Positions 1 to 61,714 are shown, numbered from the stretch's first letter. The stretch is 61,714 nucleotides of DNA from a bacterium (GCA_021811565.1 JAJZOL010000147.1:1-61714); one strand, 5' to 3'. Made by a program: numbers and translations. Notes: generated from the sequence alone by a model not told the origin.

Positions 1-596
1 GGATTCCAAAAGGAGTTTAGATAGCCGAATGACGCTCCGCCCTGTTGACGAAGCTCGACTCCGTCAAAAATGGAAAGGTGCGCGATGAAACCATGCTTTT
101 TGGCATACTCGCACTGTCCTTGCAGGCCATTCCAGAATACGGGATCCCATCGGCTTAAATCCGCTTTCCATCCATGACCGGTATTGACGTAAAGAAACGG
201 AACCGGCGTGGGTACTCCGTTCCAACTGGATGGATGGGTGGAGGCGGACATACGGTTCACCCCCAAGCTGATGCGGATGTAATTAAGATGATAGGGGCTT
301 TCCAGCCTCATCATCTCCCTGTACCGTGAAGGATGATCGATGTAGTACCCATCGGGAACCGCCGCCCAATCATAATAGCCGATCAGAAAAACCGGCTTCC
401 CTGCGGCATCCTGATAGTATCTTCCCGAGGGGTGAACACGTATGCCACCGCCATGTAATTCCCTGATTTTTTTGTGGTTGGCTGCTGATGAGGGTCCCCC
501 GATAAGCGAGCCCGCCATGCCAATGAGAAACTCTTTGCGTGTTATCAAAATGCCCACCAATATCCCGGCGATAAACGATAATGGATAACGTATCAT
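1..596 (-). CDS. Partial putative exported glycoside hydrolase (DUF4038/GH140-like or other TIM-barrel GH); runs off the window start
   Basis: Not in the ORF track. My translation of the minus strand from ATG 596 is open to the edge: MIRYPLSF...ITRKEFLIGMAGSL...IRVHPSGRYYQDAAGKPVFLIGYYDW...NYIRISL...DLSRWDPVFWNGL...AKKHGFIAHLSIFDG. It has a Tat-like TRKEFL. The true start may be the TTG just before TRKEFL. Confidence 0.6.
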   Translation of the reverse strand, partial: MIRYPLSFIAGILVGILITRKEFLIGMAGSLIGGPSSAANHKKIRELHGGGIRVHPSGRYYQDAAGKPVFLIGYYDWAAVPDGYYIDHPSRYREMMRLESPYHLNYIRISLGVNRMSASTHPSSWNGVPTPVPFLYVNTGHGWKADLSRWDPVFWNGLQGQCEYAKKHGFIAHLSIFDGVELRQQGGASFGYLNSFWN

Positions 597-651
597 GTAT
601 ACATGCACAAAGTCAATAACGGTTCTCCTTTCCATTCAATGAATCGCGTAG

Positions 652-680
652 TTGACCAATCTCAAACCCTAAGGTAGAAT
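652..680 (+). promoter_or_regulatory. Sigma70-type promoter
   Basis: TTGACC-N17-TAGAAT, 28 bp upstream of ATG 709. Confidence 0.65.
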
Positions 681-708
681 TGGAAGAGTATATCACGGCT
701 GAAAAGAG

Positions 709-1350
709 ATGCTGCGGCAGATGCGCAAAAAAACCGCCTTTACATTAATTGAGTTACTCGTGGTGATAGCCATTATCGCTCTGCTCGCAGCGATACTATT
801 CCCTGTCTTCGCAGCCGCGAGAGCAAAGGCGAGACAGATTGTTTGCGTTTCAAACCTGCGCCAAATAGGTTACGCTTTCACCATGTACGCCCAGGATTAC
901 GATGGATACTTTCCGTGGGCGGTGGATCCCACGGATAAATACACTCCGCAAATATGGAACTCCTATCCCGCCTTTCAAGCGGAAATCCCTAGTATGCCGC
1001 TAATCCAAACCGTTTTATTGCCCTACGTGAAGACCCCGGAGGTATATCATTGCCCTTCGGACACAGGTTACACCGTGGAGGATTTCACCGGAATCCCTTT
1101 GGACGCCACCCCTACAAGTTATGCCAAATTCGGCACGAGTTACAACTATCGTACGGAGATATCGTTTCGTCATATGAGCGAAGATTCCCTGAACACTCCA
1201 TCCGATGCGAATCTGCTTATGGACGCCTCGGGAAGCTGGCATGGAGGCACCGCATTGAACGATATGCGCTATAACACCCTCTTTGCGGACGATCACGTGA
1301 AAATAGAGACGCGTTCGCAGATGAACGCCATATGGAACACTCCGCTGTGA
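709..1350 (+). CDS. Prepilin-type N-terminal cleavage/methylation protein with DUF1559 domain
   Basis: AFTLIELLVVIAIIALLAAILFPVF; CVSNLRQIG..FTMYAQDYDGYFP; C-terminal H...N.LFADDHVK, a variant of the H-X9-DG motif. Confidence 0.9.
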   Translation: MLRQMRKKTAFTLIELLVVIAIIALLAAILFPVFAAARAKARQIVCVSNLRQIGYAFTMYAQDYDGYFPWAVDPTDKYTPQIWNSYPAFQAEIPSMPLIQTVLLPYVKTPEVYHCPSDTGYTVEDFTGIPLDATPTSYAKFGTSYNYRTEISFRHMSEDSLNTPSDANLLMDASGSWHGGTALNDMRYNTLFADDHVKIETRSQMNAIWNTPL

Positions 1351-2714
1351 ACCGCGTTCAAAGCCGCATCAAGCGAATCCGCGCGCAATGGATAGTGCCC
1401 GTATCGACCACTCCCTTTTCAGATGGGGAGATCGTCATTGACGGCGAGAACATAGTGGATTTGCGCACCGTTCTCTCCGGACGCGCCGAAAGAGACGACA
1501 TTCTCGATTACGGCAACGCTATCCTGATGCCGTCGTTCGTCAATGTCCACACACACGTGGATTACACAGTGATGCGCGGATTATTGGAGGACCTCCCCTT
1601 TTTCCCTTGGGTGCGCAAAATGGTGGAATTGAAGGACAGGCTTGCCGAGGAGGACTGGATATGGTCCGCGCGCCTTGGAATTGCCGAGGCTCTAAGCGCT
1701 GGAGTTGGTACCATTGGGGACTGCTCCTCAACCGGCGCAGCCCTGCAGGCGGCACTGGAGTCGAATATTCGAGGGATCGTCTATCAGGAGGTATTCGGAA
1801 TTGATCCATCCCTGAATATCGCAACGGCGCTGAAGGATGCGGAAACCCTCATTCTGGAACAACAACGCCGATGCGATGGATCGATTGTCACGGCGGGAGT
1901 ATCTCCGCATTCCGCGTACACCTGCAATCAAAGGATGCTGGAGGGGGTAGCGGAACTCCGCGAGAAACTGGATATTCCTCTTTGCATCCACGCGGCGGAA
2001 TCCCCGGGGGAATCGCAACTGATTCGAGAGGATCGCGGGGTGATCGCGGAGATGTATTCCAGAAGGGAAATTCCCTGGACAGCCGAAGGCGTATCCCCCA
2101 TCGCCTATCTTGAAAAACGGGGGATTCTTTGCGACAGGACACTCCTGGTACATGCTGTTCAAATGGAGGCGTCGGACGCGGCTATTATGAGCCGTAACCG
2201 TTGCTCCCTTGCGCACTGCCCCAAATCCAACGCAAAACTGTGCAATGGCAGGGCCCCGATGGAGCTTGTCGGGGCGTTCACCGAAAACCAAGGCATCCCC
2301 GTCGGAATCGGAACGGATAGCGTCGCAAGCAACAACCGTATGGATATGTTCGAGGAGATGAGATTCGCCCTGTTGCTAAGGCGAGCGTTCAGGAGAGACT
2401 GTTCCTCTCACGATACGCGCAGAGTGTTGGAAATGGCGACGATCGGGGGAGCCAAAGCATTGGGAAAGGAGGAGCTCATCGGAAGTTTGGAGATCGGCAA
2501 AAAGGCGGATTTCACTCTCGTGCGCACCCATACCCTCTCAATGACCCCATGCCATGACCCCGTTTCGGCTTTGGTGCATGCGGCGAGTTCATCCGATGTC
2601 ATCGCGACATTCGTAAACGGCGAAGCATTATATATGGACGGTGAAATCCGGGGAATAGACACGGAAAGGGCAATCCAAAAGGTGCGTGAAATCGCGGTTC
2701 GACTGAAAGGGTAA
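1332..2714 (+). CDS. Metal-dependent amidohydrolase, MtaD/SAH-deaminase-like
   Basis: NVHTH, SPHSAYT, HAAES, HCPKSNAKL, GTDS, GSLEIGKKAD. A GTG at 1347 overlapping the upstream stop is an alternative start. Confidence 0.85.
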   Translation: MEHSAVNRVQSRIKRIRAQWIVPVSTTPFSDGEIVIDGENIVDLRTVLSGRAERDDILDYGNAILMPSFVNVHTHVDYTVMRGLLEDLPFFPWVRKMVELKDRLAEEDWIWSARLGIAEALSAGVGTIGDCSSTGAALQAALESNIRGIVYQEVFGIDPSLNIATALKDAETLILEQQRRCDGSIVTAGVSPHSAYTCNQRMLEGVAELREKLDIPLCIHAAESPGESQLIREDRGVIAEMYSRREIPWTAEGVSPIAYLEKRGILCDRTLLVHAVQMEASDAAIMSRNRCSLAHCPKSNAKLCNGRAPMELVGAFTENQGIPVGIGTDSVASNNRMDMFEEMRFALLLRRAFRRDCSSHDTRRVLEMATIGGAKALGKEELIGSLEIGKKADFTLVRTHTLSMTPCHDPVSALVHAASSSDVIATFVNGEALYMDGEIRGIDTERAIQKVREIAVRLKG

Positions 2715-2721
2715 GACGGAC

Positions 2722-3438
2722 ATGAAAAAAAGGGTGGTTGTAAAACCAAAGCCAAATCTACGGAAGGCGCTGATAATATCCCTGATAACCTTGGTAAGCG
2801 GCGCTGTCATCGTGTCGTTCCTGTTTCATTACAACCTATCCGGTCTGAGCTTGGCATATGCAGGAACCTACGCGCCGCCCTACACTTGGAATGAATACCT
2901 GCTTGTAAATATCACCTGTCTGATTTTCATTCCCATGCTCATCATCTTCACCATTTTCAGGGAAAATCCCCAGTCCTACGGCTTAATGCGTCCGCAAAAT
3001 GACGCAGCGAAAATCGCCCTTTGGTTTTTCCTGCTCATGCTGCCGATACTCATCATCGCATCCAGATTCCCAGCCTTTCGCAATTACTATCCCATACAAA
3101 AAGAGGCGATCTATTCGGTGCGTTATTTCCTCTACTTCGAGATCACCTACGGTTTTTACCTTTTCTGCTGGGAGTTTTTCTTCAGAGGGTTTCTCACATT
3201 CGGCTTGGAGAAACGCCTTGGATCGATCACAGCGGTCATATTGCCGTCCATCGCCTTTTGCGCCCTTCACTGGACCAAACCGATTCCGGAGTTTCTCGGG
3301 TCCTTCATCGCCGGAATTGCGATGGGCTGGCTTGCCCTCCGTGGCAAATCGTTTCTACCAGGCTTTTGGATTCATTGGGGGATATCCGTGATATTTGACA
3401 TCCTCTGCATCCACGGCGCACCGAGAGCTTTTTTATAG
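2722..3438 (+). CDS. CPBP (CAAX/Abi) family intramembrane glutamic endopeptidase
   Basis: Multiple TM segments; WEFFFRGF, FCALH, KP.PE, H.G motifs. Confidence 0.85.
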   Translation: MKKRVVVKPKPNLRKALIISLITLVSGAVIVSFLFHYNLSGLSLAYAGTYAPPYTWNEYLLVNITCLIFIPMLIIFTIFRENPQSYGLMRPQNDAAKIALWFFLLMLPILIIASRFPAFRNYYPIQKEAIYSVRYFLYFEITYGFYLFCWEFFFRGFLTFGLEKRLGSITAVILPSIAFCALHWTKPIPEFLGSFIAGIAMGWLALRGKSFLPGFWIHWGISVIFDILCIHGAPRAFL

Positions 3439-3616
3439 AAACACGCACGATTCGTTCCCATGCTTGGATAAAGAGCGGGATAAAACCGGTACAATAATAT
3501 CGACATTATGGAATAAGTTCGATCATATGGCGATTTGCGTCTTCAAAAGTTGATGATGCCGCTCATTTCCGCTGATGATCGTTTTCAATGTATATCACAC
3601 TCCACCTGAATGACGC

Positions 3617-5329
3617 TTGGCAAGAGGAAACCGCCTCGGGATGACAAATAATCTACGCATCACTTACTCAAATCCGAATATCAAGCGATTCCCATCCATT
3701 CGGCATCGAATCAACCCTCTCGCATTTGCCATCGCTTTCATGATCGCATCCGCAACCGCTTTCGCAGCCGGCAAGATTACACTTAACACAAAACCGCCGG
3801 ATGTGATCATCGATCAGTTCAAGCAATTAACGTGGCAACCGGAAACCAACTACTTCCAATCGAACAGCCCGGTGAGAATTATCCTGATTGACCCCGATAC
3901 GGGAGAGAAAACCATCATATTGGCGGATAACGTGGAGGGATCCGCCTCCCAAACCATCACGGTCAAAGGTCATCTTACTTTGACCAGACCCGAAGGCGAT
4001 CTCGTCGGGGAGGATATGACTTTTAATCCCGTGGATCATACCGGGATTATCCATAACGCCAAAACCGATGCTTACAACATCTTTCTCAAGGGAAAAATCA
4101 TCCAGCTTTTACCTGGAAACATCCTTCTTGCAAAGGACGCCGTCTTCACCACATGCAGGCTGAAACATCCGGACTACCATATCACCGCCAAGGAGGTAAG
4201 GGTGTACCCGAATGGCAAGGTTGTGGGAAAGGGAATCACATTTTGGCTGGGACCTAGCCGCATCATCTCGCTTCCGTCCTTGGAGAAGACATTCGCTCCC
4301 GGAGTGCAGAATCCAATCCCAATTCCCGGGTATTCCAAGCAAAACGGACTCGCTATTCCCTTGTCGGGGGATGTGTTCACGAACACCAATCGCTCGATGT
4401 TCTACAATATCAATATAGCTGTGAAGCAGTCTCCACAGGGGATCATCTCTTTCGCGCAGGATATCGCACATGTGCCTCAAGGAGCATACCCCCCTTCCGG
4501 ACAAGCGTACAGGGCTTCTCAACCGTTAGGCAGCGCTCTGCAACCGCTGCCAATGATGAACATCAATGCGCCAAGCCCCACCCTGTTCCTGCATCGCACC
4601 ACTTTGTACGGTTTAATCACGAAGGGAACCTTTGTGGATAACAGGGAACGCACGAACATACAGGTGGATCGGTTACCGGACATCGGGGTTCATTTCGGCA
4701 ATATACTAAATAGCCGCCAGGTTAATCCAACTGACCCGAATTTCAGCGAGGAGACGCATTCCGTCTTCGGAACATCCTTTCTAAATCCTGCGGAATGGAT
4801 CGTAAGCGCGGATATCAACGGAGGTTATTTTCGCGAACAGCCGGATCATGTAACCTCGGGAAGGTTCTCGGAGGGTTTGGATATATCCTCGCCTCTTTAT
4901 GTTCTCGCCAACCCGTTTTATATTCGATATGGCATGACGCTGCACACCTCTTACTACTCAAAAACGCATACCAATTACACGCTCTTCTCTCCTGAGGCGG
5001 AGATGGATTGGGTGGTTCGACCAAACACGCTTCTTTCCGCCTCCTACCGTCTGCAACAGGATTTTGGAAAGACCCCGTTTCTATTCGACCACAAGGATGT
5101 CCCTCACGAGGTGGACTTCAATTACGGTTGCCTTGCGGCGCATTGGGGATACAATTTCGGAGTGAGATACGACGTGCAGAGATGGCGGGCTTTTGATACG
5201 ATATTGGGTATCAAGAAGCGATTCGACTGCATGGAGGTTGGACTGGCGTACCATACACGATACGAAGGACTGGACGTCATCTTCAATCTTTTGCCTACTG
5301 GAACAAAATCGACATCGTCAAATCAATGA
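3617..5329 (+). CDS. LptD/OstA-like outer membrane LPS-assembly protein
   Basis: Signal-like hydrophobic segment; FTTC...PDYHITAKEVRVYP motif typical of LptD; aromatic beta-strand-rich C-terminus (RFDCMEVGLAY). Confidence 0.65.
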   Translation: MARGNRLGMTNNLRITYSNPNIKRFPSIRHRINPLAFAIAFMIASATAFAAGKITLNTKPPDVIIDQFKQLTWQPETNYFQSNSPVRIILIDPDTGEKTIILADNVEGSASQTITVKGHLTLTRPEGDLVGEDMTFNPVDHTGIIHNAKTDAYNIFLKGKIIQLLPGNILLAKDAVFTTCRLKHPDYHITAKEVRVYPNGKVVGKGITFWLGPSRIISLPSLEKTFAPGVQNPIPIPGYSKQNGLAIPLSGDVFTNTNRSMFYNINIAVKQSPQGIISFAQDIAHVPQGAYPPSGQAYRASQPLGSALQPLPMMNINAPSPTLFLHRTTLYGLITKGTFVDNRERTNIQVDRLPDIGVHFGNILNSRQVNPTDPNFSEETHSVFGTSFLNPAEWIVSADINGGYFREQPDHVTSGRFSEGLDISSPLYVLANPFYIRYGMTLHTSYYSKTHTNYTLFSPEAEMDWVVRPNTLLSASYRLQQDFGKTPFLFDHKDVPHEVDFNYGCLAAHWGYNFGVRYDVQRWRAFDTILGIKKRFDCMEVGLAYHTRYEGLDVIFNLLPTGTKSTSSNQ

Positions 5330-5446
5330 TGTTTTGGAATGGATCGGTGCGTATCCAATTCAACGTTAAAAACGAATTGGATGACTTCAGCGAATAAAAC
5401 TATCGTAAGAAATATTAACGCACCAATCTTGAGGGACATGACACAT

Positions 5447-6061
5447 ATGCAAACCGACAAGGGAATCACAATAGGGATTTTGGCTCTTCAAGGGGATTAC
5501 GAAGCGCACAAAAAAATGATAGACCAAATTGGCGGAGCGACTACCATATTGGTTCGCTCAGTGGAGGAGTTGCAAAAGTGCGATGGAGTGATCATCCCTG
5601 GCGGGGAGAGCACCACAATAGGAAAGCTGCTTGTCAAGCATGATATCATAGAACCCCTGATTCATAAAGTGCAGGACGGCATGCCTCTCTATGGCACTTG
5701 TGCAGGGATGATCCTCATGGCGAAGGAGATAGAGGGGAGCGAGCAGACCCGGCTTGGGGTGACAAATATCTCCGTCGCAAGAAACGCCTTTGGAAGACAG
5801 GTGGACAGCTTCGAGGCTCAGATCCCCTTCTCTTCTTTGGAGGGGGAAGCGGTGGAAGGGGTTTTCATTCGCGCCCCATACGTTACCAAAACCTGGGGCG
5901 ATGTGGAAATCCTCGCAAAATATCAGGATAAAATCGTGGGGGTGCGTGAAAAGAACATGCTCGCCACCGCTTTTCATCCGGAATTAACTTCGGATACGAG
6001 GGTGCATGAGCTATTTCTGAAGATGGTGCGATCGTCCGTGCGGAACGTCTCAAAGCCCTAA
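5447..6061 (+). CDS. pdxT: Pyridoxal 5'-phosphate synthase glutaminase subunit
   Basis: GILALQG, IIPGGESTT, GTCAGMI, RNAFGRQVDSFE, VFIRAP, FHPEL. Start moved to ATG 5447 after GAGGGA. Confidence 0.95.
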   Translation: MQTDKGITIGILALQGDYEAHKKMIDQIGGATTILVRSVEELQKCDGVIIPGGESTTIGKLLVKHDIIEPLIHKVQDGMPLYGTCAGMILMAKEIEGSEQTRLGVTNISVARNAFGRQVDSFEAQIPFSSLEGEAVEGVFIRAPYVTKTWGDVEILAKYQDKIVGVREKNMLATAFHPELTSDTRVHELFLKMVRSSVRNVSKP

Positions 6062-7371
6062 GGCTCATCCTGGGAAGCATTTCTGACTTGTCCCGCGATT
6101 TCCCCATATAATTCCCGGGTTTGACGGATCATATCATCAATTCGATAGTGTTTGGCGATGCCTTCCCGAGCGGATTTGCCGTATGCGTCCGCTATCTCGG
6201 GATGATCCATCCAATCCCTCAAAATGTCCGCAAACTCCTCCGGCTTGTCTTTATCGAAAAGCGCCCCACCGGAAGTGATACCGATAAGTTCCGGAAAGAC
6301 ACCATGGTTGGGGGCGATGACAGGCACCCCGCAAGCCATCGCCTCCATCATCGCCATACTTCTAACCTCGGGGATTCTACTCGGAACCGAGAAAGCGCTG
6401 CAGGATCGTAGCATTCGCGTTTTTTCCGCGAAATCAATCTCCCCTAGATACTTGAATTCCATATTGACGCACTGAGAGATGGAGGCTTGCACCTGCATCC
6501 AATATTTGATATCCATTACTTTCCCCGCGACAAGCAAACGAACCCTACCCATTCCGCGTTTGGTGAGAATCCTCAGAGCCTCAGCCAAAACATCCAACCC
6601 TTTTCCATGCGTGATCGCGGATACGTAACCAACGGTGAATGGCTCTCTGTTTCTGTTGGCGATGCTTTCATATCTTGTCAAATCAACGCCGGTCGGTATC
6701 ACATGGATATTCTCATAAGGCAATCGAAGATACGCCGCCATTCGTTCCGCCGCATCGTGACTAGGCGAGATGAAACAGTCCACGGCACGCACGTTCTCCT
6801 GCATTTGCCGCCAAACCTTTGATCTCCATTCCTCGGGAAACACCTCCACGAAACTATCCTCTCCTTGAAAGGCGCAGACCACGGGGATATTGTATCTCAC
6901 TCTAATATCTGGGGCCACGGATGAGAGAAGAGTGTTCGTGATGCTCACGAGATCAAAAGGCTGCAGAGTATCCATATGGGCGAGAAGTTTATCCATCTCC
7001 TTGCGTTGAAAACCCCTACGCCCAAGCAGCACGGAGTGTGTCATGGGTCCCAATTCCTCGGCTTTCACGCTCACAGCGAATTTGCTCGCCCAAAGGAGAA
7101 GTTTGGGATTATCCAACAGACGATCCGTCCATACCGGCGTTTTGCGGAAAAAAGGGATATTTTGCTGCAGCCAGGAGTTTATGCCGCCAAGAAAGATTTT
7201 GTTTTGAGGAATCGCCTGAAAAAGGTCGGAATCCACGCGAAGAGGAGTGTAAAGCGGAAGGATGATGACATCGTCTCCTTGAGCGATCAGACCATTTGCC
7301 AAGGAGATATCGCGTGCGCACGCTCCGCAATACATTCCGCCGGCGCCCGCCGCTAAATGGACAATCCTCAT
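6058..7371 (-). CDS. Glycosyltransferase family 4 (GT-B) with N-terminal CxxC
   Basis: GKGLDVL, PSRIPE...EAMACGVPVI...GVFPEL; N-terminal AGAGGMYCGAC. ATG 7371 follows GGAGG. Confidence 0.85.
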   Translation of the reverse strand: MRIVHLAAGAGGMYCGACARDISLANGLIAQGDDVIILPLYTPLRVDSDLFQAIPQNKIFLGGINSWLQQNIPFFRKTPVWTDRLLDNPKLLLWASKFAVSVKAEELGPMTHSVLLGRRGFQRKEMDKLLAHMDTLQPFDLVSITNTLLSSVAPDIRVRYNIPVVCAFQGEDSFVEVFPEEWRSKVWRQMQENVRAVDCFISPSHDAAERMAAYLRLPYENIHVIPTGVDLTRYESIANRNREPFTVGYVSAITHGKGLDVLAEALRILTKRGMGRVRLLVAGKVMDIKYWMQVQASISQCVNMEFKYLGEIDFAEKTRMLRSCSAFSVPSRIPEVRSMAMMEAMACGVPVIAPNHGVFPELIGITSGGALFDKDKPEEFADILRDWMDHPEIADAYGKSAREGIAKHYRIDDMIRQTRELYGEIAGQVRNASQDEP

Positions 7372-7405
7372 TTCCAACCTCCGTTCAAGACGCTATCCGA
7401 TCGCC

Positions 7406-9130
7406 TTAGCCCGTATGTGCAAGGATTGTATTCACCAAAAACCGGAGCAAATTCCCGATGGGTTTCTTCTCTATCTGGTCCGCGATGGTGAGACATCGCG
7501 CCTTCAGTAGATCAACTAATGCATCCGCTTTTGTGAAAGCTCCCATGCTCTCGTATAGCTCCCTGACTTCCTGGATGGAAACCATTCCGGATTGCACATC
7601 TTGGGCAGTGGGAATGTTGGAGCCTTTTTCGGATGCAAACGCTCGAAGGATGGTAGGGCGGCAGGAAAGAAAATCCTGCCCCATATGCACCTTGTTCTCC
7701 TCGGATTCGCTCCAGTCATCCAGATCGTTTACGATCTGGTAACCTTGACCCAGATAGGAGGAAAAACGGGATAGCAGTTCCTTATCCATTTGGTATCCTG
7801 CAGACCTTAAGCCGGCGAATAACGCCGCCTCAAAAGCCTTGGAGGTCTTTTGCGCATAGATGGATAACACCTCCAACGGTTTCAGGTTTTCAGAGCCATT
7901 GGAAACGCTCATCAATTCCGCCCCTTGTCCGCGACAAAGGTTCAGGTGAGCCGCACCAAGATGCGCGAGAATGTCCGAAGTAACATCCGCGCCTATGTCG
8001 CTGACTTGCCGTGACACAAGAAGATAGCCCAATCCAATGAGAAAATCGCCGACATTGAGAGCTGTCGCCACTCCGTAACGATGATGCAGTGTGTCATCCC
8101 CGTATCGCCAATTATCACCGTCCTCAATATCATCATGCACCAAGGACGCCTTGTGCAGACATTCGATGGCGATGGCGATATGTCGAACGGAATCCGGAAT
8201 GAGGGATTCCAAATTCGCCCCCTCCTCCATGACGATATCGCCATGCTTGGCAACCCCATACGCCGCAAGGGTGATGAACGGTCGAAACCTCTTGCCCCCC
8301 TCCAATATCCATTCATACGAGATACGATCCGTTTCGGTCGAGAACCCGCCGTCGGGGGAGCGATCAAAAACCGTAGCGAGATGCCTTTCCAAATTGCGGA
8401 TGGCGAAGATGGACCGGGTGTGTCTTAGCATAGGAACGTATGACAGATAATCCTGCTGACGATCCTCGGTTCGCAGTTCCATAATGCGTTTGACAAGAGA
8501 TATTTCCGCCTCGGTGTCCTTGCAACCGTCGCGTAAGAGAGGGACCGCCACCATGGGAACCCCCAAATTCGATACGCGTTCATAGGATTTCTCCAGGGAA
8601 TCGAGGCACGCGACGCCAAGAATGGCGTCAGCCTCATTGTCGAGCACCTTCATAATGACCGATGTTGTGCCTTCGGCGATAATCACCTGATATCCAAGCT
8701 CATCCGCTCTGCTTTTGAGGGAATGGATGTCACACGCACCGCATCCTGCGCAGTTCAACCCAACGGAATCATAAGTCCCTCTGCACGCTTTCTGATCTCT
8801 GAGGCAATGCGGCAGCAGCAGTAAACGGCGATTAAATGGCGTCGCAGCGTAGCGGCGCTTCCAAAAGGCGTTGCTTAGTTCAACCATGGCAAAGCCAAGG
8901 TATTCCAGCCTCTCCTGCATGGAGGATAAGAGATGAATCCCGTGGAACTCCAACTCGGTTCGATCCGGCGGGGAGTTTGTGAAGGATGCGGAAGCGATCC
9001 GTAGCGATTCCGCGCGAATTGCGGAACGCACTTCGGCGTCCTGTGGCACCTGTTTAATATTTGATGGCTTGATGGTGGATTCGCCGGAAGGTTTGAAAAT
9101 CATGGAAATAACGGTATCTCTTTGCGCCAC
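7406..9130 (-). CDS. DUF116 domain fused to trans-polyprenyl diphosphate synthase
   Basis: N-terminal RLLLLPHCLR..C..CAGCGAC..GVAC..GC (DUF116-like); C-terminal GGKRFRP, first Asp-rich motif HDDIED, GQG, KT, second motif NDLDD. Confidence 0.85.
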   Translation of the reverse strand: MAQRDTVISMIFKPSGESTIKPSNIKQVPQDAEVRSAIRAESLRIASASFTNSPPDRTELEFHGIHLLSSMQERLEYLGFAMVELSNAFWKRRYAATPFNRRLLLLPHCLRDQKACRGTYDSVGLNCAGCGACDIHSLKSRADELGYQVIIAEGTTSVIMKVLDNEADAILGVACLDSLEKSYERVSNLGVPMVAVPLLRDGCKDTEAEISLVKRIMELRTEDRQQDYLSYVPMLRHTRSIFAIRNLERHLATVFDRSPDGGFSTETDRISYEWILEGGKRFRPFITLAAYGVAKHGDIVMEEGANLESLIPDSVRHIAIAIECLHKASLVHDDIEDGDNWRYGDDTLHHRYGVATALNVGDFLIGLGYLLVSRQVSDIGADVTSDILAHLGAAHLNLCRGQGAELMSVSNGSENLKPLEVLSIYAQKTSKAFEAALFAGLRSAGYQMDKELLSRFSSYLGQGYQIVNDLDDWSESEENKVHMGQDFLSCRPTILRAFASEKGSNIPTAQDVQSGMVSIQEVRELYESMGAFTKADALVDLLKARCLTIADQIEKKPIGNLLRFLVNTILAHTG

Positions 9131-9160
9131 TTACGGTTGAGCGGCAAATCGTTTTTTTTC

Positions 9161-9169
9161 ATTATAACA
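9161..9169 (-). promoter_or_regulatory. Extended -10 internal promoter upstream of the polyprenyl synthase
   Basis: TGTTATAAT on the minus strand, about 30 bp before the GTG start. Confidence 0.5.
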
Positions 9170-9214
9170 CAGGTCTCATAAATACGCTAAAACTGATGGA
9201 TGAAAAATTCACCA

Positions 9215-10981
9215 TCAGCCATGAATCATTTTATTTTTTTGCAATTTGTACCGCCCCAGAGCTTCCAAAGTCCAAATAATAGGATACAACTTTTCCGAAT
9301 ACCAAAGGCTTGTGAAATAGAGGCCAATTGGCGCTGGATTTTCGTAGGCACGAGTACGGCAACCTCTCAGCAAAAAATCAACGCCTCTCTCAGCCTCCTG
9401 GATATGGCCGCACGCCAAAAGAGCGATCACGGATAACGAAGTTTCCTCCATGGTGGAGAATATTCCTTTTCCGCCGCCCCATCCCCCATCATCGTTTTGA
9501 ACATCCAGAAGATAGTGAACTCCTTTATCCCTTTCCGGCTGCAGTTCATTCAGTTCTCCCAGCGCCAATAGGACTCGGCTCGCCCCCACCACTCTGTTCT
9601 CGCCATGCGGAGCGTACTGATTACCGAACCATAGTGGAACCCATGAGCCATCCTCGCATTGATTTTTTTTAAGCCATTCCAAACCTCTTCGAATGCTGTT
9701 TGACACATTCACATGGGATAACATCTTGGCATAAGGGGAGATGGCTCGCAAGGCGTGTGCGGTAATATCCGGACAACTTCGATCGAAAGGCAATCCGCTC
9801 CAGCCTTTGCAAAAGGTCGGCCATCCGCCATCGTCGTTTTGAAGTCGCAATAACCATTTCAACCCTGCCCATTCCCGCGCCTCTCCTTGAAGACGATAGA
9901 GCGCTATTAGCACAGCCGATGTATCGTCAGCGTCAGGAACACTACCCGGATGATGATTCCATCCCCACCCACCCGCATCCGCTCCCGTGTAGGGATGGCG
10001 AACGAGTTGTTGCCGCCCATAAAGCCATTCCTTAATGGCCAGGGGATCGATTCCCGGGGAAAATTCAATCCATTTGAATAAGCTCAAAATATGAGATGTG
10101 ATCCAAACGGAGAGGTTCGTATCTATCGGCCAACTTCCATCAGGACGCATGGACCAACGGAGAAATGCGAAACATTTTTTGGTGATGGGATGCTGAGGGT
10201 CAAAACGATTCGCCAGAGCCATCGCAACAAAGGAGGTTAAGGGAGTCGCATCAAGAAAACCACCATGGGCGGGCTGGATCTCCTCCAATTTCTCCATAAC
10301 CTTCGGAATGCACACCTGCCGCAAAGCTCCTGCAAACGGATTCGCAGTGGGGTTTCTTTGTTCCACCAACATTCCGATGGCGATCAATGCCGGGAGAGCG
10401 TAACTAACCACTCCTAGTTTCAGGAATTTAAACAAGCCCTGCGGAACTGCCGCCAGCTCGAAAGGCAGATCCGGCACGCACTTCCAATCCACCAATCCCG
10501 CAAGGGCGCAATTCATCAGTATCGGCGCTGAAAAAGTTCGATCCTCACTGTATAGCTCGAGAACGCCTTTTGCGACCTCACCGTTATGGTTGACCAAAGC
10601 CTTTTTCAACCATGCGTTCATCCCCTGCAATGCATTGGTAACGAGCAGGTGTTTCAAGTCCGCTATTTTTTTTTCATTCAGACGAATTGCGGCCTTCACG
10701 AGCAGAGTGGTGGAGAGATTTGAGGGACTGTCAGTGGTATCCCCCCATCCTCCATCCGGATTCTGATGGACCAAGAGCCATTCCAAACCTGCATGCAATC
10801 TTTCTTCATCCTCGGGTTCGTTTGAAAATGAGAGAGCGGAAAGAGCGGTTGCGTTGGATAAGGCTGACGAGGATAAACGCCCCTCCCAATGAGAACCCTC
10901 AATAATCTCCTTGGCGAGGATGCTCTTCAACTGCACAATCGCTTCATCAATTTCAGGGTTCAACAGGGAGTTCAGTGACAT
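9215..10981 (-). CDS. Squalene-hopene cyclase-like class II terpene cyclase
   Basis: DxDD motif PDADDT; QW repeats QNPDGGWG, QNDDGGWP, QCEDGSW, QNDDGGWG; DRSCPDITAH. Confidence 0.88.
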   Translation of the reverse strand: MSLNSLLNPEIDEAIVQLKSILAKEIIEGSHWEGRLSSSALSNATALSALSFSNEPEDEERLHAGLEWLLVHQNPDGGWGDTTDSPSNLSTTLLVKAAIRLNEKKIADLKHLLVTNALQGMNAWLKKALVNHNGEVAKGVLELYSEDRTFSAPILMNCALAGLVDWKCVPDLPFELAAVPQGLFKFLKLGVVSYALPALIAIGMLVEQRNPTANPFAGALRQVCIPKVMEKLEEIQPAHGGFLDATPLTSFVAMALANRFDPQHPITKKCFAFLRWSMRPDGSWPIDTNLSVWITSHILSLFKWIEFSPGIDPLAIKEWLYGRQQLVRHPYTGADAGGWGWNHHPGSVPDADDTSAVLIALYRLQGEAREWAGLKWLLRLQNDDGGWPTFCKGWSGLPFDRSCPDITAHALRAISPYAKMLSHVNVSNSIRRGLEWLKKNQCEDGSWVPLWFGNQYAPHGENRVVGASRVLLALGELNELQPERDKGVHYLLDVQNDDGGWGGGKGIFSTMEETSLSVIALLACGHIQEAERGVDFLLRGCRTRAYENPAPIGLYFTSLWYSEKLYPIIWTLEALGRYKLQKNKMIHG

Positions 10982-12546
10982 GATTTTCGCATCGGCGCCT
11001 TTTTGGATTCTTTCTCATCGGAAGCGGTTCCATATGAGGGGCTTTTCCGTGAGTGCAATCTCCTCATATTGAGCAAAAGACTCCACTCAAGCACCTGACC
11101 TCGCCCCATCCCTTGCATGAGCAACCTCTTCCCCAAACCAACGCCGGCTCCGGACTGATTGTCCCAATACATTTTGGGAGTCCAATAAAAATTCAGGTTG
11201 TAGCATCTCTTAATCAAATCCCAATGAGACCGACGCAGATCGTTCGGGTTCGGAGACCGTGAGCCATCCACGGGGGCGTAAAGAACCGGAAACACAGTGA
11301 CGCGCTCATTCGAAAGACGTTCCACCCATTCCATCGTCATTTGGATATCGTGTTCCGTCTCGTAAGGCAAACTAATAATAAGACTTACCAGAGGAAAGAA
11401 GCCTGCACATACAAGCCTGCGCACTTGATCCTCGGAAAATTCCGCCCAAGCGTCGGCTCCACCGCGTCCCATCTTGGCTCCGCCTCCGTTTTTCCTTAAT
11501 AGCGATCCACTGGCGGTTTCAACGCCAATATTCACCCATGGGTATTCATGCCGCTGCCCCCGCGTTAGCAATAGGCGTATTTGATGCAATTGGTCATCGG
11601 AATACTGAGACACGCTTAGCACATTGCAATGATCGAGTTGGATCAGCTTTAACCCCTCCACCTCCCTCACTTTTTCCAAGAGGCGTATGGGACTATCCGG
11701 ATTCACTTGCAAGCCGTTTGCGCCGTAACGAAAAAAATCCTCGCTAAGGATGGCGATGTTGGGTTTACCCGTCTCCACGTTCGTGCGAACGTCCTTGATA
11801 ATCGTCTCATGAGGCAGGTGTATCATCGCGGTTTTACGAATGGTGCAAAAGGCGCATCCCAAACCGCATCCTCGGCTTATCTCGACCACGCCCATGGTAC
11901 TCGGGTGTCGTATGGGTGGGATATTTTCGGCGGAAACCGATTCCCCTTCGATTATGGACGGGATTTCGTCTCCGGAAACAATCCTGTGAAAGATGGAGGA
12001 TACGTTTCCCTCTGCGTACCCCGTAACCAGATAGTCAATGGGAAGCTCCCGCGAGGCAATTCTCTCTCGCAACTGCCAAGCTCCGGGGCCTCCAAGCACC
12101 ACTTTCACATGGGGATATGCATTCTTCAATCGCCGAATATTCCCCATCAATTTGCGAAACATTCGATAAGGGTAAATGGAACCACCGGAGATGCCGCACA
12201 TGGTGGAGCTATTCATGCCAAATCCGGCAGGTTCACCGGAGGAGACTGCGATAATGGCTGTATCCTCTCCAACGAAATCCGGGAGAGAATCCGGATCAGC
12301 AACCACCACTTCCCCTTCGGTAAATCCGCCCGCGAGAAGAGCCGCCTCAATTCGTCTGAGACCAAGGGGGGCAAACTTCGCAACGCCGCCTTCCGAGGCA
12401 GGTCGTTTCATCAAAAGGTGCGTCATCAAAAAAGAGGGTGTGGTGGTCGTTTGACTGGCCGCTAGCATTCCGTCGAAAAGCAGATCGTAATCGGCTATAA
12501 GTGTGCGATCCGCAGTTAGCAGGATTCTGCAGCCCTTTCCATTCAA
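10972..12546 (-). CDS. B12-binding-like domain / radical SAM protein resembling the archaeal Grs/Gms family
   Basis: CxxxCxxC in EISRGCGLGCAFC; ILLTADRTL..DY, APLGLRRIEAAL, VVLGGPGAWQL, GVETAS, LPYETEHD. The radical SAM call is firm; the subfamily is from recalled motifs. Confidence 0.8.
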   Translation of the reverse strand: MNGKGCRILLTADRTLIADYDLLFDGMLAASQTTTTPSFLMTHLLMKRPASEGGVAKFAPLGLRRIEAALLAGGFTEGEVVVADPDSLPDFVGEDTAIIAVSSGEPAGFGMNSSTMCGISGGSIYPYRMFRKLMGNIRRLKNAYPHVKVVLGGPGAWQLRERIASRELPIDYLVTGYAEGNVSSIFHRIVSGDEIPSIIEGESVSAENIPPIRHPSTMGVVEISRGCGLGCAFCTIRKTAMIHLPHETIIKDVRTNVETGKPNIAILSEDFFRYGANGLQVNPDSPIRLLEKVREVEGLKLIQLDHCNVLSVSQYSDDQLHQIRLLLTRGQRHEYPWVNIGVETASGSLLRKNGGGAKMGRGGADAWAEFSEDQVRRLVCAGFFPLVSLIISLPYETEHDIQMTMEWVERLSNERVTVFPVLYAPVDGSRSPNPNDLRRSHWDLIKRCYNLNFYWTPKMYWDNQSGAGVGLGKRLLMQGMGRGQVLEWSLLLNMRRLHSRKSPSYGTASDEKESKKAPMRKSCH

Positions 12547-13370
12547 TTGCGTCTCCCATAAATTGAATCCACTTGATCTATTAGTGCGTCCAACTCGTCC
12601 ATCACGATATTTGATGTTGCAGGTTCAGGCTTACTGATACGAACAGGTCTGGTGCACTCCTCGCAAGTGGGTGCGCCCGGGGAAGGGATTAGGAACGGAC
12701 CCTCCTGACCGCATTTTGGACATTTGGCTTTCGTTCTGGTGTAGTACATATGCCTAGCTTGCCTGTCCGGTTGCATTAGCAATCCTGGCGCCCCGGCAAT
12801 TGCAGGATCCTTTGCATAGAGAGGAAAGATAATCGCCCCATTCGGACAGATGCGACTGCAAGCAGGACAGCCCGGCTTGCACAGATCCGGATTTGCAACT
12901 TGGACCACGCCGTTTTCGTCCGTCTCGTGAACACCAAACAGACAAAACTGCAGGCAGTTCAGGCAGTTTGTACATCTCGACCTGTCCACAACCGGATACC
13001 ATCGAACAAGCTGTCGGGTTTGCAACACATTAGGGTTGGCTGGCGTAACAGTGTTATCCTCGGGGAGTGCGCCCCATGCCGGATCAGAGGGGATATCCGA
13101 AAAATGATAGCAGATCAGAGATTGTCTCCCCACGTTGTGTTTACGCAATAACCACTCCGCAGGGCGGGGATGTAACCATGAGATGAATATAATATCCCCA
13201 TCCATTTTTGATAGCTCATCCCAAATGCAATCGTTTTCAGATACGTGATACAGATGCGGGGTCACGGTAACCGCCACTCCGAATTGTCCGGAGAGTTTGC
13301 GAATAAGTTGATTTTCCTGGGGGAGAGAATCCACTTCTCCGCTTCTGGACAGTATAATGTTAATTGACAT
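12543..13370 (-). CDS. Ferredoxin-domain protein (2x[4Fe-4S]) with C-terminal Cys pairs
   Basis: CTNCLNCLQFC and CKPGCPACSRICP, plus CPKC...CEEC. The stop overlaps the radical SAM start. Confidence 0.8.
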   Translation of the reverse strand: MSINIILSRSGEVDSLPQENQLIRKLSGQFGVAVTVTPHLYHVSENDCIWDELSKMDGDIIFISWLHPRPAEWLLRKHNVGRQSLICYHFSDIPSDPAWGALPEDNTVTPANPNVLQTRQLVRWYPVVDRSRCTNCLNCLQFCLFGVHETDENGVVQVANPDLCKPGCPACSRICPNGAIIFPLYAKDPAIAGAPGLLMQPDRQARHMYYTRTKAKCPKCGQEGPFLIPSPGAPTCEECTRPVRISKPEPATSNIVMDELDALIDQVDSIYGRRN

Positions 13371-13487
13371 ATCGCTTATGTCCTCTGAATGATGAGGAAT
13401 GAATCATGCCTCATATCGACATGGTTCAATGGAAAATAGGTAATTACATGGCAAAACAATCATTTTGGCAATTTGTCCTTTGCTTTT

Positions 13488-13496
13488 ATTATATCA
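13488..13496 (-). promoter_or_regulatory. Extended -10 promoter for the terpenoid arm
   Basis: TGATATAAT on the minus strand in the divergent intergenic region. Confidence 0.45.
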
Positions 13497-13564
13497 TTAA
13501 GACAGGAACCCTCGCCACGCGTGGAACATCTCCTAAGGGCCCAAGGCTTTACATCAACTAATAC

Positions 13565-15013
13565 ATGAAAAACAAGATCATCTCCTGGGGAGTGCCCATA
13601 GGCGTCACGCTGACTTGTGTCGCCATTCTTTTGGGTCTTATAATGCATGAACAGCGGATAAACAATTTCCCTGAACGCCCGCTAAACGTGGAGCCGGCAA
13701 AGACTATTCAAAAACAAAACGTGGCGCAAACCGCCGCTCCCACATCCTCGACTCCATCCACCACGGCGACAACGGCTCCAACTCAGCAATCATCCTATAA
13801 ATTCACCGGGGTGAATGTTGCGAATCTACCAGGCTCCTGGCCCTGCTTTCGCGGCCCAAACCACGATGATATCAGCCCGGAAAAAGTGGCGTTATCGTCT
13901 GACTGGCAAAAAAATCCTCCTCATCTCCTGTGGTCGATAAATTTAGGGGAGGGATACGCCTCGGCGGCAATTGAGCATGGCAAGGTCTATGTGCTGGATT
14001 ACGACGAAGCGCACCAGGAGGATGCCCTACGTTGTCTTTCCCTTGCAAACGGTCAGGAGATATGGCGGCAATCCTATCCCGATCCTATCAAGCGCAATCA
14101 CGGAATGAGCCGAACCATTCCGGCGGTTTCAGGAAAATACGTGGTTTCCCTCGGACCGCAATGCCACGTGTTATGCGCGGATGCCGACACGGGGAAAATA
14201 TTCTGGCAGATGGACTTGGTCAAACAGTTTGGAACCACTGTGCCGCAATGGTACGCGGGACAATGCCCCCTCATCGATGGGAATAATGTTATCCTCGCTC
14301 CGGCGGGAAATGTCCTGATGATCGCGGTGAACCTTGCGACAGGGAAAATCGTCTGGCGAACGCCGAATCCGATGGGATGGCAAATGACGCACTCCTCGAT
14401 CGCGAAAGCCACCTTCCATAATCAATCCATTTATGTCTATTGCGGCAGCGGTGGAGCGGTTGGCGTCTCGGCGAAGGATGGCTCCATACTCTGGCAAACG
14501 ACGGACTGGAAGGTGAGCACAGCCACCGTCCCCACTCCCATCTGCCTTCCCGATGGTCGTATCTTCTTCACGGGGGGATACGGTGCGGGCAGCGCGATGA
14601 TGCAAATGACCGAGCAGGGCGGCAAATTCTCAATCCAGACGCTTTATCGATTAACTCCCGACGTTTTCGGATCTGATCAGCAAACGCCTATTTTATACAA
14701 AGGTTATATTTACGGCGTGCGATCCGGTGGGGAGCTTGTCTGCCTTAATCTTAACGGGCAACCCCAATGGACCAGCGGAGCCACTCGACGTTTCGGGCTT
14801 GGACCCTATCTAATAGCCGACGGACTGATTTTTATCATGAATGATTCGGGAGTACTCACCATGGTGCAAGCCACGCCGACAGCTTATCACGAACTGGGAG
14901 ATATTCAAATCTTGAGCGGTCCGGATTCCTGGGGTCCAATGGCAATCGCGGGTGGCTTGCTAATCGCAAGGGACCTGAACAGAATGGTCTGCTTGGATAT
15001 GCGCTTACACTAA
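13565..15013 (+). CDS. Membrane-anchored PQQ-like (BamB-like) beta-propeller protein
   Basis: N-terminal TM, Thr/Pro linker, WPCFRGP, repeated A.TG..W blades, W.PMAIAGG.L..RD. Confidence 0.85.
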   Translation: MKNKIISWGVPIGVTLTCVAILLGLIMHEQRINNFPERPLNVEPAKTIQKQNVAQTAAPTSSTPSTTATTAPTQQSSYKFTGVNVANLPGSWPCFRGPNHDDISPEKVALSSDWQKNPPHLLWSINLGEGYASAAIEHGKVYVLDYDEAHQEDALRCLSLANGQEIWRQSYPDPIKRNHGMSRTIPAVSGKYVVSLGPQCHVLCADADTGKIFWQMDLVKQFGTTVPQWYAGQCPLIDGNNVILAPAGNVLMIAVNLATGKIVWRTPNPMGWQMTHSSIAKATFHNQSIYVYCGSGGAVGVSAKDGSILWQTTDWKVSTATVPTPICLPDGRIFFTGGYGAGSAMMQMTEQGGKFSIQTLYRLTPDVFGSDQQTPILYKGYIYGVRSGGELVCLNLNGQPQWTSGATRRFGLGPYLIADGLIFIMNDSGVLTMVQATPTAYHELGDIQILSGPDSWGPMAIAGGLLIARDLNRMVCLDMRLH

Positions 15014-15058
15014 GCAGCCGATTGAATTGCAATATAACTCGATAAATTATTTTTTTTC

Positions 15059-15086
15059 TTGACAATTTGAATTTTTCGAAGATAAT
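15059..15086 (+). promoter_or_regulatory. Candidate sigma70 promoter
   Basis: TTGACA-N16-GATAAT upstream of 15261. Confidence 0.45.
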
Positions 15087-15087
15087 A

Positions 15088-15176
15088 CAGGTAAATGCAA
15101 AATTCGAATTTCAAGTATTTCACCGAGAGTGAAAGGAGCAAAAGTGGCCTCATTTTCTGACTTTTGCATTTACCTA
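15088..15176 (+). mobile_element. MITE-like inverted-repeat element, copy A (89 bp)
   Basis: Perfect 14-bp inverted repeat AGGTAAATGCAAAA (15089-15102) / TTTTGCATTTACCT (15162-15175), flanked by AATA on both sides; homologous to 30306-30395. Confidence 0.65.
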
Positions 15177-15260
15177 AATAGATAGGACAATGATCAACGT
15201 ATCGCTCACACCTTGTTTCCGGGGTTTGGATGTGATGTTTTGCACATTCCGTGATAAGCC

Positions 15261-16208
15261 ATGAAATGGCGATTGATATTACTCGGCTTAGTTGCCATTC
15301 TCTTTGGATTATGGGGGATCGTCTTATGGAAAATCGCCCCCCAATCAACCACTGCTCTGGATTCATTCCAAGCCATAAGAAACGTCCCCGAAAAGTGGCT
15401 TACATGGAAGGAGGTCGCCTCTTACCCGTTGCCAGCCTCCGGAGTTAACGATATTGCGGTTGACGGAAAAGGAAGGATATACGCGGCATGCGACAAGGGC
15501 TTGCTGATCTTCACACGGAAGGCTCAGCAGCCAAATGTGGTTCCTACTCCCGAGCCTCCTATGTGCGTTGCACTGCAGGATGATAAAATATATATGGGCA
15601 TAAAAGATCATATTGAAGTCATCTCGCGATCCGCGAACCAAATCGTAAACTGGGCGCCGCCCGCGATCAATGCACAAATAATAAACATTGCAGTGAATAA
15701 ATCATACGTTTATGCAGCGGATGCAGGAAATAAGCTCGTATGGAAATATGATATTCGGGGAAACATTGTTGGAACGATTGGGCGCCCCGATCCCGCTAAA
15801 GATATCATGGGGTTCATATTACCCAGCCCGCACTTGGACATTGCGATCCAAAGAGATGGCAACCTGTACGTAAACAATCCCGGGCGCCATATGGTGGAGG
15901 CATTCACTCCGAATGGTAGATTGATTTCATCGTTCGGGGGGGGAGGGAACTCGATTAATAAGTTCTGCGGATGCTGCAACCCTATTCGTATCGCCTTGCT
16001 ACCATCCGGGGATATCGTAACTTCGGAAAAAGGGTTGCCGAGAGTGAAGGTGATCAAACCGAATGGATCATTGGATAGCGTGATTTTGGGTCCCAAGGCT
16101 TTTTCACAAAACACCGATGATATCCCTATTGCCACCGATGCGCAGGGAAACGTATATATCGCGAACAATTACACAAAGCAACTGAACGTATACGCCAGGG
16201 ATAATTGA
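15261..16208 (+). CDS. Membrane-anchored NHL-repeat beta-propeller with FCGCCNP motif
   Basis: N-terminal TM; DIAVD.KG.IY, YAADAGN, NNPGRHMVEAF blades; FCGCCNP. Confidence 0.8.
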   Translation: MKWRLILLGLVAILFGLWGIVLWKIAPQSTTALDSFQAIRNVPEKWLTWKEVASYPLPASGVNDIAVDGKGRIYAACDKGLLIFTRKAQQPNVVPTPEPPMCVALQDDKIYMGIKDHIEVISRSANQIVNWAPPAINAQIINIAVNKSYVYAADAGNKLVWKYDIRGNIVGTIGRPDPAKDIMGFILPSPHLDIAIQRDGNLYVNNPGRHMVEAFTPNGRLISSFGGGGNSINKFCGCCNPIRIALLPSGDIVTSEKGLPRVKVIKPNGSLDSVILGPKAFSQNTDDIPIATDAQGNVYIANNYTKQLNVYARDN

Positions 16209-16260
16209 CAGAGACACACATCTCCCGGCGGGACAAATATCTGAAAGATTTAGGCGCGAC

Positions 16261-16491
16261 ATGAATAATGATGTAAAAAACAGGCGGGAATTCCTTACGG
16301 GAATCATTCGCGGGGCGATGGCAACCGCCATGGTTGGAGGAATCGGAGCGATGGTTTTTCGCAAATCACGCGGATGCCCCGAACTTCCCATCTGCACGCA
16401 ATGCGGTTATTACGGCGATTGTGACCTTCCACGAGCCTTGGAAACTCGTCAAGCGGAAAGGATCAAAACAGATGGCCGCCACCGACAATAA
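16261..16491 (+). CDS. Small Tat-motif membrane protein with four Cys
   Basis: NRREFL, hydrophobic helix, then C-X5-C-X2-C-X5-C; fills the gap and overlaps the next start. Confidence 0.7.
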   Translation: MNNDVKNRREFLTGIIRGAMATAMVGGIGAMVFRKSRGCPELPICTQCGYYGDCDLPRALETRQAERIKTDGRHRQ

Positions 16492-17044
16492 GAAATCCAG
16501 ACGAGAGTTTATCGCTGATGGAATCCGGACAGGAGGGTTGATTATTGCTAGCGGAGCCATCGGAGCCCTTGCCGCCAGTTCGCATGCCGAAGACACGGTC
16601 TGGCAGATCGATCCCTATAAATGCACGAATTGCGGGCTTTGCGCCACATCCTGCGTTTTGGATCAATCGGCTGTCAAGTGCATGCACGCCTTCGCCATGT
16701 GCGGTTATTGCAATTTGTGCTCCGGAATGTTGCGTCCCGAAAGAGTGGGCAACACCATTGAAGCGGAAAACGTGCAATGCCCGACTTTCGCGATCCAACG
16801 ATCGTATGTCGAGAACCCGTATTTTCAGTATGTCATCGATGAAAACCTCTGTATTGGATGCGCGAAATGCTCCAAGGGATGCAATGCCTTCGGAAACGGT
16901 TCCCTGTTCATGCAGATTCGACATGATCGATGCCTGAACTGCAACCAGTGTTCCATAGCGGAAGTCTGTCCGGCGCAGGCGATTGTGCGAGTTCCCGCCA
17001 GCAAACCGTATCTGCTTAAATCCAAGATCAAACAGGACGGTTAA
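16472..17044 (+). CDS. Tat-exported polyferredoxin (NapG/MauM-like)
   Basis: Start re-assigned to ATG 16472. SRREFI Tat signal with SHA cleavage-like site; CTNCGLCATSC, CGYCNLC, CIGCAKCSKGC, CLNCNQC...CP. Confidence 0.82.
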   Translation: MAATDNKKSRREFIADGIRTGGLIIASGAIGALAASSHAEDTVWQIDPYKCTNCGLCATSCVLDQSAVKCMHAFAMCGYCNLCSGMLRPERVGNTIEAENVQCPTFAIQRSYVENPYFQYVIDENLCIGCAKCSKGCNAFGNGSLFMQIRHDRCLNCNQCSIAEVCPAQAIVRVPASKPYLLKSKIKQDG

Positions 17045-17051
17045 TCATTTC

Positions 17052-18344
17052 ATGTTTCAAAAATTAACACCTCCGTTTTTTTTGCTTCAGATAACAACGC
17101 CTCCCCAAAAGAACCCTCCGCCGGATTTCACTACAGGCTACCAATATCCCGTCACGATAAATCCCCCTCCCCGGGCGGAGTTGTTCACACGCATTGACAT
17201 GGTGATGTTGGTCACGCTCATGCTAATGACCGCCTACTTCATTCTTTACAAGCGAAGCCGTAAAGAGGTGAGACTTATCTCTCTTTTCTCTCTCTTGTAT
17301 TTCGGATTTTATCGGCATGGTTGCGTATGCAGCGTGGGAAGTATTCAAAACGTGGCGATGGCGATTTTTAATAACGGCTATGCGCTGCCACTGTCCGTCG
17401 GGGTTTTCTTCATTTTACCACTCCTATTCGCGCTCTTCTTCGGACGGGTTTTTTGTGCGGCGGTGTGCCCTCTTGGTGCGGCGCAAGATTTAATTCTGCA
17501 AAAAGCGAAACGAGTTCCGATTTGGCTGGACGAGACGCTTAGCGTTATTCCCTACGTCTACCTAGGGCTGGGAACCCTATTCGCTGCGACTGGAACTGTT
17601 TTTATCATCTGTGAATACGATCCCTTCGTGGCGTTTTTCCGCTTGAACGGCGGGGCGATGATGGTAACCTTGGGTATCATAATCCTTTTCCTGTCCACAT
17701 TCATCGGAAGGCCCTATTGCCGTTATCTATGCCCATACGGTGTCCTTTTGCGGTGGGCGGCGGCATGGTCGAAATGGAAGGTGCATGTGGCTCCGGATAA
17801 ATGCATCCAATGTCATCTTTGCGCGGAATCTTGTCCTTTCAACGCCATGCGAATGCCTGTTCCCGAAGAGGTTCGTCCGTCCAGAAAATCCACTCGTGCG
17901 GTATTATCAAGGGTGCTCTGGCTTATCCCGCTCCTGGCGATCCTTGGCGGAATATCCGGGCGATTGGCTAGCCCTCTCCTTTCCCATGTGGATATAACGG
18001 TGCAAACTGCGGATCGTGTTTGGAAGGAGAGACACGGATTGGTTCATGGAGAGACTTTGGAGAGCCAGGCTCACCGTGCAAACCAAATCCCTGATAATGT
18101 TCTTTACGCCAAGGCGGCGAAGATACGCAGAACATACGCCCTATATACGACTATTTTCGGCGTATGGCTTGGATTAGTGTTTGGATTGAAACTGTTTTTT
18201 ATTACAACCCGACGTAGATGGGATGATTATGACGCCGATCCCGCCGCCTGCGTGGCTTGCGGTAGATGTTTTGGGTATTGCCCTGCGGAAGCCAATGGGA
18301 AAAATGTTGAGGAGGGGGTATACATTAAAGGGAACCTCAAATAA
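17052..18344 (+). CDS. Membrane 4Fe-4S protein (NapH/MauN/RdxA-like)
   Basis: Multiple TMs; FCAAVCPLG and YCRYLCPYG (CxxxCP); CIQCHLCAESCP; CVACGRCFGYCP. Start approximate (ORF track gives 16983). Confidence 0.82.
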   Translation: MFQKLTPPFFLLQITTPPQKNPPPDFTTGYQYPVTINPPPRAELFTRIDMVMLVTLMLMTAYFILYKRSRKEVRLISLFSLLYFGFYRHGCVCSVGSIQNVAMAIFNNGYALPLSVGVFFILPLLFALFFGRVFCAAVCPLGAAQDLILQKAKRVPIWLDETLSVIPYVYLGLGTLFAATGTVFIICEYDPFVAFFRLNGGAMMVTLGIIILFLSTFIGRPYCRYLCPYGVLLRWAAAWSKWKVHVAPDKCIQCHLCAESCPFNAMRMPVPEEVRPSRKSTRAVLSRVLWLIPLLAILGGISGRLASPLLSHVDITVQTADRVWKERHGLVHGETLESQAHRANQIPDNVLYAKAAKIRRTYALYTTIFGVWLGLVFGLKLFFITTRRRWDDYDADPAACVACGRCFGYCPAEANGKNVEEGVYIKGNLK

Positions 18345-18441
18345 ACGCGGTCAATTGCAGAATAAAACGTAAATTGCTTCACCATGTGCGCTCGCATTTC
18401 GCCATCCAGTGCGAACCTTGTAATTTCCTAAGGAGAAGAAA

Positions 18442-21400
18442 ATGCGCTTCATTTCATTATTCCTGGGTCTTTTGCTATTTATTACGTTAATGGTCCATAC
18501 CACCGCTGCTGCGAATAAGAACCAAGGCAATTCCAACCCGGTAACAATCGCAAACGCCGAGACTCATCCAAACCTGCTCCCCAATTTCGGTTTCATGGAT
18601 TTGGTTAGGCATGGCGTTCCGAATGGATGGACGTGGCAATCGCGCAACACCGTATCCAGTATCACCCCGGTGGATACGCGCTCCGAGTTCGGGATGAGAT
18701 CTCTTCGGATTAAAAACGCGACACCTTTTGGAGCGAACGTATACGGAACGATGTGGACCACTAACCCCATCCATTTAACCCCTGGCACGCCTTACACAAT
18801 GAGTTGCTGGGTGAGCATCTCTCAATCAACCGTAGCGTGGATTGGCGGCGGGGATGATTGGAGGGTCAGACTCTATTTTCCGAACACCTATGGCAAATGG
18901 AAACAGTTTAGCCTTACATTCACTCCAAGCCCTTCAGAGGCGGAATTCACGTTTCGCATAAACACAGACGGTCAGACGAATGGCTTTCTTCTGCGCGACC
19001 CAAAAATCGAGGAGGGAAACGTCGTCACACCAGACCCTCCCGCAACGCAAATCGATCATCCATTGTTCCTCCCAACCCCTATGCCCGCGATAAACACGGA
19101 TAACCCATGGACTTTTCAAGCCTATCTCTATTCTTCCAAACCTATGAAAAATGCCATTTTAACAGCGATGTTAAAGTACGATGGCAAGGTTGTGCAACAG
19201 AAGTCAAAAGTTAATGCACCATTGGGTTTATCCCTTGTTACCATCAAGGAAGACGCCGTCCGCGTTCCGCATGCATCGGCGAACATGCAAATCAGCATTA
19301 ACAACAGTGAAGGCGCCGATCGCGCCACGTCCAATACGGTTATTGAGTTGTTCTCAGCCAACGCAACCAGACAAGCACTCTTATCCATACAAAACGCCGT
19401 TCCCTCCCTTTCTAAAATGATGCACAAGGCGGAAAAAATGAAGCTGGATGTAAGCTACCCTCGCGTGGCGGTCACCATTCTCCAACACCTCACGGGATAC
19501 GCGTTGGCGATGCTCGATCATAATCAGATTCAGCGCGCCACGTCTATGCTGGATCAGTTGACACCGATGGAACGTAAAACCAAGCGCACTTTCCAGTTAA
19601 TGCTCGCTCGAAAACTGCGATATCCGCCGACACCCTATTATGTGACTGGCAAGATATCCATCAAAAAAGCCACTTTTTACGCAAGCACCAAGGTGCCGGA
19701 AGAACGTGGAGTGTCCGTGCGTCCGGTCAACTTCACAGGCTGGGGAGCATTCGACCAAGTGCGCAAGGATCTCAATATCCTGCCGGATTACGGAGCGAAT
19801 ATCATCCAAGTGGAAATTGGTCCCAGTGCAGTATTCCCATCGGAGGGAGTTGTGTCCGATAGTGCTGTCCAGGATATGATAAGATTGCTGAAACAGGCTG
19901 CGAAAGCGAATGTGGCGGTAAATATACTGATCAGTCCGCATTACATGCCTGAATGGGTGATGAAGAAATACCCGGATATGAACGTGCAAAAAGAGGGATT
20001 CTTGCAATATTCCCTTTTTGCGCCGGAGGGAAGGGAAATCCTGCGCAAATTCCTGCAGTATGTCATCCCTCAACTGAAGGGTTATCCTGCCCTGCATAGT
20101 TTCTGTTTAAGCAACGAGCCAACAAACGCCCAAAGCCCGAATGATCCCAACGAGCGGCGCGATTGGCAAGAGTGGCTGCAAAAACATTATTCAAGTATCG
20201 GAGAATTGAACCAATTATGGGGGACGAATTATACGGATTTCGACGCCATACCGGTTCAAAACACGCTCAACCCACCTCCGCCATCGCCTATATGGTATGA
20301 TTTCGTGCGTTTCAACCAGGAGTTTTTCGCCGGATGGCATCGCTACCTGGCGGACACGATCCATTCCATCGCACCCAATGTTCCCGTCCATGCGAAAGCG
20401 ATGACTTGGACCATGCTTGGTGCGCCAGAGGTGCGTTACGGTGTGAACGCGCAATTATTCGGCGATTTCAGTCAAATCAATGGCAACGACTCCGCTGATT
20501 TCTACAACAATGGAGTCGGCGAATGGGCGGACGGTTGGACGTTGAACAACATGGCTTACGATCTTCAGCATTCCGTTTTAGACGCCCCCATCTTCAATAG
20601 CGAGAACCATGTGATGCCGGATAGAGGCGAGTACCCCGTGCCGCCTCAGCATCTTATCACGGACTTGTGGCAAAGCGCAATTCATGGCGAGGGTGCGACA
20701 ACATTATGGTGCTGGGAGGAGACGTTCGATCCGAAAGCGGATTTTTGGGGGCTTGAAATGGAGCGTCCGGCGTGCGTCCAGGCGATAGGCGATACCGGTT
20801 TGGATTTAATGCGCCTAGCCCCGCAGGTTGCAAAATTCCAGAATATGAAGCCACAGGTGCAGATTCTATTCACCACTGCAGCGAGAGTGTGGGACGGAAA
20901 CGACTTCAGCGATTGCCTCAACAAGGTTTGCACCGCACTTGATTTCACAGGCATGAAAATAGGCTATGTCACGGAAAGGGATCTTGTGGAAGGGAAAACG
21001 CCAATCGCACCGCTTCTGATCGTTCCGGATATACGGCATATCTCGAACGCGGCATTGCAAACTCTTGATAAATACAAAGGTCATATCCTCGCTTTTGGCG
21101 GCAAGGATATATTCGGATATGATGACTACAACCATCCCCGTGAAGTCCCTGCATACCATACGATAGCATTTACGAGAGAACAGACCACGGACATAGACAT
21201 ATGGAAAAGGCTCATCCCCTATCTGACATCCGAAAAACTCAACCCAACTATAAAAATTACTGATATAAACGGCAAGAGCCAGTGGGGCGTGGAATGGCTT
21301 ACGGTAAAATACCATGGGTCGATATTGGTAAACGCAGTCAATTACCTTCAAAATCCGACAACCATAAAGGTCTGGTCGGGCAAAAAGAGTCTCTTCTGTC

Positions 21401-21489
21401 GAAATATACTGCCAACCACACCAACCGGATATGTGAAAACAATCCATCTGAACCCGATGCAACCAGTATTGCTTGAGTTAAAGAATTAA
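18442..21489 (+). CDS. Secreted GH42-like beta-galactosidase with N-terminal CBM4/9-like domain
   Basis: Signal peptide; NLLPNFGF...P.GW carbohydrate-binding start; HYMPEW, LSNEP (acid/base), WL..HY.SI.ELN..WGT.Y.DF, FNSENH (nucleophile). Confidence 0.75.
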   Translation: MRFISLFLGLLLFITLMVHTTAAANKNQGNSNPVTIANAETHPNLLPNFGFMDLVRHGVPNGWTWQSRNTVSSITPVDTRSEFGMRSLRIKNATPFGANVYGTMWTTNPIHLTPGTPYTMSCWVSISQSTVAWIGGGDDWRVRLYFPNTYGKWKQFSLTFTPSPSEAEFTFRINTDGQTNGFLLRDPKIEEGNVVTPDPPATQIDHPLFLPTPMPAINTDNPWTFQAYLYSSKPMKNAILTAMLKYDGKVVQQKSKVNAPLGLSLVTIKEDAVRVPHASANMQISINNSEGADRATSNTVIELFSANATRQALLSIQNAVPSLSKMMHKAEKMKLDVSYPRVAVTILQHLTGYALAMLDHNQIQRATSMLDQLTPMERKTKRTFQLMLARKLRYPPTPYYVTGKISIKKATFYASTKVPEERGVSVRPVNFTGWGAFDQVRKDLNILPDYGANIIQVEIGPSAVFPSEGVVSDSAVQDMIRLLKQAAKANVAVNILISPHYMPEWVMKKYPDMNVQKEGFLQYSLFAPEGREILRKFLQYVIPQLKGYPALHSFCLSNEPTNAQSPNDPNERRDWQEWLQKHYSSIGELNQLWGTNYTDFDAIPVQNTLNPPPPSPIWYDFVRFNQEFFAGWHRYLADTIHSIAPNVPVHAKAMTWTMLGAPEVRYGVNAQLFGDFSQINGNDSADFYNNGVGEWADGWTLNNMAYDLQHSVLDAPIFNSENHVMPDRGEYPVPPQHLITDLWQSAIHGEGATTLWCWEETFDPKADFWGLEMERPACVQAIGDTGLDLMRLAPQVAKFQNMKPQVQILFTTAARVWDGNDFSDCLNKVCTALDFTGMKIGYVTERDLVEGKTPIAPLLIVPDIRHISNAALQTLDKYKGHILAFGGKDIFGYDDYNHPREVPAYHTIAFTREQTTDIDIWKRLIPYLTSEKLNPTIKITDINGKSQWGVEWLTVKYHGSILVNAVNYLQNPTTIKVWSGKKSLFCRNILPTTPTGYVKTIHLNPMQPVLLELKN

Positions 21490-21653
21490 TCGCCGCATGA
21501 GAAAAGCCAAGCATTCCTATGGTTCCGCATACCAAAGCGTGATATACTATGATTGTCGATGAATCGGTATGCCTTTACACCGATTCGTCCATCTTATGGA
21601 AGGATATTTTTAATCGGTTTAATTCCTAAATACGGAATGATTATCAGCGAAAT

Positions 21654-23678
21654 ATGAATTCGGATCCTGTCCACAGTAACTCCCCACACAATAACCCATG
21701 GATGATCGCAGCTTATCGCACCGCCAGAGCGATGGAGATTTTTTGCGTTCTCATGCTAGCCATCCTCTTGGCTAATTCAATACGCGCACGAATTAATGAT
21801 CCCAATAACCCAGTCAAGTTGGAGAATCTCCTTGTCCAACTTTCACAAAACCCGAAGGATGAAAATCTTAAAAAGGAGATTCGACAACTGGATGTGACCA
21901 TCCGGAAAAACTATTTTCGTAGCCAGTTTATCGCAAAATACGGGTTGTATCTTCTGATCGGAGCGTTGGTGATTTATCTCCTTAGCTTGGAATATCTGCG
22001 CTCAGGGACCAAATCAACGCCGTTGCCCAATGTGAATATCGCCAAGGAGCCATGGTTGAACCCCGCCTTAAGCCGCAGATCGATTTACGCATTGGGCGGA
22101 ATTATGGGAGGCGTTCTTCTATCGTTAATCGTTTTATCCAGACATGATGTAACCTATGCTTATATTCACAATGATCTTTTTACGGCTTCCAACACGGCGT
22201 CCGCGCCTGCATCACCTCCACCCCCAATGGTTCAACAATTAGCTTCGACACCTGCAACAATCCCCACGGCGTCTACCGTTGCAACCGCACCAACCCCATC
22301 AAATGCACCCGCTAACGCCAACACAGCCGCAGGCACGCCATTGCTTGGCGCGGCAGCCATCACTGCAAGTTCCTCGCCGGCGTTACGCCCCGTTACACCC
22401 ACAGCAATTACACCGATTTCACCTAGTGCTCAAACCTCCGTCCCAACGCCGTCCGCCGCCACAACGAATGTTGCGACAGTCTCCATCACCCCTGCATACC
22501 CTTCCGATTGGAGTAATCAGTGGAATATGTTTCGGGGCCCGAGCGGAACAGGAATATGCACTCTCAGCGACATCCCCCTGCAATGGGATGGCACTCAGAA
22601 CCAAAACATTCTCTGGAAAGCCCCCATCCCCCTGCCGGGTTGGAGTTCGCCAATCGTCTGGAAAAAAAACATCTTTTTCACGGGCGGAGACAAGACCCAG
22701 CGGGTGGTTTATTGCTATTCCCTTAGCTACGGGTCTATTAACTGGCAATACAAGGTGCATGTGAAGGGATGCAATACGGTTCCTCAAGTGGGGGATGACA
22801 CAGGATTTGCGGCGCAAACCATGGCGACCGATGGAAAACGAGTGTACGCCATTTTCCCAACAGGAGAATTGGTCTGTCTTGACTTCACTGGCAAGCCCTT
22901 ATGGCTCAAATTCCTTGGCACCCCGGATAACGAGTACGGCATGGCTGCGTCGTTATTGCTCTGCGAGGGAAAGCTGATTGTGCAATCCGATCAGGGGAGC
23001 GATTCCACCGACAAGAAATCCTCAATCATTGCGTTCGACGACAAAACGGGCAAACAGTTATGGCGAACCCCGCGACCGGTCGGAAGTTCCTGGGCGACTC
23101 CCATCGCCATCAAGGTTAATGGCAAAACCGAAATCATCACCGCAGGAAACCCTTGGGTTATCGCATACGATCCCGCAACAGGCAAGGAGATATGGCGATG
23201 CGAATGTCTCGGCGGCGAAGTTGCTCCATCGCCCATCTTCTCCGGCCCCTTCGTTGTGGTTAGCAACCAAGGAGCGAATATCGTGGCGATCCGACCAACA
23301 GGCAAGGGCGACATCACCAAAACCGGTATCGCATGGATGGGAATGGATGGTTTGCCGGATATCGTAAGTCCTCTTAGTGACGGAAAACGCGTTTACCTTT
23401 TTACAACCCAAGGACAGATAACCTGTTACGACACAATTACAGGCAAGGAGTTGTGGACCCATCAGATGACGGATAATATCAAAGCGTCCCCCACGCTAGT
23501 AGGGAATAGTATCTATCTTTTGGATACGAAAGGGGTCATGCATATCCTAGCCGCAGGGGATCAATTTAACGAGACGGGTAAGAACCCCGTTGGCGAACGA
23601 ACATACTCTTCGCCGGCATATGTGGATAATAAGATCATTATTCGAGGGGAAAAGGATCTCTTTTGCATAGGCAAATAA
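21654..23678 (+). CDS. Multi-TM protein with Pro/Thr/Ala linker and PQQ-like beta-propeller
   Basis: Three hydrophobic segments, long P/T/A-rich linker, WNMFRGP, GWSSPIVW, SWATP, YSSPA. Confidence 0.85.
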   Translation: MNSDPVHSNSPHNNPWMIAAYRTARAMEIFCVLMLAILLANSIRARINDPNNPVKLENLLVQLSQNPKDENLKKEIRQLDVTIRKNYFRSQFIAKYGLYLLIGALVIYLLSLEYLRSGTKSTPLPNVNIAKEPWLNPALSRRSIYALGGIMGGVLLSLIVLSRHDVTYAYIHNDLFTASNTASAPASPPPPMVQQLASTPATIPTASTVATAPTPSNAPANANTAAGTPLLGAAAITASSSPALRPVTPTAITPISPSAQTSVPTPSAATTNVATVSITPAYPSDWSNQWNMFRGPSGTGICTLSDIPLQWDGTQNQNILWKAPIPLPGWSSPIVWKKNIFFTGGDKTQRVVYCYSLSYGSINWQYKVHVKGCNTVPQVGDDTGFAAQTMATDGKRVYAIFPTGELVCLDFTGKPLWLKFLGTPDNEYGMAASLLLCEGKLIVQSDQGSDSTDKKSSIIAFDDKTGKQLWRTPRPVGSSWATPIAIKVNGKTEIITAGNPWVIAYDPATGKEIWRCECLGGEVAPSPIFSGPFVVVSNQGANIVAIRPTGKGDITKTGIAWMGMDGLPDIVSPLSDGKRVYLFTTQGQITCYDTITGKELWTHQMTDNIKASPTLVGNSIYLLDTKGVMHILAAGDQFNETGKNPVGERTYSSPAYVDNKIIIRGEKDLFCIGK

Positions 23679-23730
23679 AAATGATCAATAACCACCCAAT
23701 GGAATCGTCCGTCCGCAGGAATACACGGAG

Positions 23731-26205
23731 ATGAGAAACCTTATCGGAGCCTCCCTGCCAATTCTGAATAAGAAGGGGCTGAGAAAAAACAGCATACAAA
23801 GCACGAGTGATGCGGATAATATTAATCCCATTGCATATGTGGAGGAGCTGGTTGAGACCACGGGGCGCGGAACGGAGGCACTGTTGCCCATTCTTCAGGC
23901 GATACAGACTAAATTCCGATATCTGCCTGAAGAGGCATTACGTCACGTGTGTCGGATCACGCAAATCAGACCGGCGGATATTGATGGGGTTGCGAGTTTC
24001 TATTCCCAGTTTCGCAGAAAGCCTGTAGGAAGATTCACAATCAACGTTTGTCACGGAACGGCTTGTCATGTAAAAGGCTCCGGATTAGTGCATGAGGCGC
24101 TCGCTCGTTACTTGGAGTTAAACCCTGGCGAGGATACCGATAAGGCGGGTCTTTTTACATTACAGCGTGTGTTTTGCCTGGGATGCTGCACGTTGGCTCC
24201 GGTGATGCAAATTGAGGGCGTCACATATGGTCATCTTTCCACGGAAAATGCGGATCGCGCCTTGAAGGATTTCCTGAAGCTCGATTCCGAATCGGGCGTT
24301 GTCAAGGCTGCCGATAAGAGATTCCCGAACCATTTCGATATGGCTGAGATTCGCGTTGGCATGGGATCATGCTGCATCGCCATAGGAAGCCAGAAGGTGC
24401 AAAACGTTATCGAGGAGACCATCCGTCACTATAACATCCCCGCCGTTATCAAACCCGTCGGATGCATTGATGCCTGTCATCTTGCTCCAACCGTTGAGAT
24501 CATCCCGCATTATTCCCCTAACTCCATGCCGGAAAGCGTTGCTGAAAGTGAAAACGAAGGCGGAAATTCAATCCTCTTTACAAAGGTGACCCCGGAAAAA
24601 GCGGAGAAAATCATCCGAACCCATCTTAAACCTCAAGGCATATTCCCTCGAATGAAGGAGATATACGCAGAGGCGCTGGACAAGTTCGATGTGGATGAAG
24701 GACCTGTCACGCGCTATTCCTCGGAAGTGCGCGAGGGGGCGATCTGTGATTTTCTCGGTGGGCAGGTGCATATTGCCACCGAGAGTTGCGGCTCGCTTCA
24801 ACCGTTGAATTTAAAAGAGTATCGCATACGGGACGGTTTTCAGGCGTTGGAGGAGGTGTTACAATCATCCGACCCCGAATCGGTGATAGAGACCGTTACG
24901 GAATCCGGCTTGCGTGGGCGGGGAGGCGCTGGATTCAGAACCGGTCTGAAATGGAGACGAGTGCATGAAGCACTTGGAGACGAGAAATATGTTGTGATGA
25001 ACGGAGACGAGGGTGACCCTAGCGCATTTATGGACCGCATGCTATTGGAGTCCTATCCTTTTCGTATTTTGGAAGGGATGATAATCGGAGCTTTCGCCGT
25101 CGGCGCACACGAAGGAATTCTCTACATCCGCGCGGAATACCCTCTTGCAACTCGAATAATGCGAGAGGCGATTAGAATTTGCGAGGAGAACAACCTGCTC
25201 GGCGAGAGAATACTGGATTCCAATTTCACGCTACGACTCAAAGTGATGGAAGGTGCGGGCGCATTCGTTTGCGGCGAGGAGACGGCGTTGCTTTCGAGTA
25301 TCGAAGGCAAGCGGGGTGAGCCGAGAATTCGTCCGCCCTACCCCGCCGAATCAGGATTGTGGGGAAAACCAACACTCATCAATAACGTGGAGACCTATGC
25401 GATGGTTCCATGGATCATTCGCCATGGCGCTAAGGCGTACGCGGCGATAGGCACGGATACCAGCAAGGGCACCAAGGTTTTTTCGCTGACAGGGAAAATC
25501 GCACGGGGTGGATTGATAGAGGTTCCCATGGGAACGAGCTTGCGGCATATCGTTGAAGTTATCGGCGGCGGAACCCCGAATGGCAAATTCAAAGCGGTGC
25601 AAATAGGAGGACCGTCCGGAGGATGCATTCCAGCCGATTTAGCCGATATCCCCATAGACTACGAGGCGCTGCAAAGCGTCGGGGCTTTTGTGGGAAGCGG
25701 CGGGTTAGTGGTTTTAGATGAGCACGATTGCATGGTGGACATCGCGCGATATTTTCTCAACTTCACTCAAAACGAGTCTTGTGGCAAATGCACCTTCTGT
25801 CGCGTGGGGACACGAAGGCTGTTGGAGATGTTGGATAAAATAGCCACTGGCAAGGGGAAGCCGGGGGATATCGATAAATTGGAGGAACTCGCGTTGCAGG
25901 TGAAGCAATCCAGCCTCTGCGGGTTGGGACAATCCGCTCCCAATCCTATCCTCTCCACTTTGCGATATTTTCGTGACGAATACGAGGCGCATATTCAAGG
26001 GCGATGCCCTGCGGGAAAATGCAAGGACTTGGTCCATTACCGAATCGGAGACAAATGCAACGGATGCACGAAATGCTCCCAAATATGCCCAGTGAATGCC
26101 ATACCCATACGACCTTATGAAAAACACTCCATTGACGACTCCCTTTGCACGAGATGTGATTCCTGCAGGCAAATTTGCCCGGTGGAAGCCATCCATGTGG
26201 AATAA
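23731..26205 (+). CDS. Fused NuoE + thioredoxin-like [2Fe-2S] + NuoF + 2x[4Fe-4S] NAD(P)H oxidoreductase (HydC-HydB/Hnd-like)
   Basis: CHGTAC...CLGCC; GMGSCC...GCIDAC; RGRGGAGF, GDEGDPSAFMDR, GAGAFVCGEETAL, GGPSGG, ESCGKCTFCRVGT, SLCGLGQ, CPAGKC, two terminal CxxCxxCxxxCP. Confidence 0.9.
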   Translation: MRNLIGASLPILNKKGLRKNSIQSTSDADNINPIAYVEELVETTGRGTEALLPILQAIQTKFRYLPEEALRHVCRITQIRPADIDGVASFYSQFRRKPVGRFTINVCHGTACHVKGSGLVHEALARYLELNPGEDTDKAGLFTLQRVFCLGCCTLAPVMQIEGVTYGHLSTENADRALKDFLKLDSESGVVKAADKRFPNHFDMAEIRVGMGSCCIAIGSQKVQNVIEETIRHYNIPAVIKPVGCIDACHLAPTVEIIPHYSPNSMPESVAESENEGGNSILFTKVTPEKAEKIIRTHLKPQGIFPRMKEIYAEALDKFDVDEGPVTRYSSEVREGAICDFLGGQVHIATESCGSLQPLNLKEYRIRDGFQALEEVLQSSDPESVIETVTESGLRGRGGAGFRTGLKWRRVHEALGDEKYVVMNGDEGDPSAFMDRMLLESYPFRILEGMIIGAFAVGAHEGILYIRAEYPLATRIMREAIRICEENNLLGERILDSNFTLRLKVMEGAGAFVCGEETALLSSIEGKRGEPRIRPPYPAESGLWGKPTLINNVETYAMVPWIIRHGAKAYAAIGTDTSKGTKVFSLTGKIARGGLIEVPMGTSLRHIVEVIGGGTPNGKFKAVQIGGPSGGCIPADLADIPIDYEALQSVGAFVGSGGLVVLDEHDCMVDIARYFLNFTQNESCGKCTFCRVGTRRLLEMLDKIATGKGKPGDIDKLEELALQVKQSSLCGLGQSAPNPILSTLRYFRDEYEAHIQGRCPAGKCKDLVHYRIGDKCNGCTKCSQICPVNAIPIRPYEKHSIDDSLCTRCDSCRQICPVEAIHVE

Positions 26206-28327
26206 GGCGCCGGTTATCACATTCATCGCATTTTTCGCCATGCTTCTAGCCGAACCATCATTCGCGATTGACAGGGTGATCATACAATACGCCCCAAATC
26301 ACGCTGTCAACATCTTTTCACCCAATAAAGCCTTGGGTGCCGCATTGGACGGTCAGGACGAGGGGGAAGTTTCCAGAATGCTCTCCCCCTACAATATAAG
26401 GCGGATGCTTGAAGCAGGTTTTCATACCGTCAGCTACAGGTTAAGAACGGAACTGGCGGTCGAGGCATGGCATTGGAATCCAATCGGAAAATGGAGCGAT
26501 CCCAGGCATCATCAGGGATACTGGACATCCTCCGCCGATCCGCACGGGTTTATCGATGTTTGCTGGGGATACCGTCTCCCTCGAAGGGGCGACACGTTTG
26601 ATCAAGCCAATAACGACGGATATTCGCGAATAGACGATGGCGATATTGGTTCTTTTTGGAAGAGCGATCCCTATCTCGACCGTTATTTCACCCATGAAAG
26701 CAACTCCCTGCACCCTCAGACGGTTGTGATCGACTTTGGGGAGAAGAAACCAATCGACGCCATTCGCATTCGATGGGGCGAGCCATGGGCGACGGAGTAC
26801 TCCGTGCAATATTGGAGCGGAGATGACAGCGTAGCGACCGTCGAACACCCGATTGGGGAATGGTGCGTTTTCCGACATGGGGACATCCACCACAGCCATG
26901 GCGGGGACGTTTTTATCCATCTCACCCCCGAACCGATCCGAGCTCGTTTCATCCGAATACGGATGACGGAGAGCTCACATACGGCGCCGAAAAGGTCTAA
27001 GGATATCCGGGATCGACTAGGTTATGCGATACGGGAGATATACATTGGAGAGATCAAAAAAGGCACATTCCATGACCTCGTCAAACACGATGTCAATAAC
27101 CAAAAGCAGACTGTGATATATGTCTCTTCCACGGATCCGTGGCATAGGGAAAAGGATAGGGACAAACATACCGAACAACCCGGTTTCGACCGTATTTTCC
27201 ACTCAGGTCTCACTGGCGGGACCCCGATGATGCTTCCCGTTCCCCTGTTATATGACACTCCGAATAACTCATTGGCGGAACTCAGGTATTTGAAAGCGAA
27301 GGGATACCGTTTCGGACCCATTGAGATGGGCGAAGAACCGGATGGTCAATACGTTACTCCGGAGGATTACGCTGCTCTATACGTTCAATGGAGTCGGATT
27401 ATAAAAAAGGAGTTTCCCTCCCTGAAACTAGGTGGTCCCTGTTTCCAAACCACGGAGGTTGATGACGCCGCATGGCCCCATGATATATGGAGAAAACCCT
27501 GGTACGTTCGCTTTTTGTCATATCTAAGAAATCATCACGTTCTTAAGTATTACCAGTTTTTCTCGTTTGAATGGTACCCGTTTGATGAGACACGAGTGGA
27601 TTCCGCTCCGCAACTCGCATTTGAGCCCTCTCTGCTCTACGGGGTGATTACGCGCTTGAGGCAACAGGGGTTATCGAACGCAATTCCATGGTACATCACG
27701 GAATACGGCTATTCAGCGTTTTCCGGCAAACCCGAGGTGAAAATTCAAGGGGCGTTGATGAATGCGGATATCGTGGGACAGTTCTTAACCCTTGGCGGCA
27801 AACGTACATATCTCTACGGTTACGAACCGAACTCCCTCATTGAGGAGTCTCCGGGAGCTTGGGGAAACAATATGCTCATCGAGGCGGATGAGGAAGGTAA
27901 GGCGAAATACAATCTGGCTACCTTTTGGGGTGCCTGGCTGCTAACTCATCAATGGACTTTCCCTGATTCAAAAAATAAGCTGTTTTATGCGAGTTCCAAT
28001 ATCTTAAATACGGAAGGACAGAAAGTCGTAACCGCTTATCCGCTGCTTCGCAACGACGGAGAATGGTCCGTTTTACTTATCAATAAGGATCCATCCAATG
28101 AGCATGCAATTCAACTGGAACTGCTGAATCAAGCAAACAAACACATCGCCAAACCGAAAGGACGGTGGGTTGTTTACAGCTTTTCGCGGGAACAATACCA
28201 TTGGAAGGAGGATGGTTCAAACGGGCGCCCAATTGAAAGCCATCCCCCTATTCAAAGCTACGTCAACCAACCTGAAACCCTTACTTTACCGCCATATTCC
28301 CTTGTGGTGGCGAGAGGAAAGTTTTAA
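26195..28327 (+). CDS. Secreted clan GH-A-like glycoside hydrolase with F5/8 type C (discoidin/CBM32) domain
   Basis: Signal peptide from ATG 26195; DDGD..SFW.S...VIDFG....I..IRI.W...A..Y.VQ...ARFIRI discoidin pattern; EMGEEPD and ITEYGY candidate catalytic Glu motifs. Confidence 0.7.
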   Translation: MWNKAPVITFIAFFAMLLAEPSFAIDRVIIQYAPNHAVNIFSPNKALGAALDGQDEGEVSRMLSPYNIRRMLEAGFHTVSYRLRTELAVEAWHWNPIGKWSDPRHHQGYWTSSADPHGFIDVCWGYRLPRRGDTFDQANNDGYSRIDDGDIGSFWKSDPYLDRYFTHESNSLHPQTVVIDFGEKKPIDAIRIRWGEPWATEYSVQYWSGDDSVATVEHPIGEWCVFRHGDIHHSHGGDVFIHLTPEPIRARFIRIRMTESSHTAPKRSKDIRDRLGYAIREIYIGEIKKGTFHDLVKHDVNNQKQTVIYVSSTDPWHREKDRDKHTEQPGFDRIFHSGLTGGTPMMLPVPLLYDTPNNSLAELRYLKAKGYRFGPIEMGEEPDGQYVTPEDYAALYVQWSRIIKKEFPSLKLGGPCFQTTEVDDAAWPHDIWRKPWYVRFLSYLRNHHVLKYYQFFSFEWYPFDETRVDSAPQLAFEPSLLYGVITRLRQQGLSNAIPWYITEYGYSAFSGKPEVKIQGALMNADIVGQFLTLGGKRTYLYGYEPNSLIEESPGAWGNNMLIEADEEGKAKYNLATFWGAWLLTHQWTFPDSKNKLFYASSNILNTEGQKVVTAYPLLRNDGEWSVLLINKDPSNEHAIQLELLNQANKHIAKPKGRWVVYSFSREQYHWKEDGSNGRPIESHPPIQSYVNQPETLTLPPYSLVVARGKF

Positions 28328-28334
28328 TCGTAGG

Positions 28335-30239
28335 CTATTTGATCTGTATGAAAGTAACTGAATGAGCGGGCAATTCGAGATGATCCAGCATTATAGAAGA
28401 TCGGATCGTCACAGGTTTCACCTCATCCGGCTCTCCCGGTATGTTAAGAGCCTCCAACGTTGGTCCGTCTATCCTCCATCCCGTTGAGCTTATCTTGGAG
28501 CCCATACCAACCGCGTGAATCGCCACGGTTTGCGCGGAATCAGGCGAATAGTTCACTAACGCAACGTTTATCGCTCCAGTTTTGGGATCTTTCGCCGCCA
28601 CCCCGTCCACCAACGGGGCCCCGCTCCATTTCATGGGAATTAAATCCCCCTCCATATGCTTGCGGTATAATTCGAGCACATACCCGATCGGGTTCATGGA
28701 GGCGTAATTTTTTGTGGTGTTGATAGCGCCAAGGACATTCACGGTCTGAGCCCAGTTCGCCATGGTGACATAACCTGCGGAACGGAGCAGTTCGTTCATT
28801 CCTCTCGCCACCGCGATTGCGTCTCCAAGGCAGAAAAATCCGCCATTGCCGCCCAGTCCCCATTCATCAATCGCCAAACGCACTTTTTTAGCATCCGGGG
28901 CGGCGGCGTTAAGACGTGGTTTGAAATCATTCACGATCCCGCGAATACCCTCCGCCACCTCATCGGAATATGAAATAAACCGACTTTCGTATTCAGCGGG
29001 ATTGGCAGGATTGGACGGCGCAGCGTAAAAATGCCCGCTTATTAGATTCATGTATCCGGAGCATTCCGGAAAAATCACGTCATTCCAACCCCCGGGCGCT
29101 CCAACAACGATCACCCTGATATTTGGATCAACCTTTCGCATTTCGCGAACATACTCGTTGTTACGGAGCGCGTATTGCCGAACCGGGACGTGACCAAGCT
29201 GCCAATCTCCGAACATCTCGTTGCCAATCCCCCACCAACTGACATCATACGGCGCGGGATGTCCATTTCGGGCGCGGACCGCACCCCACTTGGTATTTAC
29301 CGAACCTGTGAAATACTCCACTTCGTCCGCGGCGTTTCGCACATTGCCAAGTCCGGTGTTCACCGCCACATAAGGCTGACAGCCCACTCTTCGGCAGAAA
29401 TCCATAAATTCATCCGCGCCAAAGTCGTTATCCTCGACGTTGTTCCAGGCGCGGTCCCATCGCGGAGGACGTCGGTCCCTGGGGCCGACCCCATCCCTCC
29501 AATCGTATCCAGATACGAAATTCCCCCCTGGCCAGCGCATGATTGGAGGGTCCAACTCCTTGATTAGCTTCAGAGTGTCGGCTCGCATCCCGTCCACATT
29601 ATCGGCTGGCATAAGGGAAAGGCATCCAATCCACAGATATGTAGGATGATCCACTGTGACGTATAACGATGCATCGTTCGTGGTGGCTCCGGCGGTAAAG
29701 GAGAAATCGTACTTGTGATATTGCGACCCCACGGAATTCAGCGTGATTGTTTTCTCATTATCCACCGCATCCCCCCATTTCACGATCACGTTAACTGAGG
29801 ATGGACTTTGAATATCGGCGAGTATCGCATAGCCGACGTATTTTCTCCCCTTCACCAAGCCAACGCTATCTTGAAGGATACCAAATGGAGCGTCTCCTTT
29901 TTGCAACCATATCGCCATGCAGTGATCCCCCGCGTAAGCGCCAGCAGGATCGAGCTTCACTTCCCCGGTCACGCTTTCTGGGTTGTATATGTTCCAATAT
30001 TTCCCTGGGGGAAGAAGGAATTTTCGATCCATAAGCATCTCCGACCAAACCCCTTGCTGGATGCAATGATCCAAATGCTCGATGAATTGCCCGTAAAGCA
30101 GAGGATTTATGGGGATTTCGGATGATTTCGCTTCAATCGTCGCCTCGGGGATAGATGTTTGCGCTTGCAACCCAGGGGCGAGAATAAAAAGCGCAATGAG
30201 GATCAGACTAATCGCAGACCAGCGCGCGTAACTACGCAT
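28335..30239 (-). CDS. Alpha-L-arabinofuranosidase, GH51
   Basis: LYGQFIEH, RWPGGNF, NDFGADEF, WGIGNEM, IDEW, MANWAQTVNVL. Start at ATG 30239 after AGGAG, with signal peptide. Confidence 0.9.
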   Translation of the reverse strand: MRSYARWSAISLILIALFILAPGLQAQTSIPEATIEAKSSEIPINPLLYGQFIEHLDHCIQQGVWSEMLMDRKFLLPPGKYWNIYNPESVTGEVKLDPAGAYAGDHCMAIWLQKGDAPFGILQDSVGLVKGRKYVGYAILADIQSPSSVNVIVKWGDAVDNEKTITLNSVGSQYHKYDFSFTAGATTNDASLYVTVDHPTYLWIGCLSLMPADNVDGMRADTLKLIKELDPPIMRWPGGNFVSGYDWRDGVGPRDRRPPRWDRAWNNVEDNDFGADEFMDFCRRVGCQPYVAVNTGLGNVRNAADEVEYFTGSVNTKWGAVRARNGHPAPYDVSWWGIGNEMFGDWQLGHVPVRQYALRNNEYVREMRKVDPNIRVIVVGAPGGWNDVIFPECSGYMNLISGHFYAAPSNPANPAEYESRFISYSDEVAEGIRGIVNDFKPRLNAAAPDAKKVRLAIDEWGLGGNGGFFCLGDAIAVARGMNELLRSAGYVTMANWAQTVNVLGAINTTKNYASMNPIGYVLELYRKHMEGDLIPMKWSGAPLVDGVAAKDPKTGAINVALVNYSPDSAQTVAIHAVGMGSKISSTGWRIDGPTLEALNIPGEPDEVKPVTIRSSIMLDHLELPAHSVTFIQIK

Positions 30240-30305
30240 GAACAAACTCCTCCAATTCGCGAAGATTCTTAGTAATGCGAGCCATTGCAAAAAAAACTAT
30301 CCCTA

Positions 30306-30395
30306 GAGGTAAATGCAAAATTCAGGCATGTGGCTATTACCGCTCATATCACGTTCTGCAAAAAATACTTGGAAATCGAATTTTGCAATCACCTG
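30306..30395 (-). mobile_element. MITE-like inverted-repeat element, copy B (90 bp, inverted relative to A)
   Basis: Ends GAGGTAAATGCAAAATTC ... GAATTTTGCAATCACCTG; aligns along its length to the reverse complement of 15088-15176; flanks CCTA/CCAA. Confidence 0.65.
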
Positions 30396-30706
30396 CCAAT
30401 GTTTCGATTGTTAGAGGGATATGACAGGAAACCGATCCCATCTTTTCGCAACCAACCCGGTTACTAAAGGATACCGTCGTAAACGGTCATCTGACAAGTT
30501 GGATTATTCCCATGGAGACTCACGGCGAAAAAACGTTATGCTGAAGTATAATAGAGATTAGCCATGGGAATGCCTTCAGAGGCATCCGATTATTTCCGTT
30601 CGGGATGTGGCTCCAGTCGTCTCACTTTTGAATTCCTGTCTCATCGCGCCCAGGCCTCCCCCCATTTTATCGCCCGGCGCTCCATTAAGAACATGGGAGT
30701 ATCAAT

Positions 30707-33700
30707 ATGAGGAAGGTCCTTCTCTTTATTTGTTGCATCTTGTTTCTTCCGCAAGCAGCATTAGTTTCCGCTCAGGTATACCACAATCAGGTGAACACGC
30801 GGTTCAATACGATATCCACCGGGCCAATGCAGGCGACGATCATAGATTTGCCATCGGAAGCCTCCAAAAGTGTTCCAACTGATATCATTGCCAAAAGTAT
30901 GAACCAAATCTTTCAAAGCCGCCAATCTGCATTGAATAGAGAGATGGCGTTCCTGAAGAACTCCTTGCACACCGGCAAAACTATCACCCCTGGGGTGCCG
31001 GATATCGTTATGCTGAGACAAAATGGCAAATTGATACTCCCACCCACGGTCAAGCGGGGAACCGGTGCGAATGACATTACATTCACATTCCCTGCAGCGG
31101 GCACAACAGGGGCGTGGCCGAGCGCCACGCAGCAAAATCTTCAATCGCTCGTCAACGCGATATACCCCCAGTTAAAACTTGTTTACGGTAATCCGTCATG
31201 GAGTGGAACGGTCACCATCGTTGACGGAGATAATCTGAATCCAACCATTGACGATCGCGACGCCTTTTCGGGCGGCATTTACAATATATCCACCAATCAG
31301 ATCATTTTCGCGGAGTACAATACGTTACAGAGCGCGGTTTTGAACCTGACGCAGATGATGGCTATCGCTTTCCATGGACCCGCCTCCATATCCTACGACG
31401 CTTGGGAAAAGGGAATGGCGCGAGCCGCGACGATGATGGTGGTGCAAAATCTCATCAATTTGGGACAACTGAGTTCTAACCCGAGTGCGACTAACTATGT
31501 TGACGTCGCCGATCCACTGTGGCATGCATTAAACTATTACGATCTGTTGAACCAACCTGCTCTGGGAAATGATCGTTTTTACCCTATCTCTCTGCAAAAC
31601 ACACCCCTGGGCACAACCGGACTTGGCGGAATGCTTTACCCGCGACTGCAGATGTCGGGATCCGCATGGTTGAAGGTGGCGACAACGGATCCGAATTTCT
31701 TCAAGAATTTTAACGCCGCTTATTACACCGCATGGGCTGCAAACGCCTCAATCGCAAATAATGTTCCGCAACTAAAACAATTGGCATCCCAGGTGCTCAC
31801 AGCCGACGGCGCCCCCACCATTGAAGGGCAAAGCTTCTCCGACTGGTATCAACAGCAATATGTCCTCGACACCAGTATCTCACCCGGAACCAAGGAATAT
31901 CTGTGGAGCGTGCCATCCCGCCCCACCACATCCGACAACTACAGCATCGCCGTGGTGATTGTTTACCAAAACACCTCCTTGGACTCAAATGGAAACAGCG
32001 TTGAGACTCCATTGGCTGGAACATGCTATCCAATCTATTGGGACAACACCTACACGAACCGATTCTACTTAGGTGCCCAATATGAGAGCGTGACCATCAC
32101 GGACGGTGAGGGAACCGACTCCCCTGTATTTCCCAATACTTTGGGTGGCACCGACCCGAATGGCGTAATGCGAGTGACCATGGATTTCCCGATTAACTCC
32201 AGTGACGCCCGCCTTTACGTAGGGCCGAGAACCATGGGCACCACCGCAGCGCCGAATAATTTCTGGGGTGTCGTAGTGGGTGCGGATACAGGAACCATGC
32301 AGATCCAAACTGAGACCGGAGTGAACCAAACATTCAATGTGATACAAGGCGCATTCGGGGGCGCATTGCCCAGCGCCGCATTCTCCAGACCCGGCAGAAC
32401 CACGCTCACGTTCACAAGCTCCACAGGACAACAGACGGTACGCCAGGTGGTGACGGGATATAATGAGTTCGTACCGGTTTTCTACGTCACGGACCCCTAT
32501 ACAACCCTTACCTATCAGTTCCCCGCAGGACCCGCAATGATATCCTTCCCAATACTCCCATACGCCCCCAAGGCGGCGGACGCCCTGCTTGACCCCACAT
32601 CAGGCAATCCTCTTTTCAATAGTGGAAATTTGCTAATGGCTGAGTGGGAGCAGAATGCGACCGGCACGGACAAATACCTGCGTTATCCCTCTATGCAACC
32701 CCTGTCACCGGGGAACGGCTATTGGGAAAACTTCCCACAGCCGACATCAATTCAAATCATTGGTCGTTCCACAACCCAGGATCAAGCTTATACGATGGGC
32801 TTGCAGTATGGTTGGAATCAGGTGGGAGACCCCTACACCACCGCAATACAAGCCAGCGACCTGCTCTTCCAGAATGGCTCGAATAACATTCCGGACACAC
32901 TCGCCCAGGCATACACGGACAACTGGATCGGTCAGAACGTACCCGGAGTGGGGGTGGTTGCCTTGCTCGCGTATGATCCATCTCAGGGCTACATTCCCGC
33001 TACGACATTGGAACCATGGCAAGGGTATTGGATGCGCGTGTTGGTTTCCAGCGGATTGACCATAACCTACCCCAACCCCGTTCCGGGCGGGAAAATGGTT
33101 TCGGCGACGAAAAGCGTAACTCCCGTACCGACGGATGGATGGACTTTGCCAATGAGGTTAATCGGCTCTAACGGATTGGGGGCAACGGTATGGCTCGGGC
33201 AATCCAGCCAAGCGAACAATGGTTACAACGCGAGAATGGATATCCCCATGCCACCGCCAATTAACGGGTCGGCTCCCACCATGGTGTTGGATCCCCAAGA
33301 TTGGGGATCCAACTCGGGGCAATACCTCTCGGAAATCCATCCGATCAATTCGCCCTCCGTATGGAATATCACCGTCCAAACTCCAACGCCAAATACGAAT
33401 TACACATTGACGTGGTCTGGCATCACCAAAGTGCCGAGAACAACGCAATTGATACTGGTGGATAGAACCACAGGGACACGTCAATATCTTAATGGCTCAT
33501 CCGCATATACGTTCAATTCGGGAAACACCACCACTAGAAATTTGCAGATTATCCCGGAATTGCATAGTTTTAACGCACTGCATATCATGAATGTCAACGC
33601 CGAAGTGACCCGAGCGAGCAACCTTGCCCATATCAGTTTCATTGTCTCTTCGGATGCATCCATCACCGCAAGTATCATGGACGCCACGGGTAAAACCATC

Positions 33701-33874
33701 CGAAATCTGCAGGCAGGACGAGCCGTGACCGCAGGTACGCAAACCCTTAATTGGGATATGAAGACCAATAACGCCATATCCGTGCCATCGGGAGTCTATC
33801 TGGTTAAAATAATCGCTACCACTCCGGACGGCGAATCTGCGCGAGTGGTGCAGCCGATTCTCATCACCAGATAA
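30707..33874 (+). CDS. Large secreted protein with C-terminal FlgD Ig-like domain
   Basis: Signal peptide; GWNQVGDPY and LEPWQGYW motifs; C-terminal IMDATGKTIRNL...G.QTLNWD...VPSGVYLVKI. Confidence 0.7.
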   Translation: MRKVLLFICCILFLPQAALVSAQVYHNQVNTRFNTISTGPMQATIIDLPSEASKSVPTDIIAKSMNQIFQSRQSALNREMAFLKNSLHTGKTITPGVPDIVMLRQNGKLILPPTVKRGTGANDITFTFPAAGTTGAWPSATQQNLQSLVNAIYPQLKLVYGNPSWSGTVTIVDGDNLNPTIDDRDAFSGGIYNISTNQIIFAEYNTLQSAVLNLTQMMAIAFHGPASISYDAWEKGMARAATMMVVQNLINLGQLSSNPSATNYVDVADPLWHALNYYDLLNQPALGNDRFYPISLQNTPLGTTGLGGMLYPRLQMSGSAWLKVATTDPNFFKNFNAAYYTAWAANASIANNVPQLKQLASQVLTADGAPTIEGQSFSDWYQQQYVLDTSISPGTKEYLWSVPSRPTTSDNYSIAVVIVYQNTSLDSNGNSVETPLAGTCYPIYWDNTYTNRFYLGAQYESVTITDGEGTDSPVFPNTLGGTDPNGVMRVTMDFPINSSDARLYVGPRTMGTTAAPNNFWGVVVGADTGTMQIQTETGVNQTFNVIQGAFGGALPSAAFSRPGRTTLTFTSSTGQQTVRQVVTGYNEFVPVFYVTDPYTTLTYQFPAGPAMISFPILPYAPKAADALLDPTSGNPLFNSGNLLMAEWEQNATGTDKYLRYPSMQPLSPGNGYWENFPQPTSIQIIGRSTTQDQAYTMGLQYGWNQVGDPYTTAIQASDLLFQNGSNNIPDTLAQAYTDNWIGQNVPGVGVVALLAYDPSQGYIPATTLEPWQGYWMRVLVSSGLTITYPNPVPGGKMVSATKSVTPVPTDGWTLPMRLIGSNGLGATVWLGQSSQANNGYNARMDIPMPPPINGSAPTMVLDPQDWGSNSGQYLSEIHPINSPSVWNITVQTPTPNTNYTLTWSGITKVPRTTQLILVDRTTGTRQYLNGSSAYTFNSGNTTTRNLQIIPELHSFNALHIMNVNAEVTRASNLAHISFIVSSDASITASIMDATGKTIRNLQAGRAVTAGTQTLNWDMKTNNAISVPSGVYLVKIIATTPDGESARVVQPILITR

Positions 33875-33885
33875 GGAAACATAAA

Positions 33886-34797
33886 ATGATAAAACGATCC
33901 ATATTAACTCTACTGATCCCGTTCGCCTTGATCGCACTTTCCGGGTGCGGCGGCGGTGGAAGCGGTGCTCCGCCGGCGACCGTCACCGGAACCGTGTATA
34001 TAATCTCCACGACTGGAGGAGGCATTGCACCTAACCCACCAGCCACGGTTTCCATCGGCGGGCAATCACAACAAACGGACACCAATGGCAACTTCACGTT
34101 CCTAAGCGTTCCATCGAATTCAACTTCGATAATGGTAAGTGCCTCCGGTGCCACAACCCTGACACAAGTGCTGCCCACTCTCACTCCGAACGCAACCAAT
34201 AACTTGCAAAGCATCTATTTGACGACAACAGGAACAGGCTACACAGCGACAGCCACGGGGACCGTCGTGGATGTGAACACATTGAAGCCCATATCGGGAG
34301 CAACGGTCATTTTAAACGGACTGTTCGCAACGACCAACGCCAGCGGGCAATTCACGATTTCAGGATTGCCGGTCGGTTTGGGCGGAACAAACTCCCCCGT
34401 TGGCTTGGTGACCGCAACGGGATATGATAATTTGCCATTGGTTTTGAGCTTGCCGTTAGGGGATTCCACGCCTCCCAACCAAGTTAATGATCTTGGAAAT
34501 ATCGCGCTCGCCCCGCCTGTAAGCGGTACACCTCCCACAGTGCCATCGGATATTAACGGAAAAGTGACGCTGCAAGGCATGGCGACATTTGCGGGAGTCA
34601 CGGTCTCGCTCCTAAATAGCTCCGGAACGGTGATTTCTCAAACAACCACCGCTTCGGATGGAAGCTACGGTTTTTGGGTTGCCACTGGAGCTTACACATT
34701 GCAGTTCACCTATTCCAGTTATCAGCCCCAATCCCAACCCGTAACTCTGACGCATACGGACCAGCCTGTTACGGTAAATGTCACATTGGTTCAATAA
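33886..34797 (+). CDS. Lipoprotein with three carboxypeptidase-regulatory-like beta-sandwich repeats
   Basis: Lipobox LSGC then GGGG; repeats TDTNGNFTF, TNASGQFTISGLP, TASDGSYGF. Confidence 0.8.
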   Translation: MIKRSILTLLIPFALIALSGCGGGGSGAPPATVTGTVYIISTTGGGIAPNPPATVSIGGQSQQTDTNGNFTFLSVPSNSTSIMVSASGATTLTQVLPTLTPNATNNLQSIYLTTTGTGYTATATGTVVDVNTLKPISGATVILNGLFATTNASGQFTISGLPVGLGGTNSPVGLVTATGYDNLPLVLSLPLGDSTPPNQVNDLGNIALAPPVSGTPPTVPSDINGKVTLQGMATFAGVTVSLLNSSGTVISQTTTASDGSYGFWVATGAYTLQFTYSSYQPQSQPVTLTHTDQPVTVNVTLVQ

Positions 34798-34842
34798 CAA
34801 AAACTTGGGGTTTGGTAAATGCATACCTGAATGGAATAGGCT

Positions 34843-37800
34843 ATGGCTTCCACCATTAGGGAACGGTATATGAGAACTCATAATAAAGGGACACGGCATG
34901 CCGTGTCCCTTGTATCCGTATTGGCGGTCGCATTTTTAATTGGGATTCCATATCATCGGGCTATCGCGAAAAAAACCATATCAATATCCTTCACCCCAAA
35001 CACCCCAGCCGAGAAACCGTTCCTTAGGGGATCAAATCGGGGAATGGAAATGGATGTTCACGGAGTCAAATGGCGTTTCGCGGATGGAAAGGCGTATTTC
35101 ACTTATCGTTTTTCCAGACCCGGCGCTCAATACGCCTTGCTCACCATGGATATGAGCGGGGAATATCTCGTGAAGGCGAGTTCGGACGGAATTAACTGGA
35201 ACACCATCCTATCCAGTCACCTTACTGGCAATGTCGATCATTACAACAGAGGGTATTATCAGGCGAACCTGCTTCCGTTTTTTCGTCAGAGTCCTATCGT
35301 ATACGTGCGATTTCTAGACAACGATCCGAGCGGAGGATGGGGTCCAAGCCTCTATCATCTCACTTTGGATTTCGCCCCGGGCATGCACCCGCTCCCGTTA
35401 CCAAGCCGAGAGTTCGCGACGCTGAGGATTTCGGCGTCAGGCTGGGGACAATCACTGGATCAAAGTATCGCGCATTTATCGTTCAATTCAAACTGGCTGG
35501 AAAGGGAGTCCTTTATTCGCAATGGAACACCGCTCAAGCAGGGAGAGATGAAATATAGAATAACGCATCCGCTTTCGTTTGACCTGAAAACTCTATTGCA
35601 CGATACGGATGTAGTCTGGTTGGATGCGGGGTCATCTCATGACGCGTTGAAGAGGGGCGCTGAGGCGATCGCTCAATTCGTTCAACTTGGTGGCGCACTG
35701 GTGGTGTGTGGCTCATGGGAGACCTATGGAGGGAATGCGGGAGGAGGATTTGCAGACACCCCCCTCGCTTCCATATTGCCGGTGAAAATAATCTCCAGTC
35801 CTGACACTGACGACAATCAGTGCAAATTGGAAATTGTCCATAACACCCCGTTTTTCAAAAGGGTTTTTTGGAATGGATGCCCTCGATTTCATGGACACAA
35901 TCGTGTGGAATTGCGCAAAGGCGCTCATTTGATCGCTCGATGGGACGACGGCGATCCGGCAATGGCTTGGTGGAACTACGGAAAAGGCAGAGTATTTTGC
36001 TTCACCTCGACCCCTGATGGCGGGTGGGGAGCGAACGTACGCAAGGATTGGAGCGTTCCTTACGGACGATTTGTGCGGCAACTGCTTCAATGGATTGTTA
36101 AAGGTTTACCGTTTCAACTCTCCCAAACACAGCGCATTGCGATGAAAACACCTCTCAACCTCAAGGATAGTTGGCAAACACTTTATCACATTTGGCGATC
36201 CATGCCGGCAAAAGGAGAGATCAATCTGGAAGATGCTCGGCTGCGACTTGCATTTGATCTCACCGGCGCATCTCGATTAATGAGAAGCGGATGGTATTAC
36301 GCTTGGACACGAAAAGCCGCGTTTGGCAGACTTTGGAACGGAGTCAAGAGCTGGGATTACCTCCCTGGTTACAATGATATCCCCCCCGCAAACGCAACCC
36401 CGACGCCATTCACGCCGCAACTCGGATATCGATTGGAGATGGCTGCAATATCCGCAGTGAAATTCGCGAAATTGAGCCATTCCATCCATGCCTTGGAACA
36501 GGCAACGAAAATCAGATCTCAACTCGCAAAGTATCTCAATCAATCCTCTTGGAAACCGGTACCTATGCCGATGAATTGGGCTGGGAAACAAATGGATCAA
36601 TTCCTTCCAGGAGATAGTTTGTTTGAACAAGAGCCTGACTGGGTCATACAGTGCGGGGATTTAAATAACGGCCGTTCGCCTCAATATATGCGCTGGGATA
36701 TCTCCCGCCAAACGAAGGAGATATTGCAAACAGCACAGCGCGTTCCGGTTACCACTAACTATATCGACGGCATGACAACAAGTTGGGGCGAATCGGGAAA
36801 AACTACGAAGGTGATTGGCTCCCCGCAATCTCCCTTTGATTTAAAGGAATCCTTTTTCACCACGGCTAGCACTTGGTTCGACGAACCTCTTCCATATATG
36901 ACCTATTTTCAGGAATTCCGAAAGGGTGAAATTGTCATTAGCCGTCATTTCACGCTTGTTTGGGGGTCACCGGCGTTAGCGGAGATAGTCAGAATTGAGA
37001 ATGATGGGAAAACCGCGCTGCCTCCGTCCAGACTGGTGACAAATGTCTTTCCTGTGTCCGGTCGATACTTGTCGCTGCTGGATATAAACGGGAATCAAGC
37101 GATATCTTCGAAAAAAGGGATGATTCTCACACAGGAAATTGCACCGATACACCCAGGCGAATCGGAATGGAGAACGGTGTTGACGGTATTGGGAACAGAC
37201 AAGGCCTCCTTGAACCATAACGTAGATATTTCACTCAACTGGTGCCGAATTCATTTGCCGATCCCCGGACTGCCGCCAGTCACTTGGAAACTCGCCGCGC
37301 CAGCCAGGAACAATCCCACTCCGTCAATCAGCAAGGTGGGGATGTGGATCCATTCAATCAATGGTTTTTTCCACTATTTGGAGGGAGCCTTGCTAACACC
37401 GAAGGGAACCTATCGGGAGGTTTTCAACCAGCGAAGTTTATGGACGGATTGTGACCTTGCCAATGTGTCTCGCGGACTGGCAATTTACGCTCTTACCACC
37501 GGAAACGATGCGGCACGGAAGCGCACTCGAACTCTGTTGGAATATATGATGAGTTGTCAAGCTCCCAGCGGAGCGTTTTTCTCGCGGCGAGTGTTGGATG
37601 CGGATGGCCACGCCCGCGCCTACTCCCTTTCAAATTGGTGTTGCAGCGTGGCTCAATGCACCTATCCCCTCACACTGGGGTATCGTCTATTCGCAACCAG
37701 CGATCCAGTATTCGCAAAGCGCTGTTTGAACGCCTCGCAACGTGCCGGGGGGTGGCTTATACGTGACACGGATACCGACGGCTCCTTATTTGCCGACGAT

Positions 37801-38433
37801 TCCGGTCCTCGACACGATTTCGGGAATAAAAACGATTATCCTGGGGATGTTCATGGATTGGCGGTTATGGATCTGTGCGAATTGTACCGTCTCACAAAGG
37901 ATAAGCGTTATTTGGAAGGAGCGATTCACATCGGACGCTACCTCAAAGCGAATGCCGACGAACTTATGACGAACGGCAACGCCATCGGTGGACTCTGCGC
38001 TCTCTGGTATGAAACGCATGAAACAGGATATCTCGAAAAAGCTGAGGAAGTTGCGGATAACCAACTCATAGGTTCCGCTTTGGATGGGAATTTCAGTCTT
38101 GTGGTGGCTCCGCAATTGGACGAATTGGATTACGCCTATCGCGCATGGATGCTTTGCGATCTGGCGCGCGCGGAAAAAAGAATGGCATATCAATTAGAAA
38201 ACAGAGACATTCATCAGGCTAAGCTTTTTCTACGTCGATCCTGGGCGCATTTGGGTGCCGCCGATTGGATGACCGAGACGTTCTTCGGGGTGAACAATCG
38301 ACAACGAAATCTTCAGGACACAACTGGCGGTTCAGCATGGGGAAATGTTGAGGTTACCGGAATGGAAATATCGGCGCTCGCTCAAATAGACTCATCCTAT
38401 CATCAAAAACCGACGGATTCGCCTATCTGGTAA
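34843..38433 (+). CDS. Large multidomain secreted protein: GATase1-like domain plus C-terminal (alpha/alpha)6 barrel
   Basis: FVQLGGALVVCG..ETYGG..GG..TPLASILPV and YGKGRVFCF (GATase1-like/DUF1355); LCELYRLTKDKRYLEGA and LWYETHETGYLEKA (six-hairpin-like). Start may be ATG 34870. Confidence 0.6.
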   Translation: MASTIRERYMRTHNKGTRHAVSLVSVLAVAFLIGIPYHRAIAKKTISISFTPNTPAEKPFLRGSNRGMEMDVHGVKWRFADGKAYFTYRFSRPGAQYALLTMDMSGEYLVKASSDGINWNTILSSHLTGNVDHYNRGYYQANLLPFFRQSPIVYVRFLDNDPSGGWGPSLYHLTLDFAPGMHPLPLPSREFATLRISASGWGQSLDQSIAHLSFNSNWLERESFIRNGTPLKQGEMKYRITHPLSFDLKTLLHDTDVVWLDAGSSHDALKRGAEAIAQFVQLGGALVVCGSWETYGGNAGGGFADTPLASILPVKIISSPDTDDNQCKLEIVHNTPFFKRVFWNGCPRFHGHNRVELRKGAHLIARWDDGDPAMAWWNYGKGRVFCFTSTPDGGWGANVRKDWSVPYGRFVRQLLQWIVKGLPFQLSQTQRIAMKTPLNLKDSWQTLYHIWRSMPAKGEINLEDARLRLAFDLTGASRLMRSGWYYAWTRKAAFGRLWNGVKSWDYLPGYNDIPPANATPTPFTPQLGYRLEMAAISAVKFAKLSHSIHALEQATKIRSQLAKYLNQSSWKPVPMPMNWAGKQMDQFLPGDSLFEQEPDWVIQCGDLNNGRSPQYMRWDISRQTKEILQTAQRVPVTTNYIDGMTTSWGESGKTTKVIGSPQSPFDLKESFFTTASTWFDEPLPYMTYFQEFRKGEIVISRHFTLVWGSPALAEIVRIENDGKTALPPSRLVTNVFPVSGRYLSLLDINGNQAISSKKGMILTQEIAPIHPGESEWRTVLTVLGTDKASLNHNVDISLNWCRIHLPIPGLPPVTWKLAAPARNNPTPSISKVGMWIHSINGFFHYLEGALLTPKGTYREVFNQRSLWTDCDLANVSRGLAIYALTTGNDAARKRTRTLLEYMMSCQAPSGAFFSRRVLDADGHARAYSLSNWCCSVAQCTYPLTLGYRLFATSDPVFAKRCLNASQRAGGWLIRDTDTDGSLFADDSGPRHDFGNKNDYPGDVHGLAVMDLCELYRLTKDKRYLEGAIHIGRYLKANADELMTNGNAIGGLCALWYETHETGYLEKAEEVADNQLIGSALDGNFSLVVAPQLDELDYAYRAWMLCDLARAEKRMAYQLENRDIHQAKLFLRRSWAHLGAADWMTETFFGVNNRQRNLQDTTGGSAWGNVEVTGMEISALAQIDSSYHQKPTDSPIW

Positions 38434-38434
38434 A

Positions 38435-38484
38435 GGGGGGTGGAGGCGTTGAGCTTGCGCCCAAATGCCCCCACCCCCAGTTTG
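38435..38484. terminator. Probable bidirectional terminator between convergent genes
   Basis: Imperfect GC-rich stem GGGGTGG.GGCGTT ... AATGCC.CCACCCC between two stop codons. Confidence 0.5.
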
Positions 38485-38496
38485 TTGAACCTAAAA

Positions 38497-39108
38497 CTAC
38501 GCAGCGAAATGAACGGAGGCTTCAAACTGGGATTCGCCAAAGAAATCCTCGCCGAGTATCTGCTTCAATGATTCTCGCAACAGTTTTCTGCCTCGATGCA
38601 ACCTGGATCGTATCGTTCCAACCGGACAACTCATAATGTACGCCGCCTCTTCGTAACTCCACTTTTCGATGTCCGTCAATCTAATCGCCTCGCGATAGTT
38701 TCCCGGCAGATTATCCAGAGCCTCGTATAACTTATCATGGTAAAACTTACGCAGGCAAATTCTTTCCGGTTCTGAATCCGGGTCTGGGACAATGTTGCCT
38801 AGTGTGGTCGCGGAGTTATCAATCGATATGGGCTGATCAAGGGATTGAATTTGAAGAGTGGATTTCCTCCTCCAACGATCAATGGCGAGGTTGGAAATGA
38901 TGCGAAACAACCAGACTTCGAAGGATAGATGCTTGTCGTATCGGTCAAACGCTTTCCATGCTTTCACGTAGGCATCTTGTGTAAGATCTTCCGCATCCGC
39001 TTCGTTACCTGTCAGCTTGCAAGCTAAACTGTACGCACGATGATAACTGCGTTTGTAGAAAGATTCGAACTCCAATCTCTGGGTTCTTTGGTGGACAGTA
39101 TTTTCCAT
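38497..39108 (-). CDS. ECF sigma-70 factor
   Basis: DAEDLTQDAYVKAWK, WLFRI..N..ID (region 2); SYEEAA.IMSCPVGTIRSRLHRGRK (region 4). Confidence 0.95.
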   Translation of the reverse strand: MENTVHQRTQRLEFESFYKRSYHRAYSLACKLTGNEADAEDLTQDAYVKAWKAFDRYDKHLSFEVWLFRIISNLAIDRWRRKSTLQIQSLDQPISIDNSATTLGNIVPDPDSEPERICLRKFYHDKLYEALDNLPGNYREAIRLTDIEKWSYEEAAYIMSCPVGTIRSRLHRGRKLLRESLKQILGEDFFGESQFEASVHFAA

Positions 39109-39253
39109 GGCTCTCCTCCTGAAGACTCTGGAAATAAACAGTTCCTTTTAAAGCGAAGTGTTTATCGCTGCTTGGACAAAATTTCCCATCATATAACGTA
39201 TAACAACAAACTTATGGATTTGAAGCAAACATACAATTACATTATAATCATAA

Positions 39254-39280
39254 AACGGTTTTTTTTGATGAGAAGTTCCC
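39254..39280 (-). promoter_or_regulatory. Candidate autoregulatory ECF promoter
   Basis: GGAAC-N17-CGTT on the minus strand upstream of the ECF sigma gene. Confidence 0.55.
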
Positions 39281-39317
39281 TTTTTTTCGAGATACGGCAT
39301 CTTATGAATGTGATTCG

Positions 39318-40670
39318 CTACATATCAAAAATCTTTGCGGGGTTCATGATCCTCAGCGGATCGAAAAGGGTTTTGATACGGCGATAGTAATCCATATTAA
39401 TCGACGGAATTGCAAGCGGCAAAAAATCCTTTTTCAGCATCCCTATACCATGCTCACCGGATAAAGTGCCCCCCACGCCCACTGCTGCACGTATTAATTC
39501 CGATGTTGCATTTTCCACTCTTCTCATCATCTCTCCGTTATTCATGTCGAAGAGAACGTTTGGATGTAGATTACCATCCCCGATATGTCCGAAAACCGGT
39601 ATCATCAAATCGTTTCTGGAAGCTATATCACGGATTTCACGCACCATGTGAATGATCTCGGAGCGCGGAACGGAGATATCCTCCCCCAGTTTGTTCGGCA
39701 TCAGTTTGGAAAGCGCGGGGGATATGGAGCGTCGTAATTTCCAAAGACGGTCGCGTTCAGGCTTCTCCATTGCCAACTCCACCCGCTTCGCCCCGTGACG
39801 ATGACATATCTCCTTAGCTAGAACAAGCTCCTTTCGCACGGATTCCAAGTAACCGTCCGATTCGATCAGAAGCATCGCCTCCACATCCGCCTCAATTCCC
39901 ATATCCCAAGTGCGTTGCACGCAATCAATGCCCGTCTTATCCACGAATTCGATAACGGACGGTAACATTCCGGATTCAAGCAATCCATTCACCGCCGACG
40001 CCGATATCTCCAAATCCTTGAAGAGCGCAAGTGTGGTGCCTGCGGTTTCCGGCAACGGGATCAGCCTCAAAGTGACCTCCGTCACCACGCCAAGAGTTCC
40101 TTCCGATCCGATAAACAGTTGGCTCAGGTTGTAGCCTGCGGCGCTTTTGATATACTTTCCGCCATCCCTTATCACTTCGCCTCCGGGAACCACAAAATGA
40201 AGCCCCCGCACATACTCCCGCGTTACGCCGTATTTCAAACAGCGCGGACCGCCCGCGCACGTGGCGACATTCCCGCCAAGAGTGCATTGCTTTAGGCTTG
40301 CAGGATCCGGGGGATAGAACAACCCCATTTTCTCCACAACTGTTTGAAAATCCCCGGTAATCACTCCCGGCTCAACCACAGCCATAAGACATTCGCGATC
40401 TATCTCGATGACACGGTTCATCGGGGCGAAATCCATCACGACTCCGCCATTCGGAGTGGATCCTCCCGCCAAGCCTGTGCCTGCTCCTCGCGGAAACAAA
40501 GGAGCGGCATACTCCTGCGCCAAACGCATTACGGCTTGCGCCTGCGCCTCCGAAGAGATATGCACAACCGCATCTGGCTGCCCGGTCAGACTTGTGGAGC
40601 CGTCATAACCGTATGCAATAAGCGAGACTTCATCGGCGCTTACGGACCCTTTCGGCATTACGCTTTCCAA
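39318..40670 (-). CDS. glcD: FAD-linked oxidase, glycolate/D-lactate dehydrogenase GlcD-like
   Basis: PRGAGTGLAGG, FYPPDPAS, GGNVAT.AGG.RCLKYG.TR, GSEGTLG, GHIGDGNLHP, SGEHGIG. Confidence 0.88.
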   Translation of the reverse strand: MESVMPKGSVSADEVSLIAYGYDGSTSLTGQPDAVVHISSEAQAQAVMRLAQEYAAPLFPRGAGTGLAGGSTPNGGVVMDFAPMNRVIEIDRECLMAVVEPGVITGDFQTVVEKMGLFYPPDPASLKQCTLGGNVATCAGGPRCLKYGVTREYVRGLHFVVPGGEVIRDGGKYIKSAAGYNLSQLFIGSEGTLGVVTEVTLRLIPLPETAGTTLALFKDLEISASAVNGLLESGMLPSVIEFVDKTGIDCVQRTWDMGIEADVEAMLLIESDGYLESVRKELVLAKEICHRHGAKRVELAMEKPERDRLWKLRRSISPALSKLMPNKLGEDISVPRSEIIHMVREIRDIASRNDLMIPVFGHIGDGNLHPNVLFDMNNGEMMRRVENATSELIRAAVGVGGTLSGEHGIGMLKKDFLPLAIPSINMDYYRRIKTLFDPLRIMNPAKIFDM

Positions 40671-40690
40671 CGCGGTTATGAAATCGGGTT

Positions 40691-42022
40691 TTATCGTATC
40701 ACACCTCGTTTATTATTCGATAGCAAAAGGTTGGTTTCCCGTGAAGAATCGCAGTTCTCCATCCGCCCCTGCATAGCCACCTCCAAAACTTCGCTGAGGT
40801 ATTTGACGTTCCATTCATCCCCCTCCGACTTGCCGGCTAAAAGTTGCAAAACGCATCCAGGGTTCGAGGTGACAATAGTATCCGCGTTCGTTTCTCGTAT
40901 AAACCTCAGCTTGCGTTCCAAAGCGTTATCCGCAATTTGCGGATTGGTCAGCCAGTAAATGCCGGCGCTGCCGCAACACCTATCCTCCTCGGTCAACTCC
41001 AAAAACTCTCCGGCGATCTTTTTTAGAATCCTTTTGGGTGGATCGCAAACTCCTTGCGCATGAGCCAAATGGCACGGAGCGTGCCATGTATAACAGCCGG
41101 GGAGGATCTCCATATCACCGATGAACGGCTCCACAAACTCGGCGAAATCCCTGACCTTCGCGCTAAAACGAAGCGCCTGATCCACATTCAACAGATGCTC
41201 ATACCCTTTCATCTCCGCCCCGCACGCGGCGCAGTCCGTAACGATAATATCCACCTCATCGAAAGCTCGAATATTGCGGCGAGCCATCTCCTTCGCGGAA
41301 TCTATCTCCCCCATGGTCATCTGCGGAGCTCCGCAACATACAATTCCACGCGGAGTCAGGACATCATATCCGAGAAGGGATAGAACACGAACGGCGCTCA
41401 ATGCCGCATCTGGGAAAAGTACATTCATGGCGCAACCGAGGAAATAACCAACCACACCCTTTTTCACCCCTGTGGCGGGAACTATCTCAGGCAAGGAGGC
41501 GCGGGCGGGTTTCCCCGGTATTTCGGGCAGATACCGATCCAGTCTCTCCAACTTCGGCATGGAGTGGAGAAGACCGGAACTGCGTAACCAATGGCGAAGC
41601 CCGGTTTGCTGATACAGAAGACGCATCGCCCCCATTCCAAACTCCATCATGCCAGCGTGCAATAGGGGGGCGTTTGTCAACATTCTCCTGATACGACGAG
41701 GTAAGCCATCCGGCATGATTTCCGCGCGTTTGAGAAGCGAAAGCTGGCCCGGATGAATGTCGTTCGGACATGCGGTTTCACAGGCTCTGCAATCCAGGCA
41801 TGTGAAAAGAGCCTCGCGCAGTTCCTTGGAATCGGCGAGACGATGGTCATTGAAGGCGCGAATTAGTTGAACCCGTCCTCTCGGGGAACGGGTTTCAAGC
41901 TGTGTGGCGGACCAAGATGGGCACGCGGATTGGCACGCCGCACAGCGACTGCATGCGGATAAGGGATCTAACTTGGACTCACCATCGCCGATATCCTTCA
42001 ATTGCTCTTTTCGATCTAACAA
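40691..42022 (-). CDS. glcF: Glycolate oxidase Fe-S subunit GlcF-like (2x[4Fe-4S] plus CCG domains)
   Basis: CSRCAACQSACP, SPRGR, CLDCRACETACP, CCGA, HAPCHL.H.Q, CCGSAG, NPGC. Confidence 0.88.
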   Translation of the reverse strand: MLDRKEQLKDIGDGESKLDPLSACSRCAACQSACPSWSATQLETRSPRGRVQLIRAFNDHRLADSKELREALFTCLDCRACETACPNDIHPGQLSLLKRAEIMPDGLPRRIRRMLTNAPLLHAGMMEFGMGAMRLLYQQTGLRHWLRSSGLLHSMPKLERLDRYLPEIPGKPARASLPEIVPATGVKKGVVGYFLGCAMNVLFPDAALSAVRVLSLLGYDVLTPRGIVCCGAPQMTMGEIDSAKEMARRNIRAFDEVDIIVTDCAACGAEMKGYEHLLNVDQALRFSAKVRDFAEFVEPFIGDMEILPGCYTWHAPCHLAHAQGVCDPPKRILKKIAGEFLELTEEDRCCGSAGIYWLTNPQIADNALERKLRFIRETNADTIVTSNPGCVLQLLAGKSEGDEWNVKYLSEVLEVAMQGRMENCDSSRETNLLLSNNKRGVIR

Positions 42023-42025
42023 TCG

Positions 42026-42886
42026 TCACGCTTTCGATTTTATGGAGGACTTTGAACGCGTTTCCTGCAATTTGATTTGCGAGTCGCGTCCCTCCAATAT
42101 CTTCAGGGATATTTCAATGACCTCCTCCGCTTCCGCTGGGGTCATTGTTCCCACGGTCACCATATCCTGAGGACGAAGGGTGTTCCAGACGAACGTTAGA
42201 GCCTGGAATGGGCGTAATTGCCCCGCCGCCATCGGTTTGATCGTCATTACAGGTTTTTTGGCGTTCCGTATCACATTCGCTACCCAATCCACCTCCACCT
42301 GCATAAGGAACCCCATGGAGTTATACATGCTGATGTAGGTCTCCACATCCAGCCCGGACTCATCGGAATAGATGATGCTCTCCGGCATATGCGTACTCAA
42401 TCCTGGAATCATCTCATATTTGCGGATCAAGGCGCACAGGTCATCCATCTTGCGAAGTGTGCGAGTGCAACGGTCCACCATGGCGTCCGTAGTGCATTGA
42501 TGCGGCAGAAGAAACTCCGCGCCCATGCTTTTATTGTGTGCGATGATTCTCTCCGCCTCGGAAAGATCGAAACCTTTCGTCGGGGTCTCCGCGTTCACCG
42601 GGAAGTGCGGGGTGGATATGATGTGGCATTTCACACCGGTGCTATCCTCGGCGTCGCATATGGCGGATTTTAAAGGATCGTTATCAATCTGCCCCATGAT
42701 GGCGTCAACGCCATTGCGTAAATAAACCTCTATGATACGCGCCATAGTCTTGCGCTCGCGTATGTTTTCCTTTATGAAATTGTCCTTGGCGGCGGTGGTG
42801 TGACTCCAACCTAAGAACCAGTTGGTTCCAATAAGCATGCGAGAAATTGACAATCCGCCGACGACCGTGCGAGGAAACTGATTCAT
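42026..42886 (-). CDS. Aldo/keto-reductase-like TIM-barrel protein of unknown function
   Basis: GLSISRMLIGTN, PGLSTH, KPVMTIKPMAAG, VTVG...P.EAEE. Start at ATG 42886 after GGAGG. Confidence 0.6.
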   Translation of the reverse strand: MNQFPRTVVGGLSISRMLIGTNWFLGWSHTTAAKDNFIKENIRERKTMARIIEVYLRNGVDAIMGQIDNDPLKSAICDAEDSTGVKCHIISTPHFPVNAETPTKGFDLSEAERIIAHNKSMGAEFLLPHQCTTDAMVDRCTRTLRKMDDLCALIRKYEMIPGLSTHMPESIIYSDESGLDVETYISMYNSMGFLMQVEVDWVANVIRNAKKPVMTIKPMAAGQLRPFQALTFVWNTLRPQDMVTVGTMTPAEAEEVIEISLKILEGRDSQIKLQETRSKSSIKSKA

Positions 42887-42994
42887 AAATACCCTCCATA
42901 GGTGTTTAGCCACCAAAACCATAATTTACCAAAGTATACCACTTGTTTATCGTTGCGTGTGGAAAATGCTTAAGCAACGGACAACCTTATCATA

Positions 42995-43750
42995 TCAATC
43001 TCGCGCCAACGCCACGGCGTATACGCGCTTAGCCCCCGCATTTTTCAACACCTTCGCACACTCTTCCAAAGTAGTCATTGTAGTGATGATATCATCCACC
43101 AGCATCACCACCTTGCCTCGTATCGCCTCCGCATCGCGCACCTCGAACGCCCCGCTCATATTCCGCCGCCGCTCTTCGATATGCAACTTGTAACTCGCAT
43201 GTGTCAGACGCTTCCGAATCAGCGCATCAATACCAAGAGGAACCTCCATGGAAAGCGAAACATGGCGAGCAAGTATCTCCGATTGATTGTAGCCCCTCTC
43301 CCATCGTCTTAACCAATGCAGGGGAACAGGGATTATCAGTTGAACATTCCGTTTGAGGTGAGGATATTTCTTCAAATATTCGCCTAACGACTTTCCAAGA
43401 ACTTCTCCCACTCTCTTTCGTCCGTCAAATTTCAAATGATGGATTGCCGTCTTGATTTCACCATCATACCCCCACGGAGCGATTGCACAATGGAGTTGCG
43501 GATTTTTTATCGCTCTGCAATCGGAGCATAATGATCCCTGCAACTCATTGGAGACCATGCGAGAACATCTTGGGCACAGGGGAGGAGTTAGCTTGGGGAA
43601 GGAAGAGAAACATTTGGAACACAAGGCGTCATCGCACGATTCGCGACATAGCACGCATACCCGGGGAAAGGTGAAATCCAATAGTCCTTCCCAAGCGTCG
43701 CGGATAAGGGAGGAATGATCGTCTGACCGCTTCTCGGCGTTCATTTTCAA
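42995..43750 (-). CDS. comF: ComF family protein (double zinc ribbon plus PRTase)
   Basis: CVLC..CSKC..CPRC..CSDC; PVPLH..R..ERGYNQS; LVDDIITT. Confidence 0.88.
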   Translation of the reverse strand: MKMNAEKRSDDHSSLIRDAWEGLLDFTFPRVCVLCRESCDDALCSKCFSSFPKLTPPLCPRCSRMVSNELQGSLCSDCRAIKNPQLHCAIAPWGYDGEIKTAIHHLKFDGRKRVGEVLGKSLGEYLKKYPHLKRNVQLIIPVPLHWLRRWERGYNQSEILARHVSLSMEVPLGIDALIRKRLTHASYKLHIEERRRNMSGAFEVRDAEAIRGKVVMLVDDIITTMTTLEECAKVLKNAGAKRVYAVALARD

Positions 43751-43756
43751 AAGATC

Positions 43757-44977
43757 CTATTTTATTGATTCTTGAAACTCCTCGGGCAATCTTTCAACTC
43801 TGCGCTTGATCTCTGCAAGGAAACGCGCCCCGCCGACTCCATTGATCAGCCTATGATCAAATGTTAAAGACATCCTTGCGACTTTTCTAAAGGCGCACGC
43901 TCCGTCAATCGCGGGATAAGCCTCATCATGAGGCGCTCCAAGAAATAACGTTGCAACCGCCGGAGCGATCACCACGGGAATGGCGAACCGGATTCCGGTG
44001 TGGGAGAGGTTCGTCAAACTCAACTGCATTACGTCACCGGTTTGGTCCTCACCCGCTTTCGCGCGTTTCATTGCGTCTTCAGCCACATCGCAGAAGCTCA
44101 CAAAGTCGAGTGTGTCGGCGTCAGGAATCCTGGCCATCACCAATTCATCATCCGGCATGGACACCGCCACACCCAAGTGAAGGTGTTCGTATTCGCGGAT
44201 TTTATTCTCGTTTAGAAGAGCGGAGCGGAATTTTGGATGGTTTTTTGAAGATTGAACGACACACCATGCGAACAAAAGGAAACGCGACGGTTTCCGGATG
44301 GCATCCGTGGGAATCCATTTTTTACGGACCTGTTCCAGCACATCCCATTGAATGAACGATTCCAACGTTGCCGGGATCGTCTGGCTCACACCTCGCTGCA
44401 ATCGATAAATGAGGGTTCGCTGTCGAGAGGTTATGGAGATATCGTTGTGGGAATAAACCCGCGTCGAAGCATCGCCGTTGATCTCTTTCATCAGGAGATG
44501 TTCCAAATCGCTCTTTTCAACCCTGCGCCCCAAATCCCGATACAGCGACAAAATCTCCTCATCCGTGATGTTTTTTTGATGCGCGTATTGTCGTTCACGC
44601 GGAGAGACATGTAGATTGCGCAGACTTGGCAGTGGGACATCCGTTACAGGCGATAAGAGACCGTTTGTCTGTTTCTCTTCGATTTCGTCCCGAGAGTATC
44701 CCCCGGTCTTGGTTACCACAGCCGCCCGAGAAAGATCATTCGAGCGAATTCTTCCTACGACAGCCCCAATTGGAAGAACCTCGCCTTCAGCGACTAGCCA
44801 TTCATCAAGAAACCCTGCCGACGGAGATTCGATTTCCATCACCGCCTTGTCGGTTTCCATCTCGAATACGGGCTCATCACGGGCAATTTCATCCCCAGGG
44901 TTTTTCAGGAATCGGATGATTCGAGCTTCCTGAAGACCCTCACCCAGTTGGGGAATAACAATTTCAGTTGCTGGCAT
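43757..44977 (-). CDS. 2-oxoacid dehydrogenase E2 acyltransferase
   Basis: Lipoyl domain ETDKA; C-terminal LTFDHRLING. Confidence 0.88.
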   Translation of the reverse strand: MPATEIVIPQLGEGLQEARIIRFLKNPGDEIARDEPVFEMETDKAVMEIESPSAGFLDEWLVAEGEVLPIGAVVGRIRSNDLSRAAVVTKTGGYSRDEIEEKQTNGLLSPVTDVPLPSLRNLHVSPRERQYAHQKNITDEEILSLYRDLGRRVEKSDLEHLLMKEINGDASTRVYSHNDISITSRQRTLIYRLQRGVSQTIPATLESFIQWDVLEQVRKKWIPTDAIRKPSRFLLFAWCVVQSSKNHPKFRSALLNENKIREYEHLHLGVAVSMPDDELVMARIPDADTLDFVSFCDVAEDAMKRAKAGEDQTGDVMQLSLTNLSHTGIRFAIPVVIAPAVATLFLGAPHDEAYPAIDGACAFRKVARMSLTFDHRLINGVGGARFLAEIKRRVERLPEEFQESIK

Positions 44978-45064
44978 GGGATATCTGTTCCGCTCCTTTG
45001 ACTGAAAGAGATTATTAACATTACCACCAAAGAGTGAAAGGCGATCCTATCACATCGTGCTTTG

Positions 45065-47059
45065 TTATTGCGGATGAACTAAATCCAGCAAAGCTTTGAG
45101 TGTGCGATCCACATCCGGCAGGGATGCATATTCCAAATGGGGTGCAAAGGGAACAGGAACATCCTCTCTCGCTAATAATACGGGAGGATCGCTGAGCAGA
45201 TTCCATCGTTCCGGTTTCGTGACGATTTCTGAAATGATAGTCTGACCGAAGCTCCCCGTCTTTGCATCCTCCTCGATCACTAACAATCGTCCCGTCTTCA
45301 AGAGAGAAGCGCATATTCCCTCCCAATCACATGGCACGAGGGTTCGTAAATCCAACACCTCAACGCTAATCCCGTGAGATTGAGCTTGATCCGCAACTTC
45401 CAATGCCACCTCAATACAATTCCCCCAACTCACCAAGGTGACATCGGTCCCCTCTCTTCTAATCGCTAGTTTGCCAAAAGGTATTGGAGCGAATGATTCC
45501 GGAGATGCCTCTCGCTTTCGAAATATATGCTTGGGTATTAGATAAAGTGTTGGATTGTCGCTTTCTATCGCTGTCAACAGCAATCCAGCGGCATCCTCGG
45601 GAGTGCTCGGAGAAACGACTTCTATGCCCGCCAAATGCGCCCATATTCCCTCATTGGTTTGACTATGCCATGGTCCGCCGCCGGGTAGATACGCCCCACA
45701 GGGAGCGAGTAGAACCATGGGACATGTCCATGCACCGCAGGTTCTCCACCGCAAAGTCGATACCTGAGTGGAAAGTTGGTTGAAGCCAGTGGTGATAAAG
45801 TCAATGAATTGAATCTCGAATATGGGCTTAGCCCCAGTTGCGGCTAGCCCCACGGCTGTTCCGATAATTGTCGCCTCGGCTAAAGGAGAGTTGAGTACCC
45901 TGCCGGGAAATGAGGAACTCAATCCTTTTGTAAGTCCGAAAACTCCGCCTTTGGGGTCTTCGATATCCTCACCCATCATAATTACCCGAGGGTCCGTTTC
46001 CAACGTATGACGGAGCGTATCATTGATCGCCGTCACCATGGTAACGCTATCAGCATCGGCGGGCTTAATGCATGCATCGAGATCAATGGGTTTTTGCTGC
46101 GCCATCATATGATCTCGAAGTGCGCTTGTTGAAGGCAGCGGCGCCTCCTCGGCTTTCAAGTAATCCCGCTCCACCTTTAGGGCTATTTGATCCTTGATGC
46201 ACTCCCACTCCTCGGCTGATATGACGCCTTCCTGAATGAGGCGATCTTTCGTCTGTGCAATCGGATCCAACAAGATTATATCTTCCAAATCCTGCTCGGG
46301 ACGGTAAACCCTTTGATCATCCGAGGATGTATGGGAGCACAATCGATCCAGTTCGCACCAAAGCACTGTGGGACCTTCACCCGCCCGCGCTTTCTCAACG
46401 GCGATAACGCCATGACGATAAATAACATCCGGCACTCGACCATCCAAACGCACATAATGCTCATCGTTGAATACCCCCAGACGATAGGGATTTTGATGGA
46501 TGGTGTTGGTGCTTATGCCATACAAATTATCCTCGACCACAAACACGATCGGGAGTTTTTCCTGAATTGCAAATGCGACCGCCTCAAAATACTCTCCCTG
46601 CCTAAGAGAGGCGTCTCCTATGGTGCAAAGAACGACGGAGTGTTCCCCGTTTCTTCGCAAATTCCATGCGCATCCCACTGCAGGCAGACATTGGCTCGAT
46701 GTAGGAGTGGCGATAGAGAAAATATTCAACGGACGGCTGCTGTAATGCCCGTGCATGGGGCGACCGGAGCCGTTCACGTCCTCTCTCGCAAAGAAGCTAA
46801 GAGCGATCTCATAGGTGGACAAACCACGGGCAATGCAAAGAGCACGGTCGCGATAGTAGGGAAACAGAAAGTCTTCAGGGCCAAGAAGAAAAGAGAGAAC
46901 GGCGATAGCCTCATGGCCCATGCCTGCGACCTGAAATATCCCGCGGTTTTGTCTCAGTAAAATGCCTTCACGACGGTCTCCCTGACGCGATTCCTCCATG
47001 ATGCGAAGCAACGGCAACGCGGGATAGCTCTGAGAAATATCCATAATAGCTGATTTCAT
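45065..47059 (-). CDS. 2-oxoacid dehydrogenase E1, fused alpha+beta (probably branched-chain type)
   Basis: GHEA, PYYRD, GDA...EDN.YGIS TPP motif, HTSSDD; beta half GEDI...GGVF, SPLAEATI.G, EIQF.DF, HSQ. Confidence 0.9.
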   Translation of the reverse strand: MKSAIMDISQSYPALPLLRIMEESRQGDRREGILLRQNRGIFQVAGMGHEAIAVLSFLLGPEDFLFPYYRDRALCIARGLSTYEIALSFFAREDVNGSGRPMHGHYSSRPLNIFSIATPTSSQCLPAVGCAWNLRRNGEHSVVLCTIGDASLRQGEYFEAVAFAIQEKLPIVFVVEDNLYGISTNTIHQNPYRLGVFNDEHYVRLDGRVPDVIYRHGVIAVEKARAGEGPTVLWCELDRLCSHTSSDDQRVYRPEQDLEDIILLDPIAQTKDRLIQEGVISAEEWECIKDQIALKVERDYLKAEEAPLPSTSALRDHMMAQQKPIDLDACIKPADADSVTMVTAINDTLRHTLETDPRVIMMGEDIEDPKGGVFGLTKGLSSSFPGRVLNSPLAEATIIGTAVGLAATGAKPIFEIQFIDFITTGFNQLSTQVSTLRWRTCGAWTCPMVLLAPCGAYLPGGGPWHSQTNEGIWAHLAGIEVVSPSTPEDAAGLLLTAIESDNPTLYLIPKHIFRKREASPESFAPIPFGKLAIRREGTDVTLVSWGNCIEVALEVADQAQSHGISVEVLDLRTLVPCDWEGICASLLKTGRLLVIEEDAKTGSFGQTIISEIVTKPERWNLLSDPPVLLAREDVPVPFAPHLEYASLPDVDRTLKALLDLVHPQ

Positions 47060-47340
47060 GCTCAGATCCTAAAAACGTCATTTATCCGGACATTATTCAT
47101 AAAGGCGAAATGTTATCCTGGAACGATGGCGCACTCCGATGAGAGGTACTCAACGGCGAATTAAAGGGAGTCTCCCTGAACAAGGCGACGCCAAAAGATA
47201 ATTAACTTTCATTATACCCCTATCAAAAGCGGATATTTGGATTCAATCCGGTTTCGGCATAACCGGTTATTTGCCCCCTCTCCTCTTTTTGACAAAGATT
47301 GGAATGGATCGGAAACGAGGGGTTTTCGCCTCTGTTCCTG

Positions 47341-47369
47341 TTGACAAATTTCTATATAGATGCTATAAT
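47341..47369 (+). promoter_or_regulatory. Perfect-consensus sigma70 promoter for gyrB
   Basis: TTGACA-N17-TATAAT with a TG extension (TGcTATAAT). Confidence 0.85.
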
Positions 47370-47528
47370 ATATGAGTGTACCAAACAACAAATCAATGTT
47401 GAATGGAATTGCAAAATCAGCGGAATCGGCGCTTGATAAGCCTTAAGACAGGCTTCGTTTCCGTTCAGGATTTTTGCTTTCGCAAACATCCGATGGAGAT
47501 AATCCGAAATCATGAAACCAGCCCCTAA

Positions 47529-49649
<2,121 letters not shown>

Positions 49650-49773
49650 ATTTTCGCGAATATTCCGATAATTATCGCTCCCGTTTTTGCGGTAATATAG
49701 GAAAACACCAATAAAGTCCAGTCATGTTTAACGAATACGTTTTATCGCAGTTTTAATCGTATCGGAGCAATTC

Positions 49774-50595
49774 TTGATATTCACACGCAGAATCGCGAGA
49801 GAGTTGGCCCTTAAAGCCCTGTTTCAAAAGGATGTCGGCAAGCAGCCGCTTGAAGAGATATTTCCTGGCATTATGGAGCAAATACGCTTCATCGTGATGG
49901 AACCCATTCAACAGATATCGATGCGCGATCAAAATATCATACACGACCAATCTCGGAGTAAAACCGATAATCCGGAGATATCCCCTAAAACTCGCAGATT
50001 GATACGTCAATCCGCGACAATGATGATCAAGAGCATGCAGCAACTCAGATCTCAAACGGAGTCGATCATCGCTCGAATGGTGGATGTCCATCCCGCCATA
50101 ACCCAAGCGCAGGGACGAGAGGAGCTTAAAACCCACATTGAAGATGCCAAAGTCCGAATCACGAAACTCACTCAAAAGAATACTCCGTTCGCCGACATTT
50201 TAATCGAATCCGCTGAACAAGCATATCATGCCACACAGCACCTTCTGGCTGCGTTCGATAAACATGCGGAGGACGCTATTCAAATTGCGGAATTCACGCG
50301 GGAACTGGTGTTTGGAACAAGAAAAATGCGGCGGGAGATCGACCATATTTTATCGATGAACGCGACCGGCTGGACACTGGCTCGACAAGCCGCCGTTGAT
50401 AGAAATATACTCCGTATCGCAGCCTATGAAATCCTATACATGAAGGATATCCCAATCGCCGCTACGATTAACGAAGCGATTGAACTGGCGAAGAAATACA
50501 GCACGGAGGAATCCGGTCGATTTGTCAACGGAGTTTTGGGTGCTCTCGGGCCTCGGCTTCTCGACGACGCTAATGAATCGTTGCCTAAGGTCTGA
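49774..50595 (+). CDS. nusB: Transcription antitermination factor NusB with a large internal insertion
   Basis: RRIARELALKALFQ; W.L.R.A.VDRNILR.A.YE, INEAIELAKKYST.ES.RFVNGVLG. Confidence 0.88.
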   Translation: MIFTRRIARELALKALFQKDVGKQPLEEIFPGIMEQIRFIVMEPIQQISMRDQNIIHDQSRSKTDNPEISPKTRRLIRQSATMMIKSMQQLRSQTESIIARMVDVHPAITQAQGREELKTHIEDAKVRITKLTQKNTPFADILIESAEQAYHATQHLLAAFDKHAEDAIQIAEFTRELVFGTRKMRREIDHILSMNATGWTLARQAAVDRNILRIAAYEILYMKDIPIAATINEAIELAKKYSTEESGRFVNGVLGALGPRLLDDANESLPKV

Positions 50596-50672
50596 AGCCG
50601 TATTCACCTCAAACTCGACCATAACATGATGATACCGAGCGAAAAAATCACCGTATCGCGGGATAATATTCC

Positions 50673-51761
50673 ATGTTAGGTTCCTTGTTATTTAAAAATC
50701 TGGCGAAATGGTTGATGTCACTTGGAGAGGAGGAGCACCCGCAAGCGGGTTTGCTGGAATCATCTCCGTCCGCGGAAGCACCCATCGCCCCCACAATTCC
50801 TCCTACGGACTTTCACCACCCTAAAGTCAGCCGAGCCTCTATGGGATGCAATTTTGATATCTATCTTGCAGGATCGGATTATGACAACCTAACCGGTGCA
50901 GCCGAACAGGCTCTAGATGAAATCACACGACTTGAAAATCGCCTCAGTAGTTTTATTGAGGATAGCGACGTAACCAGAATAAACGCCTACGCCTCCAAGG
51001 GCTGGGTTCGCTTGGAGCCAAGATTATATCACCTAATACGTTATGCGTCGGATATCTCAGGAAAAACCAATGGGGCGTTTGATATCACCTGCGCGCCACT
51101 GGTGCGTTTATGGGGCTTCTATACAAAAACCGACACGCCTCCGGATAAGCAGGCGATACTAAACGCGCTGGAATCTGTCGGGTTCGACCATATTCTTTTC
51201 GATGACGAAGAAAGTATGATCTCGTTCGCCCGCGAAGGAATGGAAATCGACCTCGGCGCGATCGGCAAGGGATACGCAATCGATGAGGCTGTGGATACTC
51301 TGCGCCGATATGGTGTGGAACACGCCGTGATAAGCGGCGGCGATAGCACGATTTACGCTTTAGGTTCCACTGAAACAGGGGAGCCGTGGCGCTTCCATGT
51401 TACCGATCCCTTTCACCCCGAAACGAAATTGTGCGCGGTGAATCTTAGGAATGAGGCATTATCCACATCCGCGATCACAGAGCAGTTTTTTATTCATGAC
51501 GGCAAGCGTTACGGGCACATCCTTGATCCGCGCACCGGTTATCCTTCCGACACCGACATCCTTAGCTCCACAGTAATCTGCGCATCGGGGATGGAAAGCG
51601 ACGCTTACTCCACCGCCATATTCCTCATGGGAGTGGAGAAAGCGAGGATATTCTGTTCGACACTTAAAGGCATGAGGGTGGTTTTAACTTTCATTGATAA
51701 CGATAAAACGGCGTTTGTGAAGTTGGGAGATTGGGATAACACCGATATCCCCGTCGAATAG
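50673..51761 (+). CDS. apbE: FAD:protein FMN transferase ApbE
   Basis: SMG, S.F..DSDVTRIN, GAFDIT..PL..LWGF, DLGAIGKGYAID, HILDPRTGYP, DAYSTA. Confidence 0.9.
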   Translation: MLGSLLFKNLAKWLMSLGEEEHPQAGLLESSPSAEAPIAPTIPPTDFHHPKVSRASMGCNFDIYLAGSDYDNLTGAAEQALDEITRLENRLSSFIEDSDVTRINAYASKGWVRLEPRLYHLIRYASDISGKTNGAFDITCAPLVRLWGFYTKTDTPPDKQAILNALESVGFDHILFDDEESMISFAREGMEIDLGAIGKGYAIDEAVDTLRRYGVEHAVISGGDSTIYALGSTETGEPWRFHVTDPFHPETKLCAVNLRNEALSTSAITEQFFIHDGKRYGHILDPRTGYPSDTDILSSTVICASGMESDAYSTAIFLMGVEKARIFCSTLKGMRVVLTFIDNDKTAFVKLGDWDNTDIPVE

Positions 51762-51827
51762 TCTTATAAGGTTGGAATTGTAACAGTCGGCCCGAATCAT
51801 ACACTCACAAAAAGCGAGGATCACGGA

Positions 51828-53138
51828 ATGAAGAGGACTATTTCCTTTCAATCAACTGACATGAGTCGCAGGGAGTTCATCCAAGGCACCGCTGCGATCG
51901 CATCCGCATTCGGTTTGGGTCTTAGCCAGATCGCTCAGGCGCAGGACGCCAGCCCTGCTGCATCGGGGGACGTGCGCCCTGTGAATGTCGCATTCATTGG
52001 AGTGGGAGCGCAGGGTTTTGGTGTGGATTTCAAGCGCGCCATGAATGTGCCGGGGGTTCGAATGGTGGCTATTTGCGACGTATACGAACCTAACCTGAAT
52101 CGCGCCCTGAAGGATGCACCGAACGCAACAGGTTACAAGGATTACCGCCAGGTAATGGACCGCAAGGATGTCGAAGCGGTGTTGATAGCCACTCCAATCA
52201 TCTGGCATGCCCCAATCGCCATCGCGGCTTTGGAATCCGGCAAACATGTGTTCAGTGAAAAAATGATGGCGTACACCATTGAAGAGGCGCGTAACATGGC
52301 GCGCGCGGCCATAAAAAACAATCGAATACTCCAGATCGGCCATCAGCGCAAATCCAGCATCCTATATAATCACGGATGGGATCTTATCAGAAATAAAAAG
52401 ATATGCGGCATTGTAACTCATATCCGAGCCCAATGGAACCGCAACAGCAGTTGGAGACGTCCGGTCCCACCAGATACGACGGATAAGTTTTGGAACTGGA
52501 GGCTGTACAAAGAGACCTCTCAAGGGCTATTGGCGGAACTCGGCTCCCATCAAATCCAAGTTGTGAACTGGTACTTGGAATCGCGCCCGACCTCGGTGGT
52601 TGGATTGGGAGGCATTGATTATTGGAAGGATGGAAGAACTGTCAATGACAATGTGGAGGTTCTCTACGAATACCCGAACGGAATCAAATTGAACTACACC
52701 TCCTTAACCACCAATCAATTTGACGGTTACGCGGAACAATTCATGGGCAAGGATGGCACCCTTATCGTCTCGGAAGGCACGGGCGGACAGTTTTATCGCG
52801 AACCGAACGCACCCCTGTTGGATTGGATGAAACATCCGGTGGGAGGCAAATTAACAGGCGAACATAAGGAACCGGGATTGCTTCTTGATCCCTCAGCCAC
52901 GAAAAAACTGAACAAATCCGGCGTCAAGGTTGGGGAGATGACTATCGAAGGGGATGTGCGAGGCAAGGATGACTACCAATTGGAGATGGATAACTTCTTC
53001 AACAGCATCCGCACCGGGGCGCCCGTGGCGTGCACCGCGATGGACGGTTTCGAGGCTGCAGTGGCGGTAATTAAGGCGAATGAAGCCATAGCCAAAAAGT
53101 CCAGGGTGGTCATACACGACTCCGATTACAGCATCTGA
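51828..53138 (+). CDS. Tat-exported Gfo/Idh/MocA family oxidoreductase
   Basis: SRREFI Tat motif, IGVGAQG Rossmann motif, IATP..WH, GKHVFSEK, NWRLY, ELGSHQ. Confidence 0.9.
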   Translation: MKRTISFQSTDMSRREFIQGTAAIASAFGLGLSQIAQAQDASPAASGDVRPVNVAFIGVGAQGFGVDFKRAMNVPGVRMVAICDVYEPNLNRALKDAPNATGYKDYRQVMDRKDVEAVLIATPIIWHAPIAIAALESGKHVFSEKMMAYTIEEARNMARAAIKNNRILQIGHQRKSSILYNHGWDLIRNKKICGIVTHIRAQWNRNSSWRRPVPPDTTDKFWNWRLYKETSQGLLAELGSHQIQVVNWYLESRPTSVVGLGGIDYWKDGRTVNDNVEVLYEYPNGIKLNYTSLTTNQFDGYAEQFMGKDGTLIVSEGTGGQFYREPNAPLLDWMKHPVGGKLTGEHKEPGLLLDPSATKKLNKSGVKVGEMTIEGDVRGKDDYQLEMDNFFNSIRTGAPVACTAMDGFEAAVAVIKANEAIAKKSRVVIHDSDYSI

Positions 53139-53156
53139 CTAACCCCTTTCTCAATC

Positions 53157-53245
53157 GAGACGGCTGCGAATTCGCAAATCCGGACACGACATCGCTCATT
53201 TCAAGCTTCGCCATTCGCTCGGATGATGGATTTTGCAGTCGCCTC
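53157..53245. mobile_element. Diverged MITE-like element, copy C (89 bp)
   Basis: Ends GAGACGGCTGCGAATTC ... GATTTTGCAGTCGCCTC. Its reverse complement shares TGCAAAAT and the internal TGAAA.GAGC core with copy A at the same ungapped offsets. Confidence 0.5.
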
Positions 53246-53304
53246 AAATGCTGAAAGAGGAATGGGAATATTAGAAAAATCTCATTTCAGTGATGCATTT
53301 TTTT

Positions 53305-53330
53305 GGAAACTCCATCATTTCCCATCCGTA
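53305..53330 (+). promoter_or_regulatory. ECF-type promoter
   Basis: GGAAAC-N16-CGTA. Confidence 0.55.
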
Positions 53331-53460
53331 TTAGACAGTAGAAACGAAGTTGCTTCAATATTTTTTCCGTAATCATCATCAAGATTGAGCGAAGATGACT
53401 ATGCTTTGGGAAGGTTATATTGACAACTATCAAATTCGAACGATTTTGCCGAAAATAAAA

Positions 53461-53486
53461 TGTAACGAAACCATTCCCGTTTCGTC
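53461..53486 (+). promoter_or_regulatory. ECF-type promoter
   Basis: TGTAAC-N16-CGTC, about 65 bp upstream of the STN gene. Confidence 0.6.
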
Positions 53487-53549
53487 TATATAATCAAACA
53501 TACTGGAGAATAACCCTATAAAACAATAGCTATTGTCGTATGATGGAGG

Positions 53550-54377
53550 TTGATTACCATGAAACTGGTCGCGGCTCGAAAATTTTTGGCATTCCTTTCC
53601 ATGATGTTTTTGGCAACGGTTTTGCTAATGCCGAACATCGCACGAGCGCAGGATACTGGTTCTGGTGGATCGCAGGATATCTCAAACAAGAAAGTTACCC
53701 TCAATCTGCAGAACGCGGACATTCACTCCGCCCTTACGCTCCTCTTCAACACTGTTGGCGCAAACTTCTCCATTGCTAGTGACGTGAGAGGCTTCGTCAC
53801 CGTTTCACTTAATGATGTTCCTTTCCAAACCGCTTTGGAGAGCATCTTACGAGCATCTAGCATGATGCCCTTAACCTATCGCATTGAAAACGGGGTGTAC
53901 ACCATATCTCCCAAGCAGGAGGATAATACCAACACATATGCTCCTACCCAGCAAGATAATACGAGTACATCCTCATCAACAACCACTCCATCGCTGCCTA
54001 AACGGTTCACCAAAATCCCGGTGAACTTCGCGGATGCGGGTGAAATAGCCTTGCTCTTGGGTGGAACACCAATCATCTCATACTATTACAATACAGCGGG
54101 CATGCTTGGAATGAATAGCATGGGAGGCGGATATGGCAACGGCTTCGGCGGCGGAGGCTTCGGAGGCTATGGTGGCGGCTATGGCGGTGGTTATGGCGGC
54201 GGCTATGGCAACTCATTCGGAGGAGGCTTCGGCGGAGGTTACGGCGGAGGGTTTGGTAACAGCTTCGGCGGAGGCTTCGGGGGCATCGGAGGTGGTCTCG
54301 GTAACTCATACGGCGGAGGATATGGCGGATACAATAACTACGGCGGCTACAATAGCGGCGGATACCGAGGATATTAA
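53550..54377 (+). CDS. Secreted STN-domain (secretin/TonB N-terminal) protein with Gly/Tyr/Phe-rich tail
   Basis: Signal peptide; VTLNLQNADIHSAL..LF...G.NF.I...V.G.VT.SL.DVPF..AL..IL...YRIENGVY; tail of GGGY/GGGF repeats. Start is TTG 53550 or ATG 53559. Confidence 0.8.
   Translation: MITMKLVAARKFLAFLSMMFLATVLLMPNIARAQDTGSGGSQDISNKKVTLNLQNADIHSALTLLFNTVGANFSIASDVRGFVTVSLNDVPFQTALESILRASSMMPLTYRIENGVYTISPKQEDNTNTYAPTQQDNTSTSSSTTTPSLPKRFTKIPVNFADAGEIALLLGGTPIISYYYNTAGMLGMNSMGGGYGNGFGGGGFGGYGGGYGGGYGGGYGNSFGGGFGGGYGGGFGNSFGGGFGGIGGGLGNSYGGGYGGYNNYGGYNSGGYRGY
54120..54374 (+). repeat. Low-complexity GGGY/GGGF coding repeat
   Basis: Imperfect tandem GGCGGAGGCTTC / GGCGGCTAT units. Confidence 0.8.
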
Positions 54378-54416
54378 TAACTCCAGCCTACACATCCATC
54401 CCGAAGATACATGAGT

Positions 54417-54447
54417 AAGAGGGGCGTTTTCTATCGCCCCTCTTTTT
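54417..54447 (+). terminator. Intrinsic terminator
   Basis: AAGAGGGGCG-loop8-CGCCCCTCTT followed by Ts, between convergent genes. Confidence 0.85.
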
Positions 54448-55396
54448 ATATCAACGCAATCGCCGCCAGATCCTGCGCCCTATCGCCCAATGCAGCCGGT
54501 ACCACCTCGCAAACGTAAAGCGACCGCGCCCAAGTGTATTCTTTCAATGTGTTGCGAATGGGGTTCAGGATAAGGTCTCCCGCATGGACGGCGATAGTGC
54601 CCAAAACTATTTTCTCGGGATTCAATATCTGTATCAGGTTTGATAACCCAACTCCCATGTAAAATCCAGCCTCCTCCAATATCCTGATGGAGAACGCATC
54701 CCCTTCCTTGGCGCATTCCACTACATGCTTGGCGGTGATGTTGGCTGGTTTCCCGCCTGCTTTTGCCACAAGTTGCTTGCCTCGTCCGTAATGCAGACTG
54801 TCCTGAGCCAAACGCGCAATCGCAGGCCCGGAACTCAGCGCCTCCAAGCACCCCTTCTTGCCGCATTTACAAACCGGACCGTTCAGAAGAATCGTTTGAT
54901 GCCCCGCCTCGCCAGCAAGATCATTCGTGCCATGATACAGCCTGCCATCAAGTATCATCCCGCACCCGATGCCCGTGCCCATCGTTAGATACAACATATT
55001 CACAGTGCCCCTGCCAGCCCCGAATTTCCACTCAGCCAGCGCAGTGGCGTTGGCGTCGTTCTCGAGCGCTACTTTGATATCCGGAAACTCTCTCCTTAGA
55101 ATGTCGCCTGCGGGAACTTCGACCCATAGGGGAAGGTTCGGGGGAGAAAGAATCATGCCAGTGGCGCTGTCAAGGGGACCTCCGCATGAAACTCCCAATC
55201 CCTTCAACGACTGTATTGGCACATTCCTATCCCGTAAAATGCTTTTTGCGTGCTCGCAAAGCCTTCCAAGGACACTTTCAGGCTGTTCCCCAGGGTCGGT
55301 TTCTATCTCTCGTCTATCGAACACGTCCCCTTCGGAAGAACCCAGGCACGCGGCGCACTTTGTGCCTCCAATATCCAAGCCGACGATGTATGACAT
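54446..55396 (-). CDS. ROK family sugar kinase (glucokinase-like)
   Basis: GLDIGGTK, ENDANA..LAE, GTGIG.G, GEAGH, CKCGKKGCLEA. Confidence 0.92.
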   Translation of the reverse strand: MSYIVGLDIGGTKCAACLGSSEGDVFDRREIETDPGEQPESVLGRLCEHAKSILRDRNVPIQSLKGLGVSCGGPLDSATGMILSPPNLPLWVEVPAGDILRREFPDIKVALENDANATALAEWKFGAGRGTVNMLYLTMGTGIGCGMILDGRLYHGTNDLAGEAGHQTILLNGPVCKCGKKGCLEALSSGPAIARLAQDSLHYGRGKQLVAKAGGKPANITAKHVVECAKEGDAFSIRILEEAGFYMGVGLSNLIQILNPEKIVLGTIAVHAGDLILNPIRNTLKEYTWARSLYVCEVVPAALGDRAQDLAAIALI

Positions 55397-55475
55397 GCAT
55401 TCACTCCTAAAAAGAGGTTCATGCCTATTATGTTACCCAAAGAAGCCGAGGATGCATAAAAAACCTGATCTTCAG

Positions 55476-55502
55476 TGAAACCGAAACCCCAGGAATCACG
55501 TT
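55476..55502 (+). promoter_or_regulatory. Candidate ECF (SigW-like) promoter for the NfeD-flotillin operon
   Basis: TGAAAC-N17-CGTT. Confidence 0.4.
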
Positions 55503-55739
55503 AATCAATTCAGGGAAATGAAACTGCCCCCTCGCCTTTGGATCGCGGTATCATAGGTGTGGAATTATGGCAATGAAACGATTAAAGTGCAATCAACGCC
55601 AGTGAAATAATATATGATTTATCATGAAAATAGGCGTACAATATACTCAGGCAATGGCGGTTTTGCAATCATTGAGGATGGGAACATAGGCTTCCTTTTA
55701 CTTTCGCCCTCTCTTAAACTGTAACTGGATGGTGGGCAA

Positions 55740-56444
55740 ATGAATGGATTTGTAATAATATATTTGGCTTGCTTCGCCTTGGGTATCACCTATGCGGTTA
55801 TCTCATTCCTTATTGGCGGATTATCTCACTCGGCACATGTACATCATCTTGGAGGGCATATCGCTCATCCTGTAGATGGTCATGTTCATACGGTGGGCGG
55901 AAACGCCTCTGAAGGAGCGCATTCAGGGCATATCCACATTGGACACACTCATTTAGGGCATCAGGATATCGTTCACACTGCGGAGCATAATGCTTCGCAA
56001 AACGGAAATGGCTCGAATGACGAACAGACCACACATCTGAATATTTTGCATTATATCGACCCCATGTCCGTTTCGGGGTTTCTTATCGGTTTTGGCGGGG
56101 CGGGATTATTATCTCAAGCGGTTCATGCAGCGATGATATATGGCTTGCTCACCGCGATAGCCGCCGGAGGAGCGATGTGGACCGGTGCATGGCTTTTGAT
56201 CAATCGAGTTTTCGGGGCGGCGAGCACCTCCAGTCATAACGTCTTGGAGGATTTGATAGGTCTTAAGGCGCAGGTGACCGCTCCGATCTCCCAGGATCAT
56301 CCGGGAATGATTTGCTATGTGGTTGCCGGATCCAGGCAAACGATTCGCGCGATAAACGAAGAGGAGGGAGTTATTCCCCCCGGTGTGGATGTCAGGATTC
56401 ATCGGCTGGATAACAACATCGCTCGTGTGATGAGGATCCATTAA
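55740..56444 (+). CDS. NfeD-like (YuaF-type) membrane protein with His-rich loop
   Basis: TM, His-rich loop, FLIGFGGAG TM pair, C-terminal OB fold LIG..A.VT.PI...G.I...I..G..V.I; lies next to flotillin. Confidence 0.8.
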   Translation: MNGFVIIYLACFALGITYAVISFLIGGLSHSAHVHHLGGHIAHPVDGHVHTVGGNASEGAHSGHIHIGHTHLGHQDIVHTAEHNASQNGNGSNDEQTTHLNILHYIDPMSVSGFLIGFGGAGLLSQAVHAAMIYGLLTAIAAGGAMWTGAWLLINRVFGAASTSSHNVLEDLIGLKAQVTAPISQDHPGMICYVVAGSRQTIRAINEEEGVIPPGVDVRIHRLDNNIARVMRIH

Positions 56445-56569
56445 GTAAACCATGCGAAACTGAATAGCGTACCGGCAAAAGATATTTCCATAGGCGCACG
56501 AAGTCCGCACTCACCTTATTAGTTGCGGAAGAAAATCCCAAAGTCAGTTGAAGAAAGGAAGGTGTTTTC

Positions 56570-58165
56570 ATGCCAGATATGAACGTCATCACCATGACAT
56601 TCGTAATTGTTGTCGCGGTTGTAGTTTTCTTCCTGATTCTCATTTCCATCTATCGATCGCTCTACAGGAAAGTTGGACCTAATGAAGTGCTTGTGATCTC
56701 CGGCGGAAAAGGAGAGGTGGTCACCGATGCGAACGGTGAAAAACATCGAATTGGGTTCCGAATCGTGAAGGGCGGGGGCTCCTTGGTGAACCCTCTCACG
56801 GAACGAGTGGAAATAATGTCCTTGGAATTGATCACTTTGGACCTCGTAACTCCTGAGTTTTTAACGAAGATGGGAGTCCCTATCAAGGTGGATGGCGTAG
56901 CCCAGATCAAAGTGAAAGGCGATGACATATCGATTCGAACGGCGGCGGAGCAATTTTTAAACAAGAGCCGCGACGAAATCAAGAACATCGCATATGAAAC
57001 GGTGGCGGGGCACCTTCGCGCCATCCTCGGAACTTTGACGGTGGAAGAGGTCTACGCTTCCCACGAAACTTTCGCCCAAAAAGTGGCGGAGGTTTCAGCA
57101 GGCGATCTTTCCAATATGGGGCTGGAGATCATCTCCTTCACCATCAGGGAAATCACGGATAGCCGCGGTTATCTGGAGGCGATAGGAAAGACTCGAATCG
57201 CCCAGGTGAAGCGTGATGCTCAGATCGGAGAGGCGGAGGCTAATCGCGACGCCACCATTCGCGCCGCACAAGCAAATCAGGAAGCCTCAATAGCCAAATT
57301 CATGGCGGACACCAAAATTGCAGAAGCCGATAGAGATTACAAACTTAAGCTCCAGGACTACAATGGATCCGTCAATCAGAAAAAAGCCGAAGCCGATTTG
57401 GCCTATGATCTGCAACGATACAAAACCGAACAGTCGGTCAAGGAGCAGTCCGTTCAGGTTCAGATCGTGGAAAAGATCAAGCAGGCTGAACTCGAGGAGA
57501 AAGAGATCGCCCGAAAGGAAAAGGAACTGATCGCAACCGTGCAACGCCCAGCTGAAGCGGAGCGAAATCGCATCCAAACCATCGCCGAGGCGGAACAATT
57601 CCGTCTGAAGGTTACGGCGCAAGGACAAGCGGAAGCCGCAAAAACCACCGGTTTCGCTCAAGCAGACGTCGTCCAACGCACCGGTGAAGCGGAGGCGGAG
57701 GCGAACAAGGTGAAGGGACTTGCGGATGCCGAAGTCGCTCGAGCACGTGCGATCGCCGAAGCGGATGGAATCGCCGCGAAAGGCAAGGCGATGGGAGAAT
57801 CCATTGAGGCTCAGGGACTTGCGGAGGCAACGGCCATGTCGCGGAGAGCGGAAGCGTTCCGTACCTATAACGAAGCCGCCGTCGCGCAGATGTTCATCGA
57901 AAAGCTCCCGGATATCGCTCAGGCGGTGTCCGCTCCGCTCGCAAAAGTGGATCGTATTGTCATGATTAACAGCGGAGGAACGGATGGAATCGGGGCGAGC
58001 AAGTTGACAGGCGAGGTGACAAAAATGATCACTCAGATACCTCCCATCATGGAAGCGATGACGGGAATAAAGCTGGAGGATCTTATGAAGAACATCCCTG
58101 GCTTAAGTCAAAAAACCAATGCGACGCCAAGCGAAACCATTGAGAAGATAGAGACGAAAGCGTAG
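56570..58165 (+). CDS. Flotillin (SPFH domain, FloT/YuaG-like)
   Basis: YRKVGPNEVLVISG, VDGVAQIKV, AAEQFL.K, GHLRAILGTLTVEE, AEA-rich coiled coil. Confidence 0.93.
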   Translation: MPDMNVITMTFVIVVAVVVFFLILISIYRSLYRKVGPNEVLVISGGKGEVVTDANGEKHRIGFRIVKGGGSLVNPLTERVEIMSLELITLDLVTPEFLTKMGVPIKVDGVAQIKVKGDDISIRTAAEQFLNKSRDEIKNIAYETVAGHLRAILGTLTVEEVYASHETFAQKVAEVSAGDLSNMGLEIISFTIREITDSRGYLEAIGKTRIAQVKRDAQIGEAEANRDATIRAAQANQEASIAKFMADTKIAEADRDYKLKLQDYNGSVNQKKAEADLAYDLQRYKTEQSVKEQSVQVQIVEKIKQAELEEKEIARKEKELIATVQRPAEAERNRIQTIAEAEQFRLKVTAQGQAEAAKTTGFAQADVVQRTGEAEAEANKVKGLADAEVARARAIAEADGIAAKGKAMGESIEAQGLAEATAMSRRAEAFRTYNEAAVAQMFIEKLPDIAQAVSAPLAKVDRIVMINSGGTDGIGASKLTGEVTKMITQIPPIMEAMTGIKLEDLMKNIPGLSQKTNATPSETIEKIETKA

Positions 58166-58173
58166 AAATGAGG

Positions 58174-58220
58174 CAAAGTCCTCCGTAAAATGGCTTTATT
58201 ACGGAGGACTTTGTATTTTT
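58174..58220. terminator. Intrinsic terminator, probably bidirectional
   Basis: Perfect 15-bp stem CAAAGTCCTCCGTAA / TTACGGAGGACTTTG followed by a T-rich tail. Confidence 0.9.
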
Positions 58221-58962
58221 ATATTCCGGATTCGCGAAGATATCTTCTGCTAACGGCAAGATCCTCGTAAGGGTTTCTCAGATGAGTGTCCTGTTCCACA
58301 AAAATCCAGCCATTGTAGCCAGCGCTCTTAAGCACATTCAAAACTGCGTGATTATCCAGCCCGATGTTTCCCGCGCCTAATTCGCAAAATCTACCCTTGC
58401 GATGCCACTCCTTTATCGTATCATCCGGCTCATAGGCGAACCAATCCTTCACGTGAACCGCGATAATGCGCTGGACGTACTTTTTCGCCGTTCCTACAGG
58501 GTCTCCCCCCGCAGCGGCGAGATGAGCGGTATCCAACAAAAGCCCGCAATCTGGGCAAGCGGCCATGAAATGATCTAATTGCTCCTGAGTTTCCACCACC
58601 GTTCCCAAATGGTTGTGCAACACCGTGCGAACATTCATTTTAGCCGTCGCCTGGCACTGAAAGTTCACTTGCCTGCAAAAAGCGTCCATATCCCGCGCAC
58701 TTGCCGCAGTCCAGATGTACTCTTTGCGGAATCCCGCCGTCCATTGCAAGGATGAACCGAAGCTCGTAGCTCGAACCGTACCGAAATCCATGCCCAATCG
58801 TGTGAAGATGGCTGCACGCTCGAGAGCTTGAGAGGGACTGTCCGCCTCAAGGCGTTCGATGCCGTCATATCCAATCTCCCTAAGCTTTAGCAGACGATCC
58901 TCCAAATCGAATAGCCCGCCTTCGTATACATTCAGTCCGAAATCCGCCACACCGATTTTCAT
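58219..58962 (-). CDS. Sugar phosphate isomerase/epimerase (xylose-isomerase-like TIM barrel, IolE-like)
   Basis: GYDGIE, LHNH.GT.VET, LDTAH, HVKD, ELG.G, GYNGWIFVEQD. Start at ATG 58962 after AGGAGG. Confidence 0.85.
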   Translation of the reverse strand: MKIGVADFGLNVYEGGLFDLEDRLLKLREIGYDGIERLEADSPSQALERAAIFTRLGMDFGTVRATSFGSSLQWTAGFRKEYIWTAASARDMDAFCRQVNFQCQATAKMNVRTVLHNHLGTVVETQEQLDHFMAACPDCGLLLDTAHLAAAGGDPVGTAKKYVQRIIAVHVKDWFAYEPDDTIKEWHRKGRFCELGAGNIGLDNHAVLNVLKSAGYNGWIFVEQDTHLRNPYEDLAVSRRYLRESGI

Positions 58963-59011
58963 ATCATCCTCCTTCTTCATATGCTCGGCGGAAGAGAGGG
59001 TTCCTCCGGCG

Positions 59012-60163
59012 TCAATTGGTAACAATGAGTTCGACATTTGCGCGAGGCACAATCACCTCCGAGCCATCATCGAGACGCGCCTTCAATACGCGAACCTTCG
59101 TCTCGGATTCCACGGTCTGTAATTCGGCGGGCAATTCAATCACACGTCCCAAACCGCCGAAATTCGGTTCCCTGATAATGCGAATATATGATCCTATATC
59201 CAAAGCCCCTCCATCGTTTTTTCCATCCGAGGCATCCAAACAGGGAGATGTGGAAAGAGGTGTGATCACCTCCGGACGAATCACTCCGGCTCTTATCTGA
59301 GTGGCTCCGTTGAAAGAGCACTCTTTTCCCTCCAATGAGCGTAACAGTTCAAAGGTCCTTTTCGCCATGGAGATGGTTCCGAACCCTTCGGTGAGTATGA
59401 GTGAAAATGGAATCGGCTCGTGACCCGTAATCGCCACGCCTATGTCGTAATTGGGATCGTTCAGATATTTCCTCATAAAAGCGATAAGATCCTTGTCCAC
59501 GATCGCCCCCACGATTAATCCCGCGACCCCCATTTCCACCGCCTTTTCAAGGGCTTCCCCTGTCACCGAGCTACCGCCCACGAGAAGGCAACCTTTGTGT
59601 TCAGAGCGGATATCATCCCCCTTGATCTCTCTCTCCTTGTCGGAATGGGGTATCACGATAGCGCCTCGCCTCTCCCCTCCAACTCCGAAAATGCCCTGCA
59701 CTAACGCACCGTAACACTCCACGATGACTCCTTCGCTCTCTATCACCTGGGTGATGGTCCCCTCAACGTAGGCGTCTCTTTCTATTGGAGTGGGGGGTTG
59801 ACGAATCTGAAGATGTCCTGTTTGGGGGGAGATTACCTCCAGGATGCCATCAACAGTGGATTTCACCTCGCTCTTGAATAGACCGAACAGCCCTTTGGAC
59901 TTCGCGAGCAGGTCACCCTTCCGGATACGATCCCCCACCTTCACTTGCAGAGCGGATGCAACATCAGCGGGCTCCACCCCAAGCAACTCCGCCAATTTGA
60001 TCGTTTGCATAATTCCAGGAAGATCGGTTTTCGCTACGACCGTGTCCGGATTCACCCGATCTCCGACTTTAACCAGCACATCGCCTTTCAGTGGCAGGCG
60101 ACGCACCTTTTCAATTCGCGTGTATTCACTGACCTTTAATCCCGGCGTATAGGCGGTTCCCAT
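59012..60163 (-). CDS. Conserved hypothetical protein with two barrel-sandwich-hybrid-like modules and a KOW-like C-terminus
   Basis: LVKVGDRV and LQVKVGDRI.KGDLLA repeats; QGIFGVGGE, TEGFG, NGATQIRAGVIRPE; IRIIREP.FG..G.V. Confidence 0.7.
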   Translation of the reverse strand: MGTAYTPGLKVSEYTRIEKVRRLPLKGDVLVKVGDRVNPDTVVAKTDLPGIMQTIKLAELLGVEPADVASALQVKVGDRIRKGDLLAKSKGLFGLFKSEVKSTVDGILEVISPQTGHLQIRQPPTPIERDAYVEGTITQVIESEGVIVECYGALVQGIFGVGGERRGAIVIPHSDKEREIKGDDIRSEHKGCLLVGGSSVTGEALEKAVEMGVAGLIVGAIVDKDLIAFMRKYLNDPNYDIGVAITGHEPIPFSLILTEGFGTISMAKRTFELLRSLEGKECSFNGATQIRAGVIRPEVITPLSTSPCLDASDGKNDGGALDIGSYIRIIREPNFGGLGRVIELPAELQTVESETKVRVLKARLDDGSEVIVPRANVELIVTN

Positions 60164-60238
60164 CCCATCTCCTCATCACCTAATAGGTAATTGATCACTC
60201 TCCATTGATGTTGTTGCTCAAGAACGCATTTGTCGCCT

Positions 60239-60949
60239 CTAAAAGCGTCTTCCCTCAAGATCGGTTAATTCATCTTCATTCCGATAGGTAGCCTTAAGAT
60301 CACCCATAATCACGCTTCCCGTGGGTTCTGGGACTTTGTGCATCTTTGTGAGATTTTTCGACACATCATCCCAGTTTTTGAGATTGACGCTTTGATTATA
60401 TCCGCCTCCGTATTTCTCGATCACCAGCGGAGCATCGCTAAGCCTTCCTATTTCCTCCAATCGTTTCCGTCTCGCCAAATCCCCCGGACGAACGTTCATG
60501 GAAATCCCGCCGAGCATGGAGTTGTAAGCGTAGCTGCATTTATCGTGGGTATGATCCAAAGGACAGTGGAAATAAGTTTCAACTGAGAAACCCGTGCCCG
60601 TGGTTGCGGTGATATCGCTCTCAGCCGCATCCTGCCAGTCATTGGCGTTTGGCAAGGTATCATCCCAATCCCCGGCGTAGTTTTTAATGCCTTGAGAGAT
60701 TTTACGCACATTGTTCTGGCAAACTTGAAAATTGCGATTTTGAATCATGCCCATCACAACCGGCTTCAATGCCATATAGAGGAGGAAACAGATAATCACG
60801 ATAACCACCTGTTGCATCCTCATGCGCTCCTTCAGTCCGATGCGCCATGTGGAGCGTTTTCGCCTAGGCGTGTTGGAATCATTTTCGTTCAATTTCAAAT
60901 GACGATCGCTTCCTTTTCCATCGGTACGTAAGACCTTATTTTCCGGCAC
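60239..60949 (-). CDS. Membrane-anchored DUF1559-like protein without a prepilin motif
   Basis: Single TM, then CQNNVRKISQGIKNYAGDWDDTLP, FHCP.D, SYAYN. Start uncertain. Confidence 0.6.
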   Translation of the reverse strand: MPENKVLRTDGKGSDRHLKLNENDSNTPRRKRSTWRIGLKERMRMQQVVIVIICFLLYMALKPVVMGMIQNRNFQVCQNNVRKISQGIKNYAGDWDDTLPNANDWQDAAESDITATTGTGFSVETYFHCPLDHTHDKCSYAYNSMLGGISMNVRPGDLARRKRLEEIGRLSDAPLVIEKYGGGYNQSVNLKNWDDVSKNLTKMHKVPEPTGSVIMGDLKATYRNEDELTDLEGRRF

Positions 60950-61714
60950 CTGGCATGGTGGTAATAAACGAGCGAACTTGAAATATGCTCGACCGCGAAC
61001 GCTTCGGAGAGAAGCTCATGCAACTCCTTGCGGGTGAACCTTATGAAGTAAATCCCCCCTGCGTGCTCCCCCTCTCTTTCTCCGAATAGACGCATCAGCA
61101 ACGAGTGGTTATACGCCGATATAGCCGAATTCCCCCCGACACGGAGCACGCGAGACATACCCTTTAAAGCGTTCACGCGCGTTTCATGAGTTGGAATATG
61201 CTCCAAAACGCCGCAACTGACCACCCGATCCACGGATTCGGTTTTAATGGGAAGACGGCAAAGATCCGCCTGGATCAAATCCACGTTACGGATTCCTTTT
61301 CTCATTAATTTCTCGCGGTTCACACGAAGCGATTCCCATGAAAAATCCACGGATACCACTCGGCGGCATCTGTGCGAGAAAACATGCGTCATCCTGCCCG
61401 TGCCGCATCCGCCTTCCAGCAACGTATGATCCGAAGCCATGGAAAGCATGGAGAGCGTCATGGGAATCTCCGCCAAGCCATACAGACTGAGATACCACAT
61501 CTTATCATACGCTTCAACCTGATCATCCCTCGCACTCATTTCAGAGAGCTTGGCGGAGACGACTTGGTCTTCAGTGCGTTCATCCTCCTCGGTCAAATCA
61601 CTCGGCATGAGTTGCGCGATCCCTTCGCGAATCGGATAGTATCTGCCGCAGGATGGGCAATGAATCTCCCCCGTCAAAATCTCCCCGTCTGCAAAGGTGA
61701 GATCATGATATCTC
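60895..61714 (-). CDS. Trm112-like zinc ribbon plus class I SAM-dependent methyltransferase (5' end off the window)
   Basis: CPSCGRYYPIREGI, LEGGCGTG, VDFS, QADL..LP...D.V...VLEH. The frame stays open to the window edge. Confidence 0.85.
   Translation of the reverse strand, partial: RYHDLTFADGEILTGEIHCPSCGRYYPIREGIAQLMPSDLTEEDERTEDQVVSAKLSEMSARDDQVEAYDKMWYLSLYGLAEIPMTLSMLSMASDHTLLEGGCGTGRMTHVFSHRCRRVVSVDFSWESLRVNREKLMRKGIRNVDLIQADLCRLPIKTESVDRVVSCGVLEHIPTHETRVNALKGMSRVLRVGGNSAISAYNHSLLMRLFGEREGEHAGGIYFIRFTRKELHELLSEAFAVEHISSSLVYYHHARCRKIRSYVPMEKEAIVI

Follow-up and report, generated by a model that had tools for sequence, protein, structure and literature searches.

The DNA analysed here, a stretch of 61,714 nucleotides from a bacterium (hereafter the window), encodes a radical SAM (rSAM) protein, P0001, which its sequence places, as a putative bacterial representative, among the Grs-type enzymes of the Rossmann-domain rSAMs, and whose gene lies in an operon with those of a terpene cyclase and a polyprenyl diphosphate synthase. 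The explanation favoured for the operon as a whole, including the predicted function of P0001, is that a Grs-type rSAM takes part in making an undescribed terpenoid (glyco)lipid and not a GDGT; we consider this reasonably probable. Judged by the operon context, an undescribed terpenoid lipid of bacteria is a likelier product than tetraethers of the archaeal type. It is the gene context of the planctomycete Grs-like rSAM that appears to be new; GrsA homologues in the phylum are already known, as reported in 2025 (PMC11868695), which lessens the novelty implied in a preliminary description of this DNA.

The conserved operon begins with the gene of a ferredoxin-like protein, followed by those of the rSAM, the SHC-like class II cyclase and the DUF116-polyprenyl diphosphate synthase; a minority of loci also have a GT4 glycosyltransferase gene. 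In the window, these genes and a divergent neighbour are:

12543..13370, minus strand: ferredoxin-like protein P0003, 275 aa
10972..12546, minus strand: Grs-like radical SAM protein P0001, 524 aa, TTG start codon, second gene of the operon
9215..10981, minus strand: SHC-like class II terpene cyclase P0002, 588 aa
7406..9130, minus strand: fusion of DUF116 and trans-polyprenyl diphosphate synthase P0004, 574 aa
6058..7377, minus strand: GT4-family glycosyltransferase P0005, 439 aa, the operon's last gene in this window
13565..15013, plus strand: PQQ_2 (BamB-like) beta-propeller protein, 482 aa, divergent from the operon (Pfam PQQ_2, 96 bits)

The rSAM reading frame is real: its translation has no internal stop over 524 aa and contains all four motif strings quoted from it in the preliminary description, namely ILLTADRTLIADY (residues 8-20), APLGLRRIEAAL (residues 59-70), GGPGAWQL (residues 152-159) and EISRGCGLGCAFC (residues 222-234), the last including the CX3CX2C motif (C227, C231, C234). 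These blocks are invariant or nearly so across a 20-sequence bacterial alignment, and 650 homologues were found at E<=1e-3 with 8000 candidates scored, their identity ranging from 51 to 91% among the 120 matches listed. As sequence evidence, the motifs and homologues together are far beyond chance. The TTG start is credible because residues 8-26 are kept in all homologues. One public record of P0001 begins at residue 27 only.

The junction of the rSAM gene with the terpene cyclase gene is as earlier described, the rSAM stop codon (TGA, 10974-10972) and the cyclase start codon (ATG, 10981-10979) giving a 10-nt overlap, and the rSAM TTG start shares the letters TTGA with the stop of the upstream ferredoxin-like gene. 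These overlaps suggest that the rSAM may be translationally coupled with both the cyclase and the ferredoxin-like gene. The cyclase gene adjoins the rSAM gene in 19/20 genome loci and in 48 of the 55 metagenome loci whose downstream flank is 1.8 kb or longer, while the ferredoxin-like gene lies 5' of it in all 20 genome loci and in 56/65 metagenome loci with enough flank. The DUF116-synthase gene was present in 17/20 and 38/43 loci respectively, the latter again counted where flank was sufficient, and the GT4 gene is a less constant member (8/20 and 10/37). In ten of 80 metagenome loci all four partner genes were missing from the available flank; these loci form one derived subclade. The tie is phyletic as well as physical, as among 301 Planctomycetota genomes the cyclase was found in 34/34 with the rSAM and in 7 of the 267 without it, although such co-occurrence counts overstate the evidence because kin are not independent. 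A single 1118-aa ORF, the sole such case among the longer proteins, was considered as an rSAM-cyclase fusion and is read as a frameshift artefact, since the rSAM match ends at residue 352 and is followed by 157 unmatched residues before the cyclase begins.

The catalytic motifs of both synthase and cyclase are conserved across homologues. P0002 matches the Pfam families SQHop_cyclase_C (115.8 bits) and SQHop_cyclase_N (66.5 bits) and has an intact DxDDT proton-donor motif (DADDT, residues 350-354), which is kept in 67/67 cyclase homologues. A true squalene-hopene cyclase was considered for P0002 and rejected, the hopene cyclase model scoring 114.7 bits against a cut-off of 431. P0002 instead fits the description of the 'SHC-like' clade, made up of cyclases from Planctomycetes and further Gracilicutes (Santana-Molina et al. 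2020, PMC7306690; PMC12414744); that clade is presented there as divergent from SHC with catalytic residues kept and a context suggesting a non-squalene precursor; the match is by description. The main texts of PMC7306690 and PMC12414744 mention no radical SAM partner of these cyclases. In P0004, the first aspartate-rich motif (FARM) is DDIED at residue 333, preceded by two small residues, Ala at -5 and Ser at -4, and the DUF116 domain has seven invariant cysteines; no functional literature on DUF116 was found among the papers listed, word matches being mostly to eukaryotic Vps13 domains. In P0003, a 2x[4Fe-4S] ferredoxin domain lies between an N-terminal domain without a family match and a four-Cys ribbon at the C-terminus, and the eight cluster cysteines are invariant in 63/63 homologues. 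P0003 may well serve as the electron donor to the rSAM cluster.

From this gene set a pathway can be proposed. The DUF116-polyprenyl synthase would supply a prenyl diphosphate of C20 or longer, and the cyclase would protonate its terminal double bond to form a polycyclic head. The rSAM, reduced by the ferredoxin-like protein, would use 5'-deoxyadenosyl radicals to activate unactivated C-H bonds on the same isoprenoid skeleton; C-C ring closure is the favoured reaction by analogy with Grs, with desaturation or methylation as alternatives. GT4, where the gene is present, would add a sugar. What the analysis shows directly is homology, architecture, conservation of the operon and co-occurrence; in the scheme we infer the substrate, the order of the steps, the reaction type and any use of cobalamin by the rSAM. 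The rSAM substrate is most likely a cyclised polyprenoid and not a tetraether.

Grs is described as combining a Rossmann-like N-domain, a partial TIM barrel that carries CX3CX2C, and a helical element at the C-terminus (PMC13459092, PMC11186832). All of these are present in P0001, where a Rossmann (B12-binding-like) domain at the N-terminus is followed by the radical SAM core (Pfam Radical_SAM, 37.6 bits; cut-off 29.5) and two long C-terminal helices. The AF2 model (pLDDT 88.9) shows a partial TIM barrel and places the helices at H439-467 and H471-498; the helical pair is amphipathic. Foldseek matches the model to B12-type rSAMs, in agreement with the Grs layout. Across 20 bacterial sequences only C227, C231 and C234 are invariant, and 14 archaeal family sequences have the same three cysteines and one lone cysteine. 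This cysteine pattern predicts one [4Fe-4S] cluster on CX3CX2C and no auxiliary cluster, as in Grs. Archaeal Grs, for which the characterised members were taken from descriptions, is likewise of about 500-530 aa with the same domain layout.

The archaeal profile, built from a 14-sequence alignment of family members and also used to scan genome contigs, aligned with P0001 from model position 3 to 460 of 517, with E=5.4e-112. Identity to the archaeal family proteins is only 24-32%. An IQ-TREE tree of 92 rows, for which other archaeal B12-rSAMs served as root, groups the bacterial clade with the archaeal family against those enzymes (SH-aLRT 98) and places 29 of the 30 bacterial rows in one clade (SH-aLRT 99). 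The thirtieth (L118) sits at the base of the family on an end branch of 4.14, and its odd position probably reflects a wrongly picked ORF. Backbone support inside the superfamily is poor (80-86), so the bacterial clade is either nested within the archaeal family or sister to it. Judged by sequence, the nearest relatives of the tight bacterial clade are a large, almost purely archaeal family, which agrees in architecture and taxonomic spread with what is published on GDGT ring synthases and whose named members include Bathyarchaeia, Nitrososphaerales, Archaeoglobaceae, Hadarchaeota, Asgard lineages, Thermoplasmatota and others. Cluster names were available for 4/20 representatives and gave Bathyarchaeia, Promethearchaeia and Bryobacteraceae, plus JGI 'YgiQ' labels.

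That this archaeal sister family is Grs is indirect, being drawn from the literature, the taxon spread, gene order and published BLAST results rather than from characterised sequences. Gene context was surveyed at 80 archaeal loci, all from MAGs with no cultured reference. A gms-gmm-grs arrangement has been described (PMC11214058), and a gms-gmm-grs-like order was found in 2 of these 80 loci, both from Ca. Alkanophaga, where a SPASM rSAM and a canonical B12-rSAM precede the family member; a third locus has the SPASM rSAM neighbour only. SPASM scored 37 bits in these Gms-like neighbours. No conserved neighbour emerged over the 80 loci, the commonest being present in 13/80 and the annotated neighbours being housekeeping genes. 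P0001 differs from the archaeal family in being bacterial, in its own clade, and in being encoded in a cyclase/prenyl-synthase operon with a dedicated ferredoxin-like gene.

The preliminary description had assigned P0001 to an archaeal family containing both Grs and Gms. The link to the archaeal Grs-like family stands. The part on Gms does not, since Grs and Gms are not one family: Gms belongs to the SPASM/twitch enzymes, which bear auxiliary clusters (PMC11186832, PMC11214058), and has an AhbD-like core, and P0001 has no SPASM or AhbD-type match and no conserved cysteines beyond the three; a Gms-type identity was rejected on these grounds. Gms (mega-1-1-24) and Tes do resemble the Grs-type reading of P0001 in being rSAMs whose chemistry creates C-C bonds at isoprenoid carbons that are unactivated. 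The description had also set P0001 apart from the hopanoid enzymes HpnP, HpnR, HpnH and HpnJ, rSAMs that modify the product of a class II triterpene cyclase, and this held: 13 NCBIfam models matched P0001 at E<=0.01 and none was for these four, the best being TIGR04013 (77.6 bits against a cut-off of 251). The hopanoid genes of the source genome (true SHC and the HpnC/HpnD pair) lie on contigs other than that of the rSAM.

The lack of an HpnP or HpnR match also weighs against a cobalamin-dependent C-methyltransferase acting on a cyclised terpenoid, in the way of HpnP/HpnR on hopanoids or Gmm/Cgm on GDGTs. Such a role would accord with the Rossmann N-domain of the B12-rSAM class in P0001, and homologous enzymes within the class are stated to switch between cyclisation, methylation and desaturation (bioRxiv 10.1101/2025.10.20.683597). 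However, the Pfam B12-binding score of P0001 is below threshold (24.2 against 32.1 bits), the canonical archaeal B12-rSAMs (69-99 bits with that model) fall in the outgroup of the tree, and CobS was not found in the source genome, which is 92% complete. We regard methylation as unlikely.

A desaturase seems very unlikely. Here the rSAM would act anaerobically on an isoprenoid chain, like the archaeal tetraether desaturase Ted, and its product may then pass to the cyclase or to some other enzyme. In archaea, a B12-rSAM has been shown to desaturate inert carbons of isoprenoids (bioRxiv 10.1101/2025.10.20.683597), and one proposed Grs route passes via an olefin (PMC13459092), but Ted is given as a distant homologue of Gmm and not of Grs in the former source. 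Moreover, chains from the synthase are already unsaturated and the operon has no reductase, so that a desaturase would have no obvious use unless the chain were first reduced. The same absence bears on the Grs-type reading: Grs acts on saturated chains, and an operon without a reductase is therefore a point against Grs-like chemistry. The substrate of P0001 is probably an unsaturated or cyclised polyprenoid, compared with the saturated biphytanyl chain of Grs.

Structural matches gave some grounds for a role outside lipids, for instance in the methylthiolation of tRNA or of a protein. The top Foldseek matches of P0001 were MgmA, MiaB, AprD4, CysS, TsrM, TokK and OxsB, with MtaB and RimO likewise among the best, and ESM Atlas cluster names mention the MtaB family; a PDB sequence search gave weak matches only, to MgmA 9ccb (E=1.4e-4) and RimO. 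In MiaB, MtaB and RimO, three cysteines of the N-terminal domain bind a second cluster, and the C-terminal domain is of the TRAM type. P0001 has neither conserved N-terminal cysteines, which the MiaB family needs, nor a TRAM match, and scored 63.6 bits with the TIGR00089 subfamily model (cut-off 251); the MiaB-like paralogues of the source genome reach no more than 31 bits to P0001. It had further been suggested that P0001 might couple a pair of prenyl chains and so stand in for squalene synthase, which is indeed missing from the operon. Coupling of this kind is the chemistry of Tes-type enzymes, and Tes has auxiliary clusters, whereas P0001 has none; the solved Tes structure is absent from the PDB sequence matches of P0001 and from the Foldseek matches listed (E<=0.0015). 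The genome has the HpnC/HpnD pair and a true SHC elsewhere, and the cyclase clade is described as sister to head-to-tail polyprenyl cyclases (PMC12414744). The chain-joining suggestion was accordingly abandoned, and we hold chain joining or a non-lipid role to be highly improbable.

The role already proposed for planctomycete GrsA homologues is that of a ring synthase acting on membrane-spanning lipids of bacteria, which would be GDGT-like, branched and made by a Tes homologue. In Black Sea MAGs, such homologues were reported in Planctomycetota and Cloacimonadota, with BLASTP matches to S. acidocaldarius GrsA in 94/684 Planctomycetota MAGs, and were read as a potential for ringed membrane-spanning lipids made with Tes (PMC11868695). 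They are almost certainly the same protein family as P0001, which occurs in 34/301 genomes here; the archaeal profile matched only those 34 genomes, and no second Grs-like family was found in the sample. The proposal agrees with the target of Grs chemistry, which is membrane-spanning lipids, and the source genome does have a Tes-like rSAM (244.6 bits to PDB 7TOL; 291 bits with the NCBIfam Tes model NF045702, cut-off 450). That gene lies on a separate contig (C84), however, whereas the rSAM is coupled to a cyclase and a prenyl synthase. Tes-like genes (E<=1e-40) were found in 4/34 genomes with the rSAM against 66/267 without it, and in G109, a genome of the same genus, the operon is present (about 90% identity) and there is no match to Tes. 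PcrB/GGGP synthase was not found in the source genome (92% complete). The association with Tes and an archaeal ether-lipid pathway expected of a Grs-type enzyme was thus absent, and P0001 differs from archaeal Grs in having no link to Tes or GGGP synthase. The main text of PMC11868695 mentions neither synteny nor gene neighbours, and its membrane-lipid reading was made there without the gene context that here shows a terpenoid operon. A ring synthase for membrane-spanning lipids is quite unlikely in our view.

GrsA-like genes are used to infer which organisms make ring-bearing tetraether lipids, the basis of palaeotemperature proxies. If these genes belong to a terpene-cyclase operon, the membrane-lipid inference would be wrong for a whole phylum, and about one planctomycete genome in nine (in the sample of 301) would produce a cyclised terpenoid lipid not yet described. 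A defined gene set would also be available for the 'SHC-like' cyclases, a clade long without explanation: it consists of prenyl synthase, cyclase, rSAM, ferredoxin-like protein and sometimes glycosyltransferase, which can be expressed as a unit and makes the question directly testable. More tentatively, a hybrid route may exist in Planctomycetota, Armatimonadota and relatives, in which a class II cyclase forms rings by carbocation chemistry and a Grs-type rSAM acts on the unactivated carbons of that polyprenoid, either closing more rings or cross-linking, to give undescribed terpenoid (glyco)lipids. Were this so, Grs-type ring chemistry would be an older or horizontally shared isoprenoid toolkit and not an archaeal tetraether speciality, and where bacterial metagenomes contain GrsA-like genes, these would stand for orphan biomarkers of the polycyclic terpenoid kind and not for ringed branched GDGTs. 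No paper linking a Grs-type rSAM with a class II or SHC-like cyclase was found in a literature search that covered main texts.

The divergent PQQ_2 gene is a further regular neighbour. A homologue (45-96% identity) lies beside the operon in 17/20 planctomycete loci, and the protein encoded in the window has an N-terminal hydrophobic segment, as read from the printed sequence. A second secreted PQQ_2 gene was located between the cyclase and synthase genes in 10 of the 20 loci, with Pfam checked on three of these ten.

The radical SAM (rSAM) feature is real and belongs to a terpene-cyclase operon. ORF and domain scans recognised five genes arranged head to tail on the reverse strand, the second of which encodes P0001, the Grs-like rSAM protein.

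Features of the operon and the remaining window
13370 to 6058 (-): operon of five genes, head to tail
Operon gene 1 (-): ferredoxin-like protein P0003, 275 aa
Operon gene 2, 10972-12546 (-): rSAM protein P0001
Operon gene 3 (-): class II terpene cyclase P0002, 588 aa, SQHop_cyclase_C at 115.8 bits
Operon gene 4, 7406-9130 (-): DUF116-polyprenyl diphosphate synthase fusion P0004, 574 aa
Operon gene 5 (-): GT4 glycosyltransferase P0005
13565-15013 (+), divergent from the operon: PQQ_2 (BamB-like) beta-propeller gene
709-1350: DUF1559/N-methyl protein

No lipid genes were recognised among the 20 ORFs scanned in the rest of the window. DUF1559/N-methyl proteins are typical of Planctomycetota.

The P0001 ORF runs through 524 codons without a stop, and all of the strings quoted in the preliminary description are present in its product: ILLTADRTLIADY at residues 8-20, APLGLRRIEAAL at 59-70, GGPGAWQL at 152-159 and EISRGCGLGCAFC at 222-234, the last containing the CX3CX2C radical SAM motif. 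Pfam Radical_SAM matched at 37.6 bits (cut-off 29.5), and the B12-binding domain stayed below threshold (24.2 bits; cut-off 32.1). For window 12466-12546 (-), a public record of the protein differs from this ORF: it uses the ATG at residue 27 as its start and so lacks the conserved N-terminal block. Since residues 8-26 are invariant or nearly so across homologues, a TTG start is supported; this codon overlaps the stop of the upstream ferredoxin-like gene (TTGA) and, judged from the sequence, would suit P0001 better than the internal ATG. At the other end, the ORF and the SHC-like cyclase gene overlap by 10 nt at the cyclase ATG, the two genes adjoining as had been described.

In a word-indexed search, 8000 candidates were scored, of which 650 matched P0001 at E<=1e-3. 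Among the matches listed (120 of 650), identity to P0001 is 51-91% and length about 500 aa; the few named ones come from Armatimonadota, Planctomycetes and Thermoguttaceae MAGs. The AF2 model (pLDDT 88.9) comprises a Rossmann N-domain, an rSAM barrel and two long C-terminal helices, and its best Foldseek matches in the PDB were MgmA (E=3e-17), MiaB, MtaB, RimO, AprD4, CysS, TsrM, TokK and OxsB; the solved Tes structure was absent from the matches listed (E<=0.0015). Only three cysteines (C227, C231 and C234) are invariant in the 20-sequence alignment, and P0001 therefore has no auxiliary cluster. Its top NCBIfam match was TIGR04013 (77.6 bits; cut-off 251), and Hpn models were absent among the NCBIfam matches, in line with the earlier view that this is not a hopanoid Hpn enzyme. 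That view had also placed the protein with both Grs and Gms, of which the Grs part stands; Gms is a SPASM enzyme of another subfamily, and its defining feature is missing in P0001. The other rSAM paralogues of the genome are MiaB-like and score no more than 31 bits to P0001. P0442, a protein of 1118 aa from one metagenome contig, was considered as an rSAM-cyclase fusion, in which the rSAM match ends at residue 352 and is followed by 157 unmatched residues before the cyclase; an assembly frameshift is most likely, rather than a natural fusion.

The nearest relatives of this bacterial group are almost purely archaeal. A 20-sequence profile searched against 1.84 billion cluster representatives matched 1892 proteins at E<=1e-3 (206 at E<=1e-30), which fell into a core (about 17 clusters, each scoring over 480 bits) and a long full-length series (about 480-590 aa) at 170-370 bits. 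Within the latter, the obtainable organism names were all archaeal with two exceptions, and the cluster names included Bathyarchaeia and Promethearchaeia; named rows of 120 profile matches belonged to Nitrososphaerales, Bathyarchaeia, Baldrarchaeia, Methanocellales and Hadesarchaea. All 80 genome loci retrieved for the archaeal-type family come from MAGs, and 79 of them are archaeal (Archaeoglobaceae, Bathyarchaeia, Asgard lineages, Hadarchaeota, Methanobacterium, Thermoplasmatota and Ca. Alkanophaga). The only bacterial label was that of L094, a short contig (2957 bp) of a Candidatus Peregrinibacteria bin; in the tree it falls beside sequences from Hadarchaeota and Alkanophaga, and it is therefore probably misbinned. 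P0001 shares 24-32% identity with the archaeal family, and a profile of 14 members scored it at E=5.4e-112.

For the tree, 171 candidate rows were pooled, made up of 32 sister representatives and 139 rows drawn from archaeal and bacterial loci, from core representatives and from five of the archaeal genomes, which supplied ten B12-rSAMs as outgroup; greedy thinning at 62% identity left 92 (IQ-TREE 'quick', LG+C20+F+G4). The bacterial clade and the archaeal family formed one group (SH-aLRT 98), and 29 bacterial rows were one clade (SH-aLRT 99), with one further bacterial row, L118, basal on an end branch of 4.14, probably through choice of the wrong ORF for this locus. Backbone support is 80-86, and the bacterial clade emerges from a polytomy shared with archaeal clades, which fits either a 'nested' or a 'sister' placement. 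Two rows pre-labelled as archaeal family fell in the outgroup, being canonical B12-rSAMs that adjoin true family members. The other exception to the archaeal names, a Bryobacteraceae (Acidobacteriota) MAG protein, belongs to the cluster of P0188; the tree clade with P0188 and P0262 lies amid archaeal Grs-like groups and away from the planctomycete one, and the protein would represent a second, independent bacterial lineage of Grs-like genes. Acidobacteriota are known for branched GDGTs.

The archaeal family is very probably Grs, an indirect identification on which four lines agree: architecture, taxon spread, gene order and published GrsA BLASTP matches. Grs is described as a B12-rSAM of megacluster 2-1 with a Rossmann domain, CX3CX2C and a C-terminal helix, without an auxiliary cluster (PMC13459092, section 2.4; PMC11186832), which is the architecture of the archaeal family. 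Its taxonomic range likewise agrees with published accounts of where GrsA homologues occur (PMC11214058). In two Ca. Alkanophaga loci, an AhbD-like SPASM rSAM (304 bits; cut-off 500) is followed by a canonical B12-rSAM (Pfam B12 99 bits) and then by a family member, the same order as in the gms-gmm-grs cluster of Thermococcus guaymasensis (PMC11214058); of these two neighbours, only the SPASM rSAM is present in a Baldrarchaeota locus. Finally, GrsA of S. acidocaldarius, used as a BLASTP query (E<1e-30, identity >=30%), has been reported to find matches in 94 of 684 Planctomycetota MAGs (PMC11868695). In the 301-genome phylum sample, the archaeal profile and P0001 matched exactly the same 34 genomes and none besides.

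The linkage of the Grs-like gene with the cyclase was surveyed in 20 of the 30 phylum loci from these 34 genomes (about 8 kb flank each; tblastn at least 50 bits) and in 80 metagenome loci (at least 60 bits), where each partner was counted only if the flank was sufficient.

Partner genes of the Grs-like rSAM gene
Ferredoxin-like: genome loci 20/20; metagenome loci 56/65
Cyclase: genome loci 19/20, directly downstream of the rSAM gene; metagenome loci 48/55
DUF116-synthase: genome loci 17/20; metagenome loci 38/43
GT4: genome loci 8/20; metagenome loci 10/37

The sole genome locus without an adjacent cyclase (G018) has one on another contig, and one of the three without the synthase ends within the cyclase gene. 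Ten metagenome loci in whose available flanks no partner was seen form one derived subclade (FastTree); these flanks hold unrelated genes. The cyclase was found in 41 of the 301 genomes, namely in 34/34 with the rSAM gene and 7/267 without it, related genomes not being independent. In the seven genomes where no Grs-like gene was found (G021, G026, G048, G229, G245, G273 and G287), the cyclase is 44-52% identical to P0002, and three of them (G021, G026 and G245) have a Tes-like gene.

Already in print are GrsA homologues in Planctomycetota (PMC11868695) and, in planctomycetes, an 'SHC-like' cyclase with genomic surroundings that hint at a precursor other than squalene (PMC7306690; PMC12414744). 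In the literature searched, nothing joining the two was found; figure S10 of PMC7306690 may show the rSAM neighbour. The main text of PMC11868695 contains no synteny analysis.

The DxDDT motif is kept in 67/67 cyclase homologues. P0002 reaches only 114.7 bits with the hopene-cyclase equivalog (cut-off 431). The genome has its true SHC gene (478 bits), and its HpnC/HpnD pair, on other contigs. DDxxD is kept in 55/55 synthase homologues, where positions -5 and -4 are Ala and Ser; under the chain-length rule established for trans-prenyl synthases, this would point to a product of at least C20. Eight cluster cysteines occur in 63/63 homologues of the ferredoxin-like protein.

The results for GGGP synthase and Tes, for both of which a search had been proposed, speak against a tetraether role. 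GGGP synthase was not found in the genome (92% complete). A Tes-like rSAM of 483 aa is encoded outside the window on contig C84 (about 15967-16899; L157:1081-2532) and scores 244.6 bits against the solved GDGT/MAS structure (PDB 7TOL), falling under both NCBIfam cut-offs (Tes 291 bits against 450; TrsS 326 bits against 490). Of the 301 genomes, 70 have a Tes-like gene (E<=1e-40), but only 4/34 rSAM carriers do, versus 66/267 non-carriers, and the two genes are not associated in this sample; the same-genus genome G109, with an operon of about 90% identity, gave no Tes-like match. The likely substrate of P0001 is a cyclised terpenoid, not a tetraether.

In the best-supported reading, the synthase would provide a long prenyl chain, the cyclase would build a polycyclic head through protonation, and the Grs-type enzyme, with the ferredoxin-like partner as reductant, would perform radical C-H activation on the same skeleton, after which GT4, where its gene is present, may glycosylate the product. 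Only the analogy with Grs favours ring closure by P0001; methylation (Gmm, Cgm) and desaturation (Ted) are also described for enzymes of this class (bioRxiv 10.1101/2025.10.20.683597). P0001 may use cobalamin, but its B12 match is weak and CobS was not found in the 92% complete genome.

The DUF116 domain (P0004 residues ~72-216) precedes the polyprenyl synthase in 55/55 homologues, with seven cysteines invariant in all 55. Among the DUF116 papers listed (15 of 32), none deals with its function; the domain may bind a metal or Fe-S cluster and take part in the pathway. The divergent PQQ_2 gene stands beside the operon in 17/20 planctomycete loci, and a second, secreted one lies between cyclase and synthase in 10/20 (e.g. 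L133:11346-12776; Pfam checked in 3/10); these proteins may serve lipid handling outside the cytoplasm. Elsewhere in the window, an 824-aa ORF (23731-26205, +) combines a NuoE-like [2Fe-2S] domain, a NuoF-like FMN domain with a 4Fe-4S region and a C-terminal dicluster ferredoxin domain.
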